A stretch of DNA of 63,330 nt, filler included, from Folioceros fuciformis (lineage: Eukaryota), in NCBI GenBank assembly GCA_049999805.1. It is 5 parts of 5 records of this genome, joined end to end, with 100 filler letters (N's around TTAATTAATTAA, not from the genome) between each part and the next. Parts side by side here need not be neighbours in the genome. Positions count along the whole stretch, not along the records: positions 1 to 17,357 come from JBNGIO010001490.1; 4 more parts are not named here. One strand, 5' to 3'. Every line of letters begins with the position of its first letter. Within the stretch, counting starts at the first letter, position 1. Shown piece after piece: positions 1 to 63,330 of this stretch. Position numbers and translations under genes: made by a program. Under the pieces are notes generated by a model. It made no database searches. It was not told the origin of the DNA and saw only the letters and a program-made list of their open reading frames with translations.

Positions 1-1152
1 CGGAGAGCGTTGGAGAGAAGAGACTTGGTCTCATGAAACAACAATAATTTAATTAAAGGAAAAAGTCTTTAAGTACAAAATTGTAGATAACTAAGTGACT
101 TTTCATTTTTGGGGTTGGTTACTTGACCTAACTTATATGTTTGATTAAAGTCCAAGTGATGTCGTTATCAGACGACCCTAACCGGGTTCAACAGCTCTAT
201 CTCCTCTTCGTGATCACCAAACAAGAGCCTTAGTCTACAGATAAGGAGAGTGATCATATTAGATGTGGGTGCAGCCTAATTGTCATTTACTCTTTGGCAA
301 TTTCTATAAGGATTAGGTGGTCAACAAGCGATATTACTTTTCATGGAGATTTTGAAAAAAGCTACTAGTGTGAGCTAAAAGCTAAGAACCAGACCCCATC
401 CTTGAGCAAAAGCAAAGATGAGCCAGAGTTGGCCTGGAATTCTTAAGGAGAACTAACTATACATATGCATAATGGTTCTCCAAGAGGGACACATGAAGCC
501 TTCACAACCCAACCTTGGACACCAAAAGGAAGCAAAGGAAAGTGGTGCATGACAACCCAAGAATACAAGACAAGAGGGGCATGAAGTGTGCAAAGGCAAA
601 CACATTTTAGAGAATGCCTCGATGTAGATAAAAAGGAGTGTCGTGGTAAGGAGAGCTTCAAATAAACTGGGTAGCAGTACTCTAGAGACAAATATATCAG
701 ATGAGGAAAAATTAAAATCTTTGTACCTGGGCGCTCAAATTGGAGAAGCTGTGGATGTAGTATGAGGTGTGGAATCCCTGTTTAGTCCACATTTTGATGG
801 TGAAGAGACAAGTTTCGATCTCTGGTTGTGAGGTTTCGCTAATTTAGCGAAACGCCGATGCACGACTGGAGCATTAAGGCAAGAGCCCGGCAAAGGAGCA
901 TTCAGTCTTATTGCAATATGGTGTGGGGCCAGCGGTGAGTATGCAATGGCGCCATTGCCAAGCGGGTAGGATCACCTAGCCTCCAATTGGGGACAGCTAG
1001 CAGCGGCACCGCCAAGTAACGGAGTGTGGTGGGCGGCGAAGTGTAGACGTAGACGACGGCACCGGCGTGTTGTGGCCGGAAAATTGGTGTTCTTCTTGCG
1101 AGCAGCGAGCAGGGAGCAGGCTGTGGTAGGTGTACTGAGACGAGTGAGAGCT

Positions 1153-3654
1153 ATGGCGGAGCAGGAGTCAGCCCTAGCGGGCCTGGTGGCCCGCCTGGAG
1201 GTGGCCGTGCAGCGGTTGGAGAGGCTGGACCCCAAGATTTTCTATAATTCCTCCCCGCCTAGATCCGGCGGCGGGGCTCCTTTGCCTACGTCCGTCCCGG
1301 CACCGCTTCCCGTGCCGTCACCCTCCGCTTCCTCCTCGGGGGATGCTCCCTCCGTGGTGGCCTTCCGGGAGCTGCTGGAGTCCACGGACTTCGGCGTGGC
1401 GCGCCTCGTGGCTGTGGCGGAAAAGATCGGGGGGCAGGTGCTGGTGGCCACCAAGCTGCTGCAGGAGGCGTTTGTGGCCGAATATGGCATAGTCAGGGCC
1501 ATTTCGCAGTGCAAGGTTGGTGCTTGCCTCGTTTAATGGGTGGAATGCGAGGTTGGCTGGTTCCGGATCTGCGTCTTCTTGGGCGATGGCGGATCGTGAC
1601 GAATGCGGATTTCGGGGTGTTGGGTTGTGGATCCTTGCCTGGGTCCATGAGCGGTGGGGTGCTGCGTACTGAACGTGACTGAGTGCGCTTGTGGGCACTG
1701 CAGCAACCGGATCTTCAGAATTTGCAGCAGCTGATTAAGCCGCTTGCCGGCGTGATCACAAAGGCTTTCAATCTCACGGAAGGAAGGAGGACCGATGCGT
1801 ATAACCATCTGAAGACTGTGCAAGAAAGTATGTCGGCTCTCTCGTGGGTTGTGTACACAGGGAAGGACTGCGGTGCGTTACCAACCCCATCCGGTGCATT
1901 CGTTGCTTGCGAGCCAGGGGCAAGTACTGCTCACCAGTTTGTGTGAACCAGGTCTCAGTTTGCCCGGACCTCATGTGGATGAGAGCTGGCAAGCGGCTGA
2001 ATTCTACAACAACAAGGTTGGGTGGGCTTTCTGTTTCTCGTTTGCACACGACTGGGGGGTGCAAGTGCACTGCAACGTCCGCTGTGTGCATTATTTTGCA
2101 CTTGGGAAACCTCAGTATGGCTTTTTCTGCGCAGGTCCTTATGGAGTTCCGAGGTAAAGATGAGAACCAGGCAGATTGGGCGAAGTCTATCAAGGCTTTG
2201 TTCACGGTTCGGCTCAAGGACTACGTGAAGAAGTATCACACAACCGGACCTGCTTGGAATCCTTTGGGAATTGAAGTGGCGCAATTTCACGCTGGTGGTG
2301 GCTCAGATGTTCAGAAGAGGGCCAGTCCGGCACCACCACCTCCACCGAAGGCACCTTTGCCGCCGCCACCTCCGCCAGTAGGGATTCCTCCACCATCCGG
2401 CGTTAATGGTGCCAACGGCAAGAAGCCAACCATGAGTGCAGTCTTCCAGGAACTCAACAAGGGAGAGGCTGTGACCTCAGGTACCGATGCTTTCTAGGTA
2501 TTGATCAGAGTAGGGGACGGTAGAGTGTGCATCCGTGCTGAACGTCTGCCGTTTTCAGGGCTGAGGAAAGTGACCGATGATATGAAGACAAAAAACAGGG
2601 CAGACCGGTCGGGTGCGGTGCCTGCTGGATCCGCAACTCCGGGAAAGGATGGGGGAAATGGGCTTTCTTCTGTGTCTGCTCGGATAGGAACTCCTAAGCT
2701 CGAATTGCAACAAGAACGCAAGTGGGTAGTTTGCTTCAAGTTCTGGACGAATGTCTAACTATAGGGTCTGAGCTGATTCGTGACGTGTTGGATTTGCACA
2801 TGGTGATGGTGTGTTTCGCATGGTTAGGTGGGTTGTTGAGTATCAAGATGGCAATAAGAGCATTGTGATAGAGAACTGCAATCCCCGGCAGTCAGTGTAC
2901 GTGTATGCATGCAAAAATTCAGTCATTCAGGTCAAAGGTCAGTACGCCATATTGTTTCAAGGATCTTTGAGTTGCCATCTGTTCCACCGTTTCGTGCAAA
3001 CTGGCTAACGTGCTCTTGTTTGGGAAGCAGGCAAAGTGAACAACATAACAATCGACAAGTGCTCCAAATCCGGACTGGTTTTCCAGGTACATATTCTGCC
3101 CACCACGATCTAGTTGTGCCTCACACTTGGGGTTCTATCTGCCTTGACCCTCATGCGCTCTAATTGCAGGATGTTGTAGCTGCTTGTGAAATCGTGAATT
3201 CGACAAGTGTAGAGGTTCAATGTCAGGTGTGTTCTTCGAAGTGCAATGTCACATTTGTTTTTCAGTCTGTTACGCTTGTAGAAGGTAATTCGATGGCACT
3301 TGGCTTCTGCCTTATCCTCCTCTTATCGTGGTTTTGGTATACCAGGGCACTGCGCCAACCATTGCGGTGGATAACACCAATGGCTGCCAACTGTACCTGA
3401 GTCAGACATCTCTGAGTGCGTCAATCACCACTGCCAAGTCAAGTGAAATCAATGTACTGGTTCCTGGTGCCACTGAAAACGACGACCTGGTATGTAGATC
3501 GACTACCGCCCCTTCTGAGTACCTTCCCATCTTGTATTTGTCTCCACTTTTGACTCTGGTGCTGCAGGTGGAGCTTGCGTTGCCAGAGCAGTTTCTCAAT
3601 GTTTATCAAAATGGCCAGTTCGTCACCACTCCCGTTGCACATTCGGGGGGATAG
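1153..3654 (+). CDS. CAP1: Adenylyl cyclase-associated protein (CAP/Srv2 actin regulator), 10 exons
   Basis: N-terminal RLE motif (ARLEVAVQRLERL), ESWQAAEFYNNK, poly-Pro stretch, GLRKVTDDMKTKNR, C-terminal CARP (WVVEYQ, TTAKSSEINVLVP). GT-AG exons approx. 1153-1515, 1704-1872, 1952-2016, 2135-2480, 2559-2721, 2828-2937, 3031-3086, 3170-3226, 3346-3489, 3568-3654. Confidence 0.95.
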
Positions 3655-3846
3655 GTGCATATTGTCCATTTGACGTAGGTTTTTCTGTTTTCCTACCGAT
3701 AGGTGTCTTTGGTTCCGCCATTTTTTCCCTCTTGACGGTCGTGATCCAAGAGGATTCCATAGGAATGAGTGATCCGCCGAGTTGGGTTTGCAAGCAATGT
3801 CAAGTAACTCCGTTCATGCTTAGCCTCAGGAGAATCGTACATGAAC

Positions 3847-4045
3847 GAAGCCATGACGATGCAGTGCAGAAGCCAATGACGGTCCAGTGCTGAAGCCATG
3901 GCGGTGCAGTGCGGAAGCCATGACGGTGCAGTGCAGGAGCCATGACGGTGCAGTGCGGAAGCCATGAATGACGGTGCAGTGCGGAAGCCATGAATGACGA
4001 TGCAGTGCGGAAGCCATGAATGACGGTGCAGTGCAGAAGCTATGA
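3847..4045. repeat. Minisatellite, about 8 copies of a 22-26 bp unit (GAAGCCATGACGGTGCAGTGCG)
   Basis: Directly visible tandem array; the last three units carry an extra 4 nt (ATGAATGAC). Confidence 0.95.
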
Positions 4046-4347
4046 ACCCAACGAATGTATAGGCAAAGTTACAACACTTCTTACGTACACCTGAAAAGCA
4101 ATTATTACGCTACAAAAATCTTCAGGCTCCCAAGTTTTCCTTCACTCTGATGGCCTTGCGTCGTAACCTTCTGTGTTCCAGTCACGATGGCATCGTACTA
4201 TTGAGTGCTTCGAACACGCAAACCCTTTTGAGAATGAATGAACCGGTTGAGACTAACATGTGGAAAGTTAGACGCTGCGAAGTACGCTGACACAGGCCCG
4301 CATTCGCCAAACCCATTTAGACACACATGCCTTGCAAACCCACTGTC

Positions 4348-5063
4348 CTATATTGGCTTAATCTTGAAATGGAGGCCGATGAGCGAGAACACGAAACACT
4401 TCAAGTCCTGCAAGTGCAACTACAGTCAGAAAAGGAAAAGGACTTCACTACCACAAAAAAACATGACGTTCTCCAGAACTACTACCATTTTCACTTCCCA
4501 ATATCCCAGAGGAAAACAACAATAGAACGGCCACAAACCTGCACAAGGTAGTAAAATATTCGCAAACCCTCAGGATCCTTGCTACTCTGAACGTCCAACA
4601 GGGAGCCGATCTTGGATGTGGTGAAAGAGATGTGCTCATTCCCCATTACAATCTCCAGCTCTTGACGACCAACCCTGTCAGGCTCAGGCCAGTTGTTGTC
4701 ATCCTCCTTCATGAGCTGCACCAACCCACCGCCACACATTCAGGCGTACCCTACAGTTGAGAAACGCAGCAAACCAGAAGCAGAAAAGAAGACAAATTAG
4801 CCAACCTCGCTGTCGGCGATGATCCGACGGCACTCTCGCAAGGCCGCGTGGGTGAGGAAAACCTCCTTTCGGATCATTGTGTCGTTCTTATAGTTGGAGT
4901 TGTTGGCGTAGCGCAGCTTGCCATCGGGCCGGAACTCGAACTCGAGGAACTCGTGCCCGAACTTGCCCTTGTGGCCAACGTAGTAGCGGACATAAAACTC
5001 CCCAACATCCTCCGCCGCCTGCTGCTGCTGCTCCCTGCCTCTTCCCTCCCGCTCCACGTTCAT
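4348..5063 (-). CDS. MAGO: Mago nashi (exon junction complex core protein), 3 exons
   Basis: [75 protein letters not shown]. Exons 5063-4806, 4715-4539, 4407-4348 with GT-AG boundaries. Confidence 0.97.
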
Positions 5064-5158
5064 GGCGCCCAAGCTCATATTACGCTCCCGACAGAAATCG
5101 AGCTCACACGCATTGGTTCTGACGATCACCAACGAAGCAACGAAGCCCTAACAAAAGA

Positions 5159-5440
5159 GCGTTTTGCTTCACAAGTCTGAGCGCTGTTGTAACGTACCCA
5201 CGTACTTATTCGGAAGAAAGAAAGAGAGAGAGAAAAAAAAAGAGGAGACTTTATTATAAAAAACGATATTAACAACCCATCTACCCTTATACTCATATGT
5301 ACAACCTGCTTGTGATGCTAGAATTCCTAGAAAAAGACAAGCGTTTGCTTCTTCACAACTCTGCGCGCTGTTGTGACGTGCCTTCCTACTTATTCACTAC
5401 TTATTGAGAAGGAAAAAGAAGTAGAGACTTTATTATAAGA
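5159..5440. repeat. Diverged direct duplication (~100 bp x2) upstream of MAGO
   Basis: GCGTTT..CTTCACAA.TCTG.GCGCTGTTGT.ACGT...TACTTATT...GAGACTTT(T)ATTATAA at 5159-5260 and again at 5341-5440. Confidence 0.75.
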
Positions 5441-7019
5441 AAGGGAACAACTCAAGGGATTAGCTTACAAATATCGATATGGACAACATACTTGTGATAT
5501 AAAATTTGTGACCCCTTGCATGTGGGGTTGTCTTAGGTCATCACAAGCATGACCGCATTGGCTTGGTGTGCCCTACTTATGGAATAGGTATAGGAACTAC
5601 TAGTGCACTGTTTTTCTCAACCGTATAATTATACAAGAATATACTACATCATCTTGGTCCTCATTTGCTCCATGTCATCTAGGGAATACCAATGTGATCA
5701 AGAGATGTGTGATATAAAATTTTATTTGTCCCACATATAGTTTGGAATGTGGAATTCTCGTCTTTACAAACATGACTATATCAGCGATTTGCGGCAATCT
5801 AGGCTTTATGATTGGGCCACACCAACTCCTGATGATATATGCTTTCTAACACTCTATCTTAAACCACATATACCTTTTAGCACACTATCTTACAATGACA
5901 TATGCTTTCTAGCACACTATCTTGACATAGATTTTTTTTTCAGTCACAAACCCCACTTGCAATAGGATACTTCTTAAGATTTCAACAATCTTGGGACAAC
6001 ACACCAAGTGAACATGTTCGCTTTTGCTACCATGGCCATGATTACAAGAGCATTTTTCCTCCCTCTTCATACAATTCGTAGACCTAGGGGGGAATGAAAT
6101 CTCATATCTTTATTCCATACCCTATGAGGACAAGCTGAAGGTACACAAGCATTCATTGCAAAACACACACCCATTGATGCCATAGAGCGAAGAAGGCATA
6201 TATATATCTTCATCTCCATGGACATTGTCTGCTTCTACATTCTTAATGCACGCAATCTTCACCAATGATTCTAGGAATTCCCTAAATATGATTCTTTATC
6301 CTACATACCTTAACACCATTGAGATTATCGAACTCATATTAGCTAATAACAATATTAGATCTCCACACTTGGGCCTCATCCCGTTTTGAGAATTGTTTGT
6401 GACTAAGGTACTCAATAGAAGTCGCAAAATACAAAATACAATTGTGAGCAAGGAGGTAAAGCAACGAAAATGTAGGAAACATTCATAAGTGTGGCATTGC
6501 GATAAGGTATCACCATTAGAAGCCATATTTGCATGAAATACAACATCATTAGCAAGCTTGGGATCGGGCTTCCTCTTGTGGCTAGCTTCCTACTTCATTA
6601 CACATAGATTATATTCCATGGAGTGCAACCTGAAGGTCCTTTTAAATGTAGGCAATTCGCAAGTGTCTAGGTAGGGCATTTGCTTGCGCTTCGCACACAA
6701 CTAGTCAAGTGGAGTACTCCACATGACACAAGACACCGTTCTGATATGGAACATGCAAACTTCTAATCAATTTGCACTAATGGGGGGACCAAGATGACAC
6801 GATTATGTTTGTGATGGTTAGAAACCACTGCCATACGTGGAGGTTGCAAATTTATTATCACAACCAGGTTGTCCTTATATGTATCCCATGGAGGGCATCT
6901 TCATGCAACCATCATAACTTTTTTATGTTACACAATTTTCTTTCTCACACAAGTGAGAAGCATATGCAATCAATTTTTTCCGACACAAGCCATGACTCTA
7001 TGTCACACTTGTTACATTT

Positions 7020-7250
7020 CTAGCCGCGGAGGACCTACGTAGCATATTGCTAAAGGTAGGGTCATATTCTTGGTCATAGGGGAGTTATAGACCCAACACA
7101 TTGCCAAAGGTAGAGTCACATTCGTAGTAGTGAAGCTATGCAACAGACTATAATCGTGGAGGAGCTATGTAACACATTACCAAAGGTAGGGTCATATTCA
7201 TAGCCGTAAAGGAGCTACGTAGCACATTGCCAAAGGAGTGTCATATGGAG
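7020..7250. repeat. Degenerate tandem repeat (~55-70 bp unit, about 4 copies) in AT-rich TE-like DNA
   Basis: Recurrent GGAGCTACGTAGCACATTGCCAAAGGTAGGGTCATATTC. Confidence 0.75.
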
Positions 7251-8459
7251 AAGGGATATAGTACATTGATAGAGGTTAAGGGGAAAGACAAGATAGGGTC
7301 TTACCATAACGGCAGCCGTTCCAAAGATGCAGCCATTTTCTTTTACATCTTGGGTCTTCTCAAGACAAAGTTGCAATGGCCAATGAAGCTTAAACGGATG
7401 ATGGCGCTACTATCCTCACCAACCTACAACATCTAATGGAGATGTGTGCATGTACCAACTTTGTAGATAGATGGCCTATATCGAGCACCTCCCATGCATA
7501 GATGGCATAAAAATGCTCAATACTAACTACTACAATTAAGGGGTTTTTTTACAACATGTGCGTCATCTAATGCAATGTTTAAGTACATTTTCCTAATACA
7601 ATGTTAATGCCCCTACCTACTACAATGTTAGTGTATCTAGATGCCTACTACAATGTTAGTGCGTCTAGGCACCTATTGCAATGTTGGCGTCTTTGCCTAC
7701 TGTAATATTGATGTGTTTGTTAGAAGACTTAAAGGGAGAATTAGATCTTGGCAACCTTGAGATTTGCACATAGAATCTTGAGAGCTACTAAAGCGAATTG
7801 AATGTTTTGCTGGAGCTTGTTTTGCTAGAACTCCAGCAACTGGGCTCCTTGCTTCCTTGCAAAGTCATTCGAAAAGTTTTCACACAAAGTCTTTTGGTTG
7901 CAAATGACTAGCCTAAAAAGTGAAGGCATATGTAAGTTTTCTCTAGCATAACAAAACAAGATACTACAAATGACACCTGAATTTCATTTGCAATGCTTGC
8001 ACATTTCACTGGAGGTGTAATCGGAAGCTAGCCTACAAACTTGTTGGCCTCTAACTACATGGCTACCGAGGTCTAGTGTGATCAACTGGTTAAAGGATAT
8101 GTCCGCCAACTTGCTATGGTGGCGCAAACATGACAAACTTGAAGAAACCTTAAACCAAGTTTTTTAACATGTGCTTATGTCTGGGGTTGTCATACAAAGT
8201 TATGAGACAAAGCCGTAGGAACAAAAACAAGGCATATGTTCCTTCTCGGTTCACAACCTTGAAGAGACAAGGAACATATGAGAGCTTGTAGATGTAAGCT
8301 TGGTGATATGGAATTGTAGAAGACTACGAAGATCATAAGATCTCGAGGCATATTCACTGTATAATATGCACTTGAGGTTGAGAAAAAAAAATCACGTATC
8401 CTTATTCCATACCTCTATGATGTAATTTCAAATTCAGTTATAATTATTAAGAACAATCA

Positions 8460-11400
8460 ATGGAACAACTAGAATGTACAGAATTCGGATACCTCATATT
8501 TGGCTTGCCAGGTCGAGGGAGAATGGCGGTCAACCAACAACGCTTTCGTCTCAATGCCTTGCCATCGAATTTTCCACTGACAGAAAATGCAGGCGAGAAG
8601 CGGGCGGGATTTAGTGGCGGATCCGTGTACCCCAGATGCCCGCCAGGTAATGGACGTCGGGTTCATTCTGAGATGCACGCAGCGCTTCCTGGACTGGAGA
8701 ACTGCAAAGGAGGAGTTGCGCCAAACGAGGTGCCGGAGGTTTTGTGGCGAGGATTTTTTAGAAGTTCTACACCGTGGAAGGATAGCAGGCAGGAGAAGAG
8801 AAGCCCTAGCCATCCTGACTTCAGGCACAAAACATCCCAGCAGGCACTGTGGCTGGACAATGCAGGCAAGCCTGCGTGGGATCCTGAAGGAGGAGGTCGG
8901 AGTAAGGGGTGGCAGGGAGCAGGAGCCCTGGGAGAGATGTCAACGGGGAATGGCAATGCTGCAGCTCCACCTTCGTCGGTTGAGCAGGAAAGCCGAGACG
9001 AGGTTTTGTGGCAGGATTTGTTCTCCGACCCCGCTCTCTGGTGGGACAATAGGAGAGAGAAGAGGAGCCCCCGTCATCCTGATTTCAAGCACAAGAGGTC
9101 CAAGGTGGGTTTGTGGCTGGACAACTCGCACAAGCCTGCCTGGGTGGACACGAAGCTTGCCACCTTGGATGAACTGGGAGTTGGGCTGAGTGGGAATTCC
9201 GAGGGTGAAGGCTCGCGAGGACTTTGCTGGGAGGGAGAGCTTGTGGATGCCGTCGGCGCGTTGGATCAATTGGTGCAGATGAAATCCTCTGTTGATACCT
9301 CAGTCTTCAGTCGGCTGCTGAAGAGATGCACGGAAGCAAGGGATCTGGTTCTTGGCAATCGTATCCACTCCCTTGCTGGTCAGGCTGGGTATGATTCAGA
9401 TGCATTCGTTGCCAATCATCTCATCCGGATGTATACTTCCCATGGGAGGTTGGAGGAGGCAAACCAGGTCTTCAATAAGGTGCGTGCACCAGACAACCAT
9501 ACGTGGGAGGCCATTATTTCAGCACATGCTCAATATGGCCAGTTCGTGCAAGCCATAGGTCTCTATCGACAAATGCGGCGAGACTCGTTGGTGAAGCCGA
9601 ACAGCTATGTCTTTGTGGCTGTCCTCAAGGTGTGTGCTGGTGCAGCTGATTTGGCCTCTGGGAAGGAAGTTCATGCTGATATGTTGAAGAGTAAAGTTGA
9701 ACCCAACGTGTACTTGGGAAGCTGCTTAGTAGACATGTATGCCAAGTGCGGGAGCATACAGGATGCTCGCATGGTTTTTGACAGTTCAGCAGAAAAAGAT
9801 GTGGTGACATGGAATGCTATGATGACAGCTTACGCTCAGAATGGTCTGGGTCAAGAGGCCCTCAATCTTTATGCAAGTATGCTAAAGGACAGCTCTATGC
9901 AACCCAACCTTGTAACATATATGTGCCTGCTCAGGGCGTGTGCTAGCATCAAAGCGTTGGAGCAGGGTAAGCAGCTGCATGCGGAGGTCCAAAAGAAAGG
10001 CCTGCAAGCTGATGTGTTTATTGGCAGTTGCCTGGTGGACCTGTATGCGAAGTGTGGAAGTTTATTGGATGCTCGTCACGTGTTTGACAAACTGCCTACA
10101 AGAGATTTGGTGACCTGGAATGTCATGATCTCAGGGTATGCACAGCAGGAGATGGGTCGAGAAGCCCTTGACCTTTATGGTTGTATGCGGCAGGAAGGCA
10201 TTATCTCAGCCGATCACGTAACATACGCATCCCTCTTGAAAGCTTGTGCCAGTACCGGAGCTGTGCATGAAGGCAGAAAGCTTCATTTAGAAATTCAGGA
10301 AGCAGGGCTGGCGGCTGATATGGTTGTTGGGAGTTGCCTGGTGGACATGTATGCAAAATTCGGTAGTTTAGAAGATGCTCGCAGAGTGTTTGATGCGTTG
10401 TTAAGAAGAGATGTGGTGACATGGACTTCTATTATTGCAGGATATGCACAGCAGGGAATGGGTCAGGAAGCCCTGGCTCTGTATGCACGAATGCTAGGAG
10501 ATGGCATGACTCCAGCTAATAATGTCACAATTGTCTGCCTTCTGCAAGCATGCGCCTCTGTCGGTGCGTTGCATCAAGGAAAGCAGCTTCATGCTCAAAT
10601 TCGGGAACGAGGTTTAGAATCCGATGTGGTTATCGGCAGCTGCTTGGTGGACATGTATGCAAAGTGCGCAGACCTGAACGAAGCTCGGCGAGTGTTTGAC
10701 ACATTGTCCGTGAAAGATGCAGTGACATGGACCGCTCTGCTTAATGGGTACGCTGAACATGGTGAGGCCCAAGTGGCCATGGATTTTTTTGATGAGATGC
10801 GGCAGCACGGAGTCAAGCTTGATGATGCCATCTTCACGAGTCTTCTTGTGGCATGCAGTCACTCGGGCCGGATCACTGATGGGCAGCGATACTTCTTGCT
10901 GATGAATGAAAATGGCATTATGCCGACTGTCAAACACTATGTTTGCATGGTAGACTTGTTTGCACGCTCGGGCCAATTAGATGAGGCAGAAAATCTGTTG
11001 CTGACCATCCCGTATGAAAGTAGCGCAGCAGGTTGGACGTCTCTGCTGAGTGCCTGCAAGAACCACGGTGACGTCGTGCGGGCAAAACGATGTTTCCACC
11101 GGCTTGTTGAATTGGAGCCTGGCAATGCGTCCGCATATGTGCTCCTTGGTTATACGTATGCCTCTGCTGGCAGGTGGGAGGCTGTGGAGGAAGTAGAAAT
11201 GTTGAGGAAGGCTGCTGGAGCTTGGAAGAAGCCTGCGAAGGCGTGCATTGAAGTGAAGAACGTAGTGCACGAGTTTACAGTTGGTGAAAGTAGGCCTGAT
11301 ATCTCATCCGGCCTGAGAACCTTGAATATGAAGGTGAAGGACGAGGGAGGCCATGTGCCCAAGAAAGAGTTGGTGTTGAAGTCTATGTCCGACAGCGAGA

Positions 11401-11630
11401 AGGAAGATGCATTATGTGGGCATGCAGAAAAACTTGCGTTGGCATATGGTCTTCTGAACACCCCAGATGGCACTCCTCTGTTAGTAACCAAGAATCTGCG
11501 CATGTGCGATGACTGCCACAGCAGCACCAAGATCATGTCTCGGCTGGAGAAGCGAGAAATCATAGTTAGAGACGCCCATCGGGTGCACCGCTTTATCGAT
11601 GGCTCTTGCTTATGTGGCGACCGGCATTGA
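8460..11630 (+). CDS. PLS-class PPR protein with E1-E2 and DYW:KP (DRH-ending) domain and two N-terminal OSB-like PDF motifs; putative organellar U-to-C RNA editing factor; intronless
   Basis: About 17 P/L/S repeats (e.g. VVTWNAMMTAYAQNG, GSCLVDMYAKCG), E1/E2, KP box KKPAKACIEV (11226-11255), HAEKLA (11421), CDDCH (11505), C-terminus CLCGDRH*. Start could be 8460 or 8523. Confidence 0.95.
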   Translation: MEQLECTEFGYLIFGLPGRGRMAVNQQRFRLNALPSNFPLTENAGEKRAGFSGGSVYPRCPPGNGRRVHSEMHAALPGLENCKGGVAPNEVPEVLWRGFFRSSTPWKDSRQEKRSPSHPDFRHKTSQQALWLDNAGKPAWDPEGGGRSKGWQGAGALGEMSTGNGNAAAPPSSVEQESRDEVLWQDLFSDPALWWDNRREKRSPRHPDFKHKRSKVGLWLDNSHKPAWVDTKLATLDELGVGLSGNSEGEGSRGLCWEGELVDAVGALDQLVQMKSSVDTSVFSRLLKRCTEARDLVLGNRIHSLAGQAGYDSDAFVANHLIRMYTSHGRLEEANQVFNKVRAPDNHTWEAIISAHAQYGQFVQAIGLYRQMRRDSLVKPNSYVFVAVLKVCAGAADLASGKEVHADMLKSKVEPNVYLGSCLVDMYAKCGSIQDARMVFDSSAEKDVVTWNAMMTAYAQNGLGQEALNLYASMLKDSSMQPNLVTYMCLLRACASIKALEQGKQLHAEVQKKGLQADVFIGSCLVDLYAKCGSLLDARHVFDKLPTRDLVTWNVMISGYAQQEMGREALDLYGCMRQEGIISADHVTYASLLKACASTGAVHEGRKLHLEIQEAGLAADMVVGSCLVDMYAKFGSLEDARRVFDALLRRDVVTWTSIIAGYAQQGMGQEALALYARMLGDGMTPANNVTIVCLLQACASVGALHQGKQLHAQIRERGLESDVVIGSCLVDMYAKCADLNEARRVFDTLSVKDAVTWTALLNGYAEHGEAQVAMDFFDEMRQHGVKLDDAIFTSLLVACSHSGRITDGQRYFLLMNENGIMPTVKHYVCMVDLFARSGQLDEAENLLLTIPYESSAAGWTSLLSACKNHGDVVRAKRCFHRLVELEPGNASAYVLLGYTYASAGRWEAVEEVEMLRKAAGAWKKPAKACIEVKNVVHEFTVGESRPDISSGLRTLNMKVKDEGGHVPKKELVLKSMSDSEKEDALCGHAEKLALAYGLLNTPDGTPLLVTKNLRMCDDCHSSTKIMSRLEKREIIVRDAHRVHRFIDGSCLCGDRH
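8742..9146 (+). other. Two tandem PDF motifs (OSB-family ssDNA-binding motif) within the PPR ORF: 8742-8879 and 9006-9146
   Basis: LWRGFFRSSTPWKDSRQEKRSPSHPDFRHKTSQQALWLDNAGKPAW and LWQDLFSDPALWWDNRREKRSPRHPDFKHKRSKVGLWLDNSHKPAWV match the LW..FF..P..WWDNR..K.NP..PDFKHK....LW signature of plant OSB proteins (recognised from memory). Confidence 0.88.
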
Positions 11631-11699
11631 TTTCGTGCCGTGTTGAGACAGCCTGTCGATTATCGTGAGCCCTTGAGGCTCACCCGGAGCATCAGATGA

Positions 11700-12600
11700 G
11701 CCTGCTCGAAGGATCTTCCGGGTGCACCCTTCATCCTGTAACAGAAGAGTTCCTGGGGAGGTGCCAACGAGGGTGCCAAATTGGAATGAGACCAAGGCCG
11801 ACAGGCACTCTGTTCGACGCCAGGTCCTTGGGCACGTGGGAGCAAAACAAAGATGTATACATATACAAGGACTGTATGGCAGCTCCTCGAGTTTGTTGCC
11901 GCTGCAGAAGGTCGCCTAACATTTTGAACTCCACTGGGAGATCGTGCAATGGAGTGAACCCACACTCATGCACCCAACGGGCACTGTAGCGAGCACTTGC
12001 TGTTAGCCGAATAAGGTCAGCGTTTGTGCCACACTGAAAACACAGGAGGAAACTAAGGGTCATGTTGGGAACCACATTCCTTTCCGCCATGACTGTCCGC
12101 AAGCTGTTATTCCTCTCAACGTCACTCCCACTTTCGCACACGTCTTGGCTCTGCAAGAATGTCCCTGCCTCACCACATGGAGGGACAGAGAAAGCCTCAT
12201 TGCCAGGGATGATGTCAGATGCCCACAGGCACCGGCTGGGGGCCCTTCTTCTCTAACCGCATGCTAGCAGGAGACAAGAAAAGATGCCGTCATCATGTAT
12301 AACAAGCTGCGTCGTCTGGATGTACAAGATTTCCTTTCTCACATCATTGCGCGCAACGTAGCCATTGAGTCTAGCACACGTCGTGGGTGTCATATCCATC
12401 TCCGGTACCTATATGCAGACCTTGTCCTCTAACATCTGCGCCTACAATGAGGCTTCCTCGTGCATTCCTCTCTCGAGCATGTGCTCCAATCAAAGACACA
12501 TGGTCAAATCAAGACATTCTCCAGGACACCAGTTACATACCTTGGTCGGCCCACTTTGAGTTTTGTGTACATTTGCGTCCAGGTGCACGAGGCCACGCTT
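11700..12600 (-). pseudogene. Decayed PLS-PPR gene fragment, tail-to-tail with the intact PPR gene
   Basis: Minus-strand fragments in shifting frames: HDDGIFSCLLLACG* (~12255-12300; compare DDAIFTSLLVACSH in the neighbour) and MAERNVVPNMTLSFLLCFQCGT...RWVH. Frameshifts and stops present. Confidence 0.6.
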
Positions 12601-13699
12601 GCCCAGCACAGTAGCCTCAAGCTTGCCTTCCACACCAAGCTCTCAAGCTTGCCTTTTGGACACTAGGCTCACCTAAGACACTTGACAAGTAAATCTTGAC
12701 ATACCCAAGGCTTGTGCGCACAAGCACTTATTATGGCTCCCATGCCGGGAATGACATATCATTTTTTATTTTATATATATTAATTAACTATTCAACTAAT
12801 CATCAAAATGAAGGCTAATACTATGATTTAATTTGCTCTATGTGATCTGCAATAACTTTTTGCATGCATTTGTGTTTCATATCTCGTTGTTCTATAACCT
12901 AGATTTTATATTTAAAATAATATATATGTAATAAATAGTCATTAATATAGAAAAGTTTAATTTGTAACCCAAATCCTGAATGAAAGCAAAGTAGTGTACG
13001 ATGTGAAACAAGAGTTAACAAGGAACAGCTTTATAAGTCTCCAAATTATACAAGATATATGTATGGAAGACTATAGACAGAGAAAAGTTGTTCCATATAT
13101 TATGACTTCAATATCAAGTATAATGTCGTGCAGGCTTGATGAACATCTTGTCAAGACTTCACACTTTGGCCCTTGGACAACATGAAGATGACAACAACAA
13201 CTAAACAACTAGACGATGCCTCAAGTGTTGTTACTGAAGGACAATTATGACATTGCTTGTTCAATGTAAACTTCTAGCAAGAGTTAGGCACCACAAGTGG
13301 AGGGACAAGGGCTACCCAAGCAAGTAGGTGACCAGCAATTGAGGACACATCTACCACCGCAAACAAAGTGGGCAGTGATTGAGTATATCTCAGACAAAAT
13401 AGATGTACTTGAGCAATCAAGTGGGGTAGCAACAACTATTTTGTACGATTCTCTATGACAACCTACTATTATAGAGGAAGTGATGTGGCTAGTTGCCTAA
13501 ATATCAAGATACTGACGAAGAAGTACATGCCATACTTGGTCATGCCATTAAGAAGATTTGCCAATGACAATAATAGAGGATTCCCAAGGACTAGCTACCA
13601 CCATGAGAGACTTGAAGTAAGTAGTGCTAGTACTCTTAGACCACGTAGAACTATTCCATTGGAGGACAATAGTAGAGCCCATAGGACTATATACCGCCA

Positions 13700-15525
13700 T
13701 AATTGAAGCGAAGCGAGTAGCATGAGTAATCTAGGACAACGTAGAAGTACTTAAGCAAGCAAGTGAGTCATAAACCAAAGAGGATTCCTTTGAACTATCT
13801 ACTCCCACAAGGGAATTCCCTTATCGAAGCAGATAGTCAAATAGTCCTAAGTATTACTTTGAAGTGAGGTGGGTAGTACAAGTAATCATGGACAATTCAG
13901 AAGTACCCTAGCTAGCAAGTGAGTCATCAACCAAAGAGGAATCTCCAAGGACTATCTACTCCCACAAGCTTAGAGAAGTGAGGTGGGTAGTACTAGTACT
14001 CCAGCTAGTGGGTGAGTCATTGACCAAACATGAATCTCGTGGAACTCTTAGCAATTATACGGCAAGTGTTTTGCGATGAGCACGAGACCTGGAAGAGACT
14101 CACCACAGCAGAGATAGCCCAAGAGTGTTCATTTTAGGGTAAGAATTCGATTATGTTCAAAATTGAGTGTATGTGATGTTTCGTGAGTAGGTAGACTAAC
14201 TATGTTGAGGGTTACAGCTGTTGGGCTCCATAACAAGGACTATCTACTCCCACAAGGGAATCCAAGTGGTAGTGCAAAGTACCCTAGCCAGCAAGTGAAT
14301 CATTGACCATGTAGGATTCCCTAAGACTATCTACTCCCATAAAGAAAGTGAGGTGGGTAGTGCTAGAAATCAAGGAGTTCAAAAGTACTCGAGCCAGCAA
14401 GTGAGTCATAGCCAATAGAGGATTTCTTAGGACTATCTACTACCATACGGGAAGTGGAGTCGATAGAGGAGTCATGAGGACTATGTACTACCATGTGGGA
14501 AGTGAAGTGCGTAGAGGATTCCCTAGGACTATCTATTACCATGAAGAAAGTGAAATGGGCTAAGGATTCCTTAGGACTATCTACTACCATAAAAGAAGTG
14601 AAGTGCATATTACCAATAATTTTGGATAGCTGAGAAGTATTTGAGCAAGCAAGTGAGTTACTTACAATATAGGATTCCTTATGACTTTTTATCACCAATA
14701 GGAAAGAAAGGTAGGTAGTGTTAGTAACCTTGGACAATTCAAAAGTACATGAGAAATCAAGCGAGTCATCAACAATAGAAGCACTACTATGTAGCATTAC
14801 CTAAACAAGCAAGCAAACCAACCATAATGGAGGGTTCTCTAAGGACCATCTACCACCATTATGAGAGTTTAAGTAGGAAGTGCCGGTAATCCAGGACAAT
14901 GTAGAAGTGCTTGAGGAATAAGGTGAGCCATCTACTGCAATAGAGGATTCACAAGAACTATCTAATAAGGGAAAAAAGGAAGTCAAGGGAGTACCTTGTG
15001 CAAATCGGAAATGAAGTACAATCAGCTAATTATTGCCATAAGGCAAGTGGAGTGGGCTAGGACTATCTACCACCATAAGGCAAGTGAAGTGGACAATTTC
15101 ACGGATGTAGTACTTGAGCCATAGCAGGTGAGTGAATTGGGTATAGGACAAAGGAAAAGTACTTAAGCGAGTGCGTGAGCTAGACACAAAAGAAGATTCC
15201 CTAGGACTATCCACCGCTGTAAGGCAAGTGAAAGGGGCAATCCTACTAATACAAGGCTTAAGCAAGTTGGTGAGCCAACTACAATAGACGATTCGCAAGG
15301 ACTATCCGCCACCACAAAGGAAGCGAAGTGAGTTGTGCTAGTAATGTCAGACAAAGTATAAGTACTAAAGCAAGTAGGTGAAGCAAACACAATGGAAAGT
15401 TCCCAAGGACTATCTACCAACATAATAGGTAGTGCTAATAATCTTTGACAATGTAGATAAAGTACTTAAAGAAGTAGGTAAGCCAGAGATAATGAAGGAT
15501 TGCTTAAGACTATCTACCAAAGTGC
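13700..15525. repeat. Degenerate satellite-like tandem array (~110-125 bp unit with shorter internal subunits)
   Basis: Repeated GGATTCCCTAGGACTATCTACT/CACCA...GAAGTGA.GTGGGTAGT...GGACAAT..AGAAGTACTT.AGCAAGCAAGTGAGTCAT blocks, more than 12 copies of the core. Confidence 0.85.
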
Positions 15526-16115
15526 ATATTGAAGTGGTAATAGAATTGTATAGTAATAATAGTCCAAGATAATTTGAGAATTCTTAATAAATATATTAAA
15601 TAGTAAAATTATATGGTAATAATTTTAAGAATTCATGATGCATCATTCTACTACTATCTATCACTACAAGGAAGTGAGTAGTCATTCGAAGATTCTAGAA
15701 TCCCCCATAACTCTTTATTTACTACAACTACTATATACTTGTTATTTGCTTGCTTGTTTGCTTTCTTCCTTATATGTAACCTTATTAATCCAAGATTCCT
15801 ATACAGTTATCCATAGACTCTCCTCGCTAGGTAGGTGAGTAGCCCACAATAGTGCAATCTTGATAAGAGACAAGCTTGACAAGCTTCTGGGTGAGTGGGC
15901 ACAATCTCAACTCCTATCATGAAGAAAGTGGGTGGGTGACATAGAGGACACCTCCAACTTGTCTTGGATGGAAAGCAAACATGAGGTTACCAGGCTTGGA
16001 TAAATAACTTGACGCTAAACTACTGCAGAAGAGAGGACGCTGGCGTTTAGGTTGGAGGGAGGTATGTGACTGATGGTTGTATCCCTCATAATGCAGCAGA
16101 GGAGAGATCAACGAT

Positions 16116-16148
16116 GGGCTGGGCTGGGCTGGGCTGGGCTGGGCTGGG
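16116..16148. repeat. (GGGCT)n microsatellite, about 6 copies
   Basis: Direct reading. Confidence 0.9.
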
Positions 16149-17357
16149 TAAGGGTAAGGCCCGGTAAGGGTAGCTTGACGAAGCTCATGGAAGACGGCTA
16201 TGGAAGAGGCTTGCGTGTAGAGTACTTAAGGCGTTTAGAGAAGGTGTGGGCGGTGGCTTTGCCATGCACAGACCCACCGGACGTGGGACAAAAGAAGCAG
16301 CATGGAAGTGCGGGTCCGTGCACTGTGCACGGCGCACAAGCAGCCAGGTTCTGGCCGCAAAAGCCCTCCTGGTGTCACAGTGGCTGTTCCGGTTGGATAT
16401 GAGAATATCCATGTCTTGAGGCAGACAAGCTGCCGTCACTTCGGCCTGCACTGGTGGCACTGGCTCAGAGAGGATACGTATGTACAGCCCATTTATTGTA
16501 GTCGTGGATGTACGTACAAACTGGTATCCGGTGGGGTCACGGTCGAGAAGAATTGGGAAGGAAGGCGCGTCCGGAGTGTGGAGTATGGATTCTGGACCTG
16601 AGAGCGGTGGGAGTGGACGGGACGCCAACTGGGGCACCTGCTCCCTGTTGCTCCAGCTGGGCCGCCAGTCATTCACACAGGCTGTATTGGGCCTCCTGAC
16701 ACCGGGATCAGCCTGACTTCTGCGGCTGCCATAATCACATTATTTTAAGTATTCTACCTGACCCTGGTTAAACGGCTCCCCACTGGGACGGCGCTTCGCT
16801 GCTGCGTTAGATTTGCGCGCTCATAATGGATGCAGCCAAGGCCCCGGTAACTGGCGTGTGGGAAGGCGGGCAAGGTGGTAGTGACCGTTGCCTTCCCCCT
16901 GGCAGACCAGTGACCGTTGTTTCACCCCGGGTCTGCAGCCTGGCCTTAAAACACCCGACTGTGAACCGCCTCGCTACATTCCTCTCCTCCTTCCTTTCCT
17001 TCATCTTCACTTCTCTTCCTCCTCCTCCTACTGCACAATTCGCTCACGATCCTTTCCCTTCTCTTCCGCACGCCAGCCAGCACACGCAGTCACTCGCCTT
17101 CGACGCGGCTTCTCCACCTCACTGAATTGTGCTCATCATGGGAACTTAAACCCTGGCCGGGCCCTTCCTCAAATCGTCCACGCCTGACGTGAATCTCGCT
17201 TGCAATCGCGTCCGCCGGGGGGCCAGGGAATTGCTTCCAGGTTAGTTCGCCAGCTGTGGCAGTCGTGCGGGAAATGCAAGCTCCAAGTTTTGGCTCTCGG
17301 GGCATCGCTGGTGGAGGTCTCTCGTGTTGTGGGCACTGACGGGGGCTGTAATTATAG

Positions 17358-17457
17358 NNNNNNNNNNNNNNNNNNNNNNNNNNNNNNNNNNNNNNNNNNN
17401 NTTAATTAATTAANNNNNNNNNNNNNNNNNNNNNNNNNNNNNNNNNNNNNNNNNNNN
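17358..17457. other. Artificial contig linker (44 N + TTAATTAATTAA + 44 N)
   Basis: Identical structure at four positions; the 12-mer has stop codons in all six frames. Confidence 0.97.
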
Positions 17458-18039
17458 ATCCCTCCCCCGTCGCGCTTTCCTTGGATTCCTTGCCTTCTTC
17501 CCCCGGCTTGGTGTGCACCGGGCGCAGCCGCAGACTGCTCCCTCCGGCCTCCATTCCTATTTCCCCCAGGCCCGCTCCTTCCCCTTCCTCCTTCTCCTCA
17601 GATTTCCCCCTACTCCTCCTCCTCCTTACCCTCAGCTTTCCTCCCGCTCCTCGTAGGACGAAATGTGCGCCGGATGGATACAAATTGCCGCCTCCCCGGC
17701 TGGCATCCCGGAGCTATGTGCTTACCAAACCTGGCCGTCTTTGAGTGGTATTCGCTAGCACCTTCCTTGTCTCTCCTCTCAGTTGACTGGATATTCAATC
17801 GCGACTCGTTGCACGATTCACTGCGCGCTGACACAATGTACATAAAATATATACATACAGAACTGTACATCCTCGTGCGCGACGTACAGTACCTATCTCT
17901 CTTGATACCCGTATAACTGCGCTCCCTTTTCTGTGTCGCACTCAAAAACTTTGCGAGTGACTTTTCTTGCCGTGTTTCTTCACGATCCACTTCCCAATTC
18001 AAAGTGGTTTATCCCTCTAATAAATTATAGAGTAAGCCT

Positions 18040-18290
18040 TCGGCCAATGTAGTTTTTAGAATAACAATAAGTGCTGGTCATGAGAAATAGCAACAAGTGC
18101 ATGTCATTAGTTTATGTAATTTTTAAAATAGCAACAAGTGCAGGTCATTGGCATAGAGTAGCAACAAGTGCAGGTCATTGGCCTATGCAGTTTTTAGAAC
18201 TGCAACAAGCATGTCATTGGCCTATACAGTTTTTAGAATAGTAACAAGCATGTCATTGGCCTATATAATTTTTAGAATAGCAACAAGCGT
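18040..18290. repeat. Tandem repeat, ~30-40 bp unit, about 7 copies
   Basis: TAGCAACAAG(TG)CAGGTCATTGGCCTAT.CAGTTTTTAGAA repeated. Confidence 0.9.
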
Positions 18291-18668
18291 AGATCAAGGA
18301 TTTAGGATTAAGCTTTTCGTTATTCCATGATATTTTGGGAGCCATAGGTATTTTTTGAGAATGATATTTTAAAAGGTTAGTATCCCTTGTTTTTGAAAAT
18401 GATATTCTAAGACACTAATTTCTTTTTTGACTTGCTTGGATTGTTCTCCAATCTTTTTGGAGTAGATGAGACTTTTCATCTCTTTTTTAATAATAATAAA
18501 TATTTTTATTCCTAGCCTATGGCTATACATGAACTTCAATGTTGGAGTAGATGGACTTTCTATTTTTTTCAATAATAAAAAATACTTTTATTCCTAATCC
18601 ATGGCTGGATGTTGAATAGTCCAATGATATATGTAGGTTCTGATCTTTACAAATTGAGGGCAGAGAAA

Positions 18669-19650
18669 CTATAGTTTAGTAAAGACCAGGTGACGACCAC
18701 CGCCCTGGAGTTGGATGGAAAGATTTGATCTCTTCTCTTCACTCCACTTCCCCTTCAGGCCTTCGGGGCGGGACACGCTCCACCGGATTGAGTCATCGTT
18801 GGTGGCTGACCATCCAGTACTACAGCGGCTCATGGACGTGGAGCTGCTTGCTTTGTGTAGGACAAGACTTAGTGCAGCGACACATCTATCCGCCCTCGCA
18901 GCCACGTGGGCTCCCTGTTGAGCTTACACTTCCATAACTCGAGCTGCGAGACACTGTTGACGTCAAACTCCCTGTCCTCCCATGTTACGTGTTCATGTCC
19001 ACCTTCACATCGTCCAGCTCTTGAGCAATGGATCACGATTCAGAATCTGCATCCGTCGATATTGACTGACACCGATGGGCTGTCCCGCGTGGTGGGGACG
19101 AGGGAGCAAGGTTGGAGTCACATGACGTTCAAGCTTGGGGTGTCTGCATTGCAGTGAAGGCTCTACACACGAGTAGATAAACCCGGACGGATCACACATG
19201 AGGTCGTAAACGGGTCCGGGCATGCCTTGGTCTTGGAGTTCCATCAGTCTTTCGGGGTACTCGAAGCTCCCCTCGAGCCTTCGATTCCGAATTGGAGAGC
19301 CCAGATAACAGCAATGGAGACCCCGGTGAAAGGTAGTGCCCCACGGAAGTCCGAGTTGGGCCAGATGCAGCCCTGGAAATGTTAGTTGCATCACTTGTAA
19401 GCTTTACCTGCGCCAGCGGATGTGCTGCAACGCAGGCGATGCAGGCAGTTTTTAAGTGCGCGTCGTGATTGGGGAAAAACTTGTTTCATAGAAGGGTGAG
19501 TTCAAGTAACGTGCGTGAGCTCCTCCTGTGTAGGTCTGGCAACTGCCGAGGTCAGACACACCAGCCAGGGCCTGGATCAGTGTCGACCACACTCGCCCTG
19601 GACAGATGTCTCTCTAGCACCTGTTTTAGTAGGTAGCTGCTATATCAGAT
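18669..19650 (-). pseudogene. Possible decayed F-box gene
   Basis: GC-rich island; minus-strand fragment QLPTKTGARETSV...WSTLIQ (~19650-19570, across a frameshift) resembles the F-box consensus RLPVKSL.RF..V.K.W..LI; the remainder is broken into short ORFs. Confidence 0.3.
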
Positions 19651-20116
19651 GGGACGATAGACATTTTCAAATCGTGCCCTTGAACGAAGAAGGCACAGAA
19701 GACTGTATAGTGACGGCGTCATGAGGACGACTGAACGGTGGTTGCAGTCTCCACACCGTACGCCAAACATACCTAGAGTCTTCGTCTTGATCTTAAAAGT
19801 GCTGTTTTTGTTTTTCAACATATATCAAATAAAAACTGCACAAAAACTGGTCCAATTTTCTGCACGGAATTTTTAAAAAACAAACCTTAGACGTATTTTA
19901 TTCGAAAAAAAAATTGATTACATTTTAAAATAATATCTTTCAATTATATTTTTCCTACTCACCGGAGCGTAGAAGCCCGCGCTAGTCAATGGCATATCAT
20001 ATCAAACAATAAATATCTACATCTAAATTAAATGTTGGATACATGCAACTAACGTTTTATTGGACAACACTCAAGTGCAAGGTTGACAAGCTTGTTTAAA
20101 CAGCCACCCAATAGTA

Positions 20117-21166
20117 TTAGGGCACATACATGACCATGTGATTGGTGATGTGGGCTTTACAAAAGTCACAACAATATGAGGTGATGCCCACCTTGTTTTC
20201 TTCTACACAAGAGCTGCAATACAAACTATGTAAGCAAGGAAGGAAGATCGTGTCCCTTGCTTGCACCATGCAACACAAGCACATACTTTTCTTTAGTTCT
20301 TCTTCTACGTCGCTTTGTAGCTTGAACATTGTACTAGCTCCAAGCCGAAGTTGTGAGACCTTTTCTTCTACCATATTCTTCTCATCTCTAAGTTTTAAGA
20401 GGTCCTCTACTTGTTCATAGATCATTACAACTCTACCCATGAGCATATCCTCAAGAGTTCTTTCCAATCTTCTTTTTTTCTGCTCCAATGTCCGCAACCT
20501 TTCACATAATAGTGTTGTCTCGTTGCTCTGCAAGTCCATGTCCTCTTCCCCAAGTGCTTCCCCAAGTGCTTGGTAGAAGTCACGCTTTCTGCGCTCTCTA
20601 CGAATGTCCTGAATCTCTTTAACGGCTTGCTTCTCCCTTGAAGTAGTTTTTTGTTCTATTATGTTGTTTGTATCAATATTGTTAAACCTTAAAGTTCCAT
20701 TTTTCCTTTGTAAAATTCTTTTTTTCTCCACAAGTTTTTTAAAGAGCTCTTCATCAGGGAGGATCACATTCTTAGACACATGCACTTCTCTCCTATTTTC
20801 TTCACGCTCTATACACTCATTGTGAATAATTACAAGTGTGTCCTTTTGCTCCTTCAATGTGGCCTTTGCCAACATAAATGCACTCAACAGCTTTTGCTGC
20901 TTAGCACCTGGCATTTTGGTCATTGTCCTCTCCCTTTCTCGTATCACCATGTCTACCACCTTGGTCTCCCAATCTTGCACAATGTTTTCTTGCTCCTCTA
21001 GCTTATCTTGTAGGATGTTGTCAGACAACATCTTTAGGTTCGCAATTAGCAAGCTAACCTCCCTATGCTTCTTGTTTGCCATTGATGAGGCAATTACCAT
21101 ATTGATGGAACAACCAAGTACTAGACCTAGACAGGGGCTGGTTATAAGGTAGGCGCTAGACAACAA
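20117..21166 (-). CDS. Intronless coiled-coil protein with C-terminal C3HC4 RING finger (IAP/BOI-like RING); putative E3 ligase
   Basis: E/K/R-rich heptads, then CLCCMVQARDTIFLPCLHSLYCSSC...CDFCK. True ATG probably ~21082-21103. Confidence 0.75.
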   Translation of the reverse strand: MLSSAYLITSPCLGLVLGCSINMVIASSMANKKHREVSLLIANLKMLSDNILQDKLEEQENIVQDWETKVVDMVIRERERTMTKMPGAKQQKLLSAFMLAKATLKEQKDTLVIIHNECIEREENRREVHVSKNVILPDEELFKKLVEKKRILQRKNGTLRFNNIDTNNIIEQKTTSREKQAVKEIQDIRRERRKRDFYQALGEALGEEDMDLQSNETTLLCERLRTLEQKKRRLERTLEDMLMGRVVMIYEQVEDLLKLRDEKNMVEEKVSQLRLGASTMFKLQSDVEEELKKSMCLCCMVQARDTIFLPCLHSLYCSSCVEENKVGITSYCCDFCKAHITNHMVMYVP

Positions 21167-21299
21167 GGTGGATACAAGGGAGGCTGGAGTAGCTTAATGC
21201 AAATGGTTAAGATAGAATTGATAGAAGGTAAAGAAAGCTATATTAATTTGAAGGCAATCTATGCATATATAGCATGAAGCTCCATGCATTCTCGATATT

Positions 21300-24200
21300 G
21301 GTAAGTGTGGGAGAAAATATTGCACCCGGGGGTGCTGCGAGTTCCACACAAACCCTCTTTGTCGTTATAGCATTGGGATTCGATCCCAAGGGAATGATTT
21401 GTGCCAAGTAACACAGGTTTCTTCTAAAAGTTAGTTACTACCTAGGTCAGCCTTCCGCTCACCTACCACTCATTCGATCACCTCAACCTCATCACGACTC
21501 GACTACTACCATCGCCCCCTCAACTACCTTAATCTTGGGCTACTCGACGGCCTACTCGGTCACCGAGGTACGTACCTACGTCCCCTGACTACTTCCATTG
21601 CCCCTTCCACGATGATCGCCCACCCGGCTACCCCAGTGGGGTCCACTCTCTCTCTCTTCACCCCCTCTCTCTCTACTCTCTCTCTCTCATTCACCCCGCA
21701 ACTTAATTTTCCGACTTATGCCTTCTAACAGGCGGGACCCGCTTCAATCCTCCCTCTCCCTTTCGCGATCACTCCTCTCACACAGCTCACACCTTCACTC
21801 TCATTCACCCCTAGCCTAGCGCGCGTCTTCCTCCACCTGTGCCTTATCCTCGCTCAAGGCCCGCTGCTTCTCTTCCAAGAGCCATCGTGCCGTCTCAGAC
21901 TCCGCCAGCTTCCTCCAGGCTTCAGCCTCCTTCCCTCTCGCCATTGCCTCCTTGCTCCGGGCCTCAGCCTCCCTTTTCGCCTACATGCTCAACCAGGTCA
22001 ACGCCTTAGCCGCATGGTCCAGCAAGTCGGCTTGTGCCTGTACCATAGTTGAGGTTAGTCCCGGCAGATCCACCTTCTATGACTCCCCAGGGGCCATCCC
22101 CCTCTTGGTTATCTGCCTCCCCAACAGTGCTCGTAACTTTTCCAGCTCCCTTGCCTGCAGCTTGTCCACCTGCGGGATTCTTCTAAAAACATTTTTCCAT
22201 TCTGGAAAGGTTTCCTGCTCCGGAACGTGCCCTAATTCCCTTATACCCTCAGGAGGGACCACTTCCATTTCTGGCACCTGCCCTTTCTAGTTCTTCCTCG
22301 TTCTGGTCTTGTTCCATTGGTTCTTGAGCAGCTCCCTGCTCTTGCTCAGCCTGCTCTGGGGCTGCCTCTTGTGGCGTCGACCCGCTTCCTTTCTTGACAA
22401 TCTGGCCGCTGGCCCGCCTTCGCTTGGCGAGAGCCTTTTTCCCTGACCCTGCCTTCCGCTTCTGCCTAGTAGGGGTCCCCTCCTCCGAACTATCCGAACT
22501 ACCCGACTCCCAGCTGCTGGAGTCGGCTCCTACTGGTTCAGCGGGCTTCCACTTCACGTCCCTTATCGGTCTCCACATGTACAGTGAGGCGAGCACCTCC
22601 AGCTCAGACATGAGGTTAGCATAGCAGTAGATATGAATTATAAAGGGAGAAATCATCGAAGGCCAGGGAGAGGACAGAGTTAGATTCTGCCTCTCCTCAT
22701 CCATCCTGGCGTATAGGATTTTCTCCCAGTCCAGCTTGCTCCCCTTGACTACCTCGTGCACAAGCAGGAGCATCTGGTCGGACAGATCATCCTGCTTGCG
22801 AACCTGCAGGAAACACAGGAACCACCTGGCCAGACGATGGGCTGAGGGTTGGCCATGTCGCGAAACAGCCACCCATTGGCTTCCTTCTTGGTGCCTGGTT
22901 TGAGTAGCCTCTCGGCCTCCGCTGTGCCACCTCGTCTCTCCAGGGACTCTAGCACTAGTCCTCCCTCCTCCTGCTGATCGTGGCCAAACACCCGCCTTAC
23001 CAACTCCAAGTTCCACTCCTAGGGTCTGCCTCGGATTCCCTCTTCTCGGACGGGCTCTAGGGTGAGAAAGTGAAACTCTTGTGGAGCCGTCTAGCTATTA
23101 TTTTTTACTTTCACGAAATCGAGCTCCCTCTCGGCTTTTCCGAGGTTTCGTAAAACTCGCGTTCCCACCTTTACCTTATGCAATCGACCACTTAGGGATC
23201 TTTCTGGTCCTCTTGTGACGAGAGGACAACATGCTAAATCAGGCCTTCATCGATCGGATGACTCCAACTCACATGGCACAAATCCAACACACGGAAGCTC
23301 ACACCTAAATTGTCTACACAGAGAGACGCGACAATGTCTCTTCTACATCCGGCCTTAAGGCACCATTATTGCCGCAACCTTCCAGAGTCTTAAGAAATGA
23401 TTATACCATCTTGGCACGCTTCTAAAGTCAGCTATCCTTGGTTCAAAATTGATAAGCTTGTTATCTTTTAATAAAAAAAAAATCTTGACCTAATATGCCT
23501 CCTAGACTAGTGTGCCCGTCTCCGCTGTGGTTGTCTAGGTCTTCGGTCCCTTGGCATGCCCTTTGCTCTCCTGCCCCGCCGTTGAATCGGCAAATCTTCC
23601 CATAATACCTCCACTTCACTCCCACTGTCCACCACTCTTTCTCTCCTCCTAGGGGCTTCCTCTCGCTCTTCATCATTGGACAGCCACACTATGTGGTCTT
23701 CTACCCAAGTTTGCACCTACTCCTGTGTCATCTCCTCCAACCTTACCTGTGAAGGGTACGCCCCAAAACCTATTCTCAAGAACCACTGATAACACTGAGT
23801 GGCTATTAAGATGTGCAGCCAGCAGTTCCTGCCCCCTCTTGTTCCAACCACCACATACAAATTTAGAGCGAGCACCCACTCACCATGCAACTAGAAGCCA
23901 AGGACATGAGTATCCTCATCCCTACGTCGCAGCATAATATGGCCCTCTACTAAAGAGATCCTTACCCTCTCCCCCTGTTGACAGTCCTTAGGTGGCTGCC
24001 TCATGCATTCCAAGGAGGTTGCATGCTCCCCTTCCATGGTTCCAATGGTGGCCGGTTCCACTACTCTAGTCCCTCCTTCCACTACGGTGGCTGGTTCATC
24101 CACCCTGTTTCTTGTTTTTGCAATTGTGGCTTATTCTACCACGGTTGTTGCTTCGGCCACCGTGGTGGCTGAACCCTTCTCCTTCTTTGGTCTCCCTACC

Positions 24201-27200
24201 TCACTCCTAACTCTGGCTCTAGCCTCGTCTCACTCCCTCGTATACTTCTCGGCCAACTTTTTGAATTTCTCCAATAGCGCTGCTGGCTCTTAAGCCTGGA
24301 AAATTTCATTCTGGAGCTGCTCAATTGTGGCATGAGCTGTCTTCACCTGATTTGCCAGGGCTTCTTGCTGATCCGCCATCACCTTCAACTCCTTCCATGC
24401 CTTTCTCAGCAATTCATCGCTTACTCGCTTAATGACTTCTATTGCTTTTTTCCTACCTTCAACTTCTTCCAGCTTTTCCTTTAGCAGCTTCTTTTATTGC
24501 TCCTGCATGCTAAGCCATGTGAGTGCTATTGAGGCCTGGTTGAGAAGGTTCGCCTCGGTTTGGGCCATAGCTGAAGTCAACCCCTACAAGTCATTGATTT
24601 GGGTTGTTCCAATGTTCATCTTCTTCCACAACCACTCCCTTACTCGCGGTGTGTCTTATGCTCTCGGCCCACTTTGATAGTTCAAGGAATTGGCCCCAAA
24701 AATACTTTCCCACCCCTCGAAGGCCTCCGCCACTAGTACTAACCCTTCTTCACCTGCTATCGACTCATTAACCCTTTGCCTTTCATTCTTCAGCACTGCG
24801 GTAGGGCCAGCCTGGCTTTTCCCTCTTTCTTGTCCCCCTTGCGGTTCCGCTACTGCCTTCGATCTAGTGATTTGAGGTCACCACCTCTTGTTCACCTACA
24901 ATTGTCTTCCTATTCTTAACCGCTCTCCACCCCTCTGCCTAGCTCTTCCTCTTTTTGGCCTTCGCGACCTCTCCCTCGGAATCTTTCTAGTGGTTCAGGC
25001 TCCTAACTGGTGGAGTCCTCTCCTGAAGCTTCCTTAGATTCCTCTTCCTCCACCTTAACTTCCCTAACCAACTTCCAGCTATAGAAGGAGGACACAATCT
25101 CCAGTTCTATTAAACATTTGGCATGTGCAAAAACATGAACCAGGAAGGGCGAGATAGATGAGGGAGGAATGTGGGGAGGCAGCCAATAAATTTGTTCTCT
25201 CTCCTCACAGGCTTGTTCAAAAATAATCCTACCCCAATCCACCTATGTGCCATTGACTACCTAATGGAGAAAGACCAGAAAGTGCTCCGCCATATGATCC
25301 AACTTCTTGCTTTGGACGAAGCACACAATCCACTTAACCAGACCCACTAGTTACACCGAGACCAACTTCCTGAACACCTAGCCATTATTAGCTCTCACCT
25401 CCCTAGGCTTCATGATCGTTGCTGTTGCCACCTTCAAAGTCTTTTTTCTCTCAAGATCCATCACCAAGCCTCCCCTCTTCAGTCTCCTTCCAATTGTAGA
25501 CTATCATGAAGAGCTCTTAACTCTAGTCTTGTGGCCTCTGCCTCAATGACCCTTCTTGCGACTTATTCCTCATGTATGTGGCACACTTATGCACCAAAAC
25601 AGGTCTGTCGTAGCACCATTTCTTTCCATAAACTCTAGGCCCAACTCCTACACAAAGGCCACAAGCTCTTATTTTCTAATGGTCTATGTTGGGCCATTGT
25701 GCAGTGAAGACTACTGCCACTAATTAAGTTCCCATTGCCACTCCTCACTCCAGGTTGTGTTCCCACAGTCTTTTGTCCCCAAATCGTTGGAAGTAGCCTT
25801 TTCCTCTTCTCTGCACATCCTTCAATCGTGGCTCTCAGTTCTGATTTCAGCCACTTGCGCCCTTTCGCCCGTTTGTGCCGATGTTGCAACTCCTGCTTTC
25901 CTCAAACCTTCCTATCCTCGAGTCTCTCCACATAGGTACTTCCGCCAACCTCGCTGTGATGATCGCCCCCTCCTAGCTGCAACCCTTGTCCTCGCACGTA
26001 GGTTCGCCTCTCTCTGGCCAACTTCCTGCCTACCGTGGGAGCAGCTCCAAATCAGGGCGTCCGCTGGTGCTCTCTCCAAGTTGCGCTCCGCAGCCGAGAG
26101 TCCTCTCCCTTTCCTGTTCGTCCAAAGTCTGCCACTAGGGTTGCTAATTCCGCCTTGGCCATGTCGATACGTTCCATACTTAGCCACCGTGGGGGAGCGA
26201 GCCATTGCCCAACCGAACAAGCAATGATGGTTGAATGTAGATCCTCCTCCCTTATATAGGCACTTGGTTATTCTAAATCGCCAAGGGCTGAGGAACTTCT
26301 AGTTTGGTCTACTCTCATAGGTCATGGGCCAAGAACTAGTTATTGGTAAAAAGAAAAAAAAAACATCCAAAGCCCAAGGAACGAAACTGCCATGGGCCAA
26401 GGACACTTTTAGTGTAAAAGGCCTTGCCCATGAAATAGCTAGGCACTCTATTACTCAAAACACAAAACAAAACGACAAGAGTCATCCGAACCGGCCGTTC
26501 GAAGGAGAGTTTCTGCACATGTGACCTTCCACACTCGAGCAGCCTCATCGTTGGAGCCATTGCTTTACGTTGGTTGCTCCTTTGCCGTCTAACCATCCAG
26601 TGATAAACATTTGTGGTGCAAAAGTAAAAAAAGGATTTGATTCCCTCTTGTTGACTACTTAACTGTTTGGGCCATCTGAAGAGGTCAAATCACATGGTGA
26701 TCTCCTAGTTCTCCGTAAGGCGAAACCAGCACCGGCTTGGCAGCTTACTTACAGACTTAAGTCTTCTAGGCACCTTCTCCTCAATGAGCCATCTACCATT
26801 CCGTGTCGACCGAGTCAATACTGTAATAGGCCCTATTCTCTCGCCACCAAACATCCCATCCTCTCAACCTTGGCCATGTAGAAAACATTCAAGGGAAGCT
26901 ACCCTGAAAGACTATACAGCTCTGTGGTCACCATCGTCGGAAATGTAAATTGCTCTTTCAAATTTTGCAAAGCTAGGTCCTCATCCAGGTCTTCCTCACC
27001 CTTCCTACCTTCCATTGTATGAGTTCCCCACGTCTCCACTTCCACCACACCTTGTGTCTTCATAGCCTGACTAACTCCTTTGTCCATACCACATTGTAGC
27101 CAACTGAAAATGATTATGGCATGATGGATTGGAATACCAAACCCCTCCCTAATTGTGTTCAGCTCCTTCCAACACTTTTCCCTTGTGCCATAAGTGACTA
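21300..27200. mobile_element. Highly degenerate retroelement-like region (probably Ty3/gypsy-derived) with decayed minus-strand ORFs
   Basis: C/T-rich strand skew, broken ORFs, two paralogous minus-strand ORF remnants (22249-23016 and ~24980-25450), weak integrase C-terminus-like remnant on + (~26690-26900). No intact RT seen. Confidence 0.5.
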
Positions 27201-27505
27201 ATTAGAAACAAGCCTTGCTGAAGATTTGTGCCCTATAGACTGTTGCGAGCAAGAAGGATGTGGGTACGTGGCTCCAACACTTCTCCCTAGAGGCCAATGT
27301 GGTGCTCTCGGAGGAGGTTGGCCTATTTGGGTTAGATGAGTCAGCAGGCACACCTCTATTCCAATATCAATGGTGGGGGCTATTGAGGAGCTCTTGTTTA
27401 TCTAACCTTTGGCTAAATTGGATGGTAGCGATGTATGGGGGAAAGGACATGATACCCATCAAATCTTTGCTTTGGCGGATTTGGGAATGACTTCTGATTG
27501 TAGCA

Positions 27506-27691
27506 GAAGGCGTCAGTGTCAAGGTATGAGCACCATGTAAGTGTAAGTGTAAGGATTGGAGGCTGAGAAGGCGTCAATGTTGAGAAGGCGTCAGTGTCAA
27601 GGTATCAGCACCATGTAAGTGTAAGTGTAAGGATTGGAGGCTTGTGAGTGTCAAGGTATCAGCACCATGTAAGTGTAAGGATTGGAGGCTT
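27506..27691. repeat. Three-copy tandem repeat (~50-60 bp)
   Basis: AGTGTCAAGGTATCAGCACCATGTAAGTGTAAG(TGTAAG)GATTGGAGGCT x3. Confidence 0.9.
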
Positions 27692-28329
27692 GCGGGTTTC
27701 CTCGCCTTCAAGGAAAGAGGTGGTATGGAACCACTCTTGCCCATGGAGAGGATGATTATAGTGACTGGTTCTATTATTTTTTCTGTGTAGAAAAGAATTC
27801 AGATTATATGAGGAGAAGGGTGCTACGATGATTACAAGTATTATGTCTAGGGACCTTTAGGATACCAAGACTTTCTAGAGGTAGAAGCCTATAGAAAGGG
27901 ACGCTGCCTAGTCTAATTCGCGTCTCGACTGCAAAAAGCCAGCCACCTTCCTATGACTGGTTTTATTATTAGAATAATTGGCCTAGAAACTAAGGAAGGA
28001 GAGAGTTCCTCTGCGCCTTAGAGTTCCCGTCCACCATTACTTAGAGTTATTGTCCACCAATAGTAGGTAGGGGATGAATCCCTATCAGTCATATGTATTC
28101 TTGTAGACAACACAAGTTGTCATAATTAGAATAAGGTTGGAATACCAATCTCCTCCCCAATTGTGTCGTGATCAAATCCAAGATAAAAAAAGTATTAATT
28201 ATTGCGCTTGCTAGTATAAATTTAATCAATGCCCTTGCTACTTTGTTGACATCATAGATGTGTAGGGACTCTTGATGGACAAACTATTCAGTTTTCACAG
28301 CAAGACAGATGAAGATAAAAAACGATGAG

Positions 28330-29070
28330 CAGAATGCATAGCGAAGGACCGATAGGTTGTGCGTCCGTTGAGAGGAAAGAACTCCAGTCTGACTGGCTTG
28401 GCCCGGTCCACCACACCATGCCGTGCAACGTCCACAGGGCCTGCATGCATATGGCACGCAGTTCCAGACTGCCAGAGGCCTGACTGGAACAGTCTTGCGT
28501 GCTGGAACAGCAAGAGACAAAAGTCCCATGCACAATTAAATTAATGAGCACGCCGAGAGTGGATTTGATGCCATGCTGTTCAGCCATGGAATCGAAGCGT
28601 TCGCAACCCCCCGACTTCATGCCACCACCGAAAGGTAAGTAGACGTGGTATCACATTTAGTACTGGAACGTAGCACATCACGAAAACAAGCGATTGCTTG
28701 GCCACCGTTATGGCAAATACCAGAGTCACATATGGATCAGCCACACATCACCACAACTTTTGTGGATGAAGCCATCGACCGCCTTCCAGTTCGCACATTT
28801 GCATCTATGTCCTAGACACCTGCAGTTTCCGACAGAAACCAGCGGCAGTTGCCAAGAGAAGGATATCTGACAGTTCTCTTCGCACAATTTGCACGTTCAG
28901 CTGCTTGCTCAGAGGCAAGGCACTACCAGTGGTTGCACAGGCCTTCAGAACACAAGCTAGAGTTAGACGCTCGGCCACAATCAGGCCCTCCAGCTCCATT
29001 TGGGCAATATTGAAAACAACCTCACTCGCTGCCGCAAGTGCGGGAGTGTAGACATCTCCAGGGTACCAAC
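28330..29070 (-). pseudogene. Decayed PLS-PPR (E-class) gene
   Basis: Fragments LTLACVLKACATTG...KQLNVQI (L motif), a frameshifted CL/DIDAKCAN (S motif), MAEQHGIKST and TACHMHAGPVDVAR (E1-like). Confidence 0.7.
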
Positions 29071-29079
29071 AGATAGAAT

Positions 29080-29650
29080 GATCGAGATTAATACTCTCGA
29101 AGAAGGATCGAGCAATCGAAGGACCACGTTGCAGCCAACAAGGTGGAGGACAAACTTGGAGTGATCCGCAACGAACGCAGCGAGAGTGAGCGCAACCAGG
29201 AGGAGGTTGAGCATTCGAGAGGAAGGCAAATTGGGGGGGGCAGATGCTCACATGTCTGTGGCGGGTGCAAAGCTTCCTTCCGTCCTTTTGCAAATACTTC
29301 CCTTTCTTCCTTCGAAAGCGAAAGCAGGCCTTGCTGCTGTGGGAGAGGGAGGCAAGGGATGTTGCTTTGCCTTCCAAGCTTTGGAGGATAGAGGACGGGG
29401 AGGGCGAAGTTGCGAGAAATTTCTTGCTTAAACCGAATCGCTGCGCTTAAGGATTCAGGATGAGTTTCTTGCAAGTCGAGACCGATCAGGACATGCTACT
29501 TGTAGACCTGGAAGCTGAGCGAAAGCAGAAGCCTATTTGCGAGATGTATTTTCTGGAGGAAAGGAACACCGTTGTCATACCTCGCTTTCATTGCCTGTTT
29601 CGCAGATTCCTCCTCACCGGATCGAGGGCTGTGTATATGCCGCCCTATAA
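29080..29650 (+). pseudogene. Decayed paralog of the coiled-coil/RING gene at 20117-21166
   Basis: EDKLGVIRNERSESERNQEEV vs KDTLVIIHNECIEREENRREV; DLEAERKQKPICEMYFLEERNTVVIPRFHCLF vs DVEEELKKSMCLCCMVQARDTIFLPCLHSLY. Several Cys lost, frameshifts present. Confidence 0.55.
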
Positions 29651-30262
29651 CTCCTGCTGCTGCTGTCCCCACTTTCCAGCATGGGACCCCTGTTGTATGC
29701 TGAACTCAGCCAGCATCACAGAAAAAATGCGACGAGACGAGCAAGCAAGGGAAGAGGCAAGCTGGACCAGGCTTACGCAAAGGAGAGCTGAGCAAAGAGG
29801 GGAAGAAAGTGCTTCACCTCGTCCTGTCTAGGCCTGCTGCTCCTCTCCAGCTAGTGTAGATGGGTACATACTGTTTTTTCTATTGAAGAGAGCGCTGGCT
29901 ACCTTTCTTCGTGGCTACCGACCCATGACTAACAAAGCCGGGTTTGCTGACGTTGGCCTCTTACCTGAAAAAGTTAGGTGATGCTTTGCGCAGGCTGCTA
30001 ACATTTATGAACAAGATGCATTCTTTGCATACATGTCGCCCGGCTTGAAACAGCTGTTTTCAGGAGCTTGCAATGTGCAGAGCCATTTGGCAGGTTGATA
30101 CTCTGCTTTGTCCAATGGGCCCTTCAGCCTGTTCGTCTACTTGACATGTGACAGTTCTCTTCAACACGGAGGTGAACCAAGAAGAGGGACTCTCTTTCGG
30201 TCCGGTGTGCGCAGTCTGGTGTTGAGTCCGGTGTGCGCACTCTGCAGGCTTGTGTTGGTACC

Positions 30263-31133
30263 ATGCCAGCCCTGTGTTGGTTTGCGTGGTTGCGGATGGT
30301 GCCCTGCCCACCTTGCCACTGCAGCATAAAGCAGGCCTTAGGGAAGGAAGGCCCGCACACGCTTCGTCTGGATGGAGCAGCGAGGCAAGCGGAATCACGA
30401 ATGGGTTCTGACACAGGTCTCGGAAGTGTGTGTGAATCCCGGATATGGCCAGCTTGGTACGCCCCGCTGCCACGAGCAGTTCCATTTGCCGCCTTTCTTT
30501 GCATTTCTCTTGCCACGTTGCAGACGGGATACGCCACGGCTGAGTTGAGCAACAATGTGGAGACTGTGCCAATCGTGTCTGACACCTTCGACAACGTCCC
30601 ACAAACTCTGTCCGGTAAAGCCCGCCTTCCCTTTCAAATCCCAATTCGATTCCAGATGCGGATGCAGGTAGATCTCCATGGCCAGACGGTGGACGAGGCC
30701 GAGGGTGGCAGCTGATAGAAATCCTAGTTTGTAGGTGGGGATAAGGCCAGGAGGATTCAGCGGCCCAAATCTGTCCAGGCGGAATCCTGCACTCGAAAAT
30801 GCGTCTCCACTTGCATCAGGGGCGGGGCTGGGGCGCCAGGGGAAGGTCCACTCAACGTGCGAAGGTCAAATCCATATCCATGCCGTTCCATCCACGGCCA
30901 ACACATTGTGTGGCGCTAAATTCGTGGATATGAATGTGCGATTGCAGACCTCTGGTGGTGTTTAAGGAGGGATTTCGCAGTCGACAGTACTGGTGCGTCT
31001 CTTCCTTGCCTTGCCTGACTGGCCCAGCTAGCTGCCTTCGGCTGCTCCTGACACCATTGTCGTCGGACTCTGTAGCTTGTTAGAATGCAGCGAAATTTGC
31101 AACCTCATTCCAGACGGTCGAGATGGTCAGTAG
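30263..31133 (+). CDS. Small Cys-rich chloroplast protein (resembles Arabidopsis AT1G49975, annotated PsaN-like), 4 exons
   Basis: Spliced product DTFDNVPQTLSG/GDKARRIQRPKSVQAESCTRKCVSTCIRGGAGAPGEGPLNVRR/PLVVFKEGFRSRQYC/LLECSEICNLIPDGRDGQ*. Introns 30615-30734, ~30865-30947, 30993-31075. Start codon uncertain. Confidence 0.8.
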
Positions 31134-31626
31134 CACGGTCGACTAGCGCTTCTCCATTGGATTCCATCAGGAACTGGTACCAAGGAACGAGCGATGGTGG
31201 TACATCTTTATAATGGTTCAGCTAAAGGTTTCACCAGGCCTAAGCTTCACGCAACAAGTTCGAAGGGAAGTGCGACGACATCCTTGGCCTGCTGTACAAG
31301 GTTTGCCAGCATCACTAGATCTCGAGATATAGAGTGTGATCTCAAACTAGTGGCGTGCACATATGCTCCAATTTTGGAATGGACAGGTGCCGGAATTTCT
31401 AGTCATGCCCCATGCTCCATCCCCGCAGGAGAAACTGCATGTAGAGAAGGCAACAAGCTTCCCAGTCAACCTTGGCAGGATCGTTCCCTTTGCCCATCCG
31501 ATTCTGTGACAGTTTTGACGATTTCAGGAAGCATGTGAAAACATGGAATCCTGGTTTCGATGTGACCCAGGACAACCAGGCTTTCCCGTAGTCCTACTCC
31601 ATGACGGGTCGAACACATGTCCGCCA

Positions 31627-32754
31627 CTACTCAGCTTCAAGCTCAGCACCAAAGCGCTCCAGCCTGACCTCGTCTTCCGCGGCATCACGAAACGCCGCAT
31701 AATTTACGGCTCCGTCATCCTCAAAAGCGATCACCTGCTTCCCACCAAACCACCGTCCATTCATTAGCTTTATACACTTAACGCCTGCTTGCTTGTCCTT
31801 GAACTTCACCATTGCGACTCCTTCTGGATGGTTGTCGTACACACGCAGCCTCTCAATCGCCCCTAACTTCCCACATTCCTCAGCTATGTCTGCTTCCAAT
31901 TCAGCCAGCAGATTAGGGTCCGCTAACAACTCGTCCCTGGTGAACATGTTCTTGAGAATAACAGTCATGGGCTCCAACGGCTTGGCATCATCAAAGCCTC
32001 CCCACCCAAGCGCCCTCTGCTCGATGTTCTTCATCTTCTTCTTCTTCTTCTCATTCTGCTGCTTCTTGACGAACACCTCGCCCTTCTGCTCAAATTTAGC
32101 CCTCGTCACAGTCATCAGAGGCCTTCCCCCGGGCCGCAGAGCCGTTCCGTCCAATATCTTCAGCGCCAGCTCCACCGAAGGCTCCTTCAGAAAAGTTACC
32201 AGCCCATCTCCCTTCAGCCTGCCAGTATTCTTTTCCACATACAACTTCACCCTCGGCTTCTTGGTGTCCAAATCCTCCTTGATGTATCCGCACTTGGAGA
32301 ACACCGACACCACCTCCTCCACAGTAGCATCCTCCGGCAGCCCTGTGACATACACATGCGTGTTCACCTTCAGCTCAAACCAGCCTTCGGGCTCGTTGGA
32401 GCCCGGCTTCTTCGCCTCGCCCTGCACCCCTTCCACGCCCTTCCGTTTCTTCCTACCAGGCGCAGTAGAATCCTCGACCTGAACCACCGGCCCTTCATCT
32501 ACATCCGCAGCTGCAGCCGCTTCGTGCACCGCCGACTCCTGAATCGCCGCCTTCAAGCTCGGCATCACCTCCTCCTCCTCCACGAAAGTCATCTCGTCCG
32601 CGCCGTACGAGGGGCCGCCATCGCCTGGAACACTGTCCCCCTGAGGAACCCACGCCTTGAGCTCAGCATCCCACCTATACAACGTGCCGTCGTCATCTAA
32701 AAACTCCTCCTCCCCTTCCGGAGGCATAGCCGGTCCCTCCTCCCCAAACCCCTC
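31627..32754 (-). CDS. HTATSF1: Tat-SF1/CUS2-like splicing factor (U2AF-associated protein 2; Arabidopsis ELF9-like), RRM + UHM; 5' end truncated by contig edge
   Basis: WFELKVNTHVYVTGLPEDAT, KGDGLVTFLKEPSV, VILKNMF, MNGRWFGG. Frame is open up to the N-run. Confidence 0.92.
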   Translation of the reverse strand, partial: EGFGEEGPAMPPEGEEEFLDDDGTLYRWDAELKAWVPQGDSVPGDGGPSYGADEMTFVEEEEVMPSLKAAIQESAVHEAAAAADVDEGPVVQVEDSTAPGRKKRKGVEGVQGEAKKPGSNEPEGWFELKVNTHVYVTGLPEDATVEEVVSVFSKCGYIKEDLDTKKPRVKLYVEKNTGRLKGDGLVTFLKEPSVELALKILDGTALRPGGRPLMTVTRAKFEQKGEVFVKKQQNEKKKKKMKNIEQRALGWGGFDDAKPLEPMTVILKNMFTRDELLADPNLLAELEADIAEECGKLGAIERLRVYDNHPEGVAMVKFKDKQAGVKCIKLMNGRWFGGKQVIAFEDDGAVNYAAFRDAAEDEVRLERFGAELEAE

Positions 32755-32854
32755 NNNNNNNNNNNNNNNNNNNNNNNNNNNNNNNNNNNNNNNNNNNNTT
32801 AATTAATTAANNNNNNNNNNNNNNNNNNNNNNNNNNNNNNNNNNNNNNNNNNNN
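32755..32854. other. Artificial contig linker
   Basis: N44-TTAATTAATTAA-N44. Confidence 0.97.
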
Positions 32855-32893
32855 GTCAAAGGATCGCCCTACGAGCCTGGTTGTATCTGCAAG

Positions 32894-34630
32894 ATGCAGC
32901 ACGACGAGGTCATCTGGCAGGTCATCAACCACGGCCATTGCAGCTACAGATCAAAGTATGGTTGGTTTCCTCCACTCGGAGGCGTGCGACTTTGTTGTGT
33001 TCATCGCGTCACCTACGACGACTGATTGTGTGTGTGATCTTGTAGGACTCAGACCCAGAATTTTTGTAGAAATGAGTACAACGTCACGGGACTTTGCAAC
33101 CGCAGCTCCTGCCCTCTTGCCAACAGTCGATATGCCACGATTAAGGAGCATGAGGGTAACTGGGGATTTGAGCGTTGCGATTCTTCGCTGCCAATTCTGG
33201 GGTAGGTTTGTGACATGATTGTGTTGGATGGTTTTTGATTCAGGTGTGTTGTATCTGTACATGAAGACCATCGAGAGATCGTTTATGCCCAGTAAGTTGT
33301 GGGAGAGGGTGAAGCTGCCGAGGAATTATGGAAAGGCCCTAGAGATGATTGACAAGTATCTGGTACCTTTTTGTGCGTATTGCTCTTTTGGTTGTGATTT
33401 TTTTTTTTGCAGGGTCAACGTTATCTTGTTGTCGGAGCTGAAATTTTGTGTGATAACTGAGTTTTTTGTGTGGATAGGAACACTGGCCAAAGTTTCTTGT
33501 TCACAAAAATAAGCAACGGCTGACGAAAATGACCCAGTATTTGATCAGGATGCGCAAGTTGGCACTCCAAGCAAGGTTCGTAATTGCCGGATGTCCTCCT
33601 TATCAAAAGGAGGGCTATAATGGTTAGAGCCAGTTGTAAGGTGGGTCTTTGTGCCACAATCGACCGTAACTAGCCAGAATACTGTTTGCGTAGGCCGAAG
33701 CTTGTAACAATGCCTGCAAAGCAAGTTCAACGAGAAGCAAGAAGGGAGGCCAAAGCAGAAGTTGCTGCTGTCCTCGAACTGGTAAATTCCTGTGTGGTAG
33801 CCATGAAGCTGTTTGATCTAGAATCACGAACCTCTGTTCTGTTCATGCTTAGGACTTGCTATCTGGTATGAGAGCCGTTCTCTGATGTGCTGCTCACATC
33901 TGTTCAGGCTATCGAAAAGGAGTTGCTGCAAAGATTGCAGAGTGGTACCTATGGTGATATTTATAATTTTCCTGTAAAAGAGTATGAGAAAGTGCTGGAG
34001 ATGGAGGAGGTGGGAGCCGAGAATGGAGGTGCAGAGCTGGAGGAGGAGGAAGATGAAGAGGTTGGCATTTGAAGTTTTCCAGTCTTCCTCGCAAAAATCT
34101 GCTGTATGTGTAAATTGTGCCGGTAGATAACATTTTCCCGTTATTTGGCCAGGAGGAAGAACCGCAAGTAGAATATGTGGAGGGTGACTACGAAGATGAA
34201 GATGACCTTGAGGATTTCGGAGCGGGTCCTTTGGACAAAGACCTCGTCTCTGTTGAGGGTCAGTGGCCTTCTTCCCTTCGGTCTATCCCGGTAGAATTTG
34301 CATACTGAACTGACATCAGCATATGGGCTGCAGATTTAAAACTTGATGAAGCATCAGATGAGGAGGCGGCCAGCTTGGAGACCAAGAAACGACCCCGCAA
34401 GGTATTCCGTGTTGTACCCCGTACCAAGGCTAAGGGGCTTCCTCCTGCAGATGAAGCTGGGATCAAGAGGAAAAGGAGACGACCTCACGTGGAGGTACAG
34501 CTCTTGACCTACCTTTCGACTGACGTTTTCTAGCTCCATATTTTGGTTGCAGCAGGCCTTAGTGTGACTCTATCTTGAAACTGTGCAGATCGAGTATGAG
34601 CATGAACCGCATCGAACCACCCAATTTTAG
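32894..34630 (+). CDS. MAK16: MAK16 (60S ribosome biogenesis protein), about 9 exons
   Basis: [82 protein letters not shown]; acidic tail ending IEYEHE...*. Confidence 0.95.
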
Positions 34631-34997
34631 CAGGTGAAGGGCTGTTGGAACCCAGAAGGCTAGTTAATGCTGCTGCAGGCTGTATACGTTCCTCAAATCT
34701 GCAAGCACGGAAGGCAATTCTGTTGTGTAGGTTTTGGGGAATGCAATTTGGATCTTCCCTTGAGGGCCACGCGGTGGGTGGGCGTTTAGGAGGTTCTGTT
34801 GGTTCACAGGGTTTGAGAATCCCGTGAACCATGAAATGGTGCTGATTGAACAATTTTGATGGGATACTGGAGAGACCGGGCCCGAGCTGGCCTGATTGTC
34901 GTTGTGTGCGGCCGTGCAAGATGTACAAGTATGTCACCCTAGCAGGCAATAATTAATGTGTATGTTACACCTGAAGAATCTTTCCTACGTATAGGAG

Positions 34998-37900
34998 TCA
35001 GAGGCTTTCTCCTTCATGGTTACCATCCGTGTTTTCTACCTCATTGTTCCCAACCGTGATCATGTCGTCTAGTTGTTCAGGAAAAGGAGCTGCTGCAACT
35101 GCTCTTAATACCTGGGCACCCTTTGTGCCAGCTTGACTTGTTCCCTTGCGCTTTGTGTTCTGACCAAAGAGTGCGTTCCTCATCTCCACGCACAGTGTAT
35201 CAAGCTGTCGGAGACTCTTCCTCAGCCGCAGTCCTGCAGATTTGTTTCCTGTGTACGTTTGGACAGCTTCTGGGTGGTTCTCGATCATCAGCTCACACAT
35301 CCCATTGTATAGTTGAGCCACACAGAGTCTACTGGGGCTATCATCAAACAGCGACGTCGAGATCTCCTCAGGTGTCAACGCAGAGATGGTGGCATGCACC
35401 CGGGTAGTGGAGCTCTTGGAATGAGGTTGGACGTGTGCCTGCGCACCTGCTGTATTTTCATGCCCATTACTCTTGTGGTATTCCGCATTCAGGACTTTCT
35501 CCAAGAGCAGGAGTCGCTTCTTCAGAAACTCCACCATCCTCTTCTGCACCTGTGCCTCAGAAGTTTCTTTCAGAGAAGCAGAAAGGGGTTCTGATTCCGA
35601 GCTCATCTCAGTCTCAGCCCGCACGTGTTTTTGATCCTTACTGACCATGCTGTCAGTTCGCACGCTGAGTTCCAAGCGGAGAGCTGGCTGCAGCAGAAGG
35701 TCCATATCCTCTATGATTGGCTGCCATCTTCCATACCCATGTTTTACAATACCCTGAAGCAGCATGCTGTCATGCTCTTCCTTCCACACCTTCGTGTTCC
35801 TGTACGCGGAGCTCTTGAGATGGCGAACAGTTGCTGAAAACAAAGGTGCTTGCGGATTCTCCACTGTTGACTTCACTTTGCTCCGAATGAGATGCAGAAT
35901 GGCCAGGCGGACGAGAACATCTTGAATGCGCAGACCCTCTTTGGGAACTCCGTCTGAGAATGTGGGTGACTCAGTTACGCGCTCAGCAATGTGGCTCAGA
36001 AACAGTGTGCCGTAGTTCCTTATCTCCTCTGCACTCTTTGGCTTCAACTTTGGAACAAATTCTATCCAGCTGAAGTCACCCAGTCCGAACCTCATGAGAA
36101 GCTGGACAAACACAGACCTTTGCTTCTGGTTGAAGCCCAAAATTCTTAAGGATCGTCCGTCTCCTGCCATCAGAGGGGGCGGACCGGGCAGTGTTCGTCG
36201 GGCTCTCTTCCTGGAAGCTGTAGGCTTCTTTGGGGTGGTAGCAACCCCTCCTGCCTCTACTACTGGCCTCTGGGCGGCGTCAGGAGCTACTGGGGTAACA
36301 CGAGGTATTGGAACAGGTTTAGGTGTTGGTGCTGGACAGGCTTTGGCAGAAGACACAGGTCTGGATGTCGGCCTTTCTTCATCGTCCGAACTAGTGGTAG
36401 CCATTCCCGACAAGAAATCATCGGTTGTATACATTGACAGCTGCATCACCTGCTTCCTGCTTCTCTTTCCCTTCCCCAGCTCCTCAACGCCCTTTAGCTC
36501 TTGCTCATCGACCTGACCCTTGAGCAGATTCTCCCAATAGGCAGCTCTTGCTAACTCTTCACTCCCCGGATTCAACTTCTCGGTTTCCTTGGGTGGTGAC
36601 TCTACAGTGTCGTCGTCATTCAGATACTCAAAATTGGCTACCTTGAATGCATCCAGTAAATGGCTGTCATCTTCCTCGCCAATGCGTGGTTCACCACTGT
36701 CCACGTGAGAACGGTCTAGCAATCTGTCTATGGCAGCATCGTCATAGTGGATTCTGCGTGCGTGCTGAGCGTCGTCTGTGTCTTCTGCAAACACCTCTGC
36801 TGCCCCGTACCGAAGGATGTCATCCAATTCTTCCTGGTTCAACACTTGTGTTTTCATCCTTCCAACCACCAGGTGCTCAAGCACCATCTTCTTCTTGGTC
36901 ATCTGCATCATCCTCTCCTCTATGGTCCCCCTGGTCACGAGTCTGAATATCATCACCTTGCTTGTCTGCCCAAGGCGGTGAGCACGAGCCATTGCCTGCA
37001 AATCCGCATGCGGATTCCAGTCACTATCATAGATCACCACAGTGTCCGCAGACGCAAGGTTGATCCCCAAACCTCCAGCCCGAGTAGACAGCAGGAAACA
37101 GAAACGCTGCGAGTTGGCGGCATTGAACCTGTCGATCCGAATCTGTCTTTCCAGCCCATTCACCTTCCCATCAATCCGCTCGTACCCCCATCTCCTGAAA
37201 GTCAGCCAGTCCTCTAGTACATCGAGCATCTTCGTAAACTGCGAGTAGATGAGCACCCTGTGTCCCCCGGTCTTCAGCTTTTCCATCATCTTGTCCAACA
37301 ACATCAGCTTCCCAGATGCCTCCACCATCACCTGCAAAGCCTCAGGACTCCTCGATGCCGGCTGCCCTGCTTCCAGAAGGTAAGGATGCCCACACACCTT
37401 CCTAAGCTCCATCACCACATTGCTGAGAGAGATCTGAGGACCGCAATGGCGGGACAAGACCTGATAGTTTCTGGCTAATACAGCCCTGTAGAAGTCCTTC
37501 TGCGCAGCACTCATCTCCACTCTCAGAATGAGCTCCTTCTTGGGAGGCAGCTCCTTCAGCACATCCTTTTTAACCCTCCGCAGCAAGTGAGGCGCCAGCA
37601 TTTGGTGCAGCCTTGCCACCTGCTCCTCCTGGTTGATGTTGCTGAACTCCTGTTGGAAGGCTTCCAGACTTGAAAACTTGCCTGCATCAAGGAAATGCAT
37701 CAACATGAAGAGCTCATCCAAATTGTTCTGCAACGGGGTGCCCGTCAGCAGAACCCGGTGTTGGGTAGTGAACAGCTGCAGAGTCTGGAACAGCTTGGAG
37801 TCCTTGTTCTTCAGGCGATGGCCCTCGTCTACAATCAGGCACCCCCATTTGAAGTTCTTCAAGATGGCCGTGTCCGAGTTGACCATCTCGTAGGATGTGA

Positions 37901-39170
37901 GAAGCACATCGAACTTGACCTGCAACTGCCTGATCTGCTTTGCATTCGGCCGCTTCTCCTTCTTGCGGGGGCGATAGAACTCGTACTTCCTGATGATCGC
38001 ACGAGCCTGCGTCGTCCCTACGTACAGCACAACGTTCATCTGCGGAGCCCAGAGCGAGAATTCACGCTCCCAGTTTCGCAGAGTGGACAGAGGTGCCACA
38101 ACCAAATGCGGAGACACGCAATCCTCTTCGAATAAGGATGTGAGAAAGGAGATGCTCTGAACCGTTTTGCCCAGCCCCATCTCATCTGCGAGGATGACAT
38201 GCTTCCCCTGCTGCCAGGCAAATCTGAGGAAGTTGAGGCCCTCCAGCTGGTACGGATGTAGCACGCCTCCAGGCAGGAACCCGGGTGTGGATTCGAAAGG
38301 ATTGAAAATCTTTCTCCGCTTCCGCCCATCTTTGGCAGCATCCAAGGCAAGCCCCTTCCTTTTCCTCGATCCTGCCCGGTCTCTGATGGAAACGTACCTG
38401 TCGATCTGGGCCTGGAATGGCGCAATGTCCGATGCAACCTCCCACGTCGACTCCTCGTATCCCAGCTCCTTCCACTTCACCAAGTACTCCTCCACCTCCG
38501 CGTTCGTCCGGTAGTGCAGAATCCGATCCACGCTGGTCCACTCCGCCCGCACGGGATTCCGTTCCTCGTCACTCACATTCTGCAGCCTCAAGGCTTCCTG
38601 CTGCCGGTGGAAATGGCTGAGCTTCATCCTGATCCCGTGAAACATCTTGGCAGCCTTGTCGAGCCTGTCCTCCGGCAGCCAGGTGCAGTGCAGATAGGAC
38701 CTGGATTTCCACTTCACCAGATAGTGTCTCCCCAGGGAAGGCATGCTCTCCACATCTTCCCCCGACTCCAGCTTCGTCGGCCTCAGTTGGCAATCCAGAA
38801 TCTTATCCATCTCTGCCATGGGGTCTACACATTTTGGGCAGCTCCAGGAGCCTCTGGGTACAGTCTTGAGAGGAGGATCCAGGCATCCCAGATGATAGAC
38901 AGCCGTGCAGGTATCACAACACAGAAGCTCCCCTTCCTGCCCGCAGAAGCTGCAGAAGTCCTCACTCTGCTCCATCTTCAGCACTTCGTCGTACTCATCC
39001 CCCACAGCCATCCCACCTTCCCCAATTTCCTCCTCATCCTCCTCCCAATCTTCATGAGCCCAATTTCCGTCATCATACCGAAACGGTTTCTTCTGCGACC
39101 TCTGCCTCAGCCTCTCAGCCAGGCAGTGGGACTCCTCCACCACCTCCCCGTCATTGCACCCTTCCTCCAT
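34998..39170 (-). CDS. PKL: CHD3-type chromatin remodeller PICKLE-like (PHD, two chromodomains, SNF2 ATPase, helicase C-terminal, DUF1087/DUF1086 region); single exon
   Basis: PHD CSFC..CCDTC..YHLGC..CPKC; YLVKWK twice; [65 protein letters not shown]. Confidence 0.95.
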
Positions 39171-40015
39171 GGCTCTCCTCCTCTGCCTGCTCTCTCAGCC
39201 AAGCTTGAGCAGCAGCAGGAGTAGCTCAAGGTGCAAATGCTGCACACATCCCACCCATCTCAGCACCTGCCAGCCGTGGGCTCTGACAATCTCATCACAC
39301 CCTCCTGTCTGCTGGCAGCCCGGCATTCCCCTTCCCGTGCAACAGCCAGGCTGCACAGAAACAGCTAGCTGTGTACAGCATAAGTGCAGAAAGGTCATGG
39401 CGAAAAAATCCGCTAAACAAATCATTTGAGTCGTATATTCATGCGGTCCTTCCCCCAGCCGCCTATCAACGCAAGCCTGCAGGATTAAGCTTCACCCCTT
39501 TGTCAGACTGTGCCTGTATCCTATTTGCTTTATCCACAGTTGGCTTCCTCATCAGCAATCCAATCCACTGTGCCCAATGTGCGAACTGACAAACCCCGCA
39601 ATTGAATGACAGCCACTGATTTCCACGGGCCCAGCTCCAACCTTGCGGTCTCCCAGCCATCGCCTGGCATGACATCCAGAATCTCGTGGATCAACTGAAT
39701 GCTCGCCTCGCCGACTTCATTGGCTGGGCGGGTTCACTCCGACGAAGTCGAGAAATGGTCTTCTTTTAGTCATCAGCGTGAGCGATGTTGCAGTTTCACA
39801 GCGTGCCCTTTCTGCAAAATTCTGGGAAGACGTGTGCATCCTGTGGAGAATCCGCATCGGGATTGAGTCCGTTAACTCTCGGGGGGAGAATACGCAGGAT
39901 CAGCAGCAGCAGCCCGACGCAAGGGGAGTATTGGATTACGATTCAGCAGGGTGGCCACGGATGGATTGCTCCATACAGGTCTGAGAGGGCTGTGGGGTGG
40001 AAGTGGAGAACGCCA

Positions 40016-40115
40016 NNNNNNNNNNNNNNNNNNNNNNNNNNNNNNNNNNNNNNNNNNNNTTAATTAATTAANNNNNNNNNNNNNNNNNNNNNNNNNNNNN
40101 NNNNNNNNNNNNNNN
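40016..40115. other. Artificial contig linker
   Basis: N44-TTAATTAATTAA-N44. Confidence 0.97.
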
Positions 40116-42224
40116 ATTTTGGTGTCACTGGCCTCCGACGATCACATTCTGACTGCCATTGAAGAGGTGTTTCCACGCAACAGCGCATTCCAGCACAAAC
40201 TACACAATGTGACTGCTCTGAATACGGAGGCTGCCACAAAACTGTTCACCCTGCACGCAATCGGCCTGCCGGCGGACCAGTCGGTGGTGGAAAAACTCGT
40301 TGCCTGCTGTCACGGCGTCCCTTTGAAGCTTAAGGCCTGCGGGGCAAATTGGCCAGCTGTGCTCGACAGTCTGACCAAAGCTGAAGGTGATTTGGAGCTC
40401 GTCGTGGACGTAAGAACTGGGATGTCCAGCGTACAGCCTTCGTATCGTGTACCGGCATTCGGGGGATGGACCGATAGTCTCAGAGGGGCGGTCGGTGAAC
40501 CGTTGGAGAGGGGAAAAGTGGGAATGACTAAGCGCCAGCCCAGCAGCTTGAAGGTCGACGTGGTCGGAGCCCTGGATGAAGAGCTGCAGAATGCTCTGGA
40601 TGACATCCAAAGCTTGCTTTCTGGTTGGGACTGGAAGACGGTGGAGGCCATCCTTGGTACGGACCTTGATCATGGGAAGGACTTGATGAAGAAGCTCGCC
40701 GCTCGGTCTCTCATATACCCCAAGCTGAGCAATGGGCGGGACTTGGGTCCGGTAGCCAACCTTACCAGATACTCAGGGCCAGGTCCTTGGAAGACCAATG
40801 TGGTGGCTGCAGATGAGCACGTCCCGCGGCGGTGGAACACCATTTCCGGTCTGGTAGAGCTGGATCGTCCTGAGGCTGTCACACCGGACAGAATCCAGGG
40901 TGTGAAGTATCTGGTGGTGCACAACAGTTCACTTGACGGGACATCTTCCCGTCACCTTGCTGATTTGAAGTTCCTGTACTGGAGTGTGCGCAAAATTGTT
41001 GAGTCCACACCCTTCACATTCCCGTTCCAGGAAGCTGGTGTCTTACCAAAGTTGAAGCTGCTCATCATCAGTGGCAATCTCCATATCGATCAGTTCACGG
41101 TAGGTTTCTCCTCCTTCTCTTCTCCATCAGGTTATGGAGTCCATGGCAGACTGTGAGCTGATTCTCACGGACTTGCTGTTGATGACGTCCAGATACCTTC
41201 ACCGCTGCCCCGGCTCATCCTTATCAAGTGCGGTGCAAGAGAGCTACCGGAGGCCATGTTTCACTCAAGGAAGCTGGAAGAGCTCCGCCTGAGATACTGT
41301 CCTAAGCTGGCAAGCCTCCATCTCCCTCAAAGGAACGAACACCTGCGAACCCTATGCCTGGAGAGATGCCCCGATCTCACAACCTTGCCCAAAGCCATCG
41401 CCGGTTTGAGAGCTCTGGAAACCCTGGAGCTGCTGTCATGCGACGGCTTGATGAATCTGGAAGCAGAGGGCGTAGGGGATCTGGAGAATCTACGGGTCCT
41501 GTCCGTTATCGACTGCAACAGCCTTACGGCACTGCCTCACGACCTCAAAAATGTGTCCACACTAGAGTCCTTGAATCTATCCTTCTGCAGCAAGCTTGGG
41601 GGATTGCCGCCGATCGGTTGGGGTCTGGGAAGTCTGGAAAACCTCGATCTCTCAGGATGCTCATCGATATACGAGCTGTCACCCGACATCAAGATGCTCA
41701 AATCTCTGAGCAGACTGAGGCTGGTTGCCTGCTCCAACCTGGCGTTTCTCCCAGACGAGATCGGAGAGTTGCGAAACCTGAAGGACCTGGAAATGGGTTT
41801 CTGCATACGAGTGCAACAGCTGCCGGTGAGCCTCATCAACCTGACGTCTCTCTGTAGACTAACTCTTACCAGTTGTTCCAGTCTGAAGGAACTGCCGAAA
41901 GGATTGGACGCGTTGGGGAGCTTGGAATACCTCAATCTTCTGGGCTGCCGGTCTCTGGATGTGTCCAAGATCGCGGAGGTGATCCAAAAGCTTCGCAACA
42001 ACATGGCCGTTGTGCACGCAGAGCCATCCGACTTGCGGACCAGTTACCCCGGGCCAAAGGGGAGTGATACTTGGTCGGCGAACTACAGGTCCTATCCGCC
42101 TGGAAACGTCCGAAAGCAGTCTGGCACATCCGAAAGCAAGAACTACCGTTCTGCACCTGCTGCGTCTAGTCATCCGATGGAACGTATGACTACGAGGAAT
42201 GCACAGAGCAGTATCGGTGAGTAG
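40116..42224 (+). CDS. NLR-type immune receptor (C-terminal NB-ARC portion + LRRs), 5' truncated, one intron 41100-41192
   Basis: RNBS-C-like LNTEAATKLFTLHA, GLPL-like CHGVPLKLK, LAARSLI, then about 9 LxxLxLxxCxxLxxLP repeats. The phase-0 GT-AG intron joins the two ORFs in frame. Confidence 0.85.
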
Positions 42225-42247
42225 ACTAGTTGTCTGGGATTTTGTTC

Positions 42248-44836
42248 TTAGAAGGCCACATTGCCTCGAGTCCAAATAATCACCACACCTTCGCAGTCAG
42301 AGGTTGCAAGTAGATTCTCTCCGTGGTTCCAAGCAACACCCACAACAGGAACGCTGTGCCCCTGAAGAGGACAGAAAAGACAGGCTTTCAGTACGGTCAC
42401 GATGATGATGGTGTGCGTAAGGGGGATGTTAAGGAGCAGAAACCTGCAGCTTGTTGACACATGGGGACTTGGGACGGGTCAGATCGTAGAACCCAACGGT
42501 GCCCTCTTCGCTCCCAGACACTGCAATGGAGATCTCAGGTGTTAGTGGCATTGAAGAGAAGGGAGGTGGGGAAGCGAAAGGCGAGGAGGCTGCTTTTGGA
42601 GAACCTATGAATTCGCCTTTCTCTAGTGACAGGAGAGGGCAGAAAGACGTCTTGATGCTTCGTGCCCTAAGGCCCAGGTGGAGGGAGCAGATCAGGAGCA
42701 GGGAGCCCTTCAAGGTCAGGGAGACACTGTCACAAATCGAGTCATACTTGTGTTAAGACAGAGTGGCATGAATAAACAGGAAGTGGACGTTGGCAGAGAG
42801 ACCATCCAACCTGAAGAATCTCATGCTTCCATCACGATTGGCGGTGAGTACCACAGGCTTGCCAGCGAGGTGTGACAAAGTCTTGAATTGAACAGTTGTT
42901 GTTGCTGATTTGTGCCGCAGGCCAGCTCCATTTCGGTGGGCATGGGCCAGTGCAGCTGAGCGTTTCTCCACCGTAATGCTGTGAATTGTACCCTTACAGA
43001 GCACGATATCCCCTTTAGTGATGCTTCAAGTGACTGGAAGGATTCATGACGGTTCGTCCATGCAGGTAGCAAGGTACCTGAGAGTCGCCAGCAAAGATGA
43101 TGTTGCCTGTGCTATCAGTGTCCAGCGCTGTAACGTTGTTGTCCACAGAAAGCTTGTGCAAGACCCGGCCTGTGCTGAAATTGAACACCTGTGGGGTCAC
43201 ATGCATAGGAATGGAGAAATCAGGGGCGGCCAACAAGTGGTGTGGCGAAGCCTGATGTACACTGATGTGCAAATGACAGCCGTACTGAGACGTTCCTACT
43301 TGAGTTGCCCACAAGGAGGAGGTTGTTATTCACCTGCATTAACACAACACAGAAATGAGAAGCTCGCAAAGATGGTTGAACGTTAGTGTGATGAGCACTA
43401 AACCAAGTCAAGGACTAACAGGATGAAACCGTATGCAAAGCTGTGGAGTCTTTTCGTATATAATCCGCACACATTGTCCCCCCTTGACGTCCCAGATTCT
43501 TACACTCTTGTCCACGGACGAGGAGCATAAGTACCGGTCATTCAAGGACCAATCCAAATCTGCAACCACGGGAACGCAAGGGGTCTCATAACAGGGATGG
43601 ACTCAGTAGAACTAGGCAAAAACAAACTCAGAGCACTGTGAAGACTAGACAGGCGGCTGTAGACTAGGCAGAATTGCAACGTTTGCAAACCACAGTGATG
43701 CATGATTGCCCGGTTAAAAGGGGCTCAATTGTGCCTGTGATCTCTTTGGTATGCCCGGAGAGCTTGTGAAGAATCTGAGGAGGGTCGAGCACGGTACAAA
43801 CAGCCAGACTTCCATCTGCTGCACCGTAAGCCAGCAGAGTGGAGCTGATGTGTGCAAATCGTACCACATTCACTGCGCAAGGACATGCGACAAATGTTAA
43901 ACCAAATCTAGATAGTTTCACAGGCACTGCATTCATGTTCCTAATTGCAGACCCTACTTGCTCAAACCATAGAGAAACAAACAACCTGAAGCCTTCGTTT
44001 CATCGAATAGGTGATGCATCCCGGCGAACGAGTAACCAGGTTCAGGGACAGCAGAGCGTGGATACGGTAACAAGCCAGTTGCACTGGACTCAAAGCTGGC
44101 ACGTGACACAAAGCTCGACGTCCGGCTAAGCCCATCCTGAGGACGTGCACCATTTGCTCGACAATGAGAAGGCAAGGACGAGATTGCTTGAAATGCAACT
44201 GCATGACTCCTTAACGAACACGACGACTCTATTAAAAGATTCACCTTGGGTGACCTCGTATTGCTGCTGATGCTGCGTGGAGACCAAGACAGCTGGAAAG
44301 ACTGCTGTGCATATCTGCTAGCTGTAGCATCAGACAACAGATAGCAATCCACAGCAGCTGCCACCACGTTTCTGCATGCTCAGGACTGGAGGGAACACCT
44401 CACCTGTCTACCGGCAGAATGTCAGACACACTTGCCCTGCTCGACAGCTCAGACACACTTGCCCTGCTCGAAGTCTCACATCGCTTGAGATACAGTAGGA
44501 ACTCCCGGTATGCAACATAGCCCTTACCATTGCACTGCCATGTCTGCGCAACGAAGTTCACACTCTCAACTCAACCACTTTTGTGCCTTGTACAGAGGGC
44601 GATGCATATTCATGTAACAAGAGACTGACGACTTCACCCAAACATCTTACATAGCGCTGCAGCCTGCCAGCGGACCGCTTCTTCTGCTCTAGGATGAACC
44701 TCCGAATGGCAGAATGAGCCGAGTCCTGGTCCAGTGCCACGGGCGCTGAAGGTGCAGGTGCTCCCGGAAGCTCCCCTGGATCGACTCCAGGTTTCACCTC
44801 GACTTCCATCTTCCCAGCAGTTCCAGCCCAGGACAT
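42248..44836 (-). CDS. WDR13: WD repeat-containing protein 13 homolog, multi-exon
   Basis: YSFAGMHHLFDE, VRFAHISSTLLAYGAADG, LSGHTKEIT, IKTSFCPLLSLEKGEFI, SGSEEGTVGFYDLTRPKSPCVNKLQ/GHSVPVVGVAWNHGENLLATSD. An acceptor site at ~44841 suggests a further upstream exon. Confidence 0.88.
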
Positions 44837-45713
44837 CAACCTGTCAAGCCCGCCATCCTGAACGCACTGCCAGCACAGATCCGCAAGGCCTGCATCCTGG
44901 CCACAAGGTTCGGCTCATCTTCCGAGGCCGCAGACATACGAAGTTGAGAGATTCGTGGAGTAACGGTGGTGCGGTCTGGTAATCCCACTGCCGGACCAGC
45001 ATGCGAGCTTGGCACAGTGTTCGGTTTTGGGCTGGCAAAGTCGCAACGCTCTTGGCTTGAGTTCCCACGCTGCAGCGTGGAGAACTCAGGACTCGGTTTA
45101 CAGCACCCGCGGTTGGGTCAGCGGGGTGGGTGGTGGTCGGGAGTCCCGGGAGGACCGTTCCTGGTCCTCCACATGCTCCGCCTCTCTCGCTCTCCCTCTT
45201 CCCCCTCACCGCGCTGGCCATCCTGTGGCATCGGGGAGCGGGTGTACCGTTCCGCCGCGGGCTCCGCCTTTCTCGCTCCCGTTTCCTGCTCTTCTCTCGT
45301 CGCCGATTGCTCCAGGTCCAGCAGGTCCACATGGCTGCCCACTTCCCGATCGCCAATTTTGGATGGCAGTGCGCGTTTGCGTTGATCGGCATCTGCCGAG
45401 CTCGCCGTCCATGCGCTCTGCTTGCGCGCCAGGTTCGGAGTGCTTGCGCACCGGAGGCGTTGTAATCGTCTGCAACCGTTCTAGCAGGGGAGCTCTCACC
45501 AAGATGGGCTGGTCGGCCATTTAGGCGCGTCCGTGGAGGATTGCATAGTTCTGGCTTGTCGCAATTGTGGCTGCACCTCTGGTTGGAGTAGATGGGCTGA
45601 TGTAAAGTTGGGCGCGCGGGGGGAATCGGAGGTTTGAAGCTGCTGGTTTCGCAGCTACATCGTGCTGGAAGTTTGGTTGCCGCAACAGCGGAAGAGAATC
45701 ACGTGGCTGGAGG

Positions 45714-48700
45714 ATGGACCGCTCCCTCTTCGCTAATGGGTGCATTGTGGATGCCAAGCCTACCGATCTGCGTGCGTCCATGGTGACCAATGCTGTGGTG
45801 AGCGAGAGAGCAGTACCGGAGTCTTGTGCCAAGAATGTGGCGTTTTCTGTGGTTTCGTGCTCGAGCCAGGTACACGGCCAAGCTGGTCAGGGCACAAGGC
45901 TTGTGTTGAATTGGGGGATGAGGAAACAGCGAGTGTGTGAAGCAGAAGCTGACAATGTTGGGGGATGGGCATTTTGTGCAGGATGACGATTTTCCTGCTA
46001 GTGAACTGAACAAAGGAGTAGTTGGTAGAGGGTGGCAAAGCGCCAGGTCGGTTTTCAGCAAATTCGAGCTGGGGATGTCTTGTTGCGAACAGTCAGATGG
46101 ATCCTTTGCCAGCACTGAGACCGTTTGTGTACTTCAGGTTTTGTTACTATCCTCAGGAGCTGGTTGTGAATTTGCAGTTTCCCACTCGGATTATCAACAT
46201 GCAGCTCTTGTGTCATGAATTCAAGGTGCGTGCCTGCTCCACAGGCTGTTCCTGAGTTTACACAGTCTGGTTGAGATTTCTGACATGAAAAAGTTAGGAA
46301 GACTCAGGTCTTTTCATCTAGCAAATCAAAACGATTTAATGATGGAATAACCATCTCAGATTCCTTCAAAGGTGGAGATCTATGTGGGGTTAGCAGCATA
46401 TTCTGAGCAGACCGCTGGTCAAATGAAGCGGCTGGGGTATTAAGTGCTGAACTTCATTGACATCCCTTAAGGGAATCAGCTTCTCGCTGTTTCTTGATTC
46501 CCCCTAAAATGTTCCCGTGAAGTACACGCTCACAGGGGAATATATTGAGCAGGTACTTTTCCCTCGATCCCAATGATCGCAGTGGACACCAGGCCAGAGA
46601 GCTTAAAAGTATCCATGTCGATTCTGCAGCGTCCAGTGTGCGGCTTGTGCTGCATAGTTGCTACACAAATAAGCTCAATGCGCATAATCAGGTTTTAACT
46701 TTGCAGGCAATCCGTTTCTCTTTGACGGGCCTTAGCTCAAGCTGCGATGAGTCGACTGACTGATTTGTAGGTTGTGTAGTTCGCCCTCAAATATAGGGCT
46801 GTGCCTGTATGATTTGAGCTATGTGTTTGTTGTCCTGTGGATGCTGTTTATCAAAGAAAGGAATCTGCAAATCACAAAGGACTCAGTAACTAAGAATTGA
46901 ATTCTGATTAGGTGGGAATAGTTGCCCTTATAATAACTGGAGATCCTTTAAACGAGCAGCAGCTAATGCAACACCAGAATGGACTAACTTCCCTGGTGCA
47001 GACTCCAAGGTACAGCTAACAATCACGACTGCATGCGGTTTTGCGTTGTCTTGGGCTTATTAGCAGGAGGATAGGAGTAGCTTGGAATGAACACTTCTCA
47101 AGTTCTGTTGATATGCCGATGTTAGTATTTCAGGTTTTGAAGGAATGAGTCACTCAACGTTTATTTGAGCTCTGAATTCTAGTAGTCTTTTCTCAAGCTG
47201 TCCACTACATCCACTGCAATGGGTTTGGTCTGGTTGGAACTGGAAAATTCTGGTGATGTTGGGGTGCCTGAGAACGGTCTTGTGATGCACACAGTGTCTT
47301 TGAAGCTACGTCTCAAGAATCGGACAGCTCGTCAATTTCCATGTTAAGATCGCAGGAGAGCTTCGGTACCGTTTCTTTCAGGTTGACCCTCTGTCCTCTG
47401 CTAACTACGAAGTTGGTCTTAGACTGCCGTTTTGCTTGCTCATGTTGCCATAGATCTTTCTGCTTACTACAGGACAGTTATGTGGGTTCAGGAAGCAGCT
47501 GACAGCATCACGCGTCACTGATGGGAATTTGGGCTCAGTTGACACACTTACTGCATCTCGCATCCGCAAAGTATGCCCCCGTGCTTATGCATATACTTGC
47601 TCATGAATGATTTGAGTTCCTTCTACTTTGTTGTTCATGTGTGAGGGACTTTCTGATTTGGCAGCTGCTCCAAGACAAGACAACTGCTGTTCTGGAGGAA
47701 GACTATGACGAAGCCAAACGACTCAAGGTCTGTTTGCAGTTTTATTTGAATAATTTTGTTCTTAGAGTGACATGCAGAGAACTCTTCATAGCCATACCTG
47801 TTTTTGCATTGACAGTCATTGAGCTATGGTAATACATGTTGTACATGTCTAGCCAGTGGGACTCATGAGTCAATCCCGAGTTGAGTCAACAAAGTGTAGT
47901 CTGGAAGGAGGAAGGCTGAGTTGAGTTTCATTTGTCAATGCAACGGCACTCTCCATTGCTTTAACGATCTTTGCATCTTGATGCTCTTGATATGGGAGCA
48001 GGCCCTGATTGAGAGGCTTAACATGTTGGGGGAGAAAATTAAGGATCTCGAAGTACAAAAGCAATCGGCTGTTGACGAGGAAGACTATGATACTGCCAAA
48101 TTGCTCAAGGCACGTGGATTCTCCAGGAGTTGATGTTGAACCAAAGCGGACCCGAATGTAGCCTTGTGGGATTGCTGAACGTTTGTCTGATTTGGCGTCT
48201 GTTGCAGCTGGAGGTCCAGAAGATGCGGCAGGCAAGTGGTTTGTCCCATAATGGTACACACAATCCTAAAGCCGGGGTTGAAAGGTATGCAGCCAGTGAA
48301 GGGTCTGTGGATGTTATCAGTGAGTGTGACAGGTGAGGGAATGTTGTTGAATTACTCGTTCTTCTGACGCTCAGTGAACACGATGAAAGGGGTCATTCCA
48401 AATTCAAAGATGAAATTACCACACTGTCACACCCGGTCCCGGAGGTATTTAGAATATTTTTCATGGGGATCTAAGCTCAGAGTTGAACGATCGCCCCTTC
48501 TAATGGTTGTCCCAATGATATTCAGGAAAGTTTGGAGCTCGTACAGTTCGCTGGGAACAGAAAGGAGAACATAAGGCAGAGCTATGATGGGGGAACAGAG
48601 CTTGTTCAGTTCGCTGGAGATAGCAAAGTGAATGTGAGCCAGAGCTTTGGTGGGAGGCCTGAGCTTGTACAGTTTGCTGGAGATAGGAAGGAGATTGTGA

Positions 48701-51700
48701 GGCAAAGCTTGGATGGCAGGACTGCACTTGATTCGTCTGACGTTCCTGGAATTCGAAAGGATAATTTTCTGCACAGCTTTGAGGAGCGGAAGTCATTTGA
48801 TCAAGCTGGGACTGCTCAAAATGCTGATAATGGTCACATATCTGTGCTGAAGCAGGATATGCCGCAGTTGAAGTCTACTGACCAAAGTGAGGATGAAGTT
48901 GAGGAGACGTAGATGCGTGGTCTCTTGTTTACCTTTAACACATAGAAATGATAGGTTGTCCGTCCTTGCACGCTGTCAGTGCGGCAGATGATTGAATCAC
49001 GTCACCTTCATCTCAACCTTGCAGCTGCCAGTGAGAGTGTGCTGATGGCTGAAAGGCCACCTCCTGAACTGCTGAAAGGTGGACCTGGAGCGGAGGATCT
49101 GCTGGTACCTGAGCCTCTTCCGGACTCTGTTCTGAAGGAGCTTGGTCCAGCTGTCGGCGTCATAGGCCAGCATCGTTTCGAGTGTTTATATAGCAAGCAG
49201 TGGCAGCTGCGAGATAGAACATTGCAGGAGCTGGAGAAGGACATGCTACGAAATAAATTAAAAGGGGATTCTCTCACAGCTTTCAGGTATTGTTGGCTTT
49301 CAGCAGTTCGAAACACGTGTGCAAAGCTTCCCATGAGAAATCACGATTATGCAAGATTGTGCGGGCCGTCAACTTTAGAGTGAGAAACTTGTTCCCTATC
49401 AGCTATCTTAGGCATGTATCTCAATCATTTGCAGGGCAGTAAACAAGGTGCTTTTGAGAGCACTTGGTGATAAGGTGTCCAATGTGTTTCATACCTCTCT
49501 CCAGGTCTGATGCCCCCATTCAAATTGCAACTTCCAGCTTATTCATGCATGAGAAACTTTGTATGAAGGAAAAGTAGAAAGCTTGACGATGACGACTTCT
49601 CTTGTTAAACGCTTAGCTCTCTACTTGCAGCTTCTGCGGTCACATGTGACAAAGTATGCAGAAGAGGTGCCCACCAGGGACCTTCAAGTGTGCGTGGCTG
49701 ACTTGGCTGCTATCTTGATTGAAAAGATGGGTGACTCTAATGCAAGGATTAAGGAGGATGCTAGCAAAACTGTGATGTTTATCACATCTAAGAAGGAGAT
49801 TGGGCTTCCTGTTATGGCTCCCCTTCTTCTGAAGCCAGCAAAATCTCTGGTAATAGTTCATTTGTGTTCGGTGTTGTGTGAACTTAGAGAGTATTTGATG
49901 TGGAAAGTATCATTGGAAGACGAGTGTTTCGTGTGCTAGTCTCCCCCATCTGTGACAGCAAAAGGCTCGTTGTCTTTGGGCTAATGCATTGATCTTTCCC
50001 AGGCTATATGGAAGCCAATATTGGGGCGACTGCAGCTGCTTCTATATGCAATACCAATGTTTGGATTACAACCTCAAAGTAGAATAGGATTCAATGCAGA
50101 TGCCCTGATGGCTTTTGTTGTGCAAGGATTCAGCAGCCCAAATGGGGATGTTAGAAATGCAGCTGTAAAGGTGACCACTGAGGTTTATAAGCTGATGGGG
50201 CCCCAGGTCGAAAAGTTTTTGAAGGGGATCAAGTCTGCCATCCGTGAGGTATTTGTGCCTGTATTGTCATCAGAACTGCAAAAGTGTCGTAGCTCCCTTC
50301 ACGAAACAGTCGTTCTCAAAATTCCTTCGTGCACTGGCTATTTACTTTTCCCATATATGCAGGTCTTGACAGCAAACTTCGAAAAGGTTGGGAACAATTC
50401 GGGTTCGAGAAATGGCTTATTACCAGGCCCTCAGCCAGAAGTTTCTCCGAGAGGAAAGCGGCCTAGCTTGAAGGCCTTGATCAAAGCAGATGGTTTTGCG
50501 CACTCAAAGCAAGCAAGAGACGGGGAGCATTTCATTGTTGCTGGTCACGGCAAAGTTCGGAACAGCCATGAAGACATGCAGGCGACAGCTAGTTTCAGCA
50601 GAATGCCGGAAGACATGACCAAATCCATGAGCAAAGTTCCTAGCCAGCTAACTAGTCAGGTATGCGAGCATACTCTTTGTACCTGAGATTTCATGTCCCT
50701 TTCTCATGAAATCCACATTTTTAAAATGCCCGCGAAGACTAACAGCATGTTTCTCGCTAGGATTCTTACGCTGAAATGATGCCGCTGTCTCATTCGATAA
50801 GCCCCTCAAAAGTGAGGGGAGCTAAACCTAGACCAGCCCAACAAAATGGGGTGGATGTGTTTCCGCAGGATGAGGTATCTCTTGCTTTGCTTTGTAACTT
50901 CTGCTGAAGTGGTCGAAAGTTGTAACTTCATATCTAGCAGCTTTGGCAAGTGCTTATGGTGAAACTTTGCAGGCTGCACTTGAAACCAGCCCCTCGAAAG
51001 GACGAGGGCAAACTGGACGTCAGAAGGGGATCGACATGGCCGAGTCTGGCTATCACCAGGCTCAGGTACTACGTACATGCTTGCTTGCATGTTTGCTTCA
51101 GTACAGGTCTCCAATAACTTGGAAGGTCTCTTGATGGAGGATTGGTGGAATGTTGATTTGCAGGTTTCTTACGGTGAAATAATGCAAGCTGGTCAGCAAA
51201 CAAGCCCAACGAAAGGGAGGGGGTCGAATGTACGGACTTCGCAGCAAAATGGGGTGGACCAGTCACAGTCTGGGTTCCAGCAGGCTCAGGTATGCAGGCT
51301 TTCTCTCGCCTGACCAGGTTCAAAGTTTACTCATTCATCACAGGCCAGAAAGTGCATAGTAGTGGTCAAATTCTACATTCCCCCTTAGAGCTTACAGGTT
51401 ACGAGTATAGAATATGCATCGTCTAGGAAAAGATGGGGCAGAATATAGTGCTGGATGATCCCCAGTCCAATACCTCCAAAGCATGGCTGCTGACAATCTA
51501 TTTCCAATATCAGTGGCGTCTTTGAATGGTGAACTTGCTGGGAACCGAACCTGGCTTGCACTATGGCAGGGTAATGCTCTATCCCAGGATGCCAGGGTGC
51601 AGAACACTCGGTAGGTGACTTTTTCAGCTTGATTGGAAAATCCTCTCCCCATCAGGTTAGGCCAAGGTGCACTTTCAGAGAGGAGCCACTTCCTGTCCAC

Positions 51701-52498
51701 CATTTGTTGTCTGGGAGAGGAATGTCCACTAGCGCTGGAAGACGTGGATGTGATTTGAATGTGAGCATTCACACTTCCAACTATCAACCAGCAGCCACCT
51801 AGTCCTTGAAACTAGTCGAGGCCCTAGCTCTTATCCTGTGTGAAATCTAGATAGGCCGACTGTGTTTGTGGAACATGCTTGTATACAGCCAGCCTGCGGC
51901 ACCGTCTTTTGTTCTCAACCAGCGTCCTGTTTCAGGCCGAGGAAACGGGGAGGGACGACGGCCAGGATTCGTGCTTGTTCTGCGGTATGCAAGATTCAAG
52001 GTTCGTGGACGGAGACATGCTAGACTTGCATTTCTGCCAGACGTGTCCGATGCTGACGAGCTGCACGAACTGTCGGCAAATCGTGGAGATAGCAACCTTG
52101 AAGGAGCATTTTCTGTACGAATGTACAGCAGGTAAAAGGTATGTTTTCGCCAGATCGATGTTGCCAGCCTCCGCCAGATCTCATTCTTCGCTGCATCGAT
52201 CTTCACAGTTTCTACTAGATGACATTCTTCTCTCCAGCGATCTCATTCTGTTCTGTATCCATCTTGTCTTTCAAACAGGTACCTAGAATGCCAGAGGTGC
52301 TTACAGGCGATCCCGGAAGCGCGCGTTGCGCTGCACATGAAAGGAAAAGAATGCCGTCGATCCAAGCACCCCAGGACAACGCGCTGTCCTCTGTGTCAAC
52401 ACACGGTTCAGCCAGGGGATGTAGGTTGGAGAGATCACCTCCTGAGGCCGCCAGGCTGTGCCAAAAATGTCAGAACTGCTCCGCAAGGGCCAGACTGA
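45714..52498 (+). CDS. CEP104: Centrosomal/ciliary-tip protein CEP104 homolog, many exons
   Basis: N-terminal GWQSAR/FCYYPQEL...HEFK/IPSKVEIY and ARELKSIHVD; two EEDYD.AK.LK repeats; TOG-like CLYSKQWQLRD and EKMGDSNARIKE; C-terminal Zn fingers CLFC...LDLHF...CPML..C..CRQIVEI..L.EH...EC and RCPLC...W..HL....C. Start 45714 or 45780. Confidence 0.9.
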
Positions 52499-52902
52499 TG
52501 ATACTGATCCCTTCGCTTCCCTATCCAACAGTTTCCTTGCAACGCGGTGTGCATACGGTATGATCCGATCGTACGCAGATGGGGAGATTACGATCCAGAT
52601 CCGCAGCGACAGGAAGTCCTTGGTCGCCATAATGGGCTTGACACGGCCTTGTCTTTTAATGAAAACGGGGTTGCGGAGCTTGTGGTTGTAGTTACAGGGG
52701 GGAAGAGAGCGGCTTCCGAGCGCCGCAGAAAATTGCGTTTTTCTGTGAGCGAGACGAGGGAAAGGCGAGCTTATTGCGTGCGCCAATGGCAGCTCAGATG
52801 GAGTGGCACGGCAGCTAGAAGGTGGGGGCTCCCGGGGCTCAGTTCTGGCTCTGTCACTGGCCCCAGTGCGATATAGTGGAGCTCCATGCGCAAGCCGCAG
52901 CT

Positions 52903-53327
52903 ATGGCTGCCTCCGCGTCTCCTGCTGTGTTGAATGCGCACGCTCTTGGCTGGGTTGCGGGCAATGGCGTGGTGGCGCGGCCAGCCCAGCCGGATTTCGT
53001 GCGCTGGAAGGTCCGGGGGAGCCTGCCGCGGCTGCGGCTGCGAATGGTGGCCCAGATGATCGCAACCGAGGAGACGCGGGCTCCGGAGCAGGATCGGGCT
53101 CGTAGTAATGGCGCGGCTAACGGGGCTGCGAATGCCGTGCAGGTGCGTGGCGAGGGGAACGGGGCAGCGACTCTGAACCGAAGTGGGAGAGGATATGGGA
53201 ACGGGGCCGCCAACGGGGTGGTGGTGGAGGCTGAGGTGCTGAATGCGGCGGAGGGGAACAAGGTTGAGGCCATCGGGCAGGAGGATCCATGGTTCAAGAA
53301 GGCTGGGAGCGGAGCCAGGGTGTCGGT
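52903..53327 (+). CDS. ABC1K8: N-terminus of a chloroplast ABC1-like atypical kinase (ABC1K8/OSA1-like), truncated by contig end
   Basis: Transit-peptide-like start, NG-rich linker, then KVEAIGQEDPWFKK...VS, which resembles the segment preceding the ABC1K8 conserved region. Kinase domain not in the window. Confidence 0.65.
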
Positions 53328-53427
53328 NNNNNNNNNNNNNNNNNNNNNNNNNNNNNNNNNNNNNNNNNNNNTTAATTAATTAANNNNNNNNNNNNNNNNN
53401 NNNNNNNNNNNNNNNNNNNNNNNNNNN
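53328..53427. other. Artificial contig linker
   Basis: N44-TTAATTAATTAA-N44. Confidence 0.97.
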
Positions 53428-53494
53428 ACTAGGGCACCTAAGACTATTAATTAATTTAGTTCTTAGGGCTTTAGGTAGTTTATTGAGTAGTTAG

Positions 53495-53640
53495 TTATTA
53501 CAACCACTTAGAGGTTAGAACTACTTATGGTTATAATCACTTAGAGGTTAGAACTACTTATGGTTATAACCACTTAGAGGTTAGAACTACTTATGGTTAC
53601 AACCACCTTATGGTTGTAACCACTTAGCCTATATAAAGGC
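53495..53640 (+). repeat. LTR-like segment with three ~33-bp tandem repeats followed by a TATA box
   Basis: AACCACTTAGAGGTTAGAACTACTTATGGTTAT x3, then CCTATATAAAGG. Confidence 0.7.
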
Positions 53641-53759
53641 TTTGTACTTTCTATTATAATCAATGCATACAACTCTTTTTGTGCAAAGCTTTCTACTATC
53701 TGCTTGCTATATTTTGCTACCTAGAGCAGCTATGATTCTCATCAGCTACAGCAGCACTC

Positions 53760-55189
53760 GCTGCCCTCAAGGAAACACCTTGTCCGGACACGAATGTGTG
53801 ATAGTTGGGAGGGAGACTCATGAAAAGTTGTGCAATGGCATCAAACTCTGACATGGTTGAGCCAAGTGATTTAAATTGGGCACGCAGGTGCCAAAATCTA
53901 CTAACAAACACAGGGGCTCATTCTCCTTCCTTCATGCGCAAGCCAAAAAATTCACTCCTCACTGCACACAAGGTAAGGATGTTCTTCACTGCATAGGTTT
54001 GGAAAAGTTGATCCTAGATTTCTTTGGCATCAGTCAGGTATTTCACATCCGGGATTAGAATCTTGTCAAGGCCGCTGATGATAAGTGCTCTAGCGACATT
54101 GTTATGATTATTCCATTTGAGTTGAATAGCAGTTGGCTTAGGAGCAGGTGCGCCGGGCACTACAGGCACTACAGAAGGAGTAGGGTTGGGGTAAGAGCCA
54201 TCCACTACAGGCCAGACGTTTTGTGCCTTGAGGCTTGACCTCATCCGAACCCTCCAAACCTCAAATTTTGAGCCATTGAATCTGTCATGTTCTTTAAACT
54301 CAGATATGTAAGTTGGCTGTGGAATTGTGCCAGGAGGAGGGGGTGGTGGAGGAAGCGTTACCATACTAGCTGTGCGGGGAGCAGAAGGTCGGTGTAGAAG
54401 AAATTATGAAGAAGAAATGGTGAGATACCAGTGCAAGCAAGCACGGGAGGGACTTAGGGGACCTACTCCTAGGTGGCAGCCAAGAACGTGTCTCCTAGAA
54501 ACAAGGCGCCGTTCCCAAGCTGACGTTTGGATTCCAGGGTGAAGTTCCGGATCCAGCTCCTTGGAGAGACGCGATCTAAAGCGCCATCATCCGCAGAGCG
54601 CACCCCTTGCATTTGTGCATGGGGGACGGCGATGGCGGTGATGATGCCTTTCAGAATCCCGAGCAAAAGCTCGATGATCCAAGCTGTGATCCTCGGAAAG
54701 TGACCTCAAGCGACAACAGCATCATTCGCTCTATCATTGAGGCAAGTTTCCTTTGTTGAATTGCAAGATTATTGATTCTCGTCTCCAAACTTCCCAGATC
54801 CTTAACTCTCAATAGTGCACAATCTCGGATTCTTATGGGCTGCAAATCTCGTTGTACGTTCAATTGCTTGCACTACGATTCTGAGCAACAATAGGTAGGG
54901 ATGGTCCTTTCAAGATTTGCACCTTGGTCAGTTGGAAATGAATTTGTGGGCCAATCCCGGCCGGATGTATGTTTTGTAGCAAAAACGAGATTTGCAGATG
55001 CACTCCTATTTGCCATTGGCTGCCGATAAAAGCAAGCAGCGTTCCTCTTGGTTTCCCCGGCAAATTGCTGGCCTGGGAAAGAAGGACTCCAAGAATGCTG
55101 CTTACGTCTCGGCATGGTTGCTCACTCAAGTAAGGCTCTGGATTTGACATGAGGCAGGCAGTGGAAGTGAGGTACCTGCTCTGATACCA
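53760..55189 (-). mobile_element. Truncated Ty1/Copia element: tRNA-iMet PBS, leader and disrupted gag
   Basis: Minus-strand TGGTATCAGAGC at 55189-55178; gag FNGSKFEVWRVRMRSSLKAQNVWPVVDG, then a UBN2-like LFMSLPPNYHTFV segment with in-frame stops. Confidence 0.85.
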
Positions 55190-55703
55190 TCTTATGGTTT
55201 AGAGCTAAGGACATGCCTCACATTGAGTGCAAACAAACATGAGGGCAGGGACATGCGAGAGCACACAAGCGGCTTCGAAAGAAAATTGATGTTGAGGTTT
55301 AGGAAACATTATGAACAAAATTGTCTGTGTGTGTGTGACGGTTCATCCAACGAACACCTAACTACGCTAGGTTAACAATCTCCTAACACCCCTCACGGCA
55401 TTCTAAGGTGCGAATGCAGACCCGTGAAAAGAATCGAACAAGTAGCCATAAATCCAGGACAAAGCAAATTTCCTACCTTCGACAACCGCGTGCTGAGGAA
55501 GCTCTACCAAGGTGAAAAACAAGACGACAACTTGAAAACAAGGTGCATGTCGAGACTCGCTTGCTGCGTACCCTTCTCGGCATCATCTTGAGAGACATGA
55601 GGGACCTCCTCTAGGCGTGTGAGGCTCCATCCAATCTTGACCCAAGCCATCGCTCCCATCAGCGTTGAAGCCCCGTGAAGAAAAAACGAAAAAAACCCTA
55701 ACC

Positions 55704-58700
55704 ATGTCCTTATTCGGAGAAGCCAGCGGAGGCGCTGCCGGCGATGCAGGCGCCGCTACTGCCGGTGCAGGTGCTGCTGCAAACCCTGCTAACCAACACT
55801 TCGCTAACCTCTAGATTGAAATCAAAGAAAAGGGTAGGTTTACGGGAGTAGACTACGACGTCTGGGCTACTTGGATACAGGGACATCTTGAAGATGCCGA
55901 CCTCTAGACAATAGTCGATGGGTCGGTGCCCTGCCCAGCAAATGGAACCCTGGACTACGACTAGTGGATGAAATCGGACAGAAGAGCCCGCAACCTCCTC
56001 ATCACTGGCCTCGACAAAGATATGGTTCACCACACCTTCAGTACCTCAACCGCACAAATTATATGGGAATGGTTTACTTAGATGTTCAAGCCATCGATGC
56101 CCAACACTTTGCCACTACAACACGAAATTTCCACAACCTTAGATATAAGGACGGGGAAAGCATCCAGGCACACCTCAGCACCTTCCGCACATTGAGAGCA
56201 AGACTGGCCTCCTGCGGAACTACCCTGACAGAGGATTAGACAGCTATAGCCCTCCTAATGACCCTAGCGCCAAGCTAGAGGACATTTGTTGCAACCCAGA
56301 ATGGCCTCATGAAGTAGTCGGCACACGCTAAGAAGCTAGAAGAACTCATGACTCTCTCGGAGGTCATCGCTGCAATTATTGAGGAGGACTCTCCTAGGGG
56401 TCTATCCAAGAGTGCAACCCCAGCACAAGCCCTCTTCACCTCACGTTCTAACAGACTCGAAACATGAATTGGCAAAGCAAGAGGAGAGGGGAAGGCTCTT
56501 CCCAAGGATCAGGCCCTGCTAACCCTCGTCGTAAGGGGAACTGCATCTGGTGTAGGAAACTAGGGCACTATGAATGAGAGTGCCGCATCAAGCAAGGTGG
56601 TGAACCAAGGAAACTAGGTTTTCCAAGTGCTCAACTTACACAGCACAGACCTCCAACAATTCTGATTACCACGCTGACCATCACCACTGGAAGTTGCTCC
56701 TCCTAGTACTTGGATAGCGGTGCATCAGCTCATGCCTGTAAAGACCATAATTGTTTCAGCACCTATCGTACCTACATGGAGGAGGATCGATTTATGCGGT
56801 TGACAACAGGTTTGTAGAAGTGATTGGCACTGGCACAATTACTTTATAGTGCAGCATTGGAGGCACAATATTACTTTCAGACGTGCTCCATGTGCCCATG
56901 GTCAGCAAGAACCTAGTGTGTGTGAGCACTCTAACGGATGACAAGCTATACGAGGTTCACTTCAAGGCTCAGAAATGCGAGATTTGTCCACATGATAACC
57001 CCGTTGATGTTACATGCCACAAATTAAAGGAAGATAGGCTCTACCTCTTAGCAGCCTCCTCTCTTCTAGGAACAACTCATTTAGCTCGGACCTCAACAAA
57101 GGCAAAGATAACCAAGCTTTGGCACCTACGTTTAGGCCACTCCAGCTTGAGGCATATGAAGGAAATGAAAGCCAGCGAGCTTTATGCTGAACCCCTTCCG
57201 GAATTCAGTGACTCTCTATTTTGTGAAGGCTGTCTGCTAGGAAAAAGTAAGGAAGCGTCATATCCATGTGCTTCCTCTTCCCGTGCCATTGAGCTACTTG
57301 AGTTGGTGCACATTGATCTTAGCGGGCCCATGTCCACACATTCGTTTGGAGGCGCCTCCTACTTTATGCCTGTCATTGATGACAAGTCCGTATGATCCAT
57401 ACCTACTTTCTTCGGCTGAAGAGTGAAGCCTTTACTAAGTTCAAGGAGTTCCACACTATGGCTGAACTTCAGACTGGCCACAAGCTCAAGAGTGTCCGCT
57501 CGAATGGAGGAGGCGAATTCCTCTCCTGGGAATTTAACTCCTACCTTATAGAATGAGGCATCATTCGACAAGTCACTGTCCCTTACGCCCATGCGCAAAA
57601 TGGTGTGGCCAAAAACTACAACCGAAGGCTTCAGGAGATGGCCAGGGCCATGCTCTCACATGCTTCTATGTTACGCGGTTACCGGGCTGAGGCCGTCTCT
57701 ATTGCAACACACTTGTTAAACCGACTACCTACCTCTGCTCTCTCGACACACACCCCCTTTGAGGCTTAGACTGGCCACAGGCCCTCTCTCTCCCATCTTT
57801 GGATCTTTGGGGCTGATGCTTATACATGGATTCCCAAGGAGAAACGCCATCAGCCACATGACCCCAAGGCTTGAAAATTTGATGCCCGAGCACCGAAGGT
57901 AATATTCGTCGGATACATTGATGGTGTGAAAGGATATAAGCTTGTTCACCCAACCTCACACGAAATCACAATATCTCGGAGCGTCTATGTTCGCGAGCAC
58001 CTTGATGGCCCAAGAAATAGCGGGAGCATAATTGGCTCCTATCTTGACCTTGACGACCCTGCTCACAATGAGGAGGAGAATATGGTTGAAATTGAGCTCT
58101 CTGAAATTCAGCCTCCGCCGGTGCACCAAGCTGCCCAAGTTCCTCAGGTTGTGCAACCACCAGTGCACCAACTTGCCGCTCAAATTGGCCCATTTCTCCC
58201 TTTGGTTGTCGATGCAGGCCAAGCTACTACTGCACCCAGAGTAATCAACCCTGCTCCTGCTAGCGTAAATCCACTAGTCGCCATACCTGAGAGGCGCCAA
58301 TCTACAAGGGCTCCCTGTCGTCCTGCCTACCTTGACGATTACCACGTACCCGGTCCTGCTCCACCGCAACCTGCTCAGTAGATACGGCTCCAATTGCTCC
58401 TGAAATGGAAAATCCGCTTGCAGAGACAGATACTGAGACTAACACTACTCCTGCCAACCTCATGGCAAGGGTGATGCTGGCTGCAACTCACGTTCTAGAA
58501 CCAACAACTCTTGAAGAAGCACTCGCATCACCTGACAAGGAAAGATGGATGAAGGCAGTTTAGCAAGAATATGACTCTCTGATTCAATTGCAGACATGGG
58601 TGCTCACCCCACTCCCTCCCGGTCGCAAGGCAATTAAATGCAAGTAGACATTCAAATGTAAGTTGAAGTCCAATGGAACCACAGAAAGACTTAAAGCAAG

Positions 58701-60117
58701 ACTCCTGGTCAAGGGCTACAGCCAAAGGCCTGGCCATGACTACGGAGATAACATCTATGCACCTATGGTGATTGCCCATTCAATTAGGTTCCTCCTAGCA
58801 ATTGCAGCTGAGTACGACCTTGACGTGCATAAGCTCGACATTTCAACAGCCTTTCTTTATGCCACACTAAAGAAGGAAATTTACATGGAGTAGCCACTGA
58901 TGTATCTGGATCCCAAGAGGCCTACTTGGGTCTGCAAGCTGCTCAAGGGCCTATATGGGCTGAATTTTATGTGCTGATTGATGGCCACCTCATCCAATTT
59001 GGCTTTGTCAAGACCCTAACAGACCAAAACTTATACTTGCTGCGAAGGGGAGACAAATTTCTGGCACTGGCCCTGTATGTTAATGATTGCATTATGTTTA
59101 CCAATGACCTAGGAAAGCTGCTTGTTGACATAAAGGAGATGCTTGCTATTAAGTTCAAAATGAGAGATCTTGGACCCCTGGAATTCTGCCTCGGCGTGCA
59201 GATTCGATGGGATAGACAAGCATGCACCTTTACACTCCTTTAGTCCAAGTATGTGCTTGAAATTTTGGACAAATTCTAGCTAGCAGATGCTCGTCCCGCC
59301 TTGACTCCGCTTCCATTGGAGTGAAGCTCAAAGCTGATGACTGCCCTACTACCAAAGTTGAAAAAGAGGAAATGGCCAAGGTGCCATACTTGAGTGCTGT
59401 TGGTAGCCTCATCTACCTTTACAGTTAGACACGCAATGACATCTCCTATGCTGCCTCCGCCATTGCACAATTTATGTCTAACCCTGGCAGGGCACATAGG
59501 ATATGCGTAAATAGAATCTACCGGTACCTAAAAGGCACCACTCACTCTGCAATCACTTACAAGAGATTCACCAATGGCAAGCTCAACTTTGAGGGATCGG
59601 CAAATGCGAACTGGGCATTCGACCCTGATGCCCGACGAGGCGTTGCAGCTTATGTTTTCACCCTTGATGGCTCAGCAATCTTATGGTCAAGCAAAAAGCT
59701 TGCTACCATCTCATTGTCCAGTGCAGAGAGCAAGTATGGAGCATTGTCAAAGGCAGGTTGAGAGGTCATTCATTGTAGACAGATCTTGAAGGATCTCGGC
59801 CATGAGCAGTCTGACCCCACCATTCTATGCTGCGACAACACAACTGCTATATCCTTGACAGAGGGCGACAGGTTCCTTGACAGAGGGCGACAGGTTCCAT
59901 GCCAGAACCAAGCACATAGGAGTAGCCTACCATTTTATCAGGTAGTTGGTAGCTAAGAGCGTTGTAAAAATGGTCTACGTCCCCATAGAGTCCAACCTGA
60001 CAGACTTGCTCACAAAGTCCTTACCTAGGATTCGTCATGACTCACTTACAGTATCCCTAGGACTAGTGGACATAGCAAGCAAGGACCATTCATGAGATGG
60101 CTGGAGCTAAGCGGGAG
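55704..60117 (+). mobile_element. Decayed Ty1/Copia internal region (gag-PR-INT-RT-RNaseH), PPT at ~60104-60117, probable 3' LTR starting TG at 60118
   Basis: Zn knuckle CIWCRKLGH..EC (~56540), YLDSGAS (~56710), LWHLRLGH/CEGC, LELVHIDLSGP, KARLLVKGYSQ, LYVND, ANANWA, RTKHI, DLLTK, in Copia domain order. Many stops and frameshifts. Confidence 0.93.
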
Positions 60118-61829
60118 TGTTGAAGACCCAGCTAACACTTGCCTGAACCGTCGCACCTCCTCCATGATCACTTGCACCCACACACATTTGACCACAGGAG
60201 CCTAAATGTAATTTGTAAGAAATCTGCAATAAGAGAAAAATAGTCATACCTACTGTGTACTTCCTTATATGCCTCTTAGAGGAGGGGGAGATTATGAGGG
60301 GAGGGGTGCAGCCCGAAGAGGATTCTTGTAGGGTTTAGAGGAGGCCTCTTGTGGCATCTTGGAAAGGGAAAGATGTAGCCCCATAGTCTTTAGGAGTAGA
60401 GGTGAATGGTATCTTGGAAACCCATGGCCCAGAACCCTAAAAAATGTAATGCGATTGTATCATGTAGCCCCATATAGAATACCCATATGAACATGCAGCA
60501 CACTCTCATCTTTTTTTTCTCTAATATGTTCTTTGTACAAGAATATGCTTGAGAATATTCTTGTAGTCTACATCGGCCACATCACTAGGCCCACCTATGT
60601 AGTGTACACGAACGTTTTTATTCCCATTGTATGGCGATTGTGAACCGATGTGAACACAACCCTTTGTTTTTTAAGGTTCCTGTAACATAATGTGATCTTT
60701 AAAGCATGGCAAGTACATACATCGCAAGTGGGTGACCAAGGAGGAGGAGGCGGTCATGCATAATTTGCTCTTTGCTCCTTCCCTCCGGCCTGCAACCTAT
60801 GAAGTTGCCAATCCTTAGGAGCTGATTTGGTCTCTACGCCGTGTTGAGACAATGGGTTGCACCTTTGGTCACCAAGCCTTGGGCACTTGGGGGCACTTGT
60901 TTCATCACCTCTTTCAAGCCGTTGACATTAGATCAATATGTACAAAGGAGTCCAATCTTCTGAGGTCATTGCCGTTGAATGTTTCCATTTCTTGTGGAGG
61001 AGAGTCCATTGCAACATTGCTTGCACTAGATGCCGCAAGGTTCTTGAGAACTCCATCGTGTACTAGAGGTTTTGTTCGTGGGCATATTTATTTCCCTAAG
61101 TATTGGAGGTTGATTGAGGGGATATCACAATAATCATGTCTATCGCTAACATTGTTCATGTGCCTGTAGTGGCTTGCACAAATAGGCTTCTTGCAACTAT
61201 TGTATGTACATTGAACTTTTAATTGATAATAGAGCTCCAGTGCCCCTCTAATGTGCTTCGACAAATCCCCTCTAGTGTGCTTCGACAAATCCTCTAGTGT
61301 GCTTAGACAAATTCTGCTACCTCTCCATCATCACCACTTACACTGCATGCACAAAGTCTCATGATCATGTCCAATACATTTATTTTTATATCTGGCTTTG
61401 GTAAAATGGTGAATGGGTCAAAAAGTTTTTAGTTTGCTTGACAGCAGGATGTTAATTGCCCACATCGTTCAGCCTGATGGTGCTGTATTGACTCATCTTT
61501 CTAGCAGCATGCAGTCACTGGTAGCTGGGATGGATGACGTAGTGGTGGGCAATGCCTGGAGGACAAGGGTGCATGATGCGGTGAATTGGAAGATGCACGC
61601 CAGGTTTCGGACACTGCAACACAAAGAATATGTGACTCCCTGATCGCCGGACGTGTACGGCAAGGGCTTAGGACATAACTGAGGCACAAGAATGTGGTGT
61701 TCTGGAGAAGCAACACCGACTTGGTTCATCCACCGGTCCCTCCAACTTCCAAGTTCGTGAACTGTAGAGACCGCAGAGGTCCTTACAAGTGTACATGTCG
61801 GAAGACGAGAAGGTAGTCCAAGAGAAACT

Positions 61830-62324
61830 TCAGAGACAAGTAACATACCACAAATCCACAGCTACGGTGGATGGCTGTCGTCGGAGGCGGCAGCCAGCCC
61901 GACCTTTCGTGTTGGTAGCCCAGATTGAATTGCCAAAGTTGTCATACATGACCACATTACCATCGAGCTGGAGGATGATCAAGTGATCGTTGTCGAGGCG
62001 GCAGCACGTATTCGTGTGCCAAACAAAATGGCCGTCGCTCGGGTAAATCACAACATTGCCATCTGTCTGGAAGTCGAAGTGGCAGCCTTTGCCCTGGCCA
62101 CTTGTTCCCGACAAGCATAGAGGTCCGATGTCGATGTGGTAGTGCACCAGGTTTCAGTCCTCCTGCACCAAGAACCGGTACACCCCCGCGAGTTCCAGCT
62201 CTTCGTTCGGCCCCAGCCCGGACCCCTACTCCAGAGTGGTCCTCGCTTCTCCCACTCTCAGCATCGCGTGCATGCTGATCAGCCCTAACACCAGCAGTGC
62301 AGCGTTAATGCATCTCATCACCAT
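61830..62324 (-). pseudogene. Secreted bulb-type (GNA-related, mannose-binding) lectin gene with two in-frame stops
   Basis: Signal-peptide-like MVMRCINAALLVLGLISMHAML; three QxDxNxVxY sites (QED*NLVHY, QTDGNVVIY, QLDGNVVMY); WHTNT/WATNT. TAG at 62228-62226 and TGA at 62156-62154. Confidence 0.8.
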
Positions 62325-63330
62325 CGCCAGCCTGGAGTGATTGCCTGCTCAGTTCAGTGATATTCTTCCGTCTCGCGGTGGCCGTCCTGAATACCTTGAC
62401 ACAGTCGCTGAGCAAATGCTCTGTGAAGGAGCTGCATCTGTTATCCCAAAGGACCGATGGCTGGATCGCTGGTGCATTTCTTGCTCCAAGCAGCAGCCGA
62501 CTCGTAGGCTGCGAGGGCTCATGTCAGGGCCAGGGCGGCCGATGATCCGTTCTTCACCATCGGGTCCCATGTAAGCGCCACATGCATTCCACAACTTTGT
62601 GAAGCCAGACTCACATCCTCGCCGCGCAAGAGCTGAGATCCCCTAGCATCCGCTTCCTTTTTCTCGGAGTCCACGCTTCCCTGCCGGCCACGCGCAGCCG
62701 CATCGAACCCTCGACCTTCCCGCAGTCACAGCCACACTCCGTAACCGATGGGACACCGTAAACAACCGATCTCTCCATCTCATCATCTCCACACTTTGTT
62801 ACTTCCATAAATGCTACAGAGTTTCTCCATCCACGTGAGCGCTGTGACGAGCTCTGCAGCCCCCAGGCGGGCGTCTGATCGTCATCTTGCCACGATGCAC
62901 GCTGATGTCTCCTCTCTTCGTCAGTGGACGAGCTCAACGGATCCGCTGCCGGCGCAGCATCGTGTCAAAGAGCTGAATCTAATGGTTGGAATTCAAGGCA
63001 TGGATCGATGCAGTCCTGTTCTTGGGAAGCTTCAAGCATCCGATCTGTAGGTGGCTACCAGGAGCTGCGGCAAAAGCGGCTTCTCACTTGACATTCTGAT
63101 GCTCGAGGGTGCGGTCAAACCATGACTTGACGGCCCGTTCGAATCTGTTAGGGCGCTTCGTAAATTGGCCAGTAATATTTGTCTTGCAAACAAGTATCAC
63201 AACATAGTTAAAAATTCAATTAAAATAGTCATCCACCCAAACACTAGAGCATGAAAACAACGGACATGGAACTCTCCACTTTCTCAAGTCACAAACCTAT
63301 TGGGTTAGTGTAAACAGATGACCTTAACAA

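What the first reader, a model, noticed from the sequence alone, without database searches (positions are those of the whole stretch)
8460..11630. OSB-type ssDNA-binding PDF motifs fused to a PPR-DYW:KP editing enzyme
Seen: one uninterrupted ORF has two tandem ~46-aa motifs (8742-8879, 9006-9146; WWDNR..K.SP.HPDFKHK....LWLD...PAW) ahead of a PLS-PPR array, E1/E2 and a DYW:KP domain with intact HxE and CxxC. Established: this is the PDF motif of plant organellar OSB proteins, where it binds ssDNA and normally follows an SSB-like OB fold, which is absent here. PLS-DYW editors normally carry only a transit peptide before the repeats. Inference: this is a chimeric editor in which the PDF modules may tether it to nucleoids, transcription bubbles or R-loops (co-transcriptional editing), add non-specific avidity for single-stranded nucleic acid, or even direct base conversion on ssDNA. 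I do not know this architecture as a characterised family but cannot confirm novelty without a search.
Basis: partly seen in the sequence, partly recalled or inferred. Interest (0 to 1): 0.88.

Follow-up and report, generated by a model that had tools for sequence, protein, structure and literature searches.

The report
RNA-editing PPR protein with OSB-type motifs
This plant nuclear gene encodes an organelle RNA-editing factor that carries, in front of its RNA-reading repeats, two copies of a small motif otherwise known from organelle single-stranded-DNA-binding proteins, and the same combination turns up, apparently unremarked, in many editing factors of mosses, liverworts, lycophytes and ferns.

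Summary
ORF 8460-11630 (+, 1056 aa) is uninterrupted. It encodes two PDF motifs (aa 93-145 and 181-234), a PLS-type PPR array, E1/E2 and a 133-aa DYW:KP domain. A profile built only from 10 PDF motifs of three named angiosperm OSB2/OSB3 proteins scores it 101.8 bits, E 1.5e-24 at a 1.84-billion-protein search space. No OB fold lies in the protein or elsewhere in the window.

This is not a one-off chimera and it is not tied to the KP class. Of 119 listed PLS-PPR homologues, 30 carry N-terminal PDF motifs: 22 of 28 from the lycophyte Diphasiastrum, plus a moss, a liverwort and a fern. None of 30 seed-plant rows do. The partners include ordinary DYW, KP-type DYW and E-type ends.

The fused PDF motifs are more conserved than the PPR arrays in 33 of 34 proteins. 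A single origin of the fusion is not rejected. Eight literature searches found no description, but three key papers were not held.

Function is inferred: a non-specific single-strand nucleic-acid anchor, by ssDNA/nucleoid tethering or added RNA avidity. I rate it a new variant of a known kind, interest about 0.6.

The parts
8460..11630 (+). Whole coding ORF, 1056 aa plus stop, with no intron needed
   Evidence: The upstream frame is closed at 8448-8450. In a run guessed to be RNA (X2), contigs match the window with no differences, gaps or joints over 8518-8961, 9058-10665, 10639-11525 and 11510-12546.
8460..8735 (+). N-terminal presequence, aa 1-92. Presumed organelle targeting peptide. A second in-frame ATG (M22) lies at 8523.
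   Evidence: No Pfam match. No Asp, 8 Arg and 13 Gly in aa 1-92. Contigs of two related organisms begin to align at 8501. Targeting is inferred, not predicted with a tool.
8736..8894 (+). PDF motif 1, aa 93-145
   Evidence: 102.4 bits with profile A1. 42.5 bits with the OSB-only profile. AF2 pLDDT 91-95 over most of it.
8895..8999 (+). Gly/Ala/Ser-rich linker between the motifs, aa 146-180, predicted disordered
   Evidence: AF2 pLDDT <50 at model residues 55-66, 69-72 and 75-78, which are aa 144-167.
9000..9161 (+). PDF motif 2, aa 181-234
   Evidence: 106.4 bits with A1. 64.9 bits, E 4.8e-13 at Z=1.84e9, with the OSB-only profile. pLDDT 94-98.
9240..11018 (+). PLS-type PPR array, aa 261-853: about four P1-L1-S1 triplets with ~102-aa spacing, then P2 (10719), L2 (10821) and S2 (10923)
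   Evidence: Pfam PPR, PPR_1, PPR_2 and PPR_3, 11 PPR stretches. P-motif starts at aa 347, 448, 550, 652 and 754. The motif names are my reading of the sequence against the published PLS scheme, which I recalled.
11019..11228 (+). E1 (aa 854-886) and E2 (aa 887-923) TPR-like motifs
   Evidence: Pfam E_motif at aa 869-930, E 3.7e-12. Boundaries.
11229..11627 (+). DYW:KP domain, 133 aa (aa 924-1056). It has KPAKA in place of the PG box, HAE at 11421-11429, Lys88 at 11490-11492, Met92, CDDC at 11505-11516, and the ending DRH.
   Evidence: Pfam DYW_deaminase E 7e-34. Positions. These features define the KP subclass in PMC9478123 and PMC11845758.

Best explanation
Shown: this is an intact nuclear gene for a PLS-class PPR protein with a complete 133-aa DYW:KP domain of the DRH kind. 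That makes it a candidate organellar U-to-C RNA-editing factor. Between its presequence and the PPR array it has two copies of the PDF motif, the roughly 50-aa module that binds single-stranded DNA in OSB proteins. The OSB OB fold is absent. The gene belongs to a broad set of PLS-PPR proteins with one to three N-terminal PDF motifs, found in seedless land plants. In these proteins the motif is conserved better than the PPR array itself.

Inferred mechanism: the PPR array and E1/E2 read the RNA target, and the DYW:KP domain converts the base four nucleotides downstream, as for other editors. The PDF modules keep the aromatic and basic residues of OSB motifs and sit on flexible linkers. They act as sequence-independent anchors for single-stranded nucleic acid. 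Because OSB1 and OSB2 prefer ssDNA to RNA, the likeliest anchor is ssDNA exposed in the organelle nucleoid, at transcription bubbles, R-loops and replication or recombination intermediates. That would concentrate the editor where nascent transcripts appear.

The confidence given is for this inferred mechanism. I hold the architecture and the homologies at about 0.95.
For: - Architecture.
- PDF homology in both directions.
- KP features as the papers give them (KP pair, HAE specific to KP, 133-aa form, Lys88, Met92, DRH variant).
- Recurrence in other lineages, scored with the OSB-only profile at Z=1.84e9: Ceratodon P0240 61.7 bits, Calypogeia P0191 62.9 and P0197 50.8, Adiantum P0044 two motifs and P0236, Pteridium transcripts P0105 and P0151, Diphasiastrum P0244 three motifs and P0126.
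- Frequency: 30 of 119 listed homologues carry PDF motifs, and 7 of the 150 best PDF hits contain PPRs.
- Constraint: identity of the best PDF motif to the window's motif 2 exceeds PPR-array identity in 33 of 34 fusion proteins, mean 55% against 43%.
- Fold: each motif is predicted as a compact helix, three short strands, helix unit with pLDDT above 90, joined by a disordered linker.
- One transcript: a single 3120-nt contig of a related organism, in a run guessed to be RNA, spans 8501-11539. Pteridium transcript ORFs join PDF and PPR.
- PDF function: the motif is sufficient for ssDNA binding in AtOSB1, and OSB1/2 prefer ssDNA to dsDNA or RNA. Both statements come from review passages (PMC6963530; PMC4166229).
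Against: - No experiment or computation here shows that these PDF motifs bind anything. Localisation was not predicted.
- OSB preference for ssDNA over RNA was measured on whole OSB proteins of Arabidopsis, not on PPR-fused motifs.
- The closest KP-type paralogues in the search (P0208, P0215, P0221, 54-56% identical) show no PDF motif, so the module is dispensable for KP-type proteins as such. Some of those ORFs come from short contigs and may be cut.
- PPR56 of Physcomitrium edits in E. coli when only 14 residues are kept ahead of its first PPR (PMC10482289). A PLS editor therefore needs no N-terminal module in principle. I do not know whether PPR56 has a PDF motif.
- The PDF region could be removed with the presequence on import.
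- The RNA status of runs X2 and X7 is a guess by the tool.
Confidence: 0.45

Rival explanations
1. The PDF modules bind RNA, not DNA. They add sequence-independent avidity for the single-stranded transcript 5' of the PPR footprint, or keep it unfolded. That would help weakly matching N-terminal PPRs in species with very many editing sites.
For: - The motif sits directly N-terminal of the array, which is the side that faces the 5' part of the target.
- N-terminal PPRs contribute weakly to selectivity (PMC10482289 passages).
- The fusions seen here come from seedless lineages.
- The aromatic and basic residues of the motif are kept.
Against: Reviews state that OSB1 and OSB2 bind ssDNA in preference to RNA (PMC4166229). 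No RNA-binding data exist for any PDF motif in the texts I could read.
Confidence: 0.28
2. The PDF modules are protein-contact modules. They would mediate oligomerisation, or docking onto OSB, Whirly or other nucleoid or editosome proteins, rather than bind nucleic acid.
For: AtOSB2 is a tetramer (PMC6963530 passage). The motif is a small autonomous fold on flexible linkers.
Against: The review attributes ssDNA binding, not oligomerisation, to the PDF motif. No partner was tested here.
Confidence: 0.12
3. The motifs are a decaying relic of an exon-shuffling event, or part of the cleaved presequence, with no role in the mature protein.
For: Motif 1 is the more diverged copy: 42.5 bits against 64.9 with the OSB-only profile. 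Close KP paralogues lack the motif.
Against: - The motif is more conserved than the PPR array in 33 of 34 fusion proteins.
- It is kept in moss, liverwort, lycophyte and fern proteins.
- 20 columns are invariant across the four aligned fused motifs.
- Both copies have an intact reading frame.
Confidence: 0.04
4. The PDF modules redirect the deaminase or aminase to single-stranded DNA, giving organellar DNA base conversion.
For: Only that the PDF motif binds ssDNA.
Against: The protein keeps a full PLS array and E1/E2 of the RNA-editing type. PDF motifs also sit on E-type proteins that have no deaminase domain at all, so the module cannot be there to serve the catalytic domain.
Confidence: 0.02
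5. Gene-model artefact: the PDF part and the PPR part are separate genes or exons of different transcripts that happen to lie in one frame.
For: The X2 contigs leave 8962-9057 uncovered. The 5' end of the transcript is not mapped.
Against: - A 1056-codon open frame stands without a stop.
- One contig of a related organism spans 8501-11539. Contigs of two related organisms show the same net 27-letter (in-frame) length difference over their aligned parts.
- The same order, PDF then PPR, occurs in 30 other proteins, including transcript-derived fern ORFs.
Confidence: 0.02

Closest known systems
PPR-DYW:KP proteins of hornworts, lycophytes and ferns (candidate U-to-C editors; DRH and GRP variants; designer KP1-KP7)
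   Same: PLS array, P2-L2-S2, E1, E2, a 133-aa DYW domain with KP in place of PG, HAE, Lys88, Met92, CxxC, and the ending DRH (definitions).
   Different: Two PDF motifs lie between the presequence and the array. The passages I read describe no N-terminal module for this class, and the designer proteins start at the PPRs.
[quoted passage not shown]
   Same: The PDF motif itself: W, D.R..K, PDF(K/R)HK, LWL, P.W. It is present in one to several copies.
   Different: OSBs have an SSB-like OB fold N-terminal of C-terminal PDF motifs. Here there is no OB fold, and the PDF motifs are N-terminal to a PPR array. The fused motifs share KPAW where the OSB profile has tPeW.
Uncharacterised PDF+PLS-PPR proteins in public records, for example Diphasiastrum complanatum KAJ7570437 (P0126) and O6H91_23G059500 (P0244), Adiantum capillus-veneris KAI5061374 (P0044), Ceratodon purpureus M758_3G008300 (P0240), Calypogeia fissa (P0191, P0197), and Pteridium aquilinum transcripts (P0105, P0151)
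   Same: The same order of parts: presequence, one to three PDF motifs, PLS array.
   Different: Their C-termini are canonical DYW with HSE, or E-type. Only P0200 (DRH) and P0286 (GRP), from unnamed assemblies, combine PDF motifs with a KP-type end as the window does. All are annotated as hypothetical or plain PPR proteins.
PPR proteins with extra nucleic-acid-related domains (PPR-RRM such as PPR4, PPR-SMR, PPR-NYN/PRORP, PPR-LAGLIDADG, CBS, SAP)
   Same: The principle of a PPR tract joined to a second nucleic-acid-related module (list in PMC9459714).
   Different: Those are P-class proteins with other modules. PDF is not in that list, and here the carrier is a PLS editing factor.

Membership tests
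PLS-class PPR-DYW editing factors | Tandem P/L/S PPR motifs | tested here: met
   Pfam PPR E 1.9e-76 with 11 stretches, PPR_2 with 9 stretches. ~102-aa spacing of P motifs.
PLS-class PPR-DYW editing factors | E1/E2 motifs followed by a DYW deaminase-like domain with HxE and CxxC zinc ligands | tested here: met
   E_motif E 3.7e-12. DYW_deaminase E 7e-34. HAE at aa 988 and CDDC at aa 1016.
PLS-class PPR-DYW editing factors | Site-specific pyrimidine conversion in organelle RNA | not testable with these tools
   No organelle genome or transcriptome of this organism was at hand.
DYW:KP subclass | Lys-Pro instead of Pro-Gly in the N-terminal box of the domain | tested here: met
   KKPAKACIEV at aa 923. 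Definition in PMC11845758 and PMC9478123.
DYW:KP subclass | HAE rather than HSE, the 133-aa form lacking xHP, Lys88, Met92, and a C-terminal triplet other than DYW (DRH or GRP variants) | tested here: met
   The domain from KPAKA to the end is 133 aa. K is at position 88, M at 92, HAE is present, and the ending is DRH.
DYW:KP subclass | U-to-C activity | not testable with these tools
   The activity of natural KP proteins is said to be still unknown (PMC11845758 passage).
OSB family | One or more PDF motifs | tested here: met
   The OSB-only profile gives 101.8 bits, E 1.5e-24 at Z=1.84e9.
OSB family | SSB-like OB-fold domain N-terminal of the PDF motifs | tested here: not met
   No Pfam family in aa 1-280 at E<=10. 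Only 92 residues precede motif 1. 86 OSB N-terminal parts gave no hit better than E 0.04 anywhere in the six frames of the window outside the PDF region, and none better than E 0.004 on aa 1-95. It is therefore not an OSB, only a carrier of the OSB motif.
OSB family | Preferential binding to ssDNA | not testable with these tools
   Needs EMSA.

The most novel reading that the evidence does not exclude
PDF-PLS-PPR proteins are an old subclass of organellar editing factors. They arose from a single fusion before bryophytes and vascular plants diverged. They were kept, and in some lineages massively expanded, in all seedless land-plant groups, and were lost in seed plants. Their PDF modules physically couple RNA editing to single-stranded organellar DNA, that is to nucleoids and transcription bubbles. 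This would be an in-cis helper that seedless plants use where seed plants rely on separate helper proteins.
Probability: 0.2. Interest if true: 0.8.

Novelty: new variant of a known kind. Interest (0 to 1): 0.6.

Why it matters
PLS-PPR editing factors are usually drawn as a transit peptide, a PPR array and E/DYW. A conserved ssDNA-binding motif on dozens of them in seedless plants would be a concrete, testable link between RNA editing and the organelle chromosome. It bears on where editing happens, how factors find targets in species with hundreds to thousands of sites, and what seedless plants use in place of the helper proteins of flowering plants.

It also matters for tool building. Natural KP-type (U-to-C) editors have not yet been shown to be active, and an overlooked N-terminal module is an obvious variable to include.

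It widens the known use of the PDF motif beyond OSB proteins. The recent OSB survey required an OB-fold-like domain together with PDF (PMC13393729 methods passage), so it would not have counted these proteins.

Tried and rejected
- Whole genome of the window: none held, so I could not count PDF+PPR genes or find the organism's own OSB gene.
- PDB by sequence with aa 90-235: only a chance match to tau repeats at E 0.4.
- Foldseek of the AF2 model against PDB: best E 5.7, no match. The PDF fold has no solved relative that this search can see.
- ESM Atlas: no usable hit.
- Earlier findings of this scan: nothing relevant.
- Word-indexed homologue searches with the PDF region found only P0002 and P0003 and no OSB. 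This was a sensitivity limit, overcome by the profile search.
- RNA evidence: no listed holder is on record as RNA. X2 and X7 are only guessed to be RNA. X2 leaves 8962-9057 uncovered, and I draw nothing from that gap. The table of differences is truncated, so I did not use it for substitution rates or dN/dS.
- Enrichment in the KP class: rejected on the sample at hand. That sample was drawn by similarity to this protein, with search words that include the PDF region.
- An upstream OB-fold exon: rejected. X2 has no cover at 6500-8371, where the DNA run X1 does.
- Papers not held: Zaegel 2006, Gerke 2020, Gutmann 2020. The supplements of PMC13393729 and PMC9478123, and those three papers, could mention PDF-bearing PPR proteins without my seeing it.
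- A search for OSB+DYW returned only noise.
Full report
**What is in the sequence**

The + strand carries one open frame from 8460 to 11630, 1056 aa. The frame is closed just upstream, because the stop-to-stop segment begins at 8451.

Pfam finds 11 PPR stretches, the E motif (aa 869-930) and DYW_deaminase (aa 964-1054, E 7e-34). The first 280 residues match no Pfam family even at E<=10.

Inside that N-terminal part lie two repeats, 8736-8879 and 9000-9143. They are 29/48 identical, E 7e-21. A Gly/Ala/Ser-rich linker separates them.

**Is it the OSB PDF motif?**

Yes, by two tests that run in opposite directions.

- I aligned the two window motifs with one motif each from two relatives found by word search (P0002 and P0003). 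I searched that profile against 1.84 billion representative proteins.
  - It found 1002 proteins at E<=1e-3, 383 at E<=1e-10 and 42 at E<=1e-30.
  - Most are 250-600 aa, with the motif once to several times near the C-terminus.
  - Of 20 looked up, those that carry informative names are OSB2-like of Asparagus (P0038), OSB3 of Anthurium (P0054) and OSB3 of Amborella (P0010).
- I built a profile from only the ten PDF motifs of those three named OSB proteins. It scores the window protein 101.8 bits, E 1.5e-24 with the search space set to 1.84e9. The two domains fall at aa 95-140 and 183-233.

Reviews describe the PDF motif as a 50-aa module present in one to several copies after an OB fold. They say it is sufficient for ssDNA binding in AtOSB1, and that OSB1/2 prefer ssDNA to dsDNA or RNA (passages in PMC6963530; PMC4166229).

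The OB fold is missing here:
- Only 92 residues precede motif 1, and there is no SSB match.
- 86 OSB N-terminal parts find nothing in the six frames of the whole window outside the PDF region itself.

**The catalytic end**

From KPAKA to the last residue the domain is exactly 133 aa. It has Lys at position 88, Met at 92, HAE, CDDC and the ending DRH. These are the features by which the KP subclass is defined:
- a KP pair in place of PG;
- HAE, which is specific to KP proteins;
- the 133-aa form lacking xHP;
- Lys88, which is essential for U-to-C conversion;
- M92 in place of V95;
- DRH and GRP, named as the two hornwort variants (passages in PMC9478123; PMC11845758).

The protein is therefore a well-formed DYW:KP factor of the DRH kind. 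The closest relatives in the search that end in DRH, GRP or similar triplets come from unnamed assemblies.

**The fusion is not unique**

Among the 150 best PDF hits, 7 contain PPR repeats by BLASTP against the window's PPR part:
- P0126 of Diphasiastrum complanatum;
- P0044 of Adiantum capillus-veneris;
- P0105 and P0151, transcript ORFs of Pteridium aquilinum;
- P0002, P0003 and P0108, from unnamed assemblies (names).

A full-length search listed 119 further PLS-PPR proteins. Scanning them with the PDF profile found N-terminal motifs in 30. By the names given these break down as follows:

| Source | Rows with PDF motifs |
|---|---|
| Diphasiastrum (lycophyte) | 22 of 28 |
| Calypogeia fissa (liverwort) | 2 of 2 |
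| Ceratodon purpureus (moss) | 1 of 2 |
| Adiantum (fern) | 1 of 6 |
| Ceratopteris (fern) | 0 of 3 |
| Selaginella (lycophyte) | 0 of 1 |
| Seed plants | 0 of 30 |

The 30 seed-plant rows are 22 with the prefix Gb_ and one with PITA_, which I read from memory as Ginkgo and Pinus, plus 2 Cryptomeria and 5 angiosperm rows.

The OSB-only profile confirms the moss, liverwort, fern and lycophyte cases at a 1.84e9 search space, with domain scores of 51-68 bits. P0272 and P0286 are marginal by that stricter test.

This sample is not a census. The search words were drawn from the first 500 residues of the query, PDF region included, so PDF-bearing proteins are favoured.

**Which C-termini go with PDF motifs?**

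All kinds do. PDF motifs were on 15 of 53 rows with HSE and mostly ...DYW ends, 2 of 14 rows with HAE (P0200 ending DRH, P0286 ending GRP), and 13 of 52 rows with no recognisable HxE, which are E-type or cut. The idea of a special tie to the KP class is therefore not supported. PDF motifs on E-type proteins, which lack any deaminase, argue against a role that serves the catalytic domain directly.

**Is the motif under constraint in the fusions?**

- In 33 of 34 fusion proteins, the best PDF motif is more similar to the window's motif 2 than the PPR arrays are to each other, mean 55% against 43%. Picking the best of several short motifs favours the PDF side somewhat.
- Twenty columns are invariant among four fused motifs.
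- On a FastTree tree of 381 PDF domains, the label "on a PPR protein" needs 11 changes, against a mean of 44.9 (minimum 40) in 500 shuffles. Much of that comes from the Diphasiastrum expansion.
- In a reduced set of 47 fused and 70 randomly drawn other motifs, the tree with all fused motifs held as one clade was better than the free quick tree by 25 log-likelihood units. It was not rejected, p-AU 0.77.
- A single origin is therefore compatible with the data but not shown. The alignment has only about 54 columns.

**Fold**

AlphaFold2, with an alignment of 38 short PDF-bearing proteins, predicts each motif as a helix, three short strands and a helix, with pLDDT above 90. The linker is disordered (mean pLDDT 82). 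Foldseek finds no solved structure like it, best E 5.7. Sequence search of the PDB finds none either.

**Expression and gene model**

- No run is on record as RNA.
- A run of the same organism that the tool guesses to be RNA (X2) has exact contigs over 8518-8961, 9058-10665, 10639-11525 and 11510-12546, with no joints.
- That run has no cover in the flanks 6500-8371 and 12584-13500, where the DNA run X1 is continuous.
- In a related organism, a 3120-nt contig of another guessed-RNA run (X7) spans 8501-11539 at about 92% identity. It bridges both PDF motifs, the array and most of the DYW domain.
- That X7 contig, over 8501-11539, and a DNA contig of a third organism (X4), over 8501-10663, both begin to align at 8501. 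Each shows a net length difference of 27 letters, a multiple of three.
- The Pteridium entries are transcript ORFs that join PDF and PPR.
- Together these are a reasonable but not decisive case that PDF and PPR lie on one unspliced mRNA. The true start may be M22 (8523) rather than 8460.

**Context**

The neighbours are ordinary nuclear genes: a RING-finger ORF, an RRM protein, a CHD3/Mi-2-type remodeller in a single 1389-codon ORF, and an LRR ORF. There is no second PDF motif, and only one weak PPR-like fragment elsewhere.

**How it most likely works**

Shown: the parts list and their homologies.

Established from the literature passages read: the PPR array with E1/E2 places the DYW domain four nucleotides downstream of the footprint, KP-type domains can perform U-to-C conversion through Lys88, and PDF motifs bind ssDNA.

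Inferred: in these fusions the PDF modules act as sequence-independent anchors for single-stranded nucleic acid on flexible tethers. My ranking is:
- ssDNA or nucleoid anchoring that concentrates the editor at sites of transcription, about 0.45;
- added avidity for the RNA itself, about 0.28;
- a protein-contact role, about 0.12;
- a neutral relic, DNA editing or a gene-model artefact, each a few percent.

None of these could be tested with the tools at hand.

**Novelty**

Eight searches found no text that links PDF or OSB motifs with PPR or DYW proteins. Searches asked for that link in different word pairs, and searches were wider. The terms were:
- PDF motif with OSB1;
- PDF motif with pentatricopeptide;
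- DYW KP with U-to-C;
- organellar single-stranded DNA with DYW;
- PDF domain with RNA editing;
- DRH, GRP, hornwort and DYW;
- PLS-class, N-terminal extension, moss and DYW;
- OSB with DYW.

A ninth search was on nucleoids and editing, to look for support for the mechanism.

Other evidence that the fusion has gone unremarked:
- The Physcomitrium PPR overview lists RRM, LAGLIDADG, SMR, NYN, CBS and SAP as extra domains, not PDF (passages).
- The 2013 moss PPR paper does not mention it.
- The 2026 OSB survey kept only proteins with both an OB-fold-like domain and a PDF domain (methods passage).

Zaegel 2006, Gerke 2020 and Gutmann 2020 were not held, and supplements were closed, so prior mention cannot be excluded. 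The proteins themselves are already in public databases as hypothetical or plain PPR proteins.

I therefore rate the window's gene as one member of an apparently undescribed variant of a known kind, of real interest to the plant organelle RNA-editing field, but with its function entirely open.

Noticed in passing
window 34998-39170 (-): A CHD3/Mi-2-type chromatin remodeller lies in a single 1389-codon ORF. It has PHD, two chromo domains, SNF2, Helicase_C, CHDII SANT-like, DUF1087 and CHDCT2. That is unusually intron-free for such a gene.
   Followed up: partly
window 31627-32727 (-), 20117-21100 (-), 41256-42224 (+): Three other long ORFs: an RRM protein (two RRM stretches), a C3HC4 RING-finger protein and an LRR protein. 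All are ordinary nuclear genes.
   Followed up: partly
window 28808-29446 (-): Weak PPR-like similarity to the window's PPR part (BLASTP E 6.9e-5 over 87 aa). It may be a short or decayed PPR fragment.
   Followed up: no
window 11631-12546 (+): Contigs of the guessed-RNA run X2 continue about 900 nt past the stop codon to 12546 and then stop, while the DNA run goes on. This is either a long 3' UTR or an adjoining transcript.
   Followed up: no
P0183 (Diphasiastrum O6H91_16G079700, 1362 aa): PDF motifs at aa 142-195 and again at aa 680-733. It looks like two tandem PDF-PPR genes merged in one model, or an internal duplication.
   Followed up: no
P0050 (Coptis chinensis, 1526 aa); P0045 (Striga hermonthica, 1063 aa); P0004 (Kingdonia uniflora, 1160 aa): Other unusual carriers of PDF motifs. 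P0050 has a kinesin motor with three N-terminal motifs. P0045 is named 'Interactor of constitutive active ROPs 2' and has an SSB-like part plus motifs. P0004 has 13 motifs. Each may be a real fusion or a merged gene model.
   Followed up: partly
AF2 model of aa 90-235 (window 8727-9164): The PDF motif is predicted with high confidence as a small helix, three strands, helix unit. It has no detectable relative among solved structures, so its way of binding ssDNA is structurally uncharted.
   Followed up: partly
P0033/P0169 (MMETSP transcript), P0024, P0091 (metagenome proteins): Proteins of 330-450 aa with PDF motifs near the N-terminus and no PPR similarity. At least one comes from a marine microbial eukaryote transcriptome. 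The PDF motif may have further architectures outside land plants.
   Followed up: no
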